Shown here in pieces: positions 1 to 64,000 of a stretch of DNA of 64,000 bases (positions are counted from its first letter, which is position 1; every line of letters begins with the position of its first letter). The notes beneath the pieces were generated by a model. The model saw only the letters and a list, made by a program, of their open reading frames with translations, had not been told where the DNA came from and made no database searches. Made by a program: the position numbers and the translations under genes. Where the stretch lies: positions 64,001-128,000 of the forward strand of contig CAWVRN010000002.1 of the NCBI GenBank assembly GCA_963932905.1, written 5' to 3'. This DNA is from an uncultured Bdellovibrio sp. (lineage in GTDB: Bacteria; Bdellovibrionota; Bdellovibrionia; Bdellovibrionales; Bdellovibrionaceae).

Positions 1-653
1 TCGTTATGTGCATGCAGATCAATCCCGTCCTCTTTGAACGTTTGAGGATTCGCAGCCATACGCTGGATATACTGTGGTCGTGTGCAACTATAGAATCTGC
101 CGTCTTTCACGCTGTTGCATCGGTGGTGGATCCAACACCCTTGAAAAGTTTTTTTTGCTTCTTCGTAAGTGGCTTTTTCTGAGCGATTTAAATTTACAAA
201 TTTATCTTGTGTTTTCCAGCTCACTGAAATTCCGTGGTCGGTTGCTTTTTGGCGAATCCATTTTAGTAAATCTTTTGATAGTGGCGGAGATGGGTAAATT
301 GAAACTGTTAGCATTTCAAATTCGTTCCAGGCCTCGTCAGCGAGTTTAGTCAGGAGGTGGCCGTTGGTTGTAACGCTAATTTTTTTCGAAATTCCAGTTT
401 TTTTTGCAATTTTTAGAAGTCGCGGCAGCTCTGGATGCAAAAGCGGTTCTCCGCCAACAATTTTTAAAAATGAAGGCTCAACTACTTTTCCCACTTGAAT
501 TAAGTCTTTTTCGAATTGGTCTGGATCGACTTGCCAAAACTTTAACATTGGGGAAAAGGAGCAACACTGGGCACATCTTAAATTGCAGTGGTCCACAATG
601 TGATATTCAAGAGCACGAGTCTGAACACGTCCATTTACTATTTTATAATCCAT
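1..653 (-). CDS. Radical SAM protein, 3' end truncated by the window edge; absent from the ORF track
   Basis: Manual translation from ATG at 653: MDYKIVNGRVQTRALEYHIVDHCNLRCAQCCSFSP...KIVGGEPLLHP...SVTTNG...GCWIHHRCNSVKDGRFYSCTRP. It has CxxxCxxC, GGEP and TTNG motifs, stays open to position 1, and overlaps the upstream stop by 11 nt. Confidence 0.9.
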   Translation of the reverse strand, partial: MDYKIVNGRVQTRALEYHIVDHCNLRCAQCCSFSPMLKFWQVDPDQFEKDLIQVGKVVEPSFLKIVGGEPLLHPELPRLLKIAKKTGISKKISVTTNGHLLTKLADEAWNEFEMLTVSIYPSPPLSKDLLKWIRQKATDHGISVSWKTQDKFVNLNRSEKATYEEAKKTFQGCWIHHRCNSVKDGRFYSCTRPQYIQRMAANPQTFKEDGIDLHAHN

Positions 654-1395
654 AATAGGCTCCTTCAATTTCAATCAGTAAATCTGAACGGCAAATTTCT
701 GCAGAAACAAACTCGATAGATTTTCCTAGTTTTTCTTCTAAATCCGATTTTATTTTCGTTTCGATAGCTGGGTCCCGCATGTAAACTCGCCATGACATTT
801 GGTTTTTTAAAATAGGTTTTTTAAGTGTTTGTTGAGCCTTGTTTATAACTTCATCAATATTTTCGATAGTGCATTTAATTTGTCCATCTAGGTCACCCAG
901 AAACATTGTTTTATGGCCGCGAATACTAGCAGTGCCTGAAAGAAAAAACATGGAATCAATTACAGCGGCACGTGCAAAGGAAGGCGACGTGGGACCGTAT
1001 TCATTCGGGTAATCGTAGGCTTCGATCTGTAGACGATTGGAAATGGGCATTGGTTTGGTTTTACCAAAGAGAAACCGAAACTGAATTGATGAGCCTTGGC
1101 TTCCTACCGCACTGGCGGCTGGAAAGGAATTTTGGTCTATATTCAGTCGGTTGTAGGCGTTTTTTCTACCAGCGCAGAAGTGTTGGTAGTTCTCAATTCC
1201 CTCAGTGAACCGATTGATTTCTGGAATATAGTTCCAGATTCTTATTATTTCTGAAAAACCCATGCTCAAAGCGCTGCGCCAAGCTTCCAGGTACACGGAT
1301 TCAGTAACGTCTTGAATTTTAGAGGATTCGATAGATTTTGAAAAGTTAATTTCAAGTCCAAATTTAGTAGTGCGAGTGTTTAGAGTTTGTTCCAT
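643..1395 (-). CDS. FkbO/Hyg5/XanB2 chorismatase-family protein (Rid-like fold)
   Basis: Motifs RIWNYIPEIN, ENYQHFCAGR, PAASAVG, AYDYPNEYGPTSPSFARA, SGTASIRGH and C-terminal ICRSDLLIEIEG. Confidence 0.8.
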   Translation of the reverse strand: MEQTLNTRTTKFGLEINFSKSIESSKIQDVTESVYLEAWRSALSMGFSEIIRIWNYIPEINRFTEGIENYQHFCAGRKNAYNRLNIDQNSFPAASAVGSQGSSIQFRFLFGKTKPMPISNRLQIEAYDYPNEYGPTSPSFARAAVIDSMFFLSGTASIRGHKTMFLGDLDGQIKCTIENIDEVINKAQQTLKKPILKNQMSWRVYMRDPAIETKIKSDLEEKLGKSIEFVSAEICRSDLLIEIEGAYYGL

Positions 1396-2051
1396 TAAAT
1401 TCCCCTCTCGGTCAATGCATACATATAGGGTGAACGGTAAGCTACATCGGTAAGTTTAATTTTTGTTTTTTTAATAAGTCCACTTGAGATAATATATTTT
1501 CTAAAATTTCTTTTATCGATCGAAGTATTCAGAATGCCTTCATACAGTTGCTGAACCTGAGTGAGAGTAAAGTTTTCAGGCAAAACCTTCAGTGCAATAT
1601 TATTTTTGTATAAGTTTTCGATTAACCATTTCCGAGAAAATTCTACGATGTCGACGTGATCAAAAGCCAGATCCAATTTTTTTTGGTGTAAAGAGATCCA
1701 CTTGGCTTCTTTCGCATCTGTTCCCGCAGATAGTTTGAAATCGGTGGATTTAACCATTGCAAAAAACGCGACAGTTATTACTCGTTCTCGCGGATCACGA
1801 TCGATGGCGCTAAATGCCTTTAGCTGGGTCAGGTGAGATGTTCTTAAAGATGTCTCTTCAAAAAGTTCGCGTTCCGCAGCTTCTTCTAATGTTTCATTGT
1901 TTCGAACAAATCCACCTGGCAGCGCCCAGCGATTCCGATAGGGAGCGATACCTCGTTTAACAACTAAAACAGAAGGAGCATTGTTCGCGATACCAAAAAC
2001 AACTATGTCGACAGTCAGGGCCGGTCGGTCATATTTGTAAGTAAATTCCAT
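1395..2051 (-). CDS. nrtR: NrtR-family transcriptional regulator (Nudix + C-terminal wHTH)
   Basis: PALTVDIVVF, WALPGGFV...EAAERELFEET Nudix box, RDPRERVIT, LAFDH, FTLTQVQQLYE...DKRNFRK. Start moved to ATG 2051, which is preceded by a GAGGTG RBS. Confidence 0.85.
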   Translation of the reverse strand: MEFTYKYDRPALTVDIVVFGIANNAPSVLVVKRGIAPYRNRWALPGGFVRNNETLEEAAERELFEETSLRTSHLTQLKAFSAIDRDPRERVITVAFFAMVKSTDFKLSAGTDAKEAKWISLHQKKLDLAFDHVDIVEFSRKWLIENLYKNNIALKVLPENFTLTQVQQLYEGILNTSIDKRNFRKYIISSGLIKKTKIKLTDVAYRSPYMYALTERGI

Positions 2052-2068
2052 GAGCACCTCTATTACTG

Positions 2069-2093
2069 ACTTAGTGTATAACAAACACTAAGT
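2069..2093. promoter_or_regulatory. Putative NrtR operator ACTTAGTGT-N7-ACACTAAGT
   Basis: Perfect 9-bp inverted repeat with the GT-N7-AC core described for NrtR sites, 18 nt upstream of the nrtR start. Confidence 0.75.
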
Positions 2094-2220
2094 ATTTTCA
2101 ATGCCCAGTTTTTATCGGTACTAAGTGGTTGAAATAACTCAATGTAAAAATTTTCAGGTTGGCTTATTTTCAGGCATTTTTGTCTGCGTCCTTGAAAAAA
2201 CCGCCCATGAGACTGGGTGT

Positions 2221-2233
2221 TAAACACTTGATT
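2221..2233. promoter_or_regulatory. Putative IHF binding site
   Basis: TAAACACTTGATT matches YAA-N4-TTGATW, about 40 nt upstream of a sigma54-type promoter. Confidence 0.4.
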
Positions 2234-2270
2234 TCATTGGTATTCGTTTTCTAGAGGTGCTACTCCAGTC

Positions 2271-2286
2271 TGGCATTACTTTGGCA
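2271..2286 (+). promoter_or_regulatory. Putative sigma54 (-24/-12) promoter
   Basis: TGGCATTACTTTGGCA has GG-N10-GC spacing, upstream of the lipoprotein at 2373. Confidence 0.55.
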
Positions 2287-2372
2287 ATATGAATTCAATA
2301 TTCATTTTCCGTTGAATGCTTAACACTTATTCTGTCGAAACTTTTGACGGTTCGACGTTGATAGGAAATTTT

Positions 2373-3563
2373 ATGACTAAAACATTTAGTAGAATTACAA
2401 GTTTGTCAGCAGCGCTTGTGGTGGCAATTGCGTTGTCCGCGTGTGATGTTCGAAACGAACTGAAAGACATGCACAAAAGCACAGGCAACATGGAAAAAAA
2501 TACGGAAAAGATGGTGGAAATCACAGACCGTATGGAAAAAATGACCGGCAACATGGGTGGCGACGTTAAAGTTATGAAGAACGAAACCGGCGAAGTGAAT
2601 GGCAGCGTTACGGAATTCAACGGCAAGCTCGACAAACTTCAAGACGTCATTGATAGCATGGAAACGCGTGTTGGTACTGGTATCGAAGAAGTCTACGACG
2701 GTCTTCGCCAAGGGGATTCGTCTAATTTACGTCGCTTGGCTCTTCAGGGTGTGCTGAAAGCACGTGCCCACGAGAAGAAATTATTGGAAGCGGCTCAATA
2801 CTTGGCTGGTTATGAATTCTATTTCTGGCGCGCGTTCGGTATGGATAAAGATCTAAAACGCCGTGATGAGCTAGTATTTGGTGCGACTCAACAATTCTTC
2901 AAAGACATTTACGAATTCTATAATTACAAAGCTGCCGTGTTTCCTTTGGCTGATCCTGATCTGGGCGATAGTTTCAATCGTGAAGCTTCGTTCAACGCGA
3001 TCGCAGCGGCTTTGCACATGGACAACCCAAAACAAAAAGAAAACATCAAATTGATGGCTGCTCAAGGTATCAAAGTTGAAGAACTTACGTTCTTGAAATT
3101 GATCAAAACAGGTCTGTCAATGAAGCCTGACATTGAAAGCGGTAAACTCAAGCTTGATGAAATTCCATTGCAGTACAAAGAAGTTCTGATCAATGAAGAA
3201 GTGGCAATTAAATTATTGCAAGCTCGTTGGAATTTCTTGTCGGTGGCAGCACTTGATAAAAGCTTTCACTTTAAACAAGCCGGCGTATTTAAATATGTTC
3301 GTTCGGCTTGGAATTTAGCAACGACTTGGAAATTAGATTTTTCAAAATTAAACACGATTCAAATTGCAGATCTACATTTCTATTTAAAAGAAGCTAAGTC
3401 GGCTCGTGAATTTCTAAATTCAATCGGTGTGCAAACGAAACCTGATTTCTTGTTAGTGGCATTCATCAAACGTATGAAACCAGTGGGCCTTGATCAATTA
3501 TCTGAAGAAAGCCTGGCTAAAGCTCAAGAAAGCTTAGCGATCTTAGAAACGTTAAAACAGTAA
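2373..3563 (+). CDS. Hypothetical lipoprotein with N-terminal coiled coil
   Basis: Signal peptide ending in lipobox LSAC, then a heptad-like Met-rich segment. Likely start is ATG 2373 after AGGAAA. Confidence 0.7.
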   Translation: MTKTFSRITSLSAALVVAIALSACDVRNELKDMHKSTGNMEKNTEKMVEITDRMEKMTGNMGGDVKVMKNETGEVNGSVTEFNGKLDKLQDVIDSMETRVGTGIEEVYDGLRQGDSSNLRRLALQGVLKARAHEKKLLEAAQYLAGYEFYFWRAFGMDKDLKRRDELVFGATQQFFKDIYEFYNYKAAVFPLADPDLGDSFNREASFNAIAAALHMDNPKQKENIKLMAAQGIKVEELTFLKLIKTGLSMKPDIESGKLKLDEIPLQYKEVLINEEVAIKLLQARWNFLSVAALDKSFHFKQAGVFKYVRSAWNLATTWKLDFSKLNTIQIADLHFYLKEAKSAREFLNSIGVQTKPDFLLVAFIKRMKPVGLDQLSEESLAKAQESLAILETLKQ

Positions 3564-3588
3564 TCCTATGAAACCAGCGATGTTGTTT

Positions 3589-4974
3589 CTATTGGAACAA
3601 CATCGTAAAGCCGATCAACACGAATACGACACTTGTCTTAATCAACGTAATAACGAAAATATCTTTGTAGCACTGCTTGTGAGTTATGCCCGTGATGGCC
3701 AACAATGTGATGACGGCACCGTTATGGGGAAGTGTATCCATACCACCCGAAGCCATCGAAGCCACGCGGTGAAGCAGCTCTGCGCTGGTCCCGTGTTCTT
3801 GTGCCCAGCGCAAGTATTCCGCACCGAAAGAATCCAAAGCGATACTTAATCCGCCCGACGCGGATCCCGTTACACCCGACAAAACATTCACCGTAATGGC
3901 TTCAGATAATAAAGGACTGCCACCGCGACCGATGCTCATCATCGATTCCGCAATTGTCTTAAAGCCCGGTAATACTTTAACCACGTTACCAAAGCCCACT
4001 TCTGAAGCCGTATTCATGATTGCTAGTAAGGATCCTGTCGCTCCTAAGCTGATAGCGTTTGCTAATTTTCCAGAAAGTTTTTTTGGGTTCAGCAAGGTAG
4101 CTAGCAATACGCCAACAGACAACGCGATGATGAGCGCCCAGTTGTTCATCGTACCTTTTAAAGTATTTAAATCCATTTTGTACGGAGGCTCACCGGCCCA
4201 CGAAGAAATATCCCATCCAGGAAACACAACTTTTTGCAGCAACAAAGTGACCGCAAGAACGCTGATCAACGGAATAGCCGCTACCATTGGCGAAGGCAGA
4301 GTCGTTTTTTGTTCCGTCGATTCGGCCTCTAGAACACCATAACCTTCGCCGGCGGCCTGCAGTTTTCGGCGACGATATTCCAGAAACAGCATACCACTGA
4401 CAAAAATAATTATACCGCCGACCGTTCCAAAAATAGGAGCCGCATATAAATCAGTATTGAAGAATTTCATGGGAATTGAATTTTGAATTTGCGGAGTTCC
4501 TGGCAATGCATCCATCGTAAACGTGAACGCACCTAGGGCAATGGTTGGAGGCAGCAAACGTTTAGGAATATTCGCGCTTTTAAATAACGAAGCACCGAAG
4601 GGATAAACAGCAAATGCGACAACAAATAAACTGACACCACCGTACGTTAAGACCGCGCATGATAGAACAATCGCTAAAATACTATGCTTAGTTCCTAATT
4701 TTTGAGTGATGGCCTGTGCAATGGATTCCGCAGCGCCTGATTGTTCCATCACTTTACCGAAAACAGCGCCTAATAAGAAAAAGGGAAAGTAAACTTTTAC
4801 GTAGCCAGCCAGCTGAGGCAAAAACAATTCAGTGAATGTCGGTAGAGGAGATAGTCCTGAAAACGCAGCCGCCAGTAACGCAAATATCGGCGCGAAGAAA
4901 ATGACCGAGAAGCCTCGGTACGCCATATACATTAATAACCCTAAACTGATTAGAATCCCTAAACTTGCCAGCAT
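3589..4974 (-). CDS. GntP-family permease (possibly short-chain hydroxyacid uptake)
   Basis: LGAVFGKVMEQSG, LTYGGVSLFVVAF, ALPGTPQIQN, GSASGGLSIAL, GGMDTLPHNGAVIT; multi-pass membrane protein. Confidence 0.85.
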   Translation of the reverse strand: MLASLGILISLGLLMYMAYRGFSVIFFAPIFALLAAAFSGLSPLPTFTELFLPQLAGYVKVYFPFFLLGAVFGKVMEQSGAAESIAQAITQKLGTKHSILAIVLSCAVLTYGGVSLFVVAFAVYPFGASLFKSANIPKRLLPPTIALGAFTFTMDALPGTPQIQNSIPMKFFNTDLYAAPIFGTVGGIIIFVSGMLFLEYRRRKLQAAGEGYGVLEAESTEQKTTLPSPMVAAIPLISVLAVTLLLQKVVFPGWDISSWAGEPPYKMDLNTLKGTMNNWALIIALSVGVLLATLLNPKKLSGKLANAISLGATGSLLAIMNTASEVGFGNVVKVLPGFKTIAESMMSIGRGGSPLLSEAITVNVLSGVTGSASGGLSIALDSFGAEYLRWAQEHGTSAELLHRVASMASGGMDTLPHNGAVITLLAITGITHKQCYKDIFVITLIKTSVVFVLIGFTMLFQ

Positions 4975-5005
4975 AGTCACCTCGTGAAAAAGGTTCTATA
5001 CTGGT

Positions 5006-7387
5006 TTAATTAATTTCGCTAGGGACTTTTTCTTTATCAAAGATTAATTCAAACGGCGCCAGGTCAGGTTCAAGCTCTGTATTCAAATTTAATTTACCTA
5101 GCTTTTCCTTATCGATCACGATGCGTTTAATTTTATCTTCCGGGAATGGGAAATCGATTTTTGGATTGTCCTTCAAAGCCGTTTTCATAAATGACGACCA
5201 AACAGGAACGGCTCCAGACCCCCCCGTTAAACCCGTCACTTCATTTTGATCATAGCCAACCCAAACAAGTGTCGTTTTCATCGGCGTCATTCCGATAAAC
5301 CAAGTGTCTTTGTAATCGTTTGTTGTTCCCGTTTTACCGGCGATCGGGATATCAAATCCTGCCGAGGCCAGAATTTTAGCCGTCCCCGATATAGGACCTT
5401 GTTTCATGACTCCAAGAAGGATCGAAGTTAAAACTTCGTCAAAAACAGGTTCCGGTGTTGGTTTGTATTCATAAACTAACTGGCCTTTAAAATCATAAAC
5501 ACGTTTGATGAAACTTAATTCTACTTTTTTACCTACGTTCGCTAACGTTGTATAAATTTGTAAGGCTTCGATCGGGTACATTTCAAATGCGCCAAGTACC
5601 AGTGACGGGAAAGGTTTCAAGTCGGAATAGGCACCTAGTTTTTTCGCATTTACAATAATATCATCAAGACCTACGCTTTTTCCTAACAGAGCCGTCGATG
5701 CATTCAATGAATTTTTCAATGCGTAATACAAAGGAACCGGTCCAAAAAATTTCTTCGCGTAGTTTTCTGGTGACCATTTCTTTTTATTCATCACCCATAC
5801 AAATGGTTCATCCTTGATTGGTGTGAGTGGGGTAAAAGGGCGGTAACTGCCGAATAGTTTGCCTAACCCGGTGGCTTCGACAAACCCTTCTTCGGTTTTA
5901 ATTTTTTCCAGCGCCGTAAGGTATACAATCGGCTTAAAGATCGATCCCACCTGACGATGGCCATCGATAGCGCGATTGAACTGAGTCATGCGGAAACTAC
6001 GTCCACCCACTAGAACATCGACAATACCCGTTCGTTGATCAGTGGAAATGACAACGCCCTCTAGTGATTTACCGGCTGCTTTTTTTTCGGCAATTTTTTT
6101 ATTTTCTTTTTCTAAATTGGCCAGGTGTGCTTGCAAAGATTCTTGAGCTTTTTGCTGAAGATCTAAATTCAATCCCGTTTGAATACGTGTTCCATCTGCT
6201 GGCAGGTTGAGTTTCTTCATTTGTTTGCGAACGGCATCCAAATAAAACGGTGCGGTCTCTGACGCTTGAGCCGGGCGCTTTTTAGGCATTGGTTTTTTTG
6301 CGGCTTCGTCGAATTCAGCGTCAGAAATTAATTTTAACTCTTTCATTTTCGTTAAAACTAAATTTCTGCGAGCCATGGCTTTGTCGACTTTAGTGAAGGG
6401 ATTGTAAACCCCTGGTCCATTTAGGACAGCAGCTAGTAATGCGCATTCGTCCAAACTTAGATCAGATATTTTTTTATCGAAATAAAACTGACTGGCTGAT
6501 CCAAAACCAATAATTTGGAACGGTCCGTTTTGTCCCATGTAAATGACGTTCATGTAGGTTTCAAGAATTTCGTCCTTCGTCATTTTCTTTTCGATCAATA
6601 CAGATAAAATAAACTCTTCAGCTTTCCTTCGAATGGATCGCTCGTTCGTTAGGAAATAATTCTTCACCAGCTGCTGCGTGATTGTGCTGCCACCTTGAGG
6701 TTTTTTCCCTTTTAAAAGAGGCGCCAAAACACCGCGAACCGTGCCTTTGATGCTGTAGCCTTTGTGTTCTAAGAAATTAGCATCTTCGATCGCCATGATG
6801 GCGTTCGGGCAATTGGTCGGCATGTCTTTGATTTCGATCATTTCCTGCATGATCGGTTCTGAGTTTAAATACTGAGCTAAGATCTCGGGATCCAATTCTA
6901 CATTTTCTTGAGATTCCGGATGGCCATTGATGCGAATATCGACGATGCGCTGATCGGGACCCAAGAAAACTTGAAATACTTGGATTTCTGACTCGGCGAC
7001 TTCAAGATTCGTCGTCGTTTGCTTCTTGGCGAACAGTAAACAGTTCGCATATTCGAAGTCTATTTCTGGCACCATGGCCTTGCATTCTGCTTGGTTTTGG
7101 CCCCAAAAGAAGTCGCCGTAAATGATGCGCTGACCATTTTGGCGCAGGCGGAAATTTTGCCGGCTGAAATATTGAGCCAAAGACTCTTTGGGAATGACGT
7201 ATCCCTTTTTTAATGCAATTGGTGCTGCATAGAAGATCGTTGGGTTTAAGAACTTCTTAGTTTTTAGTCGTTCTTCAAGATCCTTCTCATAGTTGGTGAA
7301 CGCCTGTGCCGAGTAGATGATCGACAGCGTCAGAGTGATTGTAAAAGCTAATAAAATAGTCTTTAATCGACTTCGAATTAAGGGCAT
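5006..7387 (-). CDS. mrcB: Class A penicillin-binding protein (PBP1B-like transglycosylase/transpeptidase)
   Basis: AIEDANF, QGGSTITQQLVKN, RKAEE; transpeptidase SIFK, SLN and KTG motifs. Confidence 0.85.
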   Translation of the reverse strand: MPLIRSRLKTILLAFTITLTLSIIYSAQAFTNYEKDLEERLKTKKFLNPTIFYAAPIALKKGYVIPKESLAQYFSRQNFRLRQNGQRIIYGDFFWGQNQAECKAMVPEIDFEYANCLLFAKKQTTTNLEVAESEIQVFQVFLGPDQRIVDIRINGHPESQENVELDPEILAQYLNSEPIMQEMIEIKDMPTNCPNAIMAIEDANFLEHKGYSIKGTVRGVLAPLLKGKKPQGGSTITQQLVKNYFLTNERSIRRKAEEFILSVLIEKKMTKDEILETYMNVIYMGQNGPFQIIGFGSASQFYFDKKISDLSLDECALLAAVLNGPGVYNPFTKVDKAMARRNLVLTKMKELKLISDAEFDEAAKKPMPKKRPAQASETAPFYLDAVRKQMKKLNLPADGTRIQTGLNLDLQQKAQESLQAHLANLEKENKKIAEKKAAGKSLEGVVISTDQRTGIVDVLVGGRSFRMTQFNRAIDGHRQVGSIFKPIVYLTALEKIKTEEGFVEATGLGKLFGSYRPFTPLTPIKDEPFVWVMNKKKWSPENYAKKFFGPVPLYYALKNSLNASTALLGKSVGLDDIIVNAKKLGAYSDLKPFPSLVLGAFEMYPIEALQIYTTLANVGKKVELSFIKRVYDFKGQLVYEYKPTPEPVFDEVLTSILLGVMKQGPISGTAKILASAGFDIPIAGKTGTTNDYKDTWFIGMTPMKTTLVWVGYDQNEVTGLTGGSGAVPVWSSFMKTALKDNPKIDFPFPEDKIKRIVIDKEKLGKLNLNTELEPDLAPFELIFDKEKVPSEIN

Positions 7388-7391
7388 ATAT

Positions 7392-7670
7392 ATGAAACTA
7401 ACAAATCAGCAGCTCGAAGTCATCGTCAATAAAGTCATGAAAGCATGGAAAGATAATCATGTGATCGAATTTAAAGAAGATGAAAAAAAGGTTCTAAACC
7501 GTATGCTTGAAAGCCTAAAGCAAGACTTCCAAAAAGAATTGGATTTAGAACGTGAAGTCAATGCCATGTTGGATAAACTAGAAGCGTCTAACTCAGGTGA
7601 ATTCCAGCGTTACAAAATGTACCCACTACTTAAACAAAAGTTAGCGAAAGAGAAAAAGGTAATTCTATGA
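7392..7670 (+). CDS. DUF507-family protein
   Basis: MKLTNQQLEVIVNKV...ELDLEREVNAML...KQKLAKEKKVIL resembles the DUF507 pair seen in delta/epsilon-proteobacteria. Confidence 0.65.
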   Translation: MKLTNQQLEVIVNKVMKAWKDNHVIEFKEDEKKVLNRMLESLKQDFQKELDLEREVNAMLDKLEASNSGEFQRYKMYPLLKQKLAKEKKVIL

Positions 7671-7936
7671 TTTTATCAGAAGAACGCCAATCGCACTGGG
7701 CCCACTTGCTGACAGATAGTATCTGGAACGACGACATGGTGGATTACACCGACGAAGACCAAGCATTGCGTTTGGCTAAAGTCGCCATCAAGGAATTTGT
7801 AAATGAAGACAGCGCTATTGATAAACGTGCTCGGGAAAAAGTCGCGTCACTAAAACGCGGTGTTATTGAAGGTTCTCCTGAGTGGGATGTTATGTATAAG
7901 AAATATTACGAAGAGGAAAAAAAGAAAAATGGCTAA
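7667..7936 (+). CDS. DUF507-family protein
   Basis: MILSEERQSHWAH...SLKRGVIEGSPEWDVMYKKYYEEE; ATGA overlap with the upstream gene. Confidence 0.7.
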   Translation: MILSEERQSHWAHLLTDSIWNDDMVDYTDEDQALRLAKVAIKEFVNEDSAIDKRAREKVASLKRGVIEGSPEWDVMYKKYYEEEKKKNG

Positions 7937-8570
7937 GGCAAAAAAAACAGCTCCAAAGAAAACTCCAGCGAAAGCCAAAGCAACGGCAAAAGCTAAACCG
8001 GCGGTGAAAGCGAAGCCAAAGGCGGCGCAAACGAAGCAAGCGAAGCCAAAGGCGGCGCAAACGAAACCTGCGCCGAAATCGGCAGCAAAGAAAACGGCTA
8101 AGCCTGGAGCCAAGGCTAAGGTTTCGACTAAAGCCAAAACAACTACAAAAACTCCGGCTAAAAAAGCAATGCCAAAAAAAGCGGCGCCTAAAGCTCCCGC
8201 AAAACCAGCTGCGAAAACAACACTAGCTCGTGCAGCGACTACACCGACGGATAAAAAAACAGAAAGCTATTTCAAATCGTACTTAAAACCTTTGGATGAT
8301 CGTATCGTGGTGCTTGTTGGAGCTAACGAACGTGTAACTTCCGGGGGATTAATTATCCCGGACACGGTAACGGACGTATCTGGAAATTTTCAAGGAAAAG
8401 TCATGGCGATTGGTCGTGGTCATATGAATAAAAAAGGCCGCGTGCAACCGTTGGACGTTGCTCTAGGCGATAAGGTTGTATTCTCGCAATTTGCGGGAAG
8501 CCAAATTGATGTAGATGGAAACAATATCATGATCATTCGTGAATCTGACGTTCTAGGAATTGTAAAATAG
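7929..8570 (+). CDS. groES: Co-chaperonin GroES (second copy) with Lys/Ala/Pro-rich histone-H1-like N-terminal extension
   Basis: C-terminal LKPLDDRIVV...TSGGLIIPD...GKVMAIGRG...GDKVVFSQFAG...IIRESDVLGIV; the roughly 110 preceding residues are K/A/P/T-rich. Confidence 0.85.
   Translation: MAKAKKTAPKKTPAKAKATAKAKPAVKAKPKAAQTKQAKPKAAQTKPAPKSAAKKTAKPGAKAKVSTKAKTTTKTPAKKAMPKKAAPKAPAKPAAKTTLARAATTPTDKKTESYFKSYLKPLDDRIVVLVGANERVTSGGLIIPDTVTDVSGNFQGKVMAIGRGHMNKKGRVQPLDVALGDKVVFSQFAGSQIDVDGNNIMIIRESDVLGIVK
8008..8065 (+). repeat. 30-bp in-frame tandem repeat (2 copies) encoding AKPKAAQTK
   Basis: AAGCGAAGCCAAAGGCGGCGCAAACGAA occurs at 8008 and 8038. Confidence 0.9.
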
Positions 8571-8577
8571 GAATTAT

Positions 8578-9978
8578 ATGAAAATACTTTTATTTTTAAT
8601 CACAGCAGCTCAACTTGTACTCGCAAATCAAATCGACTGGAACGGTGGCTATCGTTTTGAATATCTATCAATCGATCGCCCAAGTTTAGCAACGCCTTAT
8701 CAACGCAAAGAATATGGAATGCATTTTCTATATTTGTCTCCGCGCTTGATTGTTTCTGACGGTATCCAAGTTGTAACACGTTTCGATGTTATGGGTGATG
8801 GCGGTTCAAGTTACAATTCCTACCTAGGCACAGTTTGGGGACAAGGTAACACAGATGCGGCAAGACCCAGTTCCAAATCAAATACGATGGGTCGCAACTC
8901 GACAAGTTCGATGATCCGCGCTTCACAAATGTATTTCAATTTGAGCCAAGAAAATGCGTCGTTGATCGTTGGTCGCGCCCCATTTGATTTCGGTATCGGT
9001 ATGAGCTACAGCGTGGGCAACGGTTTGTTTGATCACTGGAATAGCAATCGCGATCAAGTGTCCTACAAAATGTTAGTCGACAACATGGTATTAATGCCGT
9101 TTATCTCTAGACACTATGATGATGGGTATGCGCAAGGCAGCCTGGTGCAAGACGAAGGTTTCCTTGTTCTGTACGATAACAAACAAACAGGTAACCAAAT
9201 CGGCGTGATGTTAGAGCGTCGTAAAGCTAGCTTAGCTTCAAATGATATCCCAGTAGGTAATACAACAACTAATCCCAGCGCAATTGGCGATGCGGTTCAA
9301 GGTGATATGAGCGTCCAAAAAACGAATTTCATCCTTGGTAAAGATTGGGATTCATTCAGTTTCCGTTTAGAAGCTGGATTTAATTCTGGCGATCTTGGTA
9401 TCGTTAAGAACGGACAAAATGTAAAATCAACTGGTTATGGTATCGCATCTGAATGGAATTTCAAAAATGCATCTAGCTGGAACTATACAATCAAAACGGG
9501 TGTTGCCAGCGGCGACAATCCAGACACTACAGATTACGAGGGCTTTCAATTTGATCGTAACTATGACGTTGCATTCATGATGTTCAATCATCGTTTGGGA
9601 ACTTACGATGTATTAAGGTCGGCAGTGATTCGTGACACTGTTAATTTGAATGTTGGCAACAGCCCAGATGACGAAGCGATCAGCAATGCATTTTACTTTG
9701 CTCCTGTTGTGAAGTATCGCTGGAATGATAAATTAGATTTGAATCAAACATTTGCATGGGCTCAGTTAATGGTGAGTCCGTTTGCTGGTGGTAAAGGATC
9801 TAAAGAATTGGGTTTTGAGTATGATATTGAGTTGAACTACAAAATTCGCGAAAAAGTTATGTGGTCAAATCAGTTAGGTTTCTTATTCCCAGGCGCTGCG
9901 TTTAAATCCGAAACTGTTCCTGGTTCAGAAAATAATTTCACGTTCGGTTTCGCGACTAAAATCGGTCTACAATTCTAA
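8578..9978 (+). CDS. Outer-membrane beta-barrel protein
   Basis: Signal peptide, alternating amphipathic strands rich in aromatics and Gly, C-terminal Phe (KIGLQF). Confidence 0.65.
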   Translation: MKILLFLITAAQLVLANQIDWNGGYRFEYLSIDRPSLATPYQRKEYGMHFLYLSPRLIVSDGIQVVTRFDVMGDGGSSYNSYLGTVWGQGNTDAARPSSKSNTMGRNSTSSMIRASQMYFNLSQENASLIVGRAPFDFGIGMSYSVGNGLFDHWNSNRDQVSYKMLVDNMVLMPFISRHYDDGYAQGSLVQDEGFLVLYDNKQTGNQIGVMLERRKASLASNDIPVGNTTTNPSAIGDAVQGDMSVQKTNFILGKDWDSFSFRLEAGFNSGDLGIVKNGQNVKSTGYGIASEWNFKNASSWNYTIKTGVASGDNPDTTDYEGFQFDRNYDVAFMMFNHRLGTYDVLRSAVIRDTVNLNVGNSPDDEAISNAFYFAPVVKYRWNDKLDLNQTFAWAQLMVSPFAGGKGSKELGFEYDIELNYKIREKVMWSNQLGFLFPGAAFKSETVPGSENNFTFGFATKIGLQF

Positions 9979-10005
9979 TTTAGTCTGTCCCAGAAAATCC
10001 AAAAC

Positions 10006-10028
10006 CCAAATCCGTCATGGATTTGGGG
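10006..10028. terminator. Hairpin between convergent genes
   Basis: CCCAAATCC-GTCAT-GGATTTGGG. Confidence 0.55.
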
Positions 10029-10061
10029 GAGGACTAAATCAATTAATAAATCTTATAAATA

Positions 10062-11696
10062 TTATTGGCCGCGAGATCCTCTAGATCCCGATCCGGACGA
10101 CAATACTTGGCGAACCAGAGCTGCCGCTCCAGAGTTACTGACGGAGCCACTTGAGACATTTCCGCGCATTCCACGAGCCGCGTTTGTAACTCCGGTTAAT
10201 GAAGAATCCAAAGAATTAACACCCATTTCAAGAATTCTTGGGTTGTTGATAAATTCCTTTAAGATCGCGGCTCTGAAGCTATCCATTTCGCGAGAAATTT
10301 CGCGTGATGAATCGCTGTCGATTAAACCATTACGACGTGCGAAGCTTAAGCTGTCGCTAGTAGTAGAGTATAGTTCGGTGTTAAGCGTTCTTAGTAAACC
10401 GAAGTTTTCTAGGAAGCTTGCAAGTGATGCTTGAGCTTTGGGATAATCCTGAGCTTTTGCGTAGTCGTTTCTTGCCGTTAAGCTTTCTAAAGCATCACGT
10501 TTTTGTTCTTCTAAAGACTCTTTGTATAGAGCGGAAACTGCTTTACGAGTATCGCTGTAAGAACCGTCGATATCGCGTAACAATGACTTAATTAAGTCTT
10601 TAGCCGAATTTCTATCTTCGCGTGCTTGTCGTTTTTCGCTTAAAAGATCAGAATTGATATCTTCTAGTTCAAGACGTTGCTCAAAAGCGGACGTGCCTTC
10701 GACTGATTTGATATCAAATTTATGGGTTAACATTTCTTTAATACCGTCGCGGATTTCTTCGTTGAAAAATGTTTCAGCATCGCCGTCAGTGACAAAGCGT
10801 TCTTTTTTGTTACCGTCTTTGTCTTTTTTAACTTTTTTCTTGTCTGCTTTTAGAAGTCTTACGAATTCTTTTGCTTTACATTCGGTTTCAAGGCGACCTT
10901 CGCTTAGGTGTTTGCAGCGTTGGTGAACTTTAGCTTTTAAAAAAATATAGCCTTTAGAAACTTCCTCTTTGTCATCATCGTCATCATTAGACGCAGTTTT
11001 GCTGCCTTTTTTACGAGTGATGTCTTTAGGAATTAATTCTTCTCTAATTTTAGTTTTAATTTTATCGATGTTTTGGCCTTCTGCTGCCGGGAAAATTTCA
11101 ATCCGAGCTTCTTTACCGCACTCACCTTTGCAATCGCTGCCTTCTGGTTTTTCAGAATAGATAGCGCGTGTTTCGCCGTTAGCCATGATAATAGATACTT
11201 TATAATCGTGTCCATCTACATGCACTGTGTAGTCTTCGAACGCGGGCGGAGATGATGCGCGACCAGTTGATTCTGGGCCGTTGCCGCGAGATTTAACTGT
11301 AGCCGAAGCTGTTGCCACCGCGGGAGCCGTTAAGGGCTGTGGAGATGACACTGTAGCTGAGGCAGGAGTCACAGTCTGAGTTGTAGACGTTGAGCCGGAT
11401 TCTTGAGTTTGAGTGGGAGGCGTTTTTTTAGCGGCCTCTTCTGCGCGAGCCGCTTCGGCTGCTGCAGCAGTGTCAGTCGGAGTCACCGTAGCGCCTTCTT
11501 TTGCGCGACCTGCTTTAATCGCATCAGCTTTAGCTTTTAAGTTAGCTTCCGCTTCTGCAGATGGTTTAGTAGGCGAGGCAAGGGTTGCCGACAAATTGGT
11601 GTGACCTTCGAGTTTGTTATCTGTGCCTGACACTGAAAATCCCAGTGCCGCGAATAGTGTTCCGTACAGGAACCACTGTTTAGTTTGCGTTTTCAT
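10062..11696 (-). CDS. Hypothetical secreted protein with Ala/Thr/Pro-rich linker
   Basis: Signal-like N-terminus, low-complexity segment, charged helical C-terminal half, GGAGG RBS. Confidence 0.7.
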   Translation of the reverse strand: MKTQTKQWFLYGTLFAALGFSVSGTDNKLEGHTNLSATLASPTKPSAEAEANLKAKADAIKAGRAKEGATVTPTDTAAAAEAARAEEAAKKTPPTQTQESGSTSTTQTVTPASATVSSPQPLTAPAVATASATVKSRGNGPESTGRASSPPAFEDYTVHVDGHDYKVSIIMANGETRAIYSEKPEGSDCKGECGKEARIEIFPAAEGQNIDKIKTKIREELIPKDITRKKGSKTASNDDDDDKEEVSKGYIFLKAKVHQRCKHLSEGRLETECKAKEFVRLLKADKKKVKKDKDGNKKERFVTDGDAETFFNEEIRDGIKEMLTHKFDIKSVEGTSAFEQRLELEDINSDLLSEKRQAREDRNSAKDLIKSLLRDIDGSYSDTRKAVSALYKESLEEQKRDALESLTARNDYAKAQDYPKAQASLASFLENFGLLRTLNTELYSTTSDSLSFARRNGLIDSDSSREISREMDSFRAAILKEFINNPRILEMGVNSLDSSLTGVTNAARGMRGNVSSGSVSNSGAAALVRQVLSSGSGSRGSRGQ

Positions 11697-11758
11697 AAAT
11701 ATCCTCCATTATAGCGAGCCATCCCGGCCCTAATTTTTCTTTATCCAACTAAAGAAAT

Positions 11759-11774
11759 TGCAAGCCGATGACCA
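11759..11774 (-). promoter_or_regulatory. Putative sigma54 promoter
   Basis: Minus strand TGGTCATCGGCTTGCA (GG-N10-GC, TTGCA); IHF-like TAACTCGTTGAAA at 11810-11822. Confidence 0.65.
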
Positions 11775-11953
11775 AAAGGCCGTCGTGCTAACCCGTGGGG
11801 AATTAGGCCTAACTCGTTGAAATTGATAAATTATTTGAAGATTTTTTTGAGCGTATCAGTATGAAACGCTGTCAAACATTTGGTGTCTCAGCCTGAGAAA
11901 ATAAAAATTACCGAGGATTTTCAATAGCTTGACTTAAAAGGTACAAACTAAGT

Positions 11954-13183
11954 ATGAGTCATAAAATGCCTCTGTTTAAATACGAAAAGAATCCCACCAT
12001 TCCAGCTCATTTACTGGCTCGCGATTTACCCATCACAGAAACAGATTGGCTGAATCCTCAGTGGCAGATGCAGAACTCTTTAAGGGGGTTGGCAGATTAT
12101 CAGCGCTATTTCGATTTGGTTGAAGATGAATCTAGCGTGTTTCAAGAATCTTCAGATCTATTTAATATCCGGTGTACACCATACTATGCGGCCCTTGCGC
12201 AAAATAAACCTCATCATCCTATTCGTAAAATCTTGATGCCAAATCGGAAAGAATTAACATCGGCTAATCAAGAAATGTTAGATCCTTTGGGCGAAAAGAA
12301 AAATCAAAAATCTAAACGCTTAATTCATCGCTATTCAGATCGTGTGTTGTTATTGATCACCGATTTCTGCAGTGTCTATTGCCGCTACTGCACGCGCAAA
12401 CACTTTACTGGCCAAGACCAGGCGCTAGCCAAGAAAGAAGAACTAGATGAAGCTTTAGCCTACATCAAGGCTCATCCCGGAATCAAAGAAGTGATTCTAT
12501 CAGGTGGTGATCCGTTAACATTATCAGATGCGGTGCTTGATCGAGTGCTTTTTGAAATCAGAAAAATCGAACACGTAGAAATTATCCGCATCGGATCGCG
12601 TATGCCGGTAGTGTGTCCTCAAAGAATCACCGAAGACTTATGCAAAATATTTAAGAAATATAAACCGGTGTATTTCATGAACCATTTCAACCATCCAAAA
12701 GAAATCACAGAACTTGCGGCTGAAAAGCTAGAGATGATTGTGGATCACGGTGTGCCGTCGTTCAACCAGATGGTTTTGTTAAACGGCGTGAACAATCACG
12801 AAGCGATCGTACAAGCGTTATCACGAAGAATGCTCTACTTACGAGTCAAGCCGTACTACATGTTCCAATGTGATCCTTCGCGAGGCACGGATTACTTAAG
12901 AACTAGCATCACGAATTCACTGAAGATCCAAAAAAATCTGTGGGGTCATCTGTCCGGCCTAGCGATGCCAAACCTAGCCATCGACATCCCCGACGGCGGC
13001 GGCAAAACGTACTACACCCCAAACTTTGAAGTCGCCCGCACGGAAAACACAATTCACTACAAGGGTTGGGACGGCGTAGAAGGCAAATACATAAGCCCCC
13101 CCGAGAGCGACATCATAACCCCCATCGACGCCGAAGACTACTTCCCCGAATGGCAATCCATCCAAAACAAAGGTACCTCCTAA
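11954..13183 (+). CDS. kamA: KamA-family radical SAM aminomutase (lysine 2,3-aminomutase-like)
   Basis: DPLGE, LIHRY, CSVYCRYCTRK, LSGGDPL, HFNHP, PYYMFQCD and PDGGGK (PLP lysine motif). Confidence 0.85.
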   Translation: MSHKMPLFKYEKNPTIPAHLLARDLPITETDWLNPQWQMQNSLRGLADYQRYFDLVEDESSVFQESSDLFNIRCTPYYAALAQNKPHHPIRKILMPNRKELTSANQEMLDPLGEKKNQKSKRLIHRYSDRVLLLITDFCSVYCRYCTRKHFTGQDQALAKKEELDEALAYIKAHPGIKEVILSGGDPLTLSDAVLDRVLFEIRKIEHVEIIRIGSRMPVVCPQRITEDLCKIFKKYKPVYFMNHFNHPKEITELAAEKLEMIVDHGVPSFNQMVLLNGVNNHEAIVQALSRRMLYLRVKPYYMFQCDPSRGTDYLRTSITNSLKIQKNLWGHLSGLAMPNLAIDIPDGGGKTYYTPNFEVARTENTIHYKGWDGVEGKYISPPESDIITPIDAEDYFPEWQSIQNKGTS

Positions 13184-13277
13184 CATTCTGGTACCCACAG
13201 CGTTAAACGCTGTTGATTTCAGAAGGTCATGAGCTGGATTTTTTGATGCGGCGGGTACCAGAATGTTAGGAGGTACC
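13172..13277. repeat. REP/MITE-like element with 25-bp perfect terminal inverted repeats
   Basis: GGTACCTCCTAACATTCTGGTACCC (13172-13196) and its exact reverse complement (13253-13277); internal hairpin ACAGCGT-TAA-ACGCTGT. Confidence 0.8.
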
Positions 13278-13281
13278 CCCG

Positions 13282-15279
<1,998 letters not shown>

Positions 15280-15287
15280 TTGCAGTC

Positions 15288-17075
15288 CTACTTTTTAATA
15301 TAAACTTTTAAATCCACGCGGCGATTTTTAGCTCGGCCGGCATCAGTTTTATTCGTAGCGATTGGACGGGCTTCCCCGAAACCAATGGCCGTGATCTGAT
15401 TATCGCGAATATCCAAATTATCAAGCAAATTGTTCTTAATCGTTTTAGCCCGACGCTCACTTAGGTTTTGATTGTAGTCGTCAGAACCCATTGAATCCGT
15501 GTGGCCTTCGATAATCAATGATTTGATGTTTAAATCAAATAGCGTTGAAATGATTTTTTCGATCTCTTTCTTAGAATTCTTAGTCAGTGTGTCGCGGTCA
15601 AAATCAAACTCTAAGTTTTTCAAACGAATCAATTTATCTGGTTTAGGGATTTCTTTGACTTTAACAGTCGCTTTAGCAGAGCGCCCCACGCTATCCACAA
15701 CTTCGACAGTTACGTTCTGTGATTCTAATGGCGCTTTAAACAAACCATTCTGACTGATTGTTCCTGATCCATCAATCACGCCATAACGGAACGGAGCCTT
15801 GCCACCAACTGCGCGGAACTGAATCGTTTGGCCTTCAAATAAATCGGCATGCTGAGGACGGATACCTAAATCACCCGCAAATTCACTGGGCGCTTTGTAC
15901 GTTACAAGTGCCGTTGTCGTTTGTCCTAAAGAATCTTTAAATTCAATTTCGCTGGCGCCCGGTTTTTCAGGTGATAAGAAATCGCAGTACTTACCGATGA
16001 ATTGTCCGTCGCCGCTTAAGATTTCGCACTGATACGGCGCTTTTCCACCGATGAATTCAAAACTGACTTGCTCCCCAACCACAACTGTAGAGTCTTCTGG
16101 AGTTACACGAAATCCAGTCGGGGATACACGCGGTTGAGCTTTGCGAGCCACCGGTGCCGGAGTCGATGCTTCCGAGCTAGCCGGTTTCCAGTACCATACA
16201 AGACCCGCGAACACGCGCCAAGCGGGAGCTAATGAATCGACGCCTGGTTCGATCGTTGCGCCCCAATCAAAATTGGTATTTTTCCACCAACGATGTTTTA
16301 GACCTAACAATAAATCTAAAGACGAAGCATCGTCTGCACGCTCGTAAGGTTTTTTCTCTAAAGGATAGCTGAAGATAGTTTCAAATACCCAGCGACTTGT
16401 TTCTGTGAATTCATTTGAATACCCATAGGACATCGTCAACTGATCATCTAAAGGAAACATGCGTTGAGTCGGTGGGCGTTCGCTAGGTTCGCGAACACGA
16501 ACACCGGCGTTGATACCGTGAACGGCTTTGTCATTTCTGTGAGTGAATGCTAATTCAAAATTGAAAATCGGTTTCGGACTAACGCCCGTATAGGGACTGT
16601 CGACTAAAGATGGAATATCCACCGAAGCCACCATCGCCCATGACGGAATTTCCGCATCACCGAAGGAATACTTTACGCCAGGACGTAAAGAGTGAACCCC
16701 TTTGTCGATATTAATTTTAATACCTTCTTTAGTTTCTGAATTGAAGTACCACAAGAATGGCGCTTGCAAAAACGCCGATAGATTTTTAGTAAATCCATAA
16801 CCGATAGAAAAATCATATTCGGCTAATTCATTCGCGTAGGACATTTTCGTTTGTGTGTTGATATCTTTAAATACCAACAAGTGGTCTTTAGCGAAATTCA
16901 AATACTGAGATAGAACTAAGTAATCACCATACAGCGGACGCGATGAATGGACGGTAATAAAATCAAGACCATCTGAATTAGGAACAAACGTTTGCATATC
17001 TCCTAAAACATTAGGAAATGCGTGTGTCGAAATTAGAAGTGGCAACAAGATAATCTTAAAAATCCATTTCTTCAT
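15288..17075 (-). CDS. OmpA-family outer-membrane protein with N-terminal barrel-like region and two Ig-like repeats
   Basis: C-terminal FDFD...IEGHTDSMG...NQNLSERRA...GFGEARPIATN...NRRV; two GGKAP(Y/F) repeats. Confidence 0.85.
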   Translation of the reverse strand: MKKWIFKIILLPLLISTHAFPNVLGDMQTFVPNSDGLDFITVHSSRPLYGDYLVLSQYLNFAKDHLLVFKDINTQTKMSYANELAEYDFSIGYGFTKNLSAFLQAPFLWYFNSETKEGIKINIDKGVHSLRPGVKYSFGDAEIPSWAMVASVDIPSLVDSPYTGVSPKPIFNFELAFTHRNDKAVHGINAGVRVREPSERPPTQRMFPLDDQLTMSYGYSNEFTETSRWVFETIFSYPLEKKPYERADDASSLDLLLGLKHRWWKNTNFDWGATIEPGVDSLAPAWRVFAGLVWYWKPASSEASTPAPVARKAQPRVSPTGFRVTPEDSTVVVGEQVSFEFIGGKAPYQCEILSGDGQFIGKYCDFLSPEKPGASEIEFKDSLGQTTTALVTYKAPSEFAGDLGIRPQHADLFEGQTIQFRAVGGKAPFRYGVIDGSGTISQNGLFKAPLESQNVTVEVVDSVGRSAKATVKVKEIPKPDKLIRLKNLEFDFDRDTLTKNSKKEIEKIISTLFDLNIKSLIIEGHTDSMGSDDYNQNLSERRAKTIKNNLLDNLDIRDNQITAIGFGEARPIATNKTDAGRAKNRRVDLKVYIKK

Positions 17076-17220
17076 ATCAGATCCTTTTTTGCGGGTAAAA
17101 GTTCGTGCTCAGTCTACGTTGAAATCCATAACGAAAGCAAATGGTTAAATCATTTTAATGGGTACGGTTTTATGAAAAAAATTATTCATCTGTGGCGCGC
17201 AATTCGCAATAGACAGTAGG

Positions 17221-17772
17221 GTGAATTCTAGTTACTTTGCGATACAGAATATGGAAAAAAATCAGCCCAGTTTGCGGCCAAGCTTAATACTGAAAATAGC
17301 GGAAATAGTTTCGACATGGTTTTACGTGGGCAAAATTCGCTTTGCTCCGGGAACGTGGGGGACTTTGGCAACTGTTCCCTTTGTTGTCGCATTCCAATCA
17401 TTTGGATCTATCTTATATATGGTCTGCGCATTCCTCATTCTGCTTGCGGGAATTGTTTTTTCCGATCTCTATGAAAAATCTAAAGGCGATCATGACCTGT
17501 CTGAAATTGTCATTGATGAAGTCGCGGGCTATTTGATCGCGATGACGATGCTGCCGATGACTTGGCAGGCGCTGACGGCCGGGTTCATCATTTTTAGATT
17601 CTTCGACATTTTAAAGCCGTTTCCGATTAGTTGGTTAGATCGAAAAATAAACGGTGGGCTGGGCGTAATGGTAGATGATGTGGCTGCTGGCGTAGTTACA
17701 AATGCCATTCTTCAGTTTTTGTACGCAAATACAGCTTGGTTGGGTGTTCAGCTCATTCAAATCAACACCTGA
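17221..17772 (+). CDS. pgpA: Phosphatidylglycerophosphatase A
   Basis: APGTWGT, EIVIDEVAG, FRFFDILKPFPI, GGLGVMVDDVAAG. Confidence 0.92.
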   Translation: MNSSYFAIQNMEKNQPSLRPSLILKIAEIVSTWFYVGKIRFAPGTWGTLATVPFVVAFQSFGSILYMVCAFLILLAGIVFSDLYEKSKGDHDLSEIVIDEVAGYLIAMTMLPMTWQALTAGFIIFRFFDILKPFPISWLDRKINGGLGVMVDDVAAGVVTNAILQFLYANTAWLGVQLIQINT

Positions 17773-17834
17773 GGGCCGATTGACCGATTTGTGGGCTAGT
17801 TTTTTATGCCTCAAAGCAACAAAGAGATTTTTTT

Positions 17835-18320
17835 ATGGACACATTTACATATAAATTACACACTCTATTTAAGCAACTACGCCGTACCAAATCGGTGATT
17901 GGTTTTGCTGAAAGCTGCACCGGTGGCAAGCTTTCAGCAAAACTGACAGAGAACCCCGGAGTCTCTGACATCTTTATGGGATCGGTAGTTTGTTATGCCA
18001 ATTCGGCGAAGGAAGATATTCTAGGCGTTCTTCGCGATTCAATTGAAAAAGAAGGCGCGGTCAGCGAGACCGTGGCTTTACAAATGGCCAAAGGCGCTCA
18101 ACGAGTTCTTAAAACAACTTGGGCGGCTGCTATTACAGGTATAGCTGGCCCGGACGGAGGAACGAAAACTAAACCTGTCGGCACCGTATGTTTTGGAATC
18201 GTAGGACCGAGCGTTGAATACACGGAAAGAAAGTTGTTTACAGGCTCAAGGGTTCAGATACAAGAACAGTCAGCGGAGCACGCATTAGAACTGTTAAATA
18301 AGCATCTAGAGCGGGTTTAG
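17835..18320 (+). CDS. cinA: CinA C-terminal domain protein (PncC / NMN deamidase)
   Basis: FAESCTGG, GAVSETVALQMAKG, ITGIAGPDGG...KPVGTVCF. Confidence 0.9.
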   Translation: MDTFTYKLHTLFKQLRRTKSVIGFAESCTGGKLSAKLTENPGVSDIFMGSVVCYANSAKEDILGVLRDSIEKEGAVSETVALQMAKGAQRVLKTTWAAAITGIAGPDGGTKTKPVGTVCFGIVGPSVEYTERKLFTGSRVQIQEQSAEHALELLNKHLERV

Positions 18321-18434
18321 CGGACGCTTTAGAGTGCTAGTAAAGATCGCTAGAACACAACTTTAAACTTAATTTTGGTATTAACTTAAATAACTAAATA
18401 AAAAACTCAAGCGGAGTTAAGGAAAGGCAAGAAC

Positions 18435-19592
18435 ATGGCTACAAATACAGAAAAAGACACAAAAGCTCAGGGCGAAAAACTAAAAGCATTAGAGCTAGCA
18501 GTTTCTTCAATCGAAAAGCAATTCGGCAAAGGTTCAATCATGAGATTGAACGTAAATGAACCTCTACATAAAGATGTAGAAGCTATCAGTACAGGCGCAT
18601 TAAGCCTAGATATCGCTCTTGGTATCGGCGGTCTTCCTAAAGGTCGTATCGTAGAAGTGTACGGACCGGAATCATCGGGTAAAACCACAATCGCATTATC
18701 AACTATCGCTCAAGCTCAGAAAAAAGGCGGCGTGGTTGCCTTTATCGATGCGGAGCATGCATTAGACGTAAATTACGCTCGTAGATTGGGCGTAAACACG
18801 GAAGATCTTTTAATCTCTCAACCAGACACAGGTGAACAAGCTCTTGAAATCGCTGAAACACTAGTGCGTTCTGGCGCGATCGACGTGATCGTAATCGACT
18901 CCGTAGCGGCACTTGTGCCTCGCGCGGAAATCGAAGGTGAAATGGGTGATAGTCACATGGGTCTACAAGCTCGTTTGATGTCACAGGCTCTTAGAAAGTT
19001 AACTGCGGCGATTAGCCGTTCCAATACATTGATGATCTTCATCAACCAAATCCGTATGAAAATCGGTGTTATGTTCGGTAACCCGGAAACAACAACGGGT
19101 GGTAACGCTCTAAAATTCTACGCGTCGGTTCGTATGGATGTACGCCGTGTGGGTGCGATCAAAGACGGTGAAGAAGTGACGGGAAATAGAACGGCCGTTA
19201 AGATTGTGAAAAACAAAATGGCGGCTCCGTTTACTAAAACTGAATTCGATCTAATGTACAATGAAGGTATTTCTGCAGAAGGTGATATCTTGGATCTAGC
19301 GGTAACAGCGAACTTGGTTGAAAAATCAGGCGCATGGTTCAGCTACAAAGGCGAGCGTATGGGACAAGGTCGCGATCAAGCGAAATCGTTCTTGAAAGCT
19401 AATCCACAAATTCAAGCTACATTACGCACACAAATTCTTTCTATGAAAGGTATCGGTCAATTACTAGTTGATGCTGACACAAAAGCAGCGGCAACCGTTG
19501 AAGAAGCAGAAGAAACTCCGGAAGTTGAAATCACAACAGCGGATAAAGAGGCTGCTAAAGATGCAAAAAACAAAAAGAAAGCAAAACACTAA
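18435..19592 (+). CDS. recA: Recombinase RecA
   Basis: [53 protein letters not shown]. Confidence 0.99.
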
Positions 19593-19631
19593 TTAAGATT
19601 CCTTAATGGTGATGCATAAAATGTTTTAATT

Positions 19632-19660
19632 AAAAGAGGAACCGCGGTTCCTCTTTTTTT
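19632..19660 (+). terminator. Rho-independent terminator of recA
   Basis: AAAAGAGGAACC-GC-GGTTCCTCTTTTTTT. Confidence 0.85.
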
Positions 19661-19749
19661 ATGGTTAAAACTCACTGGACCTAAATAGAGACGAGACCAC
19701 AGATTGATGCCCTGACCATTTTTTTAGTAGTAGGCTAGAATGATAGAAA

Positions 19750-20934
19750 ATGGAAAAGTCACTACTACATCATCACCCTTATTTTGATCGTCATGAGAAG
19801 CAATTTAACAATTCTGTTTGGGATTTGGTTCGCAAAGCCAATGACGAGAAAAAAACAAAAGTCGCATTTTATCAATCGTTGAACTACATCAACAGCGATT
19901 CACATTACAATGAATCACTTTTGGAGTCTAAATCGCTGCGGGTGATGCAAGGGGGACGTCCTGTTGATATCATCTGGGATGATAGCAAAATATTTTTTGA
20001 AACAACGTTACTGAATTACAAAGATGGAACGGAACTCGCTTCCTTGCGTAAGCTCAGTGAGTTTAGTTTTTTTGATTTAAAATTGGTTCAGCTAAAAATT
20101 CGTAATGATAAAATTATTCTTAAATATGAAGATCAGTGGGAAGCTATGGACCCGTACAAGTTTTTCGATATAATGGAAGATTTGTGTAATTTTGGCGACT
20201 TTTTAGAATCCTACATGGTTAAGAAATTCAAATTTGAGAGTCCTAATCAAGCGGCTCGTACGCCAGAGTCGGATAAGCGAATCGATGCTGCATGGTCATT
20301 ATTTCAGCAGCTCAGCTTAGAAACGAAAGAGTACCTAAACGATTTCGAGAAAAAGCGATACCGCGACACGTGCGTTGAGGTTTTTTGGAATTATCTGCAA
20401 AAAATAGATTATATTTTTTCGCCGCGTGGCTATCTAAAACTTGAACTTAAAAGTGCATACACCGATTTAAACCCAAATACCGGTTTTGAAACCATGTACG
20501 CGAAAATTTTCACTAATTTTAAAAAAATTAGCGAAATTACTAAAGAGAACTTTCAATCTAGTTTCTACAAAGAGCCGTCGTTTATGCCAGCACGTCGGGT
20601 GGCCTATGTCGAGCGAACTAAACTGCATTTCGATGACTATTTAAAAAATGCATTTCAGTATCGCAACAAACAGGACTACATTTTGGCCTCGTTGTATTTA
20701 AACACTGCGATTTATTCCTTTTTAAATCGTTATTTTTGTGAGCCGGAGCTTGCGACTTATTTAAGAAATTTATTAGTCAGGGCTTCTGGTGTCAGCTGGA
20801 AAACGGCGTCTGAACGTCTGTACACGGGATTAGAAAAATACTTGATCAATCAGAACTTAATTTATCATGAAGCCGTCAATTTCGAGAGTGCGCTGAATAT
20901 TGTTATCGGCTGGTTTAAAAGGATTTCACGCTGA
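19750..20934 (+). CDS. Hypothetical protein coupled to the downstream protease
   Basis: 394-aa ORF with a TGATG overlap into the next gene; no recognised catalytic motif. Confidence 0.7.
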   Translation: MEKSLLHHHPYFDRHEKQFNNSVWDLVRKANDEKKTKVAFYQSLNYINSDSHYNESLLESKSLRVMQGGRPVDIIWDDSKIFFETTLLNYKDGTELASLRKLSEFSFFDLKLVQLKIRNDKIILKYEDQWEAMDPYKFFDIMEDLCNFGDFLESYMVKKFKFESPNQAARTPESDKRIDAAWSLFQQLSLETKEYLNDFEKKRYRDTCVEVFWNYLQKIDYIFSPRGYLKLELKSAYTDLNPNTGFETMYAKIFTNFKKISEITKENFQSSFYKEPSFMPARRVAYVERTKLHFDDYLKNAFQYRNKQDYILASLYLNTAIYSFLNRYFCEPELATYLRNLLVRASGVSWKTASERLYTGLEKYLINQNLIYHEAVNFESALNIVIGWFKRISR

Positions 20935-22028
20935 TGGTAAATTTTGAATCATTTAAAAAAAGTGTCTATAAAGTTTTGACTCCGGAATCGACGGGCAGTG
21001 GTTTTCAATTGCAGGGAGTCGATTTAGTCATCACGAATTATCATGTGATCGAAGGCCTACGTGACGTCGCCTTGGAATCCTATGATAACCGTCGAGTGAA
21101 AGCCAAAGTTCTGCTGGCTAATCCTAGAAAAGATATCGCGTTGCTGAAATTAGAGCGTCCTTTGTCTGAAGGTGGATTAGACTCAAATCCAGCTGTTATG
21201 GTTTTAGATCGCGACAGTGTGGTGGCGATTGGTTATCCACTAGGAATGAACTGTACGTTCACTCAAGGTATTGTATCGAATTCGCAGCATCGTATTCAGG
21301 ATTTAGCTTATATCCAAGTGGATGCAGCTATTAATCCTGGTAACAGCGGTGGCCCATTGTTAAATCAAAACGGGCAAGTCGTTGGAATTAATTCTAGAAA
21401 AATTCAGGAAGCAGAAAATATTGGTTTTTCAATCCCAATTAAGTTTGCGTTTGAAGATTTGGAAAAGTGGAAAACACTGAATGGCACCGAATACACAGTG
21501 CTATGTACATCTTGTGAAAACCCACTGCTAACACCAAGCGAGCATTGTCCTCACTGCGGTTTTCAAGTGGATTCCGAGAAGTATTTTAGAACTGTTGAAA
21601 TTGATCGCATGGCGATTCAAGTGGAGTCTTTGATTGCACACTCTGGCCATGATCCTATCACGCTACGTTCTGGCAAAAGTTATTGGGAACTAGTCAGTGG
21701 CAACGATGTCGTTCGAATGTTTTTTTATTCTCAGGACTATTTCTATGCGGCAAGCCCACTGGTTCAGTTACCTAAACAGAATATTGAACGTGTGATGAAA
21801 TTCATCAACTCTGAACATCAGTTTCCATTCTATCTGGGTATCGACAAGACTAAAATTTTTTATTCGTTTAGAAAACACTCTTCAGATTTGGTTCTTGAGG
21901 GGCATTTCAATTTAATAAAAGCTCAGTTCAAACGCTACATCGAGGAAGTGAAAGCTCTAGAAGATCTGTTGATCAAAGAATATGACTGTACCCCGTTTGA
22001 GAGCCTTCAGGCGAAGATTTCATCTTAG
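20934..22028 (+). CDS. Trypsin-like (S1C) serine protease with zinc ribbon and putative YbjN-like C-terminal domain
   Basis: Triad motifs TNYHV, DIALL, AINPGNSGGP; CTSC...CPHC; no signal peptide or PDZ domain. Confidence 0.85.
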   Translation: MVNFESFKKSVYKVLTPESTGSGFQLQGVDLVITNYHVIEGLRDVALESYDNRRVKAKVLLANPRKDIALLKLERPLSEGGLDSNPAVMVLDRDSVVAIGYPLGMNCTFTQGIVSNSQHRIQDLAYIQVDAAINPGNSGGPLLNQNGQVVGINSRKIQEAENIGFSIPIKFAFEDLEKWKTLNGTEYTVLCTSCENPLLTPSEHCPHCGFQVDSEKYFRTVEIDRMAIQVESLIAHSGHDPITLRSGKSYWELVSGNDVVRMFFYSQDYFYAASPLVQLPKQNIERVMKFINSEHQFPFYLGIDKTKIFYSFRKHSSDLVLEGHFNLIKAQFKRYIEEVKALEDLLIKEYDCTPFESLQAKISS

Positions 22029-22158
22029 GTATTTTTCTCTTGTGAACAAAGAAATGACCATTGAGAAGAAGGTTTAAAACTTTAAGACACGAACTGCGCC
22101 AAGCTTCCCGCAATGACAAAAGAAATCAAAAAATAAAAAGAAGCTTCATCACCATATC

Positions 22159-22644
22159 CTATTTAGCTAGTAAGTTAGCGATGTCTTTTTCAATATCCTT
22201 AGGTTCTGTGTTTGGCGCGTATCTTTGAACTACGTTGCCATTTTTATCGACTAGGAATTTTGTAAAGTTCCATTTAATCATTTCAGTACCCAGGATACCC
22301 GGTGCTTTTTCTTTCAGGAAACGATAAACAGGCGATGCGTTGTCGCCATTCACATCTACCTTGGCCATAACTGGGAACGTCACATCGTACGTCATTTTAC
22401 AGAATGTTTGAATATCATCATTCGTGCCAGGTTCTTGAAAGCCAAATTGGTTGCAAGGGAAGCCTACAATCGTAAAATTTTTGTCTTTAAACTTTTTGTA
22501 AAGTTCTTCTAGGCCCGCGTACTGGGGCGTAAAGCCACATTTACTAGCAACATTTACGACCAAAACGACATTACCTTTAAAAGTTGATAAGGGAACGTCG
22601 GCATTTTTCTCGTTTTTCACACTGAAATCATAGAATGAACTCAT
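22159..22644 (-). CDS. Glutathione peroxidase (Cys type)
   Basis: VNVASKCGFTPQY, GFPCNQFG, IKWNFTKFLV. Confidence 0.95.
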   Translation of the reverse strand: MSSFYDFSVKNEKNADVPLSTFKGNVVLVVNVASKCGFTPQYAGLEELYKKFKDKNFTIVGFPCNQFGFQEPGTNDDIQTFCKMTYDVTFPVMAKVDVNGDNASPVYRFLKEKAPGILGTEMIKWNFTKFLVDKNGNVVQRYAPNTEPKDIEKDIANLLAK

Positions 22645-22789
22645 AATAAAGACTCCTGAACTAATCGTTGGTTGCCTATTAAGGGTAACGATTCAGATAA
22701 CCTTAAGCAAGTCGATGTCACTTGGATTTTGGCACTGAGTCTTTAAATGAAGGTTTTCAAAACAGAGACTTTATTTTAAAGTAAGTCAT

Positions 22790-23443
22790 ATGAAAAAAAT
22801 TGCAGTTTTATATGCGGGTTGTGGTCATAAAGATGGTGCCGAGGTGACAGAGGTCGTTAGCCTTTTAGCTAACCTGGATAAGGCGGGTGCTAAGGTAACA
22901 TGTTTTTCATTGGATAAAAATGTACCAGTGACAAATCATCTAACTCAGACAACCAGTAAGACAGAGACTCGAAATATGCTAGCCGAAGCCGCGCGCATTA
23001 GTCGCGGGCAAATTCAAGAATTGAACTCGCTGGTAGTTAGCGATTTTGATGCGTTGGTCATCGGTGGTGGTTTTGGCGTTGCCTTACATTTCTGTACCTG
23101 GGCTGAAAGGGGAATGGCCTGCACGGTGGAACCCGATGTTGATCGTGTGATTAAAGAATTTCATAGCGAGCAAAAACCAATTGGGGCTGTTTGCATTTCT
23201 CCTATACTGTTGGCTAAATGTCTTGCCGGCAAAGGAATCACTATTACTTTGGGGCCAAAATCGGATAAATTTAATGAATTAAAGCGTTGGGATGTCGAAG
23301 TTGTAGAATGCCCGGTTGAAGATTTCATTACAGATCGTGATAACAAGATCATCACGTCGCCAGCATTCATGCATGATACCACATTCGGACCTGTTTTTAC
23401 TGGTATCAGTCGCATGGTAAAAGAGTTAGTAGAAATGGCTTAA
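22790..23443 (+). CDS. elbB: ElbB/ES1-family (DJ-1/PfpI superfamily) glyoxalase
   Basis: GCGHKDGAEVTE, EAARISRG, GGFG, KPIGAVCISP, SPAFM. Confidence 0.85.
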   Translation: MKKIAVLYAGCGHKDGAEVTEVVSLLANLDKAGAKVTCFSLDKNVPVTNHLTQTTSKTETRNMLAEAARISRGQIQELNSLVVSDFDALVIGGGFGVALHFCTWAERGMACTVEPDVDRVIKEFHSEQKPIGAVCISPILLAKCLAGKGITITLGPKSDKFNELKRWDVEVVECPVEDFITDRDNKIITSPAFMHDTTFGPVFTGISRMVKELVEMA

Positions 23444-23457
23444 GCGTAAGGAAAATT

Positions 23458-24489
23458 ATGAGTTCAATTAAAGTAGCATTAATTTTTGGTGGCACATCTA
23501 ACGAAAGATTAGTTTCCGTAGCGTCAGCACAAAACGTAGTTAATTATTTTCAAAATCCTGATATTTATTTTATCAATCCGCAAGGGCAGTGGTTCACTGT
23601 AACAAAAGATGAATTATTAAATCATAAGAATCCATTCGTGCAGGAGTTTCAACCCAAGTCGGCGATGGTGGCGAATGATTTAACAGGAACATTAAGTTTG
23701 CTGAAAGGAAAAGTCAGTTTCCTAGCGCTGCATGGAACCGCTGGCGAAGATGGTACTTACCAAGACTTTTTTGAGAAACATCAACTGGCCTACACGGGAT
23801 CTGGCGCTAAAGCCAGTCGCCTTTGCTTTAACAAAGCGAGAACAAAAGAAGCGGCTCGTGCTCAGAAAATGTCATTAGCCAGTGAATTGTTAGTGCATTT
23901 TGACTCCGTGGAATCGGTTAATAAATTGAAGAAATTTTTTGCTGATAAAAAGAAGGTTGTTTTAAAACCAAATGCGAACGGGTCTAGCTTTGGATTATTT
24001 ATTGTTTCCAGTGAATCTGAACTAGAAAATGCGATTAACCAAATCACAAAATCAAACGAACACGAATATATCTGTGAAGAGTTTATCACGGGCCGCGAGA
24101 TGACGGTCGGTGTTTGGGAAAAACAAGATGGAATGGTGCCGTTAGCCCCAAGTGAAGTGCTTTTAGAGGCCGGTGCTAGCTTTGATTACCAAGGTAAGTA
24201 CCTAGGTCGAGGTAGCAAAGAAATCACACCCGCTGATCTTAATTCAGTTCAGAAAAAAGCGTGTCAAGATCTAGCGTTACAGGCTCATAAAGGCTTTGGT
24301 TGTTTGGGTTATTCGCGCACGGATATGATCTTAACCGCCAACGGTCCGGTGTTTATTGAAACGAATACGTTACCGGGAATGACGAAGGCTTCATTTATCC
24401 CGCAGCAATTAGCAGCTGATAATATTCCATTTCAAACCTTTATTGATGAGTTACTTAAGTCGGGTCTTTCTAGGTATCAGAAAGTCTAG
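23458..24489 (+). CDS. ddl: D-alanine--D-alanine ligase family protein
   Basis: FGGTSNERLVS, ALHGTAGEDG, KPNANGSSFG, FDYQGKY, ETNTLPGMT. Confidence 0.9.
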   Translation: MSSIKVALIFGGTSNERLVSVASAQNVVNYFQNPDIYFINPQGQWFTVTKDELLNHKNPFVQEFQPKSAMVANDLTGTLSLLKGKVSFLALHGTAGEDGTYQDFFEKHQLAYTGSGAKASRLCFNKARTKEAARAQKMSLASELLVHFDSVESVNKLKKFFADKKKVVLKPNANGSSFGLFIVSSESELENAINQITKSNEHEYICEEFITGREMTVGVWEKQDGMVPLAPSEVLLEAGASFDYQGKYLGRGSKEITPADLNSVQKKACQDLALQAHKGFGCLGYSRTDMILTANGPVFIETNTLPGMTKASFIPQQLAADNIPFQTFIDELLKSGLSRYQKV

Positions 24490-24497
24490 AAAAACTT

Positions 24498-24513
24498 CGG
24501 CATTGGTTTTGCT
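24498..24513 (+). promoter_or_regulatory. Putative sigma54 promoter
   Basis: CGGCATTGGTTTTGCT (GG-N10-GC), upstream of the small zinc-ribbon gene. Confidence 0.55.
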
Positions 24514-24603
24514 TTAACTAGTTTCAACACTTGAGTTGTCTGAATTTTAGGAATCATAAAATTCTTCGACAGCATAAAATGGATTTTACAAAGTGGGGAA
24601 GCA

Positions 24604-24810
24604 GTGGAAGCAAAGAAGTTAAGATATTTCGAAAATATTAATCACCCGGTTCATTCCGAGTTTATTAAATCACAAAATCATTGTGTGCTCTGTGATACAG
24701 AACTAGAGATCAATCACGTTGCCAGTGATGATTCTAAGACGATCAAAGAAGAGGCGTTCTGTCCTCAATGCACTTTGAAAACTAGAAACAAAATTTACCT
24801 GCTTAATTAG
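24604..24810 (+). CDS. Small Cys4 zinc-ribbon protein
   Basis: CVLC...CPQC in 68 aa; GGGGA RBS before GTG. Confidence 0.65.
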   Translation: MEAKKLRYFENINHPVHSEFIKSQNHCVLCDTELEINHVASDDSKTIKEEAFCPQCTLKTRNKIYLLN

Positions 24811-25037
24811 AATTGCTCGCGTAAGCCAATTGCTGTCCTCGCGTCCTCTGGTTCTGTTCTTGTAAAAAATGGTCTGTAGACAGACTAAGGACCGCTATTT
24901 TCTTGAGCACGCTGAACGACATAATTTTGACAATACTGTCAGGATTTGAACTTTCCATAAGTTTAGTCAGTATCGTAAGTCTGGATATCAATTCAATGTC
25001 GCTTGTACGGTTTTAAAAAATCATCAATAATTAATCA

Positions 25038-25520
25038 ATGCTAGTTTCATTTCTTGATAGCGTGAAATATGTTGGGCATCTTGTTCCGATTTCTTTCTTG
25101 CGAATATTTTTAGGTTATTACTATTTGCAATCAGCGATGATGAAATACACGTCTGATTTTCTAAATAAGCCGAAAATTGCAGAAACTATTTCTGAGTTTC
25201 TACCATTGAGCCAAGCTCCGGAGTGGTACAAAGTTATTGTGACGGCCCAAATGATTCCGCAATGGCAAATTCTTGCATTTTTAATAACTGGCTTTGAATT
25301 CGCAATCGCAATTTCGTATTTAATTGGCTACGTTGTTAGACCGGTCGCAGTGCTTGGTGTTTTGCTTTCTTTGAATATGATTTTCATCATGGGACCGGCA
25401 TACGAGGATTTGAATAAAACGTTTTTAGCTTTACATTTTGTAATGGCATGGATCGGGGCGGGACGCTGCTTAGGTATCGATTACTATTTTTATAAACGTC
25501 GCCGTGGATTGTGGTGGTAG
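25038..25520 (+). CDS. DoxX-family membrane protein
   Basis: LRIFLG, EFAIAI, GAGRCLGID; about four transmembrane segments. Confidence 0.75.
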   Translation: MLVSFLDSVKYVGHLVPISFLRIFLGYYYLQSAMMKYTSDFLNKPKIAETISEFLPLSQAPEWYKVIVTAQMIPQWQILAFLITGFEFAIAISYLIGYVVRPVAVLGVLLSLNMIFIMGPAYEDLNKTFLALHFVMAWIGAGRCLGIDYYFYKRRRGLWW

Positions 25521-26561
25521 ATGCAGCATTTTATAATTTTCATATTTAGTATTTTCTTTGTATTAGTGCTGAGCTTTTTCAATCGCAAAACGGTAGTAGA
25601 TGAAGCGCAAAAGACTTTGCGTGTGTATGGTTATTCCTCGTTTACCTCTAAACTGGGGCCTGGTTTTGAGCTAAAAAAGAAGTTTGAATCGATTTGTAAT
25701 TGCAAAGTAGAATTCGTTGAGGCCGCAGATTCGGGTGTATTGTTGCAAAGAATTAAATTGGAAGGTGCAACTTTAGGGGCCGATTTAGTTATCGGTTTGG
25801 ATCAGTATGATTTGCAAAAAGCGTTATCTGAAATCAATTGGCGTAAACTAGATTTCTCGCAATTAGATATCGACGAAATTATCAGACCCGCACTGTCTAA
25901 TAGTTATTTTGTTCCCTTTGACTGGGGGGTTATTGCTTTTGTGGGTCGTAAAGAAGATCCACTCCCCGCACCGAAATCGCTGAAAGATTTAACAAAGTCG
26001 ATCTATAAAAATAAAATTGCATTGATGGATCCAAGAACGTCGTCTCCGGGCATGCAGTTTTTAAGCTGGGTATACGATTCAATGGGCAAAGATGAAGGCG
26101 AAAAATATTTAGAGCAAATAATGAATCAAGCTCATAGTTTTTCTCCGTCTTGGTCAACTGCGTACGGTTTTTTCTCGAAACGGCAAGTCAGCTATGTTCT
26201 GTCGTATTTAACGTCGCCTCTGTACCATCAATTAATAGAGCATAATAATTCTATCGAAGCTTTTACATTTACCGAAAAACATCCTATTCAATTTGAATTT
26301 GCTGGTATACCTTTGGACTGCAAAGAATGCAGTTTGGCCGAAGAATTTATAAATTTGATGCTATCAGATGAGGGACAGAAAATAATCATGAATAAAAACT
26401 TCATGTTTCCAGTCATTAAATCCGCTCTAGTGGGGACTCCGTTTGAACCTCTGGCGAAATTTAATCATTTAGCACAGTTCAAAATCCCGTCGGTCTCTGA
26501 TGTCGATTTTTTAATAAAATCGTGGACGTCAATACGACGGGGCGAAAAAAATGCAAAATAG
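25521..26561 (+). CDS. thiB: Thiamine ABC transporter substrate-binding protein
   Basis: YSSFTSKLGPG, ADLVIGLD, PFDWG, DPRTSSPG, WSTAYGFF, LSYLTSPLYH. Confidence 0.8.
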   Translation: MQHFIIFIFSIFFVLVLSFFNRKTVVDEAQKTLRVYGYSSFTSKLGPGFELKKKFESICNCKVEFVEAADSGVLLQRIKLEGATLGADLVIGLDQYDLQKALSEINWRKLDFSQLDIDEIIRPALSNSYFVPFDWGVIAFVGRKEDPLPAPKSLKDLTKSIYKNKIALMDPRTSSPGMQFLSWVYDSMGKDEGEKYLEQIMNQAHSFSPSWSTAYGFFSKRQVSYVLSYLTSPLYHQLIEHNNSIEAFTFTEKHPIQFEFAGIPLDCKECSLAEEFINLMLSDEGQKIIMNKNFMFPVIKSALVGTPFEPLAKFNHLAQFKIPSVSDVDFLIKSWTSIRRGEKNAK

Positions 26562-28023
26562 AAATCCTATAAAGACCTTTTCGCAAGGTGTGCTGACCTT
26601 TTTTTTGCTGTGTCCTTTTTTGGTTCTATTCTTTCATTTTCAGATATCCACACGTTGGGATTGGAATGAGTTCTGGTGGGCCCTTAGAAATTCAATCTGG
26701 CAAGGGTTGTGGTCAGCTTTGTTATCAACGTGCGGTGGTATGGCTTTGGCTTCTGGGCTGATCTTTTGCGAGAATCGTTTTTCTCGCTGGGTAAACTTCA
26801 ATGTCTTTTTCTTGTTACCAAATTTTTTACCAAACCTGTTTATTTTAATTGGCCTGATGAGCTTAATAGATCCATTTCCTATGGGTTCTATTGGGGTTGT
26901 GATCGTACATGCCTTTATTAATTTTGGATTATGTGGAGTTATCCTTAAAGAAGTTATCAAAACTAAACTTTCAAAATTATCAGATGTGGCATTTATTTTG
27001 GGCGCTGGTCGTTTACATTTCTATTCAAAAGTGTTGTGGCCATTGATTCGTAAAGACATTCTGCAAGTTTTCTTTTTGGTGTTCGTGACGGCGTTTAGTA
27101 GTTTTGCCATTCCCCTGGTTGTCGGCGGCGGCAAAGGTATCAATCTTGAAATTCTTATTTTTGAAAAAATGAAAATATACAATGATTGGAGTACCGCCGT
27201 ATTGATTTCGGGTATTCAGTCGTTGTTGTTATTTGCCTTTTCTTTGATGAATTTCAATGCCAACACGGTAGTCGATGTGAATCCACATTTGCAAAGTCGA
27301 TTTCTGGAATCACGATTAAGTTTTTATGTGTTTTCATTTCTATATTTGGTATTTTTCTATTCGTATTTCAGTGGAGTTTGGGAAGGCATCAGTAGTTGGG
27401 TCGATTTTGAATTGTATGCAGAAGAAATCGTAACTGGTGTTTTTGGAACTCTGGCTATCTCGATCGGTGTAGGTTGCGCGATCTTTGCGTTACTGATGTT
27501 GATCACGCGATTGCATCAAACCAACTGGTTTCACCGCTTCCTAAACGGTTACATTGCGCCTAGCACGGCGCTAGTGGGTTTTGCATTTATGGTGGTTGGA
27601 CCTAATACATCGTCGTTTGTTTTGCTAAAAATCGTTCTTGGTTTGGCTTTAAGTTATGTGATCTATCTTTATAAAATGGGATACGGAAATTATTTGATTG
27701 AGCTTGGCCGTTATAAGGAGAAGGCGGAACTGCTAGGTGCTAGCGAGAATCAGATTTTTTGGAAAATTTTATTTCCGCTAACTTATAAACGTATGTTTTT
27801 ATATTCGGGCATAGCTGCTTTCTGGGCGACGGGAGATTACGGAATTTCCAAAATGATCGCTAACCGCGATATTTCGCTCGCTTTGTTGTCGGAAACATTT
27901 TTAAGTCATTATCGAATTGGATTCTCTTCTTTGCTGTCGTTTATTTTGTTAGTATTGGGTCTTTTGGTTTTCTTAGCTTTTCGTGGAGTGCAAATTGTCA
28001 TTAGTCGAAAAATTAATTATTGA
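26551..28023 (+). CDS. thiP: Thiamine/iron-type ABC transporter permease
   Basis: Two permease halves with degenerate EAA-like motifs (AFILGA, AELLGAS), between the binding protein and ATPase. Confidence 0.7.
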   Translation: MQNRNPIKTFSQGVLTFFLLCPFLVLFFHFQISTRWDWNEFWWALRNSIWQGLWSALLSTCGGMALASGLIFCENRFSRWVNFNVFFLLPNFLPNLFILIGLMSLIDPFPMGSIGVVIVHAFINFGLCGVILKEVIKTKLSKLSDVAFILGAGRLHFYSKVLWPLIRKDILQVFFLVFVTAFSSFAIPLVVGGGKGINLEILIFEKMKIYNDWSTAVLISGIQSLLLFAFSLMNFNANTVVDVNPHLQSRFLESRLSFYVFSFLYLVFFYSYFSGVWEGISSWVDFELYAEEIVTGVFGTLAISIGVGCAIFALLMLITRLHQTNWFHRFLNGYIAPSTALVGFAFMVVGPNTSSFVLLKIVLGLALSYVIYLYKMGYGNYLIELGRYKEKAELLGASENQIFWKILFPLTYKRMFLYSGIAAFWATGDYGISKMIANRDISLALLSETFLSHYRIGFSSLLSFILLVLGLLVFLAFRGVQIVISRKINY

Positions 28024-28627
28024 ATATTCCGATTTCTCTGTTCGCATTGAAAAATGGGAATTGCTAGATTCTGGTGTGAATGTTTTATGGGGCCCTTCGG
28101 GATCTGGCAAAACTAGCGTATTCCGAGGGTTGCTGGGTTTAGAAAACGTAAAAGAATGCAAATGGAATTTCGGCGGCGAAGACTTAGGGCGACTTTCGCC
28201 AGGTCAAAAAAATATCGGCGTCGTATTTCAAACTTATGATCTGTTTCCTCATATGACAGCCTATGAAAATATCCAGTTTGCGGCTGAAGCTAGAAAGGTC
28301 GATGAAGGCACATTCCAACGTCAAGTGGATGGAATAGCTAAGAAACTTAGAATCGAACACTTGCTAAATAAAAAAGCTCCATTACTGTCGGGCGGCGAAC
28401 AACAACGAGTTGCGATGGCCCGCGCAGTCGTAGGTAAACCTCGAATGTTATTCTTAGACGAGCCGTTCTCGGCCCTAGATGAAGAGTTAAAACAGGAAAG
28501 CCGCGAACTTGTGCGCGACTTTATCAAAGAACAGAACATCCCTGTTCTGCTTATCACTCACGATAAGCGCGACGTCGACGTCCTAGGCGACAAAGTTTTT
28601 GAAATCAAAAACGGACAACTCATTTAG
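27983..28627 (+). CDS. thiQ: ABC transporter ATP-binding protein (ThiQ-like)
   Basis: GPSGSGKT, LSGGEQQRV, LFLDEPFSALD, ITHD. The true start may be slightly downstream. Confidence 0.8.
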   Translation: MECKLSLVEKLIIEYSDFSVRIEKWELLDSGVNVLWGPSGSGKTSVFRGLLGLENVKECKWNFGGEDLGRLSPGQKNIGVVFQTYDLFPHMTAYENIQFAAEARKVDEGTFQRQVDGIAKKLRIEHLLNKKAPLLSGGEQQRVAMARAVVGKPRMLFLDEPFSALDEELKQESRELVRDFIKEQNIPVLLITHDKRDVDVLGDKVFEIKNGQLI

Positions 28628-28680
28628 GTGCCAGGCTATTTTTCTGGCAACGGTGCGTCCGGAAAAGTAGCCTGGCACCT
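28626..28680. repeat. REP-like 22-bp imperfect inverted repeat
   Basis: AGGTGCCAGGCTATTTTTCTGG ... CCGGAAAAGTAGCCTGGCACCT, with two G-U-compatible mismatches. Confidence 0.7.
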
Positions 28681-28730
28681 TTTGGAAAATAGGGTGGCGC
28701 TTTTGGTTTGAGTGGTGTAGATCCGGTGGA

Positions 28731-29552
28731 ATGAGCGAAAAGATCAAAATTCGATTTACGGTTTCTTACGATGGAACAGACTACTGCGGCTGGCAGAAAC
28801 AGAATCATGGTCATGTTAAAAGTGTCGCTTTTGTTTTAGAGCAAGCTCTGTCATCTATTCTTAACGAGAAAATTTCTTTGTTCGCTAGCGGTCGCACTGA
28901 TGCGGGTGTGCATGCTTTGAATCAGGTTTGCCATTTTGAAACGACCAAGCCGTTGAAGTTTTTCTATAACTTGGATTTCGCTTGGTCTGTAAACTCCAAG
29001 TTGCCTCCAAGTATAGTGGTGAAAGATGCCTGGCATGCGCCGGCGGAATTTCACTCCACAATTTCACCCGAATATAAAACCTATCGTTACATAGTACGTA
29101 ATAGTAATCGTCCTTCGCCTATGTTGCATCGATATGCACACTGGGTTCGTAACCCTATCGATATTGATTACTTAAATAGCTTAAGTGCCTTCCTTATAGG
29201 CAAGCATGACTTCAAAAGTTTTCAATCTATTGGCAGTGATGTACCCCATACAGTGCGTACGATTTACAAAGCTGGTTGGGTCCAAACGAAAGAAGGAACC
29301 TTTGAGTTTAGAATCACTGGCAGTGGCTTCCTTAAACAGATGGTTCGCAACATTGTGGGCACCCAATTGCAACTAGAAAGAACCAAGGAAAAACCTGAAA
29401 AATTCAAAGAAATCATAGAGTTAAAAGACCGATCAAAAGCGGGGGCGCCGGCTCCTCCACAGGGACTTTACCTGTGGAAAGTTTATTATCCTTTGGAGCT
29501 TGACAATAAGTGCCGCAAACTTTACAAAGACAAACTCATGGTCAAGGATTAG
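28731..29552 (+). CDS. truA: tRNA pseudouridine(38-40) synthase
   Basis: YDGTDYCGWQ, ASGRTDAGVHA, GKHDF, FLKQMVR, APPQGLYL. Confidence 0.97.
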   Translation: MSEKIKIRFTVSYDGTDYCGWQKQNHGHVKSVAFVLEQALSSILNEKISLFASGRTDAGVHALNQVCHFETTKPLKFFYNLDFAWSVNSKLPPSIVVKDAWHAPAEFHSTISPEYKTYRYIVRNSNRPSPMLHRYAHWVRNPIDIDYLNSLSAFLIGKHDFKSFQSIGSDVPHTVRTIYKAGWVQTKEGTFEFRITGSGFLKQMVRNIVGTQLQLERTKEKPEKFKEIIELKDRSKAGAPAPPQGLYLWKVYYPLELDNKCRKLYKDKLMVKD

Positions 29553-29647
29553 CCCCGTTGTAAAAAACATAATTCTAAACCTCAATGATACAACTGATTA
29601 ATGATGCAACTTAATTAGGCGTTAAAGAAAGATACTGGAGCAAGTAA

Positions 29648-30088
29648 ATGAAACAAACAAAAACTTTCATGGCAAAGTCTGAAGAAGTACAGCGCGCATG
29701 GCACTTGATCGATGCTGCTGACCAAAAAGTAGGCCGTGTAGCAACTCACATTGCTAACCTTCTACGTGGAAAGCACAAAACTATTTTCACTCCTCATGCG
29801 GACACTGGTGACTTTGTTGTCGTAATCAATACTGACAAAATGGTTCTAACTGGTTCTAAATGGGATTCTAAAAAATTCTACCGTCACTCTCGCTTTTTCG
29901 GTTCTATGAAAACGAAAACAGCGGCGCAGATCAAAGAAGAAGATTCTACTTTCATCATGCACGAAGCCGTTCGCGGGATGTTACCAACAAACAAAATGTC
30001 TAGACACTTGATCTTGAAAATGAAAGCGTACACTGGCGCTACTCATGATCACGCTGCTCAAAAACCTACAGCTTACCAAGTGAAATAA
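29648..30088 (+). CDS. rplM: 50S ribosomal protein L13
   Basis: WHLIDA, LRGKHK...TPHADTGDFVVVIN, AVRGMLP. Confidence 0.98.
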   Translation: MKQTKTFMAKSEEVQRAWHLIDAADQKVGRVATHIANLLRGKHKTIFTPHADTGDFVVVINTDKMVLTGSKWDSKKFYRHSRFFGSMKTKTAAQIKEEDSTFIMHEAVRGMLPTNKMSRHLILKMKAYTGATHDHAAQKPTAYQVK

Positions 30089-30101
30089 GAGGATATAGAT
30101 A

Positions 30102-30500
30102 ATGGCAACTATGGAAAAATTATTTTATGCAACTGGAAGAAGAAAAACGAGCACAGCGCGCGTTTTCCTTAAACCTGGTAAAGGCACTGTTACTGTAAAC
30201 GGCGATAAACTAGACGAATACATGACACGTCTTCAATCTCGAATGGTTGTTATGCAACCGTTCGATTTATTATTACAATCTGGAAAGTTTGATGCAAAAA
30301 TCACTGTAACTGGTGGTGGTGAAGCAGGACAAGCCGGTGCTATCCGTCTTGGAATCTCACGTGCTCTTCAAGCGTTTAATCCTGAATTCAGAGCGACTTT
30401 GAAAAAAGCTGGCTATCTTACTCGTGACCCTAGAATGGTTGAGCGTAAGAAATACGGTAAATCAGGTGCTCGTAAACGTTACCAATACTCAAAACGTTAA
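30102..30500 (+). CDS. rpsI: 30S ribosomal protein S9
   Basis: YATGRRKTS, GQAGAIRLG, LTRDPRMVERKKYG...QYSKR. Confidence 0.98.
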   Translation: MATMEKLFYATGRRKTSTARVFLKPGKGTVTVNGDKLDEYMTRLQSRMVVMQPFDLLLQSGKFDAKITVTGGGEAGQAGAIRLGISRALQAFNPEFRATLKKAGYLTRDPRMVERKKYGKSGARKRYQYSKR

Positions 30501-30523
30501 TCCGTTTTGTTCTATATGGAACG

Positions 30524-30558
30524 AAAAAAGGAACCCACTTTTGGGTTCCTTTTTTTTT
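30524..30558. terminator. Bidirectional rho-independent terminator
   Basis: AAAAAAGGAACCCA-CTTT-TGGGTTCCTTTTTTTTT. Confidence 0.85.
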
Positions 30559-30597
30559 GCCTTATTCACTTTGGGGTCGGTTAAAGATATTTACGAT

Positions 30598-30987
30598 TTA
30601 AGACGATTTTCTAAACATCGTTGAAATCATACCATCTGATACGACCTCGCGATGTTTTATAGTATTTCGTTTATATTCAACTAGTGTTTCAAGTACTGTA
30701 GTTTGCAGGTCTTCGATAGAGAACGGCTTGATTAGTTGAGGTAGGTAATCTGTTTCTGCACCGGAGATTGCAACTAGTGGAACGTTTCGTTTTGAGCATT
30801 CTGACTGCAACGTTTTAAATGCGACGATCTTATTTCTATAATCGCCTAAAACGATATCGCAGTTTTGCCAGTTCATGTCTTTCAAATTGTAAAACGTCGC
30901 CACTTCATAATTTTTGGTTTCCATCATTTCTTTTAACAAATCAGCTACGTCTTTATCGTCTTCGAAAATTGCTACTTTTAAACCCAT
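30598..30987 (-). CDS. Stand-alone response-regulator receiver domain protein
   Basis: KVAIFEDD, IVLGD, AISG, IKPFS. Start at ATG 30987 after GGGAG. Confidence 0.75.
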   Translation of the reverse strand: MGLKVAIFEDDKDVADLLKEMMETKNYEVATFYNLKDMNWQNCDIVLGDYRNKIVAFKTLQSECSKRNVPLVAISGAETDYLPQLIKPFSIEDLQTTVLETLVEYKRNTIKHREVVSDGMISTMFRKSS

Positions 30988-31170
30988 ATCGTTATCTCCC
31001 TTACCTACGATAAAAGATCGGCGCATTTGTCAATATTATGACTCAATTAATCTTGAGATAATTCGCACCATCTTGGAACACGGAAGTTGCCTTCGTTTGT
31101 TCGGCTCATAGTGAGACAAATTAAAGTCTAAATTTTGAAAACACGCCGTCCTATATTATTCTAGACCTTA

Positions 31171-31803
31171 GTGGGGTGTGATTTGAAACCGAATACTATC
31201 GCGAAAGTTATTTTGCTTTCGTTTTCCAGCGTAATTTTAGTTGGAACTTTTCAAAACTGCGCGCAGGCAACTGGATCGGCGGCATTTACGCCATCGACAT
31301 CTGGTTCTAGCGTTGATCTAAACCCTACCTCTAACTCAATGGATAAAGTCGACAACGTTGATTTAAGTACTGCTGATTATATTGATATTTCGTTACGTTC
31401 TTTGTACGCGGAGAATGAAATTCAGAGAAAATCATCACGTGATTCACAAAATTTAAAAATTAATCTATCTAACGGTGAAATGCGCTACGTGGATGTTGAA
31501 GGTAGGGTAGTGAATCCCACTCGCCTGTGCCTGAATCGACAGGAGCTTGAAGAATTTAAAGCTATTTTACAAAGCGTGCGTGTTTGTCAGCCTAACGTGA
31601 CTTCGAACCGTGAAGATATAGTGTGTACTCAGATTTATAAATATCCGTTTGCTTCTGTTGAATACGCAAGTGGTAGCAAAGTTAAGTTAGGCGAAGTCGC
31701 GGGTTGTACGCGCAGTCCAGATTTATGTGACGAACACAAAGATGTATTTAATGGCTTTGTGGCTTATTTAAGAAATCATTTAGATAATCGTAAGTGTCTA
31801 TAA
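31171..31803 (+). CDS. Hypothetical lipoprotein (FQNC lipobox, Cys-rich C-terminus)
   Basis: Hydrophobic stretch followed by TFQNC; several Cys, including VCTQIY. Confidence 0.7.
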   Translation: MGCDLKPNTIAKVILLSFSSVILVGTFQNCAQATGSAAFTPSTSGSSVDLNPTSNSMDKVDNVDLSTADYIDISLRSLYAENEIQRKSSRDSQNLKINLSNGEMRYVDVEGRVVNPTRLCLNRQELEEFKAILQSVRVCQPNVTSNREDIVCTQIYKYPFASVEYASGSKVKLGEVAGCTRSPDLCDEHKDVFNGFVAYLRNHLDNRKCL

Positions 31804-31899
31804 GGGTATAAGTTGTTGAAACCTAGATTGGGTTTCATAAGACAATTAGAAAGATTCCGCCAATATTGGGTTTATCTTTTGCTAAAATATTAAACAAAC

Positions 31900-33120
31900 T
31901 CACTTGGGAATTTCGGAAATTCCGTGCAGGACTTTTTCTAGTGTTTCCGAGGCGACCCAAATGTCGGCCGCTCCGAATTTTTTTTTCTCCTCTTCGCAGC
32001 GAGGACGTAAACTTTCATGCAGCTTTGAACAGTCATTTCCAAAATGAGTTCTTATCAGATACTCGCATTGGTTTGTGTTAGGATTTTTTTTTCTAGCGAC
32101 AATTAAAGACTTATGGTCTGTCTGCATGGACGAAGAACTGTTCTTGCATAACCATTTTTGATCACCAGTGGACGGTTTACCATCAAACAAAAATCCATAG
32201 CAAAAGTCGATTCCTATCGGAAGACCTTCGTTTCGGTTCAGTATCTTGTCTATCTGATTCAAGAGTTCTTTTTTAGATACAATCTGACTAGAATTTAGTT
32301 TTGGACAATCCGTGTGGGTATTTTCGACAGTTTCGTTGAACTGCGGAGTTCTGAATTCATTGCACTGAAAGTCATCTAAAGATTTATTTTCTAGATGTGC
32401 ATTCAAATCGGCACTTCCTGTAAAAGAATTTTTGTCCGACGCATAACTGTGGCAGCGAGGTGCCACCAGGTTATTATAGGCAGTAGCTAGAGATAGACTT
32501 TCTGGATGTTTTTCTAAAAAGTGACTGAGGTTTCTGGTTTTATCCACACCCATAAATTTTCTATTTGGTTCAGTAAGCTTCCAAGACATGTACCCAGTTT
32601 TGTTTTTTATTTTAGACGTCGCAAGGTCCCTGCTGAGATCAAAAATGAAGGCTTCGAACTCGGTGATTCCCAATCGGTGAATTGATGAACATTGATCACG
32701 GCTGACATTCTGGCTAGAATCCACATCGGGAAAATACATCTGATCACTGGAATCTATATAAGTATCTTTAACGGCACAGACTTTTTTCAATTGTCCGATA
32801 TGCTTGATAAGACCGCAGGGAGTTAGGCACGTCAGACCGTTGGCTATAGCGGAGTTCATAGTGACAGTTGGGCTCGCGAGATTTTTTGCGCCCCATTTCG
32901 CTAACTTCGCATTCAGGAGCTGAGTGCCAGTGAATGCCCAACAATAGTCGGTATTTTGCTGATTGAAGTTGTGTATTTTTTCTAAAGAACCACCAGGTAA
33001 ACGTAAATCAACCGAACTACAATGCTCATCAGAGCCCCAGGCAACTAAATGAGGAAGAAGTAAAACGTAGATGATGGTAGTTAGAACTAATAGTCTACAA
33101 TTGAACGGAATCAACGACAT
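31900..33120 (-). CDS. Secreted papain-like (C1-type) cysteine protease homologue
   Basis: SVDLR, NQQNTDYCWAFT, DHKSLIV, CEYLIRTHFG (aligns with the usual YLIRNSWG). Confidence 0.6.
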   Translation of the reverse strand: MSLIPFNCRLLVLTTIIYVLLLPHLVAWGSDEHCSSVDLRLPGGSLEKIHNFNQQNTDYCWAFTGTQLLNAKLAKWGAKNLASPTVTMNSAIANGLTCLTPCGLIKHIGQLKKVCAVKDTYIDSSDQMYFPDVDSSQNVSRDQCSSIHRLGITEFEAFIFDLSRDLATSKIKNKTGYMSWKLTEPNRKFMGVDKTRNLSHFLEKHPESLSLATAYNNLVAPRCHSYASDKNSFTGSADLNAHLENKSLDDFQCNEFRTPQFNETVENTHTDCPKLNSSQIVSKKELLNQIDKILNRNEGLPIGIDFCYGFLFDGKPSTGDQKWLCKNSSSSMQTDHKSLIVARKKNPNTNQCEYLIRTHFGNDCSKLHESLRPRCEEEKKKFGAADIWVASETLEKVLHGISEIPK

Positions 33121-33341
33121 TTTTAGTAGTTTAATTCAAACCAACTCAATTCACAAATATTGAGAAAACGACAAGGCTTTAGGCCGAGCCCGGCTGCGCT
33201 TTTTGTTAGACGTGTCAACTTATACGACAGATGAGATTTTGATTGAAGAATAAGGTTCAGAAAAAAAGGCCCAAGTAATGCAGAGTTCACCGAGGGAAAT
33301 ATTTTTAGAAAGCTAAAATATACTTAAAAAAGGAGATTTCT

Positions 33342-34055
33342 ATGAAGGCCATATTTTCGATCATTTTGTTATCTAGTGTGCTTACTCAAGCAAGTCCCGA
33401 TCAAAAAACAAATTTGAAAGATATTAAGTTGATGTGGACACAGTCTTTTGTTTTGGAAGGATGTAGTATTGAACTTCCTCAAAACTGTGTTTCGACTAAA
33501 GGGGTTAGTGTAAATCCAGTTGTGGCCGACTATGTACAGAAGCACAGTGAAGAACTTTCGCCCGTTTTAGCCGAATTGAAGCGATTGGACCTTGCCCAAA
33601 AAAACTCTATCACGGATCTTAACCGCACTGGTGATAGTCAAAAGTATCTAGATGACAGCCGTAAGATCCAAGAAGCCCACAGATCAAAAATTAAACCTTA
33701 TTTAAACGTAATTCCGCAGTTTTATTACAGTCAAATTGCGTTTGAAAGCTACTTTTATGAATATCCCGATTTCGTAATGAGCAAAAATTCGCTTTTTGAT
33801 TGCAGTGACACTCGCAAATTTTGCATCGTTGAAGATGAGAACAAGCAGCTTCATTTGCGAACCTTTGTCCAATTCAAAGGTAACGCTAATAATGGTTATA
33901 AACCCCAGTTGATGGTCGCGGAAGATATAGCTATGTCGTGTACTATTCTTGATAATAGCGTTTATGTGGCAGGACTTAAAATCTATGATCGTCAAAAAAT
34001 TCAATGTGGGTTAGCTGCAAACCGAGGCCAGCTAAACTTTATTGTTGCTAAGTAG
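33342..34055 (+). CDS. Hypothetical secreted protein
   Basis: AGGAG RBS, signal peptide MKAIFSIILLSSVLTQA. Confidence 0.7.
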   Translation: MKAIFSIILLSSVLTQASPDQKTNLKDIKLMWTQSFVLEGCSIELPQNCVSTKGVSVNPVVADYVQKHSEELSPVLAELKRLDLAQKNSITDLNRTGDSQKYLDDSRKIQEAHRSKIKPYLNVIPQFYYSQIAFESYFYEYPDFVMSKNSLFDCSDTRKFCIVEDENKQLHLRTFVQFKGNANNGYKPQLMVAEDIAMSCTILDNSVYVAGLKIYDRQKIQCGLAANRGQLNFIVAK

Positions 34056-34306
34056 TGTTTTTCGTCGGTCTTCGAATTGAAATTTAGCAAGTATTTGAGC
34101 TGAGGGATAGTCGGAGTGCCGATTTCAGCGGGTCAAGGTAGATTTGACCGTAGCCCGCACAGAGCAGCAGGTGATAAGTATTATGCCTACACAGCAACTT
34201 ATCTGACACGGTTGGAAGTAGAAAGCCTGTCTAAGGCTTCAAATGTGAAAATATAAGTCCTAACTTTGTGCTGTTGCCTCATTAGAATTTGCAATGTGAC
34301 AAGGCA

Positions 34307-35116
34307 TTAGTCTTTTTCGATAGATGTTCTCATTAGTGATTTAACATGATTTTTTCGTTGGCTACCCCCGACAAGAGACTTGAGCTGATCATGCAAGCTG
34401 GAGTCATTAACAAGTGCGCCCAACGTGCCTTCACCACGATCAATTTTTCCTAGGATACTATTTAGCTTATCGATGGAAGCCTTCATTTGGACTGATGGTG
34501 ATTTGCCGTCCGAGAAATCAGAAACGATTTTCAATGATTTTTCACTGATGATTTTGAAATCACGGCTGGCCTGGCTCATGTTCGCCACCATTGTACCAAT
34601 ATGGTTCTCATGGTTTAGCGTCTTAGTCAGTTTGTAGACTTCATTAATAATATCAAAAATCTTTTCTGTTTCTTTTCCGCGTTCAGAGATCACGTTCAGA
34701 ATATCCGTTGATTTTGCGATCGGTAGAGTAGCACCATCTTGAACGGCTTCCGAGCGTGGGTCACCGGGAATGATATAGATAAATTTATCACCCAGGGCGC
34801 CTTGTGTACGGATTTCTACTTCCGATCCCTTGAATACACGTTGTAGGTATTCATTTTCGATTTTCATATTTACGCGTAGTAAGTTTTTCTCTTTGACGAA
34901 ATCAATCGATTCAATATTACCAATTACAACTCCTGACAACGACACAACGCTACCGCGAGCTAAACCTTGTACGTTTTCAAAATCAGCATAGAGATGAGTA
35001 AAATTTGAAAACAGAGCTTTGTTTGCACCCAACATAAAGATACTGGCCATTGTTATAACTATACCCAACACCAGGAAAATGCCGACTTTGATTTGGTTTT
35101 TTAAAGTGGTTTCCAT
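34307..35116 (-). CDS. mlaD: MlaD/MCE-family protein
   Basis: N-terminal TM, VQGLARGSVVSLSGVVIG, TQGALGDKFIYI, GEGTLGAL. Confidence 0.9.
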   Translation of the reverse strand: METTLKNQIKVGIFLVLGIVITMASIFMLGANKALFSNFTHLYADFENVQGLARGSVVSLSGVVIGNIESIDFVKEKNLLRVNMKIENEYLQRVFKGSEVEIRTQGALGDKFIYIIPGDPRSEAVQDGATLPIAKSTDILNVISERGKETEKIFDIINEVYKLTKTLNHENHIGTMVANMSQASRDFKIISEKSLKIVSDFSDGKSPSVQMKASIDKLNSILGKIDRGEGTLGALVNDSSLHDQLKSLVGGSQRKNHVKSLMRTSIEKD

Positions 35117-35118
35117 TT

Positions 35119-35841
35119 TTAGCCTTCTCCATCAATAAATTTTTTAACAATTCCGCTTTTATCGTGTTGAATTTCATTCAGAGAACCTTCAAACGCGATT
35201 TTGCCATCTAATATGAATGACATTTTATCACACACCGCAAATGCCGTCGGCATATCGTGTGTAACCAGGATAGACGTGATGCCAGTGGCCTTCAGTTTTA
35301 GAATATGCTCTTGAATTTTGCGTGTATTATAAGGATCTAATCCTGCCGTCGGCTCGTCATAAAGAATCCATTTTGGTTGCATCATCAGCGCGCGTGCTAG
35401 GCCTACGCGTTTTTGCATACCTCCGGATAAGTTGGCTGGGTATAAAGTTTCTGCTTTAGGCAAGCCGAATTCACCCAGTTGATCTGAAATCATTTTTTTT
35501 ATCTCGGCTTCTGTTTTATTTGTATGTTCACGTAGCGGGTAGGCCAGGTTTTCATACACCGTCATCGAATCAAAAAGAGCGCCGCCCTGAAATACATAGG
35601 CTACCTTCTTGCGAATTTCGACAAGGTCATTTTCTTTGTAACGAGTGATTTCTTCACCATCGATCAAGATTTCACCGCTGTCAGGTTTTTCTAAACCGAT
35701 TAGACTGCGCAAGATAACACTCTTACCAACTCCCGAGCCGCCAATTAGGCCCATGCATTCGCCTTTCTTCACAGAAAAGGTAATGCCTTTGTGGACTTCT
35801 TTTGAACCAAACGATTTTCGAAAATTTTTAACTTCGATCAT
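35119..35841 (-). CDS. mlaF: MlaF-like ABC transporter ATP-binding protein
   Basis: GGSGVGKS, FQGGALFDSMTV, LSGGMQKRVGLARA, YDEPTAGLDP. Confidence 0.92.
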   Translation of the reverse strand: MIEVKNFRKSFGSKEVHKGITFSVKKGECMGLIGGSGVGKSVILRSLIGLEKPDSGEILIDGEEITRYKENDLVEIRKKVAYVFQGGALFDSMTVYENLAYPLREHTNKTEAEIKKMISDQLGEFGLPKAETLYPANLSGGMQKRVGLARALMMQPKWILYDEPTAGLDPYNTRKIQEHILKLKATGITSILVTHDMPTAFAVCDKMSFILDGKIAFEGSLNEIQHDKSGIVKKFIDGEG

Positions 35842-36635
35842 GTTAGTCTTTCCACGATCCAGAACAATTTAGATAAAAAGAAGTTTCCAACAAGTACCAG
35901 TATAGACGATACAACAACGGCTTTCGTTGTCGCCATGCCAACTTCTTTTGTTCCATTTTTAACGGTTAAACCGAAGTAGCAAGAAGGGATAGCGATACAA
36001 AGTGCAAACACGAAGCTTTTTAAGAAACCAGAGAAATAATCCATCAGCGTAACTGTTTGGATAATTTTTAAAACATAGAAATTAGGATCTAATTTTAATT
36101 CAGAATAACCAACTAGTAAGGCACCAAAATTACTGACTACATTCGCAATAGCCACAAGCAGCGGTAGTGATATGAATGTGGCAATGACCCGTGGGATAAC
36201 TATCGTTTTTAATGGCGACGTTCCCAGTGCGCGAATGGCATCGATTTGCTGAGTAACGACCATACTGCCAATTTCCGAAGCGAAGCCGGCGCCCACGCGG
36301 GCAGCCACCATCAAGGATGTAAACACAGGACCCATTTCGCGTAGAACGATAAGTGATACAAGCTTAGGCACATACATCTTGCCACCAAATTTTTCTAGTC
36401 CTAGACCAAACTGAAGTGACATAACCATGCCAGTACTGATTGCGGTCACAACGATCAATGGCAACGAGCGGTTGCCAACTTGAAAAACCTGTTCCATTAC
36501 CAGTTTCCAGTAGATCTTCCCTTTAATCGTATCACGTATAAGTTGCAGAGTAAGAACGCCGATTCCGCCAAAAAATTTCAGAATTTCAATGATGAACAGA
36601 TATAATGGGGTAGATGCGATTAATGCGTGGATCAT
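35838..36635 (-). CDS. mlaE: MlaE-family permease
   Basis: REMGPVFTSLMVAARVG, EIGSMVVTQQIDA, VGMATTKAVV. Confidence 0.92.
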   Translation of the reverse strand: MIHALIASTPLYLFIIEILKFFGGIGVLTLQLIRDTIKGKIYWKLVMEQVFQVGNRSLPLIVVTAISTGMVMSLQFGLGLEKFGGKMYVPKLVSLIVLREMGPVFTSLMVAARVGAGFASEIGSMVVTQQIDAIRALGTSPLKTIVIPRVIATFISLPLLVAIANVVSNFGALLVGYSELKLDPNFYVLKIIQTVTLMDYFSGFLKSFVFALCIAIPSCYFGLTVKNGTKEVGMATTKAVVVSSILVLVGNFFLSKLFWIVERLT

Positions 36636-37126
36636 GGTGCCCTAAAGTTTTCAGTGAACCGTTTGAATTCTGCGCTTTCGCTATCAAAACGTTCAGCCAT
36701 TCCACCGTAGATTAGATTGTAACTGCATGCATTTTTTTTGAATGAAACCACGTTCAATTTTACTTTGACTCCGTCGATCAGACCTTCGCCGATAGTTATT
36801 CTAGCCGTACGCTGATTGTAGGGAACTTCCTCGCGACTTTTTATTTCTAGTTTTTCCAAACCAGACAATGCATCCTGTTCCAACTGATCGAGTGAAGGAT
36901 CTTGGTTGGGAGAGCAATCAGAAATGTATGAAATTACGTTGTTTGTTTTGCTAGAAATCCACGCCTTGTCACCTGTCTTAGATTTCAAATCTGAAAACGG
37001 GCTAGAGGGTGCTTTAAATTCAAGATTCTTAGCTGGTTGAGGATCTTTGGAAACCCCAATAGTGATGCATGAATTAAGCAAAAAGATAAAAGGAAATAAT
37101 AGAAAAATGCGGTGGGTGGTTTTCAT
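36632..37126 (-). CDS. Lipoprotein heading the mlaEFD operon
   Basis: Lipobox LNSC; ATGA overlap with mlaE. Confidence 0.7.
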   Translation of the reverse strand: MKTTHRIFLLFPFIFLLNSCITIGVSKDPQPAKNLEFKAPSSPFSDLKSKTGDKAWISSKTNNVISYISDCSPNQDPSLDQLEQDALSGLEKLEIKSREEVPYNQRTARITIGEGLIDGVKVKLNVVSFKKNACSYNLIYGGMAERFDSESAEFKRFTENFRAP

Positions 37127-37135
37127 ACAGGGTTC

Positions 37136-37162
37136 TTTTCGGTAGCTCTAGTTAAATTTTAA
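37136..37162 (-). promoter_or_regulatory. Possible sigma28-type promoter
   Basis: TTAA-N15-ACCGAAAA just upstream of the lipoprotein-mla operon. Confidence 0.3.
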
Positions 37163-37270
37163 ATGTCAAAAAGTAAAACTCGACCGTCAGTAATCTGTCA
37201 GTCCAGGATTACCAATTTCGATTAATTCTTTATGGGATATTTTTTCCTATACCTTTGATGTGAAGTCCAG

Positions 37271-37286
37271 TGGCATTCAATGTGCA
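37271..37286 (+). promoter_or_regulatory. Putative sigma54 promoter at the head of the TPR/flagellar cluster
   Basis: TGGCATTCAATGTGCA (GG-N10-GC). Confidence 0.6.
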
Positions 37287-37325
37287 TTTTAAGATTTTAA
37301 CTAGAAAACTAAGCGGGCAGTGTAA

Positions 37326-40121
37326 ATGAGAAAAAATAAAAAAATGTTTTATATTATTGTTACTTTTTTATTTTCAAGTATTGCATTTTCAGATCAAAAT
37401 TTAACTCCCGTAAACTCGCGTATTTCCTACCAAGACGAAACGATCCATTTGGAATTCTCAGGACGTAAGGACTGGGATTATAACGTAGAAAAGAAAGAAA
37501 AAAAGGGTGGCAGCGCCGTTGAAATCACTTTGGATTCATTGGACCAAAAGAGTTTGGCCGATATCAAAAACTTCAAAGCAGACTGGGTTAAAAAAGTAAT
37601 CATCGATGCGAATGGACCAGATGGTAAAACTAAGATCACTTTAGATTTAGCGACTGATTTAGATGTATTTGATTATCTGATGGAATCACCGTCACGTTTA
37701 GTAGTGGATTTGTTTCCAAATTCTAAAAAAGCAAAATCGACTAAAGACAATAAAGATGCGGAAAAACCAGTTGCTGGTGAGAAAGCCAAAGATAAACAGC
37801 CAGCTAAACAAGCAGCGGCTAAAGAAACTAAAGCAGGAACTCGAAATCCGGCAACAGCTGATTTTTTAGAAATTGAAAAGTCGGGGTTGATGTCAATTTC
37901 AGATAAGAAATCGTTTGAAAACAAATTGGCTGGAATTTTTGATGGAGCGGATCCGTTCTATGATCGCTTTTCATTAAAAGATTATGAAATCAAAGATGCG
38001 TCGATTATTAAAAGTAAAGAAAACTACTATATCCCGTTTCCTAATCATATTTTGCCAGTGGCCGACTGGGCACGTATCAAAAATGCAGAAACATTATTTG
38101 AAATCATGCCGAACGATGAAAAGGACAACAAACACGCACGTCTATTGCAAACACTTTTCAAAAATGAACGCGATCAAGTTTTCCTAAAAACGTATGATTG
38201 GTTCATGGAAAAATATCCTGCGTCTGAATATAAAGATATCGTTCAGAACATGAGCATCCAAGTTCATTTACGTTTGTGGCAGAACGAAAAAAATACGAAT
38301 CATTATGATCTAGCCATGCAAAAAATGAAAGATGTTGTTCAGAAAACTCCGGAACATGCGATGGCTGAAAAGTATTCTTTAATGCTTGGAGTTTTAGCCT
38401 ATGAAAAGAAAGACTATTTTAATTCTCTTCGTTCATTTCAGAACCACACTAAAAACGCTTTGTGGAATAAAAAGGGTTCGTTTTCTAATGATTTAGCTCA
38501 GCTAGGTATGGCTTTAAGTTTTCAGAATATGAATCAGTTTGAAGAGGCCGTTAAAGTTTACGATGAACTTCAAAAGAATTCTATTTTTGAAGAAATGAAG
38601 GCTGAAGCTGCGTATCGTAAGGGCGATGTAAAGCTAGCCGAACGCAATTATGATAAAGCCGTTCAAATGTACACTGAGGCAATAACTAAGGTTCCGGGAT
38701 TCCAAAACAATTTTCCAAATGCATATTACAACAAAGCCCAGTCATTGTTTCTGCAAGATAAATACAGGGACAGTTTAGATGCCTATCGCGAATTTATTAA
38801 AAAGTTTCCGCAGGATAAATTAACTCCATTCGCAATGACTCGCGTTGGTGAGTTACTTGACATAATGGGCGCTGACAAAAATAAAGTGTTAGGCGCTTAT
38901 CTAGAAACCTATTTCCGTAATGGCGACAATCCATCGGCGATTGTAGCTAGACTTAGAATTTTGTCCTCTAAAATGAAAGGCATGAAGCCGAAAGAAGTGG
39001 CTTCTACCGTAAATGAAATTCTTGAGTTAGCTAAAAAATCAGATTTGCCGGGTATTGATTCATTTTCGAAAGTTTTAATTTCTGAAGGCTATGGCGATCG
39101 TCAAGATTATGATGAAGCTTTAAAACTGTTAATTGATCACTATCGCAAAAATCCTACAACGGTCGATAGAGAACTATTTACGAAACGTATTTTTTCAAAC
39201 ATCTATTCGAAAATCGCAAAACAGGTTAAGGAAAATAATTACTTAGATGCGCTTAAAATATACACAGAGCATTACGATACGTGGTTAAAAAATTCGAATC
39301 GTTTGGATATCAAGTACCAGATAGGTAAAGCTTATGAGCAAGGCGGCGTATATAAGCCGGCGATTAACTACTACACTGAAGTGTTAAACAAATTCCTAGC
39401 TGTTAAAGGCACGGAAACGGGCAAGGCTCTGTTAATCAAAGAAGACATGCCTTCGGAATCTGAATTGTATTTACGTTTGGCAAATGCAGAAAGCCAAAAC
39501 AAGAACTATTCTAAAGCTTTGGATTACTTAAAGTTGATCAAGGCGACAGATACATTAACAGAAAAAGAGCAAATTGAAAGAATCGTCCTTGCGTCTGATT
39601 TAAATGATAGAAAGGGTGATGTCGATCGTGCGATTCTATACTTAACTGAACTTTTGAAATATTGGAAAGGTCAACCGGAACATGTCGCTGAACCATACTT
39701 TATTCTAAGTCAGTACGAGCAAAAGAAAGGCATGAAGAAAGAAGCGATCGAATCACTTAAGCGTGTAGACACACTGATGACTGACACTGGTCTTGTCGAT
39801 AAAAATCTTCATAAGAAAAGTTTAGAACAAATTGCAAAAATTTATGATTCTGAAAACGACTTCGCCCAAGCGATTATTTGGTACGATAAATTGTTAACTC
39901 AATATGAACCAACGACACCGTTAGCTTCAGTTAGATTCCGTTTAGGAAAACTATATTTCGACCGTGGTCAGTTGCAAAAAGCACAAGATGTCTGGGGCCA
40001 GTTTAAAGGCCAAGAATCCGAGTCATGGAAGAAAATGGCTCAGGAGCAAGTTAGTTCAAACGAATGGAAATCAGACTACAAAAAATATTTAGATCGCATA
40101 CCTGCTATGGAAAAGAATTAA
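37326..40121 (+). CDS. Large periplasmic TPR-repeat protein upstream of the flagellar genes
   Basis: Signal peptide; multiple TPR-like units (AEAAYRKGD, AYYNKAQS, RFRLGKLYF). Confidence 0.8.
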   Translation: MRKNKKMFYIIVTFLFSSIAFSDQNLTPVNSRISYQDETIHLEFSGRKDWDYNVEKKEKKGGSAVEITLDSLDQKSLADIKNFKADWVKKVIIDANGPDGKTKITLDLATDLDVFDYLMESPSRLVVDLFPNSKKAKSTKDNKDAEKPVAGEKAKDKQPAKQAAAKETKAGTRNPATADFLEIEKSGLMSISDKKSFENKLAGIFDGADPFYDRFSLKDYEIKDASIIKSKENYYIPFPNHILPVADWARIKNAETLFEIMPNDEKDNKHARLLQTLFKNERDQVFLKTYDWFMEKYPASEYKDIVQNMSIQVHLRLWQNEKNTNHYDLAMQKMKDVVQKTPEHAMAEKYSLMLGVLAYEKKDYFNSLRSFQNHTKNALWNKKGSFSNDLAQLGMALSFQNMNQFEEAVKVYDELQKNSIFEEMKAEAAYRKGDVKLAERNYDKAVQMYTEAITKVPGFQNNFPNAYYNKAQSLFLQDKYRDSLDAYREFIKKFPQDKLTPFAMTRVGELLDIMGADKNKVLGAYLETYFRNGDNPSAIVARLRILSSKMKGMKPKEVASTVNEILELAKKSDLPGIDSFSKVLISEGYGDRQDYDEALKLLIDHYRKNPTTVDRELFTKRIFSNIYSKIAKQVKENNYLDALKIYTEHYDTWLKNSNRLDIKYQIGKAYEQGGVYKPAINYYTEVLNKFLAVKGTETGKALLIKEDMPSESELYLRLANAESQNKNYSKALDYLKLIKATDTLTEKEQIERIVLASDLNDRKGDVDRAILYLTELLKYWKGQPEHVAEPYFILSQYEQKKGMKKEAIESLKRVDTLMTDTGLVDKNLHKKSLEQIAKIYDSENDFAQAIIWYDKLLTQYEPTTPLASVRFRLGKLYFDRGQLQKAQDVWGQFKGQESESWKKMAQEQVSSNEWKSDYKKYLDRIPAMEKN

Positions 40122-40125
40122 GGAG

Positions 40126-40992
40126 ATGATAATGAATACAGTTGATCTTTTTGGCATGAAATACAAATCAGAAACCTACTTAAGCTTGCAAAAGCTAGTT
40201 CAGTCTATTTTGCCGATTGAATCTAATATCAATATTCATGGATCGCAAGGAACCGGAAAATCAACATGGGCCCAAGTTATTTTGGAAAAGTCGGGTTTGG
40301 CAGAGGCTTACTGTAAAATTGATGTAAAAGAAATCGAGGAAGAAAAGTTTAAAGCGGAATTGGAGTCGTCTAAACATAGACACATTCTTTTAGAAAACGT
40401 AGACTATCTTCATAAAGAAAATCAAGCAGTGTTGGCTCAGTATATCCAAACTCGTTCGCTGCAAGTAAAACCAGTAGTAATTACAACGTCTAAACGCAGT
40501 TTGAGTGATTTGGCTCGTGAGGGCCTACTAAGACAGGATCTGTATTATAAGTTGTCAGTATTTACTATCGGATTACCTGATTTAAAGCAGGTAAAAGAAG
40601 ACATTAGAACTTTTGCTGAATACTATTTGAGAGTTTTTTCTATTAACTATAAGCGCCCCCAGTTGAGTCTATCTAACGAAGCTCTAGTGCGACTAGAGTC
40701 CTTTTTCTGGGTAGGTAATATATTAGAGCTGGAAAACGTTGTAGAGCGAGCCGTGTTGTTGTGTGAAGGCGAAGTTATCAGTGACAAGCATATCCGTTTT
40801 GATGAGTTCCAAAAGTACAACTCATTAGATTTAAGTTTGGGTATGTCGTTATCCGAAGTTGAGCGTCGTTTGATTCTGCAAACTTTAGAGCACACACAGA
40901 ACAACCGCACGAAAGCCGCTCATATTCTTGGTATTAGCATCCGAACTCTTAGAAATAAGATTAACGAATATAGAGAGGCAGGCTTAATATGA
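40126..40992 (+). CDS. Atypical sigma54-activator (bEBP) homologue: AAA+-like domain plus Fis HTH, no GAFTGA
   Basis: GSQGTGKS, LRQDLYYKL, WVGNILELENVVERA, NRTKAAHILGISIRTLRNKI. Confidence 0.8.
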   Translation: MIMNTVDLFGMKYKSETYLSLQKLVQSILPIESNINIHGSQGTGKSTWAQVILEKSGLAEAYCKIDVKEIEEEKFKAELESSKHRHILLENVDYLHKENQAVLAQYIQTRSLQVKPVVITTSKRSLSDLAREGLLRQDLYYKLSVFTIGLPDLKQVKEDIRTFAEYYLRVFSINYKRPQLSLSNEALVRLESFFWVGNILELENVVERAVLLCEGEVISDKHIRFDEFQKYNSLDLSLGMSLSEVERRLILQTLEHTQNNRTKAAHILGISIRTLRNKINEYREAGLI

Positions 40993-41393
40993 GTCTATTT
41001 GATAAAACAACCTCCGCGTTGCAGACGTCATTAAACATGCGTCAGTTGCGCCACAATATCACGTCATCGAATATCGCCAATGCGGAAACTCCGGGGTACA
41101 AAGCACAGAAACTAGATTTCGAAGAAGCACTAGCACGATCAATCGACTTGGATGGTCTCCGCGGCATGAGCACAACGGATGAAAATCATTATGCCGTTGG
41201 TGGAAAAACGGCCTCTGTCAGACCTGATATCTATGCAAACCCTGAGGGTGCGGTGAATAACGATGGTAACTCGGTGGATTTAGAGAAAGAAATGTCGGCG
41301 TTGTCAGAGAATGCGATTTTGTACAAAACGGCTCTACAACTAATTAACAAAAAAATGGCCGCGCTGAAATATGCAGCTTCGGAAGGTAGATAG
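40989..41393 (+). CDS. flgB: Flagellar basal-body rod protein FlgB
   Basis: SNIANAETPGYKA, NDGNSVDLEKEM. Confidence 0.95.
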   Translation: MSLFDKTTSALQTSLNMRQLRHNITSSNIANAETPGYKAQKLDFEEALARSIDLDGLRGMSTTDENHYAVGGKTASVRPDIYANPEGAVNNDGNSVDLEKEMSALSENAILYKTALQLINKKMAALKYAASEGR

Positions 41394-41395
41394 AC

Positions 41396-41839
41396 ATGTC
41401 TGATTATATTTCCGGGATGAGAATTTCAAGTAGTGGTATGACGGCTCAAAGAGCTAGACTAAATGCCATATCTAGTAATATTGCCAACATCAATACGACG
41501 CAAACCCCTGAGGGTGGCCCGTATCGTCGCAAGGACGTGGTCTTTGAAGCCATGCCAGATGCGCGAAACTTCGGGGAAATTTTGACTTCATCGAACCCAA
41601 AATCGAATATGCAACGCGTGCAAGTGACTGATGTTGTCTCGGATTTGAAGGCGCCATTGATGAAATATGATCCCGATCATCCAGACGCAAATCCAGAAGG
41701 ATATGTTGCTTATCCAAACATCAATTTGATGGAAGAAATGACCAACATGATACAGGCGACGCGGGCTTATGAAGCCAACGTTTCGGCACTTCAGGCTTCA
41801 AAGGATATGGCCATGAGTGCGCTTGAATTGGGCCGCTAG
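41396..41839 (+). CDS. flgC: Flagellar basal-body rod protein FlgC
   Basis: NIANINTT..GGPYRRK, YDPDHPDA..GYVAYPNIN, RAYEAN. Confidence 0.97.
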   Translation: MSDYISGMRISSSGMTAQRARLNAISSNIANINTTQTPEGGPYRRKDVVFEAMPDARNFGEILTSSNPKSNMQRVQVTDVVSDLKAPLMKYDPDHPDANPEGYVAYPNINLMEEMTNMIQATRAYEANVSALQASKDMAMSALELGR

Positions 41840-41971
41840 ACAGGGTTTTAGCTGTCTCAGGTTAAGACATACGTCTTAGACTAGTTTGAAAATAGGTACT
41901 TTGTGCCTAGCTAAAGTTACGGTAAAATAATTTTAAGGGCTTAAAGAATTTGAGCCTGGGAGAAAGACACC

Positions 41972-42355
41972 ATGGACGGATTTAACATTAAGAATTCGAA
42001 TCAGTTTCTGAATAATTCGAATTACCTTGATCAGCGGTCAATGAAAGTGACCCCTCCAGCTTCCGAAAAAATTTCTGGAATGAACGGCTCTGGAACAATC
42101 GGCTCCATCGGCCCAACTCAATCCAGTGAACCGGGGAAATCGTTTGCAGCCACACTGAACGAAGCCATCAAAGGTGTAAATGAGTTACAAAAATCAAGTG
42201 ACAAAGCCGCGCAAGATTTAGCGACAGGTAGAACAGATAACGTAGCAGAAGTAATGTTATCGGCAGAGAAAGCGGATGTCGCATTGAGAGTTATGGTGCA
42301 AGTAAGAAATAAAATTATCGATGCCTATAACGAAATCATGAAAATGCAAGTTTAG
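41972..42355 (+). CDS. fliE: Flagellar hook-basal body protein FliE
   Basis: VMLSAEKA...VQVRNKIIDAYNEIMKMQV. Confidence 0.95.
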   Translation: MDGFNIKNSNQFLNNSNYLDQRSMKVTPPASEKISGMNGSGTIGSIGPTQSSEPGKSFAATLNEAIKGVNELQKSSDKAAQDLATGRTDNVAEVMLSAEKADVALRVMVQVRNKIIDAYNEIMKMQV

Positions 42356-42387
42356 TTTAACGGTTGAAGGATTAGAGGGGACGTAGA

Positions 42388-44043
42388 GTGAGTAAATTAT
42401 TCGCTGGTTTGATTATACAATTTAGAGAGTTCTTCAAGAACTTGGGGCCAACCAAACGATTCTCTGTAGTGATCGTTGGTTTGATCGCTGCCTTGTCGTT
42501 TGTGTCCATCATTTTCATGTTGTCTGGAAATGAATACGTTCCGTTGCTAACGAACGTGCCGTCGGATCAAATGCCGATGATCGTTCAAAAATTAACTCAG
42601 AAAAATATCCCGTTTCAATTGAAAGAGGAAGGCAAGACAATTTCCATTCCGAAAGAATTATTGCATTCGACGCAAATGACTTTGATGTCAGAAATTGGTT
42701 CTACAAAAATGGGATCAATTGGTCTTGAGATTTTTGATAAACAGGAATTTGGAGTGAATTCGTACGCACAAAAAATTAATTATCAACGTGCCTTACAAGG
42801 CGAGTTGATCCGTGCGATCAATACATTAACTGCCGTAAAACAATCTAAAGTAATTCTGGCTTTGCCAAATAAGAAAACATTTTTAGAAGAAGGTGGTAAA
42901 CCGTCCGCTTCTGTTGTCGTTGAATTACATCAAGGAAAAGAATTGTCAGCAGAGCAAATTCGTGGTGTTCGTTATTTGGTAGCTAATGCCATCGAGGGTA
43001 TGGATCCAGAAAGCGTAGCGGTACTTGATGAACGCGGTAAAATGTTAACTCAGCATACCGATGGGACAACAGCGGGCTCATCAGAAATTTTAGATCTTAA
43101 AAATAAAATTGAGCGTGAATATGAAGGCCGCATCGAGAGTATCTTGTCTAAAGTAGTAGGACAGACGCGTGTGGTTGCGAAAGTAGAAGCGCAATTAAAC
43201 AATAAAGTTGTTTCTAGTGTTGAAGAAATTGTGGATCCAGAGAAAACGGCGATTCGTGCCCAGCAAAGTGAAGAAGAATCACTGGATGGTGCCCGTACAA
43301 ACCCAGCCGGAGTACCCGGCTCGCGTAGTAACTTACCAGGTGCTGAAGACGCCGGTCAGGTTGGTTTCAAGCAAGATGTTAAAAAAGAAATTAAGACTAC
43401 TAATTTTGAAGTGCCTAAAACGGTTCGAAATGTAAAAGAGGCCGCAGGCAATTTAGAGAAAATTTCAGTAGCAGTCGTAGTCGATGGTCTTTTCCAAACA
43501 GTCAAGAATGATCAAGGTGTGGAAGAAACTAAGTGGATGCCCCGTTCAGCCGAAGAATTGAAAAAGTATGAAGATATCGTTAAAAACGCAGTCGGATTCA
43601 ATGCGGCCCGCGGTGACTCTGTTAAAATTGAAAACATTCAATTTCAACCAGAGGATTTCTCAGAAGCTGAAAAATTATTAACTAATTTAGAACGTCGTAA
43701 ACTTCTACAAGCTCTATTCAAATGGGCATTATTAGCTTTCTCGTTAGCGTTACTATTCATTCTGATCGTAAGACCATTCATGCAGTGGATTACAGATTCA
43801 TTCCAAGATTCAGTAGATGAAATGCTACCGCGCACGATTGAGGAACTGGAAGAATTGCAATCGGTGGATAATACTTTACCGGGTATGTCAGGCGCCTTGC
43901 CGGTCTTACAAGAGTCAATTGATCCAGACAAAGCGGAATCTGAGTTACTTAAAGATCGCATCATGACGTTAATGCAGAAAGATCAAGAAAAAGCAGCCAA
44001 TGCATTTGGTATGTGGCTAGTTAGAAAGGATGAGAATCGGTGA
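42388..44043 (+). CDS. fliF: Flagellar MS-ring protein FliF
   Basis: GLEIFDKQEFG, INYQRALQGEL, PSASVVV, GVPGSRSNLP, AVGFNAARGD. Confidence 0.95.
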   Translation: MSKLFAGLIIQFREFFKNLGPTKRFSVVIVGLIAALSFVSIIFMLSGNEYVPLLTNVPSDQMPMIVQKLTQKNIPFQLKEEGKTISIPKELLHSTQMTLMSEIGSTKMGSIGLEIFDKQEFGVNSYAQKINYQRALQGELIRAINTLTAVKQSKVILALPNKKTFLEEGGKPSASVVVELHQGKELSAEQIRGVRYLVANAIEGMDPESVAVLDERGKMLTQHTDGTTAGSSEILDLKNKIEREYEGRIESILSKVVGQTRVVAKVEAQLNNKVVSSVEEIVDPEKTAIRAQQSEEESLDGARTNPAGVPGSRSNLPGAEDAGQVGFKQDVKKEIKTTNFEVPKTVRNVKEAAGNLEKISVAVVVDGLFQTVKNDQGVEETKWMPRSAEELKKYEDIVKNAVGFNAARGDSVKIENIQFQPEDFSEAEKLLTNLERRKLLQALFKWALLAFSLALLFILIVRPFMQWITDSFQDSVDEMLPRTIEELEELQSVDNTLPGMSGALPVLQESIDPDKAESELLKDRIMTLMQKDQEKAANAFGMWLVRKDENR

Positions 44044-45074
44044 AAGTAGTTAAAGCGGAAAATATAGACTTTGATATTCTTAAGGGGTTTGATAAAGCCG
44101 CCATTCTGCTTAATTATTTAGGCAAGGACGCGGTTAAAATTCTTCTTGGCAGAATGGAAGACGCGGATATCCGTAAATTAATTAACGTGATGAACAAGTT
44201 TCGCGTAGTTCCTGTTCACGTGACTAAAAAAGTTTTGGAAGAATTTTATGAAATGATCAGCGAGACAGATGACTATATCTTCTCGGATCAAATTTCTAGT
44301 AAAGATAGCATTGTCGACGCGGTCGGTGAAGATCGTGCCCGCGGTATTCTGGGTGGTTTAAATATCGGTTCAGCGAACGCGCGTTCATTAGAATCATTAG
44401 AGATGGTCGATGCGAAGTCCTTGGCGAACTTCCTGGTGAATGAGCATCCGCAAACAGTTGCCGTTATCTTGGCGCACTTAGAGCCAGAGAAAAAAGGTGA
44501 GGTTCTAAAGCGTTTGCCTGATACTTTGCAAGCTGAAGTGGTTCTGCGTATGGCCAACTTAGAGCACGTAGATCCTGAGCTAATTGTTGAAATTGATAAA
44601 GTTTTGAAAAACCAATTGGCTAATACTGCCAGTGTCGAGCAGTCAACATTGGGCGGTGTTCAGCCAGTGGCCGAAATGCTCAACGTTATGGACAAAAACA
44701 CAGAAACCTCGATCATGTCCCGTTTGGAAGAAAAAGACCCATTGCTGGCCGAAGAGATCCGCAAGTTGATGTTCGTATTTGATGACATTATTAAAATCGA
44801 TGATCGCGGTATTCAGTCACTTCTTAAGGAAGTACCGAATGATAAACTTCTTCTGGCTCTTAAAACGGCGAACGAAGATATCAAAGCAAAAGTATTCAAA
44901 AATATTTCTGCCCGTGCTGCCGACATGTTACGTGAAGATTTAAATAACATGGGACCATCACGTCTATCCGATGTTGAAGGTGCTCAACAAGAAATCGTCA
45001 ACGTGGCTCGTCGCCTAGAGGCTGAAGGTAAGATCCTAATTGCTAGAGGTGGTTCAGAAGATGCCATGGTATAG
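44040..45074 (+). CDS. fliG: Flagellar motor switch protein FliG
   Basis: KAAILL, EHPQTVAVIL, MFVFDD, NISARAA, DVEGAQ. Confidence 0.97.
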   Translation: MKVVKAENIDFDILKGFDKAAILLNYLGKDAVKILLGRMEDADIRKLINVMNKFRVVPVHVTKKVLEEFYEMISETDDYIFSDQISSKDSIVDAVGEDRARGILGGLNIGSANARSLESLEMVDAKSLANFLVNEHPQTVAVILAHLEPEKKGEVLKRLPDTLQAEVVLRMANLEHVDPELIVEIDKVLKNQLANTASVEQSTLGGVQPVAEMLNVMDKNTETSIMSRLEEKDPLLAEEIRKLMFVFDDIIKIDDRGIQSLLKEVPNDKLLLALKTANEDIKAKVFKNISARAADMLREDLNNMGPSRLSDVEGAQQEIVNVARRLEAEGKILIARGGSEDAMV

Positions 45075-45843
45075 TCGTTCAATTTTAAAAGAAGAAAGAG
45101 CACGCGAGGTCGTAGTTGAATACACTCCGACCCAATTCAATTTAGGCACGCCAGTTCAGGCTCTTGATTACCTAGATGAAATCAAAAAGGGATCTGACTT
45201 TGTTATGAATCCCGTGATCCGCGAACAGACGGGTATTGAAGAAATTCAGCGCGAAGACTTAGATTCTAAGGCTGAAGAGTTAGCTATTCATAAACTAAAA
45301 GACATTCAGGCATCTGCTTATAAAGAAGGTTACGATTTAGGTTTAGATGAAGGCACTAAGCGTGCGTATCAGGAAAAAACTAAAGAAATCACAGCCAAGC
45401 TGCAGGAATTAGATCGTTTGTTAGTAAACGTAAATACGTTAAAAACGGATTTAGAAGTACAAAATGAAAGCCATCTGATTCAACTTGTCTACCACATGGC
45501 TTCGCGTATTTCTATGCGACAGATTGAAATGGATAACAAAATCGTGATCGATATTATGAAGCAAGCGATGAGTTTGGCTCAGGATGAAGAAAACATTACG
45601 GTTCACGTGTCGGATCGTCAGCTTGAATTCATTGAAGATATTAAAAAGAATTCGCATTCTAGAGAGTTTGAATTTTTGAAAAAAGTTAAACTAGAAGGAA
45701 ATCCCGATATCCAACCAGGCGGTTGTATTGTTGAAACAAATTATGGTGAAGTGGATTCACGGATTGAACAACGATTACAAAAACTTTGGGAACATGTCGG
45801 TGAAGCACTTCCTAAAGTTAAAACCCCTATAGAATACGAGTAA
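45061..45843 (+). CDS. fliH: Flagellar assembly protein FliH
   Basis: AYKEGYDLGLDEG GxxxG repeats, GGCIVETNYGEVDSRIE; located between fliG and fliI. Confidence 0.9.
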   Translation: MPWYSRSILKEERAREVVVEYTPTQFNLGTPVQALDYLDEIKKGSDFVMNPVIREQTGIEEIQREDLDSKAEELAIHKLKDIQASAYKEGYDLGLDEGTKRAYQEKTKEITAKLQELDRLLVNVNTLKTDLEVQNESHLIQLVYHMASRISMRQIEMDNKIVIDIMKQAMSLAQDEENITVHVSDRQLEFIEDIKKNSHSREFEFLKKVKLEGNPDIQPGGCIVETNYGEVDSRIEQRLQKLWEHVGEALPKVKTPIEYE

Positions 45844-45846
45844 ACT

Positions 45847-47178
45847 ATGGACGTGGGATCAAAGATCAACATTGAGAAATACAACCAGATTATTTCTAAC
45901 ATCCATTTATCAAAAGATAGTGGCAAGGTTAAGGAAGTTGTTGGTCTATTGATTAAAGGTTATCTACCAGGTGCCGCAGTCGGTGCCGTGGTAGAAGTAT
46001 TCCCTAATGGGCTAGAAAAATCGTTTTTAGCCGAAATCGTTGGTTTTAAAGATAAAGATGTATTGATGATGCCACTGAATGAAATGCGTGGTGTAGGTTT
46101 AGGATCAAAAATTATTCTAGCAAAACAGACAGCGGCCGTGCGAGTCGGTGAAGAGCTGATTGGACGAGTCGTAAATGGTTTAGGTCAGCCAATTGACGGC
46201 AAACCTGATATCGAAGACTTCGAAGAACGTCCTTTATACGCTGAAGTGGTTAACCCACTCGAGCGTGAACCAATTCGTTCACCCATTGATTTGGGTGTGC
46301 GGGCAATTAATTCTTGTTTAACCGTAGGCCTGGGGCAACGTGTGGCTATTATGGCTGGTTCAGGGGTGGGTAAATCAGTCTTGCTGGGCATGATGGCCAG
46401 AAACACGAATGCGGACGTTAACGTCATAGCGCTTATTGGTGAGCGTGGTCGTGAGGTTCGTGAATTTATTGAAAACGATTTAGGCCCCGAAGGCATGAAA
46501 AAATCTGTTGTCGTATGCGTGACAAGTGATCAAAGTCCTTTGCTGCGTATGCGCGGCGCTTATGTTGCCACCGCTATCGCGGAGTATTTCTGTAATAAGG
46601 GGCAAAATGTACTTTTGATGATGGATTCTGTAACTCGTTTTGCTATGGCCCAGCGTGAAATTGGATTAAGCGCGGGTGAGCCACCATCCTCGCGTGGTTA
46701 TACTCCTTCAGTATTTGCACAACTGCCAAAGTTATTAGAACGCGCCGGGAATTTTGAAAATAAAGGTAGCATCACTGGGTTGTATACCACGTTAGTAGAA
46801 GGCGACGATATGAATGATCCCATCGGAGATTCCGTTCGTTCGATTGTGGATGGCCATATTGTGCTGTCACGCGCATTGGCGCAGCGTGGGCATTTCCCAT
46901 CAATTGATGTATTACAATCAGCAAGTCGGGTGATGAAAGCAGTATCAAAACCTGAACACCAAAAGTTAGCCCAGAAGCTTCGTGAAAATTTAGCGATTTA
47001 TAAAGAAGCCGAAGATCTAATTAATATCGGTGCCTATAAACCAGGTGCAAATCCCAAAATCGACAAAGCCGTTAAATTAATTGATGGAATAAATGATTTC
47101 TTAAGGCAGAGGGTAGAGGATGGAACAAGCTTTTCTCAGACGCAGAAAATGCTTCAACAACTATTTGTCGGGAACTAA
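45847..47178 (+). CDS. fliI: Flagellum-specific ATPase FliI
   Basis: AGSGVGKS, ALIGERGRE, MDSVTRFAMAQRE, DGHIVLSR. Confidence 0.97.
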   Translation: MDVGSKINIEKYNQIISNIHLSKDSGKVKEVVGLLIKGYLPGAAVGAVVEVFPNGLEKSFLAEIVGFKDKDVLMMPLNEMRGVGLGSKIILAKQTAAVRVGEELIGRVVNGLGQPIDGKPDIEDFEERPLYAEVVNPLEREPIRSPIDLGVRAINSCLTVGLGQRVAIMAGSGVGKSVLLGMMARNTNADVNVIALIGERGREVREFIENDLGPEGMKKSVVVCVTSDQSPLLRMRGAYVATAIAEYFCNKGQNVLLMMDSVTRFAMAQREIGLSAGEPPSSRGYTPSVFAQLPKLLERAGNFENKGSITGLYTTLVEGDDMNDPIGDSVRSIVDGHIVLSRALAQRGHFPSIDVLQSASRVMKAVSKPEHQKLAQKLRENLAIYKEAEDLINIGAYKPGANPKIDKAVKLIDGINDFLRQRVEDGTSFSQTQKMLQQLFVGN

Positions 47179-47183
47179 GCCAT

Positions 47184-48290
47184 ATGAAAAAATATGCCGC
47201 TTTGGTCTGTTTAATTCTATTGCCTGTTTTGGGAAAGGCTCAAACTCTTCCGGGTAACGTTGCCTATACACCGGAGCAAATCGTAAACGAAAAAGCGAAT
47301 AAAGTTAATGAGCAGAATCAAATGGGTTCTGGCCCAAACGCCGACTATAGTATATTTAATAATTCTCAATCTTCGCATGGAGTGAATTTCTCGTCAGTTG
47401 GTAAAAGTCAGCAGGTGGGACTTGATTTGCATTCTGAAGCAGAAAACTTGCAGGGGCAGGTTATCACAGAACAAAAAGATGCCGGTATATCGGATCCGAA
47501 GGGGTGTAGCGATCGTGGGGCATTAAGCGAATATCACAACAACATATGCACTGCTTCGGATACGTTGCAGGTTATGGGTATCGAGGCCTTAGAATCGCAA
47601 AGTGTATTTCAAGAGTCGGCAACACAAGCATACCAAACAATGGAAGATACCTCTGCATTTCCTTTAGATGGATCAAATCTTGGAACATTCGCCGCGGATA
47701 CGCATGGCCTGCCTACAAATACGAATGTGCTTTACTCAAGTAATAAACCTTCGATCGAAAGCTTTAATACACTCTACAAATCGTTGGATTCAACGGCGCA
47801 GTACAAGGGATTAAAATACAACACAAAAAATGATTACTTCTATTTAGAAGGAAAAAAATATTCAACGTCCGTATTGTATTCTAAGGATGCAATGCTAAAA
47901 GCTGGAATCAACAAATCACTTACAAATTTCGCGTACGCGATGCTGAATAAAAAATCGATTTCGGCGCAAAATAAAATTACTGCAATTCTGAAGGGTAGAA
48001 AACTTTACGACGGAAAAAAATGGAGTATTATTGGTGTTTCTTCAGATCCCAGTGCTTCGCTGGTAGATGATTCTTCAACCCGGCCAGTGATGACTAGTCC
48101 TGAAAGACCTTCCCAGATTCGATCTGGAGTTGTTGATCTTTCGTCTAGTCTGGTCGAGGACAAGACGCTTTATAAAGACATAAATGGCGTATCGGTAGGA
48201 CTTTCCTCTGATGACATTTTCAAAATGATCAGCAGAAAGTACAGAGAAAAAGATAAATTAGGTTTTTTTCACAACTCTCCAAAAAAATAA
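47184..48290 (+). CDS. Hypothetical secreted protein inserted between fliI and fliJ
   Basis: Signal peptide MKKYAALVCLILLPVLGKA; no flagellar motif recognised. Confidence 0.7.
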   Translation: MKKYAALVCLILLPVLGKAQTLPGNVAYTPEQIVNEKANKVNEQNQMGSGPNADYSIFNNSQSSHGVNFSSVGKSQQVGLDLHSEAENLQGQVITEQKDAGISDPKGCSDRGALSEYHNNICTASDTLQVMGIEALESQSVFQESATQAYQTMEDTSAFPLDGSNLGTFAADTHGLPTNTNVLYSSNKPSIESFNTLYKSLDSTAQYKGLKYNTKNDYFYLEGKKYSTSVLYSKDAMLKAGINKSLTNFAYAMLNKKSISAQNKITAILKGRKLYDGKKWSIIGVSSDPSASLVDDSSTRPVMTSPERPSQIRSGVVDLSSSLVEDKTLYKDINGVSVGLSSDDIFKMISRKYREKDKLGFFHNSPKK

Positions 48291-48306
48291 TATAAACTAA
48301 AAGTAT

Positions 48307-48768
48307 ATGAAATTTAACTTCCGCATGCAGAAGGTCCTTGAACACCGCAAGGTTCAAGAGGATCTTGCTAAAACTGACTTTCAATCTGCGCTGATGCGGT
48401 TGAATGAAGAAGTCGAAAAACTTCAATTCATGATTGATCAAAAAAAGAAAGCCCGTGTGAAAAGTTTTGAAATAGAAACGGGTACGCTTGTTCCAAATGC
48501 CTTGCAGAACGGGATTCTGGAAGAATCTTCTCGTTTTCAAAAACTTCAGGACGTACGCATTGAAAAACAAAAGGAAGTCATTGCCGCTTGGGAAAAAGAA
48601 GTCGAGTCCAAACGAGAAATTTTGAAATCGAAGGCGATAGATTATAAAATAATAGAGAAGTTCAAAGATAAAAAGAAACAGCAGTTTATCGATGAAAACA
48701 ACAAAAAAGAGCAAAAAGAAAATGATGAAATTTCGATTTTGCGATTTGCGAGCAGGAATAAAAAATGA
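48307..48768 (+). CDS. fliJ: Flagellar export protein FliJ
   Basis: MKFNFRMQKVLEHR...EQKENDE; coiled coil; position in the cluster. Confidence 0.88.
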   Translation: MKFNFRMQKVLEHRKVQEDLAKTDFQSALMRLNEEVEKLQFMIDQKKKARVKSFEIETGTLVPNALQNGILEESSRFQKLQDVRIEKQKEVIAAWEKEVESKREILKSKAIDYKIIEKFKDKKKQQFIDENNKKEQKENDEISILRFASRNKK

Positions 48769-49643
48769 GAGTACATGAACGTTATCTAGATCAGATGCTC
48801 AAAAAATCCGGTGAAGGCGATTCGCTTAACTTCAACAGAAAGAAAGCGCAGTTTCCTTTGAAAGAGCAGCCAGCTCCGCAAATGAAAAGAAAATTCAAAC
48901 CGTCTGTGACTCGCAGAAAAAATAGTTTTTCACCTACGGCTATTGTTTTCACAATGTTGGGCATCGGTGTTGCCTATTTTGGTTACGAAAATATCGAATC
49001 TATTGAGAAATGGATGAATTCAGTCAATATCACGTTCACGACATCAGCAATGGCCGAAGGCAAAGTGTCAGAAAAGCCAGCCGTAGCCGATAAAGCCAAA
49101 TCGGAAAAGACTGCGACGGAGGCCAAAGGCGAAGCTGCGCCTGCCAATGAAACTAAGTCCGCTGATAATTCAGGAATTGATTTTGATTTCGTAAGAGACT
49201 TCAAAGATAGAAAGAAAGCCTTAGATCAAAAAGAAGAAGAATTAAAAGCTTGGGAAGCGGAAATTCAAACTCAGAAGTCAGAGCTAGATACTAAGATCGC
49301 TGAAATTCAAAAAATCAGAAAAGATATTTCAGCACAGCTTGAAGAGCGAGTAAAAGCCGATCAAGCGAAGATCGATACTTTGGTTCAGGTGTATAGCCAA
49401 ATGAAGCCTTCTCAAGCTGCGAAAGTATTCGAAGCCTTGGACGAAGATTTAGCGGTTGATATTTTAACGAAAATGAAAAAGAAAAGCGCGGCTGATATTC
49501 TTAACTTGCTGAAAGCAGATAAGGCGCAGGTTTTGTCTGAAAAATTTGCGGGTTACACAAGAAAACCAGCATCGGCTAAAGATACAAATACAAACAATCA
49601 AACTAAACCAGAGGGGGCGCCTGTTGAAACAGCCAAACCCTAA
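48765..49643 (+). CDS. MotE/MgtE-N-like flagellar protein
   Basis: TM plus coiled coil, then LVQVYSQMKPSQAAKVFEAL...MKKKSAADIL. Confidence 0.75.
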   Translation: MRVHERYLDQMLKKSGEGDSLNFNRKKAQFPLKEQPAPQMKRKFKPSVTRRKNSFSPTAIVFTMLGIGVAYFGYENIESIEKWMNSVNITFTTSAMAEGKVSEKPAVADKAKSEKTATEAKGEAAPANETKSADNSGIDFDFVRDFKDRKKALDQKEEELKAWEAEIQTQKSELDTKIAEIQKIRKDISAQLEERVKADQAKIDTLVQVYSQMKPSQAAKVFEALDEDLAVDILTKMKKKSAADILNLLKADKAQVLSEKFAGYTRKPASAKDTNTNNQTKPEGAPVETAKP

Positions 49644-49657
49644 CGGAAGGAGGACTA

Positions 49658-51610
49658 TTGAACGTTCAACCGGTTTCGTTCATGCCGAAGCCAGACGCGA
49701 AAGCGCCGAGCAGCATGAATACACAAGAAAACCGTGTCGACGAAAAAGGATTCAGCAAAGAGCTTGAACGTAGAGTGGATGCCCCAGGGACCAAAAAGCC
49801 GGCGGATAAAAATTCCGATAGGCAGCTAAAGACTCCAGGGGAGAAATCAGAAAAGAAAGAAGTGGTTGCTAAAGACACTTCGGTAGAACAAAACACAGCC
49901 GATAAAAGAGTTGTGGAAAAGAAAGTAAAAAAAGATTCAGACGATAAATCTGAATCCGGTGACGGCAAACTGACAAAAAAGGCGGATACTAAAGAAGAAC
50001 GCCTTAAAAAATTCATGGACTCGTTAGAGAGTGAATTTCAAATACCTCCGACTCGAATAGTGGAGGCATTCAGTGAGCTCAGCCCCGAAGAACTTTCGCT
50101 ACCGGCTGATGAATCCATCGACCGTGTTGTTGGTAAGTTAAATCTAGATGAAGAATCAACTGCCAAGGTTAAAGACCTTTATGGCGATCTGGTTCAGGAT
50201 CTAGAAACTATCGACACCAAGCAGACTGAATCTAAATTCGGAATGGCACCAAGTGTGGCCGCGCTAGGGCTGACTCGCGAGCGTTTTGACAAAGTCAAAA
50301 ATCAGCGTGAAGCCTTGCAGAAATCTTTGGATCAAATGAACCAAAGTTTTTGGCAGCCACAAGTGAATCCACAAATCACGACGCCAATTCAAGGTGATCT
50401 AATTGCTAAAGCGCAATTGGCCTCGAAAGGGCGAAATGGTTTAGATTCTTATCGTGATATTTCTACAGAAAACACGTTGCCTAGTGTGATGGCGGGGCTG
50501 ACTCCAGGCGAATTAGCGATGGATCAGAATCGTGAGTTTATATATGATCCGCGCACAGGCGACATGTATAAAATAGATCCCAATGTGATGGCCTCTAATA
50601 ATGAAGGTGATCAGTCATTCAGCGCCAAAGACGCTGCGATGATGGGCGTCGCAGCCGCTCTCGGAATTTCAAAAATGAAATCAGATGCCGGTAATTTAGA
50701 TGGTACGTCCCCAATGGGTCCGGGTTATGGTATGGAAGCATCAAAAGCTGCAATGCCAATGAACCCTAAGCCAAATCAGCTAGCCAATCTTGAATCTCTA
50801 AGTAGTGCACCGACTGATGTTTCTTCTGCGATGCTAGCTAAATTAGCTAACTCGTCGAATTCATCGGGTAGTGGATCCTCTGACTTTTTCAGCAAAGGCG
50901 GCGGCGGTTCTGAATCTCATAACACTCAGGTTTCTGGAAAGAAAACTGACGGCGATGACATGAAGACCATGCTAGCGGCATCATTAGGTGTGGGAGCCGG
51001 TAATGATTTGAAAGAGTCATCGCTAAATTCTGCGCCAATCATGGTGCCAGGAACAAACGCTCAGGTGACTCAAGAAGCCACTGATCGCAATGTCCAGAAC
51101 GTTATGCAACAAGCTCAATACTTGGTGAAAGCGGGCGGCGGCGAGATGAAGGTAAGAATGACTCCTGAAGGCCTTGGCGAAATTCAACTCAGTGTTGAGT
51201 TAAAAGATGGAAAGGTTCAGTTGCATATGGCTGCTGAAAATAAAGAGACCAAGAAAATGTTAGAATCCAGTCTTTCAGATTTAAGAGAGAGTCTTTCTCA
51301 ACAAAAGATTTCTTTAGAGTCGGTCAAAATTGATACGGTTGCACGCACGAACACAGAAAATCATGCGAACAGTAATAACAGCAATCAATTTGGACAGAAT
51401 CAAAATCAGGAAAACCGCGATACGCGACAGTTCTGGAATCAGTTTCAAGATCAATTCGGTGGTGGACGTCCTGGACGTGAATCCCTAATGGATGGATTAA
51501 AAGTCAAAGGATATGCCGCGAAGAAATCAGAAACAATAGCTCCGGCAACGGAAACTAGTTCAGCTGGTCGTTCGAATGGAAAATCTTCAAGTCTAAATTT
51601 AGTCGCATAA
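49658..51610 (+). CDS. fliK: Flagellar hook-length control protein FliK
   Basis: C-terminal MKVRMTPEGLGEIQL...LRESLSQQ; TTG start after GGAGGA; precedes flgD. Confidence 0.85.
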   Translation: MNVQPVSFMPKPDAKAPSSMNTQENRVDEKGFSKELERRVDAPGTKKPADKNSDRQLKTPGEKSEKKEVVAKDTSVEQNTADKRVVEKKVKKDSDDKSESGDGKLTKKADTKEERLKKFMDSLESEFQIPPTRIVEAFSELSPEELSLPADESIDRVVGKLNLDEESTAKVKDLYGDLVQDLETIDTKQTESKFGMAPSVAALGLTRERFDKVKNQREALQKSLDQMNQSFWQPQVNPQITTPIQGDLIAKAQLASKGRNGLDSYRDISTENTLPSVMAGLTPGELAMDQNREFIYDPRTGDMYKIDPNVMASNNEGDQSFSAKDAAMMGVAAALGISKMKSDAGNLDGTSPMGPGYGMEASKAAMPMNPKPNQLANLESLSSAPTDVSSAMLAKLANSSNSSGSGSSDFFSKGGGGSESHNTQVSGKKTDGDDMKTMLAASLGVGAGNDLKESSLNSAPIMVPGTNAQVTQEATDRNVQNVMQQAQYLVKAGGGEMKVRMTPEGLGEIQLSVELKDGKVQLHMAAENKETKKMLESSLSDLRESLSQQKISLESVKIDTVARTNTENHANSNNSNQFGQNQNQENRDTRQFWNQFQDQFGGGRPGRESLMDGLKVKGYAAKKSETIAPATETSSAGRSNGKSSSLNLVA

Positions 51611-51615
51611 TTCGA

Positions 51616-51643
51616 AGGCAAGAGAAATAAAATTCTCTTGCCT
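51616..51643 (+). terminator. Hairpin after fliK
   Basis: AGGCAAGAGAA-ATAAAA-TTCTCTTGCCT, without a long U-tract. Confidence 0.45.
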
Positions 51644-51718
51644 CTACTTACGACTGAAAATGTATCGGTCTAGTCTCATTTTTAACTATTCAGGGATAGA
51701 ATAAAGAAAGGAGTACCT

Positions 51719-52888
51719 ATGACAGTAATGAATACGAAATTGGGTGTTAATCAATTTGGTGCCACTCAGACCAAAGCAACTTCTTCAAATGCTTCGCAGG
51801 CACAACTAACGGACGCTGATTTAAAAAAATTAGGCGGGGACAACGTTGGTGATGTTCTAAATAAAGTTGCGGATCCAAATTGGGTCGATCCTTCTAAGAA
51901 AATGCGTACTGTCGGTAATGATAAATTAGATAAAGATGCGTTCTTTAAACTAATGTTGGCGCAAATGAAGAATCAAGATCCGACGAATCCTTTAAAGTCA
52001 CACGAGATGGCCGCACAGTTAGCCAGCTTCTCGTCACTCGAGCAAATGCAAAATATGAATACAACATTAACTGATCTGAAGAATGGTCAGAAGCCAACTG
52101 AACAGTTTCAGGTGTTGAATTTATTGGGTAAAGGCGTTGCTGGGGATTCGTCTAAAATTCTTCGTAATCCTGGTGATAAGTCTCATGAATTTGTTTTCAA
52201 TTTACCAATGAAAGCGAAAGAAGCGGACATCCGCGTTCGTAATGCTGATGGTGAAGTTGTGAAAACATATAAATTAACAGGGTTGAAAGAAGGCGAGAAT
52301 CGTCTTCCTTGGAATGGCCAAGATGAAAAAGGAAACGCGGTACCTGCTGGTGAATATCAATTCTTCATCGAAGCGAAAAATGATCAAGGACAGAAGATGG
52401 CCATCAAAACAGAATTCGAAGGTCAGATTACCGGCGTGAACTATGCTCCGGAAGGACCAGTGTTGTTAATTGGAAATCAAGCGATCCGTCTACGTGATGT
52501 TAAGAAAATCGTTGATCCTCAGCTGATGAATGCTCCAAGTAAAGCTAACGAAATAAATCCAGAACTTCAAGCGATGCCAGCGGCTCCGCAACCAGGCGCA
52601 GTTCCGGGTGCTCCTCAGCTTCCTCCAGGAATGCCGGGGCTTCCCGCAATGCCAGGTTTATCTATGACTCCGCCAGTAGGCGCCGGTGGGGCTTCCACGG
52701 TACCACCGCAACCGCAAGCACCAGCGGACGGCAAAGGATCAACTCAAGCATCGGCGAATAGCAAAGCCGCTCAACCTAAAAAAGAAGTTCAGGGCGCACC
52801 GCCGGCACCCCAACGAAGCAAGCTTTTAGATCAAGTAGGCTTATCGAGTGAGATGATGGGTAAGATAGCTAAAGAAACTTCAATGTAG
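51719..52888 (+). CDS. flgD: Flagellar hook capping protein FlgD with Pro-rich C-terminal extension
   Basis: LDKDAFFKLMLAQMKNQDPTNP, AQLASFSSLEQM, WNGQDEKGNAVPAGEY. Confidence 0.93.
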   Translation: MTVMNTKLGVNQFGATQTKATSSNASQAQLTDADLKKLGGDNVGDVLNKVADPNWVDPSKKMRTVGNDKLDKDAFFKLMLAQMKNQDPTNPLKSHEMAAQLASFSSLEQMQNMNTTLTDLKNGQKPTEQFQVLNLLGKGVAGDSSKILRNPGDKSHEFVFNLPMKAKEADIRVRNADGEVVKTYKLTGLKEGENRLPWNGQDEKGNAVPAGEYQFFIEAKNDQGQKMAIKTEFEGQITGVNYAPEGPVLLIGNQAIRLRDVKKIVDPQLMNAPSKANEINPELQAMPAAPQPGAVPGAPQLPPGMPGLPAMPGLSMTPPVGAGGASTVPPQPQAPADGKGSTQASANSKAAQPKKEVQGAPPAPQRSKLLDQVGLSSEMMGKIAKETSM

Positions 52889-52896
52889 GAATTTAA

Positions 52897-53385
52897 ATGA
52901 ACCACTGGAAACCATGTAGCAGTTGTAAGAAAGAAATCGGATTTAATACGAAATATTACGAGTGCAGTGTTTCCACATGTACGGGTTCGCGAACTGGATA
53001 TGTTTTTTGTTCTGTTCCATGCTGGGAACGTCACCTTCCTGGCGCTAAACATCGCGATGCCGCTGCCATAGAAAAAAAATCTCCTACCCAGGCCGAATTT
53101 GAAAAGTCACAAGAGACCGTGGCCCCAGTTGGTGGTCAACGGCGAATTATTGCTTCATCAGCACCATTGTCCTCTACCGCCGCCACCAAGAAAGACGAAA
53201 ATGAAATCTTAGTCGTTGTTTCTAAAGTAAAAGCTTATATCAAATCGCAAGCCGACATGAATGTTTCTGACGAGATAATGGACATTCTTTCTCATCGAAT
53301 CCGTTATTTCTGCGACCAGGCGATTAAACACGCTCAAGCTGACGGAAGAAAAACGGTTCAAGACAAAGATATGAAAGTTAGCTGA
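52897..53385 (+). CDS. Bacterial histone-fold protein with N-terminal ZZ-type zinc finger
   Basis: C7/C10/C23/C28/C38/C42/H46/H52 zinc-finger pattern; C-terminal EILVVVSKVKAYIK...MNVSDEIMDILS...AQADGRKTVQDKD resembles the Bdellovibrio histone, including the RKTVxxxD clamp. Confidence 0.85.
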   Translation: MNHWKPCSSCKKEIGFNTKYYECSVSTCTGSRTGYVFCSVPCWERHLPGAKHRDAAAIEKKSPTQAEFEKSQETVAPVGGQRRIIASSAPLSSTAATKKDENEILVVVSKVKAYIKSQADMNVSDEIMDILSHRIRYFCDQAIKHAQADGRKTVQDKDMKVS

Positions 53386-53483
53386 AATCTGTTATTTCTC
53401 ATAAAATAATTATTTTTTTTAGTGTTCAATAGTCTGCCTTTATACTATTCCTATCATTTACTTTTTATCGCGTTGGAGTTGCT

Positions 53484-55433
53484 TTGGAATTACTGAGTGC
53501 CATTTTATCTGAGAAAAGTGATTTAGGGCCACAAGGGCGTGCCAAATGGTTATCGCGTTTGCTGTTCTGGTTCCAGCGTTCGCGTTCTTCTGATGAAAAG
53601 GAAATCAATTGGGAAAAGATCTACACCACTCGTTTAAAGTTTATCATTGTTCAGCTCAGAGCCAATCCTGAATGGCGGGATAATGTCGAGTCTAATTTAC
53701 GGCATGTCTTGATTGATCTGCTGACGTCACATCAATTGTCTAGCGCAGGGTTGCCGGACGAAACTAGTTTTTTTCAAGATTTTTTTCATCGTGTTCAAGA
53801 CAAGATTCTTCCGGATGGACTTTTCCAAAATGACCTAGCGTCCATACTTAAGCATACTTTTGATTCCGAGAATGAAATAGTGATTATTGATGCCATCGAC
53901 GAGGAAACTATTAGTGAGTTCATTGTCGAAGTATTTCGAGATAAGTCAGACCACAAGTTAATGAGGTCAGCCTTGATTCAGTCGTTAATACGAACCAGTA
54001 TCCAACTAGCCAATAGCTCTTTGTTGTTGTCGAATAAGTTGTTTAAGCGCGGATTTTCAAATTGGGAAAATGCAGAACGTATTTCAAAAAGTATTTTGTT
54101 TGATTTTGCCAACGCAGGTGAATCGATAAATGTTGTTCAATTGTGTGAATCTATTAATGAACTAGAAAAAGTCACCAACATTATCCAGAGCAATTTGGGT
54201 AAGATGGGTGTTGAGATTGAGGTCGTCTATACACTTCAAATACAACTTAAACGTATAAAGCGTTTAAAATTATTAACTAACTTTTTAGACGAAAAACTTT
54301 CAACGGCATTGGCTAGTCGACTATTTTTCTCTGAATTGGTGAAGGATGTCTACGAAAGCCGCGGCATCAAAGGATTTCTGGTTACCAATCTAGAGTTACT
54401 AGCAAAACGTGTAGTGCAGGGTAACTCAGCCGTGGGTGAACACTATATCGCAAAAACCTGGGATGATGTCAGGGCTATGTTTCTGTCGGCTTTGGGTGGA
54501 GGTATGGTTACCTCAATGACCGTATTCATCAAACATGTACTTTCGCTTATAGGCCTAACCGGATTTTTAAAAGGCGCCGCGGATGCCGTGAACTATTCTT
54601 GCAGTTTCTTGGCGATTCAACTAGCGGGTTTCACGTTAGCAACTAAACAGCCTTCGACAACGGCCGCGTTCTTGGCCAAAACGTTAGAGACCTCGACTCG
54701 CGAAAGTGTCCTTTCTATATTTTATATTTTGCGTGCTCAAATTGTTGCCGTTATCGGTAATGTTTCTGCTGTGGTTCCAATTTGTTTTTTTCTTTCATTG
54801 GGATTCCAAAAAATGGGACATCCCATGATGAGTTTAGAAGAGGCTCGTTCGGTGTTTGCTTCTACCCACTTGCTGGGGCCAACAGTTGTATTTGCCTGCT
54901 TCACCGGGGTGTTGCTGTTCCTATCCAGTCTAGTTGCAGGCTGGTTTGAAAATTTTTGTATCGTCACTAGCTTGCCAACACGTATTCGTCACAACAGTAA
55001 ATTATCCGCTTTAATAGGAAAAAAAGCGGCGTTGAATTTTTCTGAATTTATCAAAGAAAATAGTAACGCATTGGCGGCTAATATTTCTCTAGGTTTATTA
55101 CTTGGTTTAGTTCCTCAATTGCTAAAGTTTCTAAGCATACCGCTAGAAGCCCGTCACGTAACTCTGGCCTCGGGCGCTTTTGCATCGTCATTACCCATTA
55201 TGCTAGATCAAACCGAATATTCTGTTTTTGAATTTGCAAATGCAATAAGCGGGCTCGTGTTGATCGGTTTTTGTAATTTGATTGTCAGCTTCTCACTGTC
55301 CTTAACACTGGCTCTGGCAGCGTCTGAAGGGTCACGTGGTTCAGTGATGAAATTATTAAGATGGACAGGAAAGACGGTGATTCGTCGGCCGTATATGCTG
55401 ATTTATCCGGAAAGAAGAAAGAAAAAGAGCTAG
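53484..55433 (+). CDS. Gcr/'SpecificRecomb'-family multi-pass membrane protein
   Basis: GEHYIA, SALGGG, NYSCSF, FTLATKQPSTTA, Q..AVIGN, AGWFEN, NISLG, EARHVTLASG, NLIVSFSL. Confidence 0.75.
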   Translation: MELLSAILSEKSDLGPQGRAKWLSRLLFWFQRSRSSDEKEINWEKIYTTRLKFIIVQLRANPEWRDNVESNLRHVLIDLLTSHQLSSAGLPDETSFFQDFFHRVQDKILPDGLFQNDLASILKHTFDSENEIVIIDAIDEETISEFIVEVFRDKSDHKLMRSALIQSLIRTSIQLANSSLLLSNKLFKRGFSNWENAERISKSILFDFANAGESINVVQLCESINELEKVTNIIQSNLGKMGVEIEVVYTLQIQLKRIKRLKLLTNFLDEKLSTALASRLFFSELVKDVYESRGIKGFLVTNLELLAKRVVQGNSAVGEHYIAKTWDDVRAMFLSALGGGMVTSMTVFIKHVLSLIGLTGFLKGAADAVNYSCSFLAIQLAGFTLATKQPSTTAAFLAKTLETSTRESVLSIFYILRAQIVAVIGNVSAVVPICFFLSLGFQKMGHPMMSLEEARSVFASTHLLGPTVVFACFTGVLLFLSSLVAGWFENFCIVTSLPTRIRHNSKLSALIGKKAALNFSEFIKENSNALAANISLGLLLGLVPQLLKFLSIPLEARHVTLASGAFASSLPIMLDQTEYSVFEFANAISGLVLIGFCNLIVSFSLSLTLALAASEGSRGSVMKLLRWTGKTVIRRPYMLIYPERRKKKS

Positions 55434-55460
55434 GCTAAAAACCCAGCTCTTTCGAATGAA

Positions 55461-56300
55461 TTATTTTTGAACGATGTTTCTTAAACCTGAAGAACCATTC
55501 GCGCCATAAACTGCTTTAGCAATTCCCGCGCATTGAGCTGCGACCGCCGCGATAGATTGGGCTCCGATTTTACCAAACACTATTTGTCCCACAGTGAAGT
55601 CTGGATCGTCATCTAAATGGCAATCAGCTACGACTGGGTATTGATTTACATCTAATTTTGGATTTTTAATTGCTGCAGAGCCGTTGTTTTTGTAGGCCGC
55701 CGTAGCGATTAGTTTACATTGGTTCATCGCTTCTAAGAAGTCAGACGTCGCGATTTGACCAACAGCAATTTGTCCTGCCGTGAAATCAGGGTCATCGTCA
55801 ATTTCGCACGTCGCCTCTACGAAGTAAGTTGGTTTTTGTATTACCGTGGCATTTGAAATTCCAAACGAGTACTGAGTCGAACCACTTGATTTGGCGATTG
55901 CCTCACAATCCGCTAAAATGGCACGAATTGAACTGCCCTTCAGCGTACCACCACTCATTTGCCCTGGTGTAAAATCAGGGTCGTCATCGATTTCACATTT
56001 TGCTGACATAATCACACGGTTATTTACAGGAGGTGGTGGGTAGTTAGGCTCATTGGGTGGGTAGGTTTCATTTAAAGAGTCGTTTAGGTTTCTTTCTGCC
56101 GCTGTCAGGCGTCTTTTAATTTGCTGCAATTTGCGAGTGATGTCTTGGACACTTCCGCCGCGGCCTAAATCAGAAATGGTACGAGTTAGCTCTTGTCGAG
56201 CCGCTGAAACTTGTTCTGTACCTTTTTGAACAAGAAAGTCGTCAGCCGCCATCGCGCTGAAAGCGACTAGGTAGCTGGATAAAATAAGTGATTTTTTCAT
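55461..56300 (-). CDS. Secreted protein with three C(E/H)(I/L)DDDPDFTxGQ repeats
   Basis: Start at ATG 56300 (MKKSLILSS...AMA signal peptide); three repeats of about 60 aa, each with two Cys. Confidence 0.75.
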   Translation of the reverse strand: MKKSLILSSYLVAFSAMAADDFLVQKGTEQVSAARQELTRTISDLGRGGSVQDITRKLQQIKRRLTAAERNLNDSLNETYPPNEPNYPPPPVNNRVIMSAKCEIDDDPDFTPGQMSGGTLKGSSIRAILADCEAIAKSSGSTQYSFGISNATVIQKPTYFVEATCEIDDDPDFTAGQIAVGQIATSDFLEAMNQCKLIATAAYKNNGSAAIKNPKLDVNQYPVVADCHLDDDPDFTVGQIVFGKIGAQSIAAVAAQCAGIAKAVYGANGSSGLRNIVQK

Positions 56301-56358
56301 TGGTTCCCCCATAATTTGGGTTCGAAATGACTCCGAACCGCATTCGGTTTGGAGAGTT

Positions 56359-56374
56359 TGCAAGTGGCAGACCA
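56359..56374 (-). promoter_or_regulatory. Putative sigma54 promoter
   Basis: Minus strand TGGTCTGCCACTTGCA (GG-N10-GC, TTGCA). Confidence 0.65.
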
Positions 56375-56647
56375 ATCAAATTTCGTCGGCAAATTCAAAT
56401 TGCCCCCGCACGATGCGCCGTACTTGAACATGAATGAAATTATGAAATCTGGTCAATGAGTTGTTGATATGAAATCGACGAAAAAATACTTAGCAGTTTC
56501 TAAAAGTAGGGGATTACCTTTAGAAACTGCACCTAAAGCCAGTGAAATTTTGCCACCAGTTGGCCCTATTTTAAGTTTTAGACTAGATTTTAAAGATAAT
56601 TCTTGCTGGACTTGAAAAGCAGTCTCCAAATCTGTGATGATGAATGT

Positions 56648-57079
56648 ATGGACGTAAAGAAAATGAATACTTTAGACACCGCAATAAAGGGGACAGGCTT
56701 CCCTGCCGGTGGTATTTCTCAAGGTACTCAGGTTCCGTCTACAGGACCTTCGTTCAAAGATACGTTGAATGGATTGTCCACTGTTGACTTGAAGAAAGTG
56801 GCTAATGATGCCGGTCTAGGCGAGAAGGGAATTAAGTTCTCGAATCACGCGATCGAGCGCATGCAGTCTAGGGGAATTTCATTTAAGGCGGACGATATGA
56901 CCAAATTAAATGAAGCCGTAGATCGCGCCGCAAGTAAAGGCAGCAAAGATTCACTGATCTTGATGAATGATTCAGCTTTGATCGTGAGTGTGAAAAACAG
57001 AACCGTTGTCACAGTGATGGATAAAACCGCACTGAAAGAAAATGTGTTCACGAATATCGACAGCACGATTGTGATGTAG
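56648..57079 (+). CDS. Flagellar operon protein (TIGR02530-like)
   Basis: IKFSNHAIERMQSRGI...KGSKDSLIL...ALIVSVKNRTVVTVMD...NVFTNIDS. Confidence 0.88.
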   Translation: MDVKKMNTLDTAIKGTGFPAGGISQGTQVPSTGPSFKDTLNGLSTVDLKKVANDAGLGEKGIKFSNHAIERMQSRGISFKADDMTKLNEAVDRAASKGSKDSLILMNDSALIVSVKNRTVVTVMDKTALKENVFTNIDSTIVM

Positions 57080-57256
57080 GTCTTCGGACAAAGTAAGTAC
57101 TAAACCTTAAATTCTCGAATAGAATTTAGGGATGTAAAAAACAGGGCTGGTCCTCTTTGAGGGGGCCCTCCAAAACTCCCAGAGCCGTTTGCTCAGGGAA
57201 ATTAATTTGGTCCAAGCAGGATGCTTGGGTCATACGAACATGACATGGAGGTCATA

Positions 57257-58540
57257 ATGGGTATTCTATCGTCTCTCTACACAGGCGTATCCGGTTTAAC
57301 AGCACAAGGTGAAGCGTTAGGGGTAATTGGTGATAACATCGCCAACGCCAACACTATCGGTTTCAAAGCCTCTCGTGCAGAATTTCAAGATATCATTTCT
57401 AAGAACTTAAAAGGTATCTTAGGTGGTAACCAGATCGGTCGCGGGGTTAAAATCGGCGCGGTAAATCCAATCTTGGTACAAGGTAACGTGGATGCGACTG
57501 AAAAAGTAACTGACTTAGCAATTTCTGGCGACGGTTACTATAAAGTAAAAGGTAGCGATGGCGAATCATTCACTCGTGATGGTTCATTCCACTTTGATAG
57601 AGAAGGTTACCTAGTTACAAACGATAATCAAAAAGTTCAAGGTTTCATGACGGATGAAAAAGGTAACATCCTAAATAAAATGGCTGATATCAAATTCCCT
57701 CGTGCATTGATCCCTGCAAAAGGATCGACAGAACTGAAGCTAGATCTGAATTTAGATTCACGTGTTGAGCCTACTAAAAAATTCAACATTGACGATCCTT
57801 ACTCAACATCACACTACTCAACGGGTGTAGAGATGTACGACTCACAAGGTAACAAACATTTAGTTCAGTTCTTCTTTAATAAAGTGGCTGATCGTAAGTG
57901 GGAATATAAAGGTCTTTGTGATGGTAAAGAAGTTACCGGTGGTGAAGAAGGAAAAATGGCTCAAGTTGTTGCGGGTACATTAGACTTCACAGTAGATGGA
58001 AAATTAGAAAAACAGGAAGTAACAGATTCATCATTCAACTTCATGGGTGGAGCTTTACAAAATCAAAAAATTAAAATGAATTTCGGTGACGATATCGCAA
58101 GTGGCGGTAAAGGTTTAGATGGAACTAAACAATACGGTAAAGGTTCAGATCTAATCTCATGGCACCAAGACGGTGCGGGCGCAGGTACAATCACTGGTTT
58201 ATCGTTCAATGACGAAGGTGTGTTGACGGCGGTTTATTCGAATGGTCAAGCGGCTGACTTAGCTCAGATTGCTTTAGCAAAATTCGAAAATCCGGAAGCG
58301 TTATTCAAAGTCGGTAACAATCGTTTGAAAGAATCTAGAGATTCTGGTGGTCCATCAATGGGTGCGCCAGGCGCAGCGGGTCGCGGTAAAATTTACGCGA
58401 AATCGTTAGAGCGCTCAACGGTCGACTTAGCGACAGAGTTCGTAAACATGATTCAAAATCAACGTGGTTTCCAAGCCAATGCGAAGACAATCACGACAAC
58501 AGATGAATTACTAAACGAAATCATCCAGTTGAAAAGATAA
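57257..58540 (+). CDS. flgE: Flagellar hook protein FlgE
   Basis: SLYTGVSGL...NIANANTIGFK, TDLAISGDG, TRDGSF, YDSQG, LERSTVDLATEFVNMI.QRGFQANAK. Start at ATG 57257 after GGAGGT. Confidence 0.96.
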   Translation: MGILSSLYTGVSGLTAQGEALGVIGDNIANANTIGFKASRAEFQDIISKNLKGILGGNQIGRGVKIGAVNPILVQGNVDATEKVTDLAISGDGYYKVKGSDGESFTRDGSFHFDREGYLVTNDNQKVQGFMTDEKGNILNKMADIKFPRALIPAKGSTELKLDLNLDSRVEPTKKFNIDDPYSTSHYSTGVEMYDSQGNKHLVQFFFNKVADRKWEYKGLCDGKEVTGGEEGKMAQVVAGTLDFTVDGKLEKQEVTDSSFNFMGGALQNQKIKMNFGDDIASGGKGLDGTKQYGKGSDLISWHQDGAGAGTITGLSFNDEGVLTAVYSNGQAADLAQIALAKFENPEALFKVGNNRLKESRDSGGPSMGAPGAAGRGKIYAKSLERSTVDLATEFVNMIQNQRGFQANAKTITTTDELLNEIIQLKR

Positions 58541-58593
58541 ACACTGAATTAGCTTAATAAAATAAAAAACCCAGTTTTTTATATCAATACCCA

Positions 58594-58631
58594 GCCCCGC
58601 GATGAAGTAGAGAGCATCGTGGGGCATTTTT
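58594..58631 (+). terminator. Rho-independent terminator after flgE
   Basis: GCCCCGCGATG...CATCGTGGGGC followed by a T-run. Confidence 0.65.
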
Positions 58632-58642
58632 ATTTTCTGTGT

Positions 58643-60409
58643 TTAAGAACCAGAAATTATTTTTTGTAATTGTAAAACCTGATTTTTTAATGACAAAGCC
58701 TCATTTGCTAAGGCCTGTGCTGACGCCGCCGATTCTTCGGCAGAACCCGCGTTCATTTGCGTGGCTTGATCTAGCTGATTCATCGCTTCTGTAATCTGTC
58801 CTAGTCCAACCGATTGTTCTTGGCTGGCCCCAGAAATTTCAGAATTGAGTGCGGCCATCCTTTTAATTGAAGATACAATATTTCCTAAAACCTGTTCGCT
58901 TCGTTTTGCTGCGGCTGAACTATTTACTACCTTTTCAGTGTTTTCGTTAATCAAAGAGGATATATTTTTAGCTTGCTCAGAACTTCGTTGAGCAAGTGAG
59001 CGTACGGCCTCGGCAACTACCGCGAAACCACGCCCTTGTTCGCCTGCTCTGGCAGCCTCGACGGCAGCATTTAGGGCTAATAAATTTGTCTGAAACGCGA
59101 CATCATCTATCACCGAAACAATAGCTTGTATTTTTTCTGAACTACTAGCCATCTCGTTAATAGCAGAAATTAATTGCATAATTTGTTGTTCCCCGTTTTC
59201 TGCGTTTTTCTGACTTTCTAGTGAGAGTTGCGATGCCGACGCCGAGTTTGATGCATTTATTTTTACCATGCTTGAAAGTTCCTCTAGCGATGCCACTGTT
59301 TCTTCCAATGAGGCGGCTGCTTCAGTGGACGCGGTCGCAATGACGTCGCTTGAAGTTTTTAGTTGCGTAGAGGCAGAGCCAACATCTTCGGCACTTTGAT
59401 TGAGAGAATTTATCGTCTTGTAAATTGGGCGTGTGATCCCGGTGATGATGAAGTTAACTAGGACAAAAATTCCCAGCAGTAAACCAGCACTAATGGCAGC
59501 CAAAACAACACCCTCGGAATAGGCTCGCGTGTAAACTAGATGTACTTTTTCAAGTAGTGCATCATTTTCGTTTGCAATCAAATCAGCAATGGCGTCGATG
59601 GACTTTGTAATCGTATTAAAAAAGTCAGTTGTATTTAATCCAAAATTACCTTGATTGGATAACCTAATGACCGACACAGCAGTTTGTTTCACAGAACGCC
59701 ATTCTGTCGATGTATTAAATTCTGCGATTCCTTTTTTTGTAATATCTAAGAATATCGTCGAGGGAGAATTTAAATGGGCAGATACACCCCCAATATAGTC
59801 AGTGATTTTCTCAACCTGGCTATCAGTTAAACTTTTGTTGCTAGCTATGATTCCAGTCAATGTGGCACGCAGCTGACCGGCTTCTTCTTTGGATGTCTCT
59901 AAAACAAGTAAAGATCGAGATCGGGACAAAAGCCCATCAGTGTCTTCAATGTTAACAAGTTCTTTTTCTAGCGAAATACAGGCAGCGATCGCTGACGTAA
60001 AAAATTTAAATGTATCGGCAGGTAGTGTGGTTTGCGATTCCACCTGAGTGCGGATAGACGGCAGTTTTCCAAGAAATTCGCTAATTATATCCACAGTCGC
60101 CGATTTGGGATTCAAGGAACCAATTACTTTTTCAAATTCTGAAATTTTTTCTGATGTTTTTGCCTTTTGCTTAGATAAAACTTCGGCAGAAATTCCTTTG
60201 TTTAAAAAGCCTACCGAAATTCCTCGCTCTTTTTGCAGTTCATGAATCAACTTAGAAGACGCATAAAAAATACTGGAGTTATTTGAGATATTGTTGGCAA
60301 TCTTAATTCTTTTGTAATTTTCATTTAGCTGTAGGCTTACCATTGCTAGGTAAGCTAGAACTGGAATAATTGACGCAACGGATATTTTTGCTCTAAGACT
60401 AAAGTTCAT
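58643..60409 (-). CDS. Methyl-accepting chemotaxis protein with putative NIT (nitrate/nitrite) sensor domain
   Basis: [12 protein letters not shown] and KEEAGQLRA in the periplasmic part; [33 protein letters not shown] signalling hairpin. Confidence 0.9.
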
Positions 60410-60428
60410 TTGGTTCCCCTTACACATA

Positions 60429-60455
60429 CTATCGTCGCAATTTTTTACGACTTCA
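60429..60455 (-). promoter_or_regulatory. Putative sigma28 (FliA) promoter of the chemoreceptor gene
   Basis: TGAA-N15-GACGATAG compared with consensus TAAA-N15-GCCGATAA. Confidence 0.45.
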
Positions 60456-60584
60456 CGAAGTTGTTAAGATTTCTTGAAACAGTTTGAATTCGTATCGAAT
60501 TGACACGGAAATGCCTATTATTGTTACAAAGCATTTCACTGGACTTAAGTAGTTTTCGTTAATAACTTTTCTTTTGGGGGTTTT

Positions 60585-61211
60585 ATGAAAACTATGTGGT
60601 TACTGTGTTCGATGATGATGGTTTTAGTTTCTTGTAAGGAAATTTCCGGAACTTTGACTGTTAGCCAAGATTTTTCGGCTAATGTGAACAAGAAATGTGG
60701 TTGGAATCCGTTTGGGTCTTGTAATCCTAATAAAAAACTTCAAGTACCTGCAGGTTCTTACGAAGCGGTTGTAGATTTTGGTTCTAAAACTGAAATCAAA
60801 ATTGCGATGAAGGCTAATGCGTACAAAGAAAATATCTTTCTTTCTCGTCCGAAAAATTTTGAATTCCCGGCCAACGGTGATTTCGTTTTATCGGCGGCTC
60901 AAGTAAAACAATCATTTGATGTCAAAGGTAGAGTGCAAACGACGGTTTGGAATTCAGCTCCACAACGTGGAAATGAAAGTTGCACTTATACTCTTCCCGT
61001 GTGGGTGTGTTCTGCGGACGGCGACGGTCGTCCATACTGCCATTATGAAAATCAATCTGTTTGGGGTTATCGTATAGTTGAGTACTACAATCGCAATACA
61101 ACTCGCGATATGTGGGCTGATTTGATGGAAGGCCAGCGATCTTTGGCTCGATTCACTGGCGCGAAAACGGATTCAGAAAAAATTTATACTTACACTAGCA
61201 TCTGTCGCTAG
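60585..61211 (+). CDS. Hypothetical lipoprotein
   Basis: Lipobox LVSC; beta-rich sequence with paired Cys. Confidence 0.7.
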   Translation: MKTMWLLCSMMMVLVSCKEISGTLTVSQDFSANVNKKCGWNPFGSCNPNKKLQVPAGSYEAVVDFGSKTEIKIAMKANAYKENIFLSRPKNFEFPANGDFVLSAAQVKQSFDVKGRVQTTVWNSAPQRGNESCTYTLPVWVCSADGDGRPYCHYENQSVWGYRIVEYYNRNTTRDMWADLMEGQRSLARFTGAKTDSEKIYTYTSICR

Positions 61212-61231
61212 TTTCCTGTCTGGGGTATCTT

Positions 61232-61837
61232 TTATAAGCAGCGAACTTGTCTGCTAGTGGATACCTCAATCAACGTGTATCCAGCGCAATTATAACCGTA
61301 TGCACCACATGTCACGACTTGATTGTTGTAGTAGAACTGACCGTTACATTGCATCGAAACAACTCCCGTAGAGTTTGAGCAAAACGAATAGTCTACTTGT
61401 TGACCTGTTGTAGAAGAGTAGCACAAGTTTCCATTTAAATAGTAACCGTTAGTACCTGTCGTACATGCTGTCGTGTTTGTTGAACAGTACGTTGTTGCTA
61501 CCGCTTGTCCAGTGGACGATTGGATACAGTTTGATCCACTCCAGTAGTAACCAGTATTAGTCGTTGTTGTTGTCGAACAGTATGTAGTTGCTACGGCTTG
61601 TCCAGTAGATGAAGAGTAACAGTAGTTTCCATTCCAGTAATATCCGGTTGATGTTCCCGAACAAGTAGATGAACAGTACGTGCTAGCAACCACGGTATTT
61701 GATGGAGAGGCATAACATTGATTGCCGCTCCAGTAGTATCCAGTCGTCGTGGTTGTACTGTTGTTTGAGTTGCTCTTATTACAGCTTGTAGTTAACAGTA
61801 GTAGACTTAAAAAACCGAAGTAGAATATTTTTTTCAT
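61232..61837 (-). CDS. Cys/Thr/Tyr-rich repeat lipoprotein
   Basis: Lipobox TTSC; four GYY(W/L)xGxxC..S..xQxVxxx(Y/F)CS-like repeats. Confidence 0.8.
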   Translation of the reverse strand: MKKIFYFGFLSLLLLTTSCNKSNSNNSTTTTTGYYWSGNQCYASPSNTVVASTYCSSTCSGTSTGYYWNGNYCYSSSTGQAVATTYCSTTTTTNTGYYWSGSNCIQSSTGQAVATTYCSTNTTACTTGTNGYYLNGNLCYSSTTGQQVDYSFCSNSTGVVSMQCNGQFYYNNQVVTCGAYGYNCAGYTLIEVSTSRQVRCL

Positions 61838-61860
61838 TTGAACCTCACGACTGTCATTAG

Positions 61861-61876
61861 AGCAATACGAGGACCT
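61861..61876 (-). promoter_or_regulatory. Putative sigma54 promoter
   Basis: Minus strand AGGTCCTCGTATTGCT (GG-N10-GC). Confidence 0.5.
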
Positions 61877-62213
61877 AAATCTCTAAAACGACCTAAGTAT
61901 CTTGAATAAGTGTCAAAAATGTAATCATGGAAAAACTGTGGAAATTGTAAAACCTGTCATACTCACCAAAATGAGACAAAAATGGGCGCACACCCTTAAA
62001 CTAGCATTTAATAAAAGTGTCTCATTCTGAAACGTAAACTTGATTCGCTGTCGTTTAAAATCTGACGAGTGAGTGATGCCTTGTCGTCGAAAACGCTTTG
62101 GTAAGGCCCTCATCAGGCCGTCATTATGCACATAAAAATAGGTGGGGGCATCTATTCGGTCAAGAAACTCAAGACATTGCATCGGAAATGGATAGAGTTC
62201 GAGGAGATAACTT

Positions 62214-62747
62214 ATGAGTATCAAGGTTCACAAAACATCTTTGAGTTTTGGATTGGCGATTGGAATCGTTATTGGCGGTGTATTCATGTCGTTAATGCTG
62301 CATAAACGAGGCGAACCAGTATCCTTAAGCAAGAAAATCGCAGACTCAGAGGATGTAAATCTAAGTGGGAACATAAAGGAATCTGAACCTACGACGGTAT
62401 ATGAAGATATCGACATTAAACAGGATGCTCGCATAACTAAAATGAAGTGGGATATTGAAAATGCTAAAGATTTGTTGAATTCCGATACCCTGAACTGGGC
62501 TCAAAAACTACCCCAACCAAAGACAATTCAAGAAGAGTATTTCCAATTGTATATGCTAATTGCATTCGAAAAGAAAAACTTGGATGTCCTTGCGGTGGCT
62601 TCAAAAAATAAAGTATTGTTGGAAGACGCGAAAACGAACAGTTCTCTTAAAGACTATATAGGGCAATGTTTAAAGTCTCCTAGCATTGAACAAGAGAAAG
62701 CCGTCAAGGATTTCGTCGTTCATTTCGACGGCATGATCAGTAACTGA
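62214..62747 (+). CDS. Hypothetical membrane-anchored protein
   Basis: GAGGAG RBS; single N-terminal TM. Confidence 0.65.
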   Translation: MSIKVHKTSLSFGLAIGIVIGGVFMSLMLHKRGEPVSLSKKIADSEDVNLSGNIKESEPTTVYEDIDIKQDARITKMKWDIENAKDLLNSDTLNWAQKLPQPKTIQEEYFQLYMLIAFEKKNLDVLAVASKNKVLLEDAKTNSSLKDYIGQCLKSPSIEQEKAVKDFVVHFDGMISN

Positions 62748-62842
62748 TTCGTATATAAATAGTTGAAACGTCTTCCAGAAAAAATCTCGATCTGTTTATT
62801 AGAATCTATGAACAGCTGGATAGCTATTTTGAAAAGTAAATT

Positions 62843-62870
62843 CGGCCTTGAATAGTTGTATCCAAGGCCG
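62843..62870. terminator. Hairpin downstream of mdh
   Basis: CGGCCTTG...CAAGGCCG between convergent genes. Confidence 0.5.
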
Positions 62871-62879
62871 GTAGAAAAA

Positions 62880-63869
62880 TTAGCCTAAAAGGTGCTTAAC
62901 GCCATCGCGTTCTTCAGTTAGTTCTTTTAGTGTGAATTCCATTTTTTCTTTAGAGAAAGAGTCGATTTCCAAACCTTTAACGATTTTGTAGTCGCCGTTT
63001 TCACATGTGCACGGGAAACCGTAAACGATACCTTCAGGGATACCGTATGAACCGTCCGATGGAACGCCCATAGTTGCCCATTTGCCGTTTGTTCCTAAAC
63101 ACCAGTCACGCATGTGATCAATAGCCGCATTCGCTGCCGACGCCGCCGAGGACAAACCACGAGCTTCGATGATCGCAGCACCACGTTTACCCACAGTTGG
63201 GATGAACGTTTCTTTATACCAAGTTTCATCATTAACAGCCGCTTTCATTGCTTTACCGTTAACTTCTGCGAAACGATAGTCAGGATACATGGTCGGAGAG
63301 TGGTTACCCCATACAACCATTTTTTGAATATCACCAACGGCTGTTTTAGTTTTAGTTGCTAATTGAGAAAGTGCACGATTGTGGTCAAGTCTCATCATCG
63401 CAGTGAAGTTTCTAGGATTTAATTTAGGAGCCGACTTCATCGCAATGTAGGCATTCGTGTTTGCTGGGTTACCCACAACAAGAACTTTTACATTTTTGTT
63501 AGCAACGTCATTTAATGCTTTACCTTGTGCCGTAAAGATTTGTGCATTGGCTTCAAGTAAATCTTTTCTCTCCATACCTTTTGAACGCGGACGAGCGCCA
63601 ACAAGTAACGCGATCTCAGCATCTTTGAACGCTACTTTTGGATCATCAGAACCAATGATTTCTTTCAATAAAGGGAAAGCGCAGTCATCAAGTTCCATCA
63701 TCACGCCTTTAAGCGCTTGCATAGCAGGTGTAACTTCTAGAAGTTGTAAAATTACCGGTTGATCTTTACCAAGCATTTCGCCCGAAGCGATTCTGTAAAG
63801 TAAGCTATAGCCGATTTGTCCAGCAGCCCCGGTTACTGCTACTCTCACGGGAGTTTTCGTAGTTGCCAT
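62880..63869 (-). CDS. mdh: Malate dehydrogenase
   Basis: [53 protein letters not shown]. Confidence 0.97.
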
Positions 63870-64000
63870 TGTGGTCTCCTTAAATAAGTAAAAAAAGTAT
63901 AGTTTACGCTAAATTCTAAGTCTATATTTTAAAGCGTTTTTAGATCTACGACGAAGCGGTACTTCACGTCCGACGCGACTGTGCGGGTGTAAGCTTCATT

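Follow-up and report, generated by a model that had tools for sequence, protein, structure and literature searches.

The ZZ-histone gene of the window (the whole 64-kb stretch of DNA analysed here) lies in a flagellar hook operon, directly behind flgD, and it has this position in every sampled genome of the genus. The distribution of the gene points to one relocation, in the ancestor of that genus. We regard as likely the following account of it: a ZZ histone with a basic zinc module entered the flgD-flgE interval a single time, in the genus ancestor, and is transcribed with fliK-flgD. The encoded protein is a new member of the published ZZ histone family and the counterpart of Bdellovibrio bacteriovorus Bd3044, and in itself it adds nothing to the published family description. 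The new observation, a modest one, is that the hook operon carries this insertion throughout the genus and that the insertion has a single origin.

ZZ histones were defined by Schwab et al. 2024 (Nat Commun; PMC11390915) and include Bd3044 of B. bacteriovorus HD100 and D0LYE7 of Haliangium ochraceum. The same paper reports a second histone in only 50% of ZZ-histone proteomes. Hocher et al. 2023 (PMC10627809) describe Bd3044 as a second histone that is longer and less conserved, with 37% of Bdellovibrionota genomes having it.

Zinc module, linker and histone fold

The first-pass annotation had proposed a bacterial histone of the Bd3044 type with a fused zinc finger, built from an N-terminal Cys6His2 finger, a flexible linker and a histone fold. 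This description proved correct in all of its parts, for a family that was already published as the ZZ histones. The window protein shares the layout of the published members: an N-terminal C4 plus C2H2 module is joined by a linker to a C-terminal histone fold, which is of the bacterial-dimer type and whose third helix is short. It is 49-51% identical over residues 4-160 to the products of two B. bacteriovorus loci (L075 and L061). At E <= 1e-3, 466 of 494 candidate proteins were homologues, and 362 of the 484 matched stretches in a set of species-representative genomes encode a relative. Could the open reading frame be spurious? We rejected this given the 466 homologues. One contig labelled as a Streptomyces griseus MAG (L010) and one labelled as a Deltaproteobacteria MAG (L026) also carry ZZ histones. 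In the tree both proteins fall within Bdellovibrionota rows; the contig labels are probably binning or labelling errors rather than signs of gene transfer.

The C-terminal part was recognized as a histone by both sequence and fold. A phmmer search of PDB sequences matched residues 103-160 to HBb/Bd0055 chains 8cmp and 8fvx with E 3.5e-11. The AlphaFold model of the whole protein had a mean pLDDT of 78, and Foldseek matched it to 9ezz, 8fvx, 9f0e and 8cmp (TM 0.89-0.95, rmsd 0.9-1.2 Å, 46-47% identity). The modelled helices span residues 108-119, 125-148 and 156-158, and the GRKTVQDKD stretch that had been noted at first pass occupies residues 150-158. The Pfam model CBFD_NFYB_HMF (PF00808) scored 21.2 bits, just below its cut-off of 21.4; despite this score, the PDB sequence matches and the predicted fold show homology to histones.

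Conservation of the DNA-contacting residues was read from the PDB alignment, in which adding 100 to an HBb residue number gives the number in the window protein; the residue types agree with those in PMC11317129. That study lists ten main DNA contacts of HBb in molecular dynamics simulations (N22, R57, S9, T53, T8, S24, K10, K12, K52 and K16). Eight of the ten are identical in the window protein: S109, K110, K112, K116, N122, S124, K152 and T153. The remaining two are R57, conservatively replaced by K157, and T8, replaced by V108. Besides the KT motif, the protein retains the RD clamp (R151-D158) as well as D149, and S109, K112, N122, R151, K152, T153 and D158 are invariant in 107/107 homologues. 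At HBb-equivalent positions the clade of the window genus carries T23->V and R57->K. HBb-type dimers form by pairing their second helices in antiparallel orientation; of the interface positions, L131 and I135 are hydrophobic residues that are conserved, and position 138 varies. The net charge of the histone domain is near neutral (mean +0.7). We conclude that the domain looks competent for DNA binding; by homology with HBb it most likely dimerises and would contact the DNA backbone without sequence preference.

HBb/Bd0055, a "bacterial dimer" histone, thus has the histone fold, most of the main DNA contacts and the RD clamp in common with the window protein. It differs in having neither zinc module nor linker and in being highly abundant, whereas the HD100 ZZ histone is reported to be low in abundance (PMC11390915). 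The window genome also encodes a separate HBb-like histone of 64 aa (G000:C1:245380-245556; L082 1498-1692), which shares 46% identity with ZZ-histone residues 102-160. Since this second histone is kept, the ZZ histone is not the sole histone of the genome.

At the other end of the protein, the Cys6His2 set is real. C7, C10, C23, C28, C38, C42, H46 and H52 are invariant in 31/31 aligned diverse homologues; across the set of 107 sequences seven of these eight ligands are invariant, and C38 is present in at least 90%. Their pairing into a C4 site (C7, C10, C38 and C42) and a C2H2 site (C23, C28, H46 and H52) follows Schwab et al. 2024 (PMC11390915), and the conserved residues suggest that the window protein would bind zinc at these two sites.

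How well does the ZZ label fit? Modelled alone, the module gave a pLDDT of 84.6 and a pTM of 0.67, and its top Foldseek matches were the ZZ domains of p62, KCMF1, BIG, HERC2, PRT1 and p300. The best of these, p62 (6miu), had an E value of 0.059, a probability of 0.98 and 29% identity, and no Foldseek match of the module reached E <= 1e-3. ZZ domains (p62/SQSTM1, ZZZ3, HERC2, p300, Nbr1 and KCMF1) headed both of the fold searches made with the module. In sequence searches, the Pfam ZZ model was not matched, the sole Pfam family of the protein at E <= 0.1 was CBFD_NFYB_HMF, and a profile of 74 N-terminal modules found no PDB sequence at E <= 10. We conclude that the label fails at the level of sequence and is consistent, if weakly, with the modelled fold. 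The N-terminal part is a ZZ-like cross-brace module, and we do not accept it as a member of the Pfam ZZ family. The module resembles eukaryotic ZZ-type zinc fingers in its small cross-braced fold with two predicted zinc sites; it differs from them in giving no match at the sequence level and in being basic rather than acidic. Over 74 sequences its mean net charge is +5.2, with values from +2 to +8, and its surface carries the basic, highly conserved residues K11, K12, R32 and R53. Such a charge would fit a second contact with nucleic acid.

The module also stands by itself: six proteins (P0121-P0126), 69-80 aa long, end just after it, and two of the six are encoded on long contigs (92 kb and 180 kb). 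Because such stand-alone versions exist, the zinc module is an autonomous unit. The survey of the family also turned up stand-alone ZZ modules that have no histone domain, in genomes G025, G055, G076, G092 and G017, mainly from one other genus (g20). Fusion of the module to other domains in longer proteins was seen in none of five candidates, which is weak evidence. In the ESM Atlas, the clusters nearest to residues 1-75 were unnamed proteins of 69-78 aa at 0.86-0.87, below the 0.9 level, and they serve as leads only.

Perhaps the module brings the histone to a protein partner by reading a peptide N terminus or a histone tail, as the ZZ domains of p62, p300, HERC2 and ZZZ3 do? The first-pass annotation had leaned this way. 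ZZ domains whose crystal structures include N-terminal peptides (p62, KCMF1, BIG, HERC2 and PRT1) are indeed the nearest solved folds, and an autonomous module would suit such a role. However, the pocket residues of eukaryotic ZZ domains are reported not to be conserved in ZZ histones (PMC11390915). That report and the basic charge of the module together argue against an N-terminus reader, and with the ZZ match itself weak we find this part of the annotation unsupported; we consider a reader function very improbable.

Between the two folded parts, model confidence falls below a pLDDT of 50 over most of residues 76-99 (76-81 and 83-99), and the linkers of 107 homologues are between 27 and 68 residues long. 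Through this disordered segment the histone fold would be tethered to the zinc module, which is basic, folds on its own and has two predicted zinc sites. A nearly invariant [KR]-R-I-[IV] motif sits in the otherwise variable linker: R83 is present in 106/107 sequences, I84 in 99/107, and R or K at position 82 in 106/107. The stand-alone ZZ proteins stop before the motif.

Relocation into the hook operon

The ZZ-histone gene is housed in a co-directional flagellar cluster of roughly 17 kb (Table 1). The cluster begins with a sigma-54-activator-like gene followed by flgB, flgC, fliE, fliF, fliG, fliH, fliI and a 368-aa gene; it continues with fliJ, an MgtE_N-domain gene, fliK, flgD, the ZZ histone and PF10136; and after one convergent minus-strand open reading frame it ends with FlagPut and flgE.

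Several neighbours deserve comment. The sigma-54-activator-like protein that heads the flgB-flgC-fliE-fliF cluster has no receiver domain. The 368-aa frame between fliI and fliJ is another gene of the cluster that does not look flagellar. The PF10136 protein has many hydrophobic stretches, and its Pfam name may not match its function. The product of the convergent frame contains three repeats of ~70 aa, each with a C-x-[IL]-DDDPDFT-x-GQ motif; relatives of this frame occur in L001 and L004 and are absent from L002. FlgD of the window is 389 aa long with an extended Pro/Ala/Gly-rich C terminus, and the flgD frames of five other genomes encode 334-357 aa.

Table 1. The ZZ-histone gene, its parts and selected neighbours in the 64-kb window
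Feature	Position	Strand	Description	Evidence
Sigma-54-activator-like protein	40126-40992	+	288 aa; partial AAA+ domain plus Fis-type HTH	
ORF between fliI and fliJ	47184-48290	+	368 aa; signal-peptide-like N-terminus	without Pfam match
fliK	49658..51610	+	hook-length control protein	Pfam Flg_hook 5.6e-19
flgD	51719..52888	+	hook cap protein, directly upstream of histone	Pfam FlgD 6e-20, FlgD_ig 2.9e-15
Shine-Dalgarno-like AGGA plus 8-nt gap	52887..52896	+	AGGA at 52887-52890, overlapping the flgD stop	sequence read
ZZ-histone gene	52897..53385	+	ATG start, 162 aa plus stop codon	ORF list, 466 homologues
N-terminal zinc module, residues 1-63	52897..53085	+	putative ligands C7, C10, C38, C42 and C23, C28, H46, H52	
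Disordered linker, residues 64-102	53086..53202	+	variable length	low pLDDT
Linker motif [KR]-R-I-[IV], residues 82-85	53140..53151	+	RRII	conservation in 107 sequences
HBb-like histone fold, residues 103-162	53203..53382	+	short third helix	PDB sequence matches and Foldseek
PF10136 ("SpecificRecomb") gene	53484..55433	+	649 aa, downstream of histone	Pfam 1e-129
Hairpin	55423..55453	.	between PF10136 and convergent minus-strand ORF; terminator-like site on minus strand	
Convergent ORF	55461-56375	-	304 aa	without Pfam match
PF12611 ("FlagPut")	56603..57079	+	small flagellar operon protein	Pfam 4.9e-11
flgE	57221..58540	+	hook protein	Pfam FlgE_D2 2.5e-21

Is the flagellar position a property of the family or of the genus? 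With the window proteins as tblastn queries, flgD was directly upstream of the histone in 8/80 related loci, and these eight are the closest relatives, with 65-90% identity. Of the 72 other related loci, 66 extend 1 kb or more upstream, and none of these 66 showed a flagellar gene there, flgD included. In a survey of 121 genomes of the family, all nine other genomes of the window genus carried a ZZ histone, and flgD was directly upstream of it in 10/10 sampled genomes of the genus, the window included. Elsewhere in the family, flgD lay within 1.5 kb of the ZZ histone in 0 of 20 loci, all from other genera. Eight of the nine other genus genomes are the same records as loci L001-L008, so the counts of related loci and of the family survey overlap. 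The claim that the histone is embedded in a flagellar operon therefore holds for the window genome and its genus and fails for the family as a whole. The survey of ZZ-histone synteny that had been proposed along with it gave the same division: adjacency to flgD is kept within the genus and absent from the sampled loci of other genera.

In a quick IQ-TREE analysis of 81 rows, the nine flgD-adjacent rows formed one clade (SH-aLRT 99, stem length 0.59). Five of five genomes that have the ZZ histone elsewhere keep fliK-flgD-FlagPut-flgE contiguous, with FlagPut directly after flgD. Since the flgD-adjacent copies form one clade limited to one genus, and since the other genomes keep the uninterrupted order, these sequence comparisons point to one relocation of the ZZ-histone gene in the ancestor of the window genus. 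In mechanistic terms, a single move would have placed the gene behind flgD and ahead of FlagPut, the small flagellar operon gene before flgE.

Was the gene imported? Its GC content (0.436) and GC3 (0.374) are like those of its neighbours. We rejected a recent horizontal transfer because this composition matches the neighbours and the clade nests in the same family; the gene appears to have moved within the lineage.

The insertion appears to have had two steps. The PF10136 gene follows the histone in 7/10 genus genomes, the window included; it is absent in two and hidden by a contig end in one. In two genomes of the genus (L095 and L102) the order is flgD-ZZ-FlagPut-flgE with nothing else inserted. 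From this distribution over the genus genomes we infer that the histone was inserted first and PF10136 later, as a second insertion.

Outside the window genus, ZZ histones differ in genomic position only. Their neighbours are unrelated housekeeping genes, among them ClpB, MGS and PGA_cap (in B. bacteriovorus), GlnRS, and a subtilase (in 20 loci), against flgD and the flgE-proximal genes in the window genus. Because the flagellar link is missing from most of the family, it cannot explain the core function of the family. The searched literature yielded nothing that links ZZ or Bdellovibrio histones with flgD or flagellar operons; in the main text of PMC11390915 the string "flagell" occurs 0 times.

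The junction with flgD

The flgD stop codon (TAG, 52886-52888) and the histone ATG (52897) are on the same strand and separated by 8 nt, as the first-pass annotation had read them, and Pfam identifies the upstream gene as FlgD. Eight of the nine flgD-adjacent loci, the window among them, have this 8-nt gap, and the most distant relative has one of 17 nt. All nine loci also carry a purine-rich motif of the Shine-Dalgarno type, down to 65% protein identity. A scan of the window found no plus-strand terminator-like site between flgD and the histone and none directly after the histone. The next hairpin downstream is the one between PF10136 and the convergent frame (Table 1), a possible two-way terminator.

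Promoter scans gave little. A sigma-70-type scan found 24 sites against 22.2 expected in shuffled sequence, and a sigma-54 scan found 22 matches against 28.3 expected, none of them near the histone gene. A sigma-28 scan found 41 matches across the window against 22.9 expected, with one match inside flgD (52153-52179), which has 3 mismatches and is not convincing. The sigma-28 consensus used may not be that of this lineage.

The histone gene is thus on the same strand as flgD, at a short distance, with no terminator-like site between them. On these sequence features we think it probable that it is co-transcribed with flgD. Within the proposed account, the gene would most likely be transcribed with fliK-flgD and perhaps be translationally coupled to them.

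Perhaps the adjacency reflects neutral hitch-hiking instead? The gap might simply tolerate insertions, and the histone might be driven by its own promoter in the 3' end of flgD, with expression and function unrelated to the flagellum. The same gap did take up PF10136 in seven of ten genomes, the convergent frame, and in L001 a further open reading frame between flgD and FlagPut, and the neighbours of the family elsewhere are unrelated genes. Downstream of the histone the operon is interrupted by PF10136 in 7/10 genus genomes and in the window by the convergent gene too; such repeated interruptions could mean no more than that the site tolerates insertions. However, a junction of 8-17 nt with a ribosome-binding motif is kept in all nine loci even at 65% protein identity, two genomes carry the histone alone, cleanly between flgD and FlagPut-flgE, and no terminator-like site precedes the gene. 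The timing of the HD100 counterpart, described below, also agrees with that of flagellar assembly genes. We consider hitch-hiking rather unlikely and prefer relocation followed by transcription with fliK-flgD.

Timing and a possible role in progeny

According to a 2025 preprint (10.1101/2025.09.24.678257), expression of bd3044, bd0055 and HU-beta has its specific peak at T260, when division and exit take place, and in HD100 flagellar assembly genes peak together with bd3044. Given this timing of bd3044 in B. bacteriovorus, relocation would have put the gene under an operon with a timing that it already held elsewhere. In the window genus, the dose of the histone would follow the expression of hook-basal-body genes, that is, the late stage of the predatory cycle in which flagellated progeny are made. 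A link to remodelling of the progeny nucleoid, as the first-pass annotation had imagined, would be coherent with the HD100 timing by analogy.

What might such a protein do? Schwab et al. 2024 (PMC11390915) report very low expression and low abundance for HD100's ZZ histone, which argues against a bulk chromatin role. Could it instead be a specific regulator of late or flagellar genes rather than a general nucleoid protein, its basic zinc module supplying extra or sequence-selective nucleic-acid binding? The low abundance would fit, as would the basic, highly conserved module surface and the location inside a flagellar operon in one genus. However, HBb-type contacts touch the DNA backbone only (PMC11317129), and the flagellar context is lineage-specific; we give a specific regulator only a slim chance.

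Going beyond our preferred account of relocation and shared transcription, the hook-basal-body operon may have captured the ZZ histone and so coupled its synthesis to flagellar assembly. The protein would then act as a low-copy, late nucleoid factor that helps to set the compact, transcriptionally quiet chromosome of the motile progeny, and the zinc module and the [KR]-R-I-[IV] motif would make a further contact, with nucleic acid or a partner, for which HBb has no counterpart. This extension is speculative, and we hold it to be doubtful. If it were true, a timing that is reached in trans in B. bacteriovorus, where bd3044 peaks at T260 with the flagellar assembly genes, would have been hard-wired by the relocation.

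Bacterial histones are a recent discovery, and a genus in which one relocation has been kept in the hook operon is a natural experiment on them. The hook-operon position suggests that the ZZ histone is needed late, during progeny maturation, and it makes this timing hypothesis testable.
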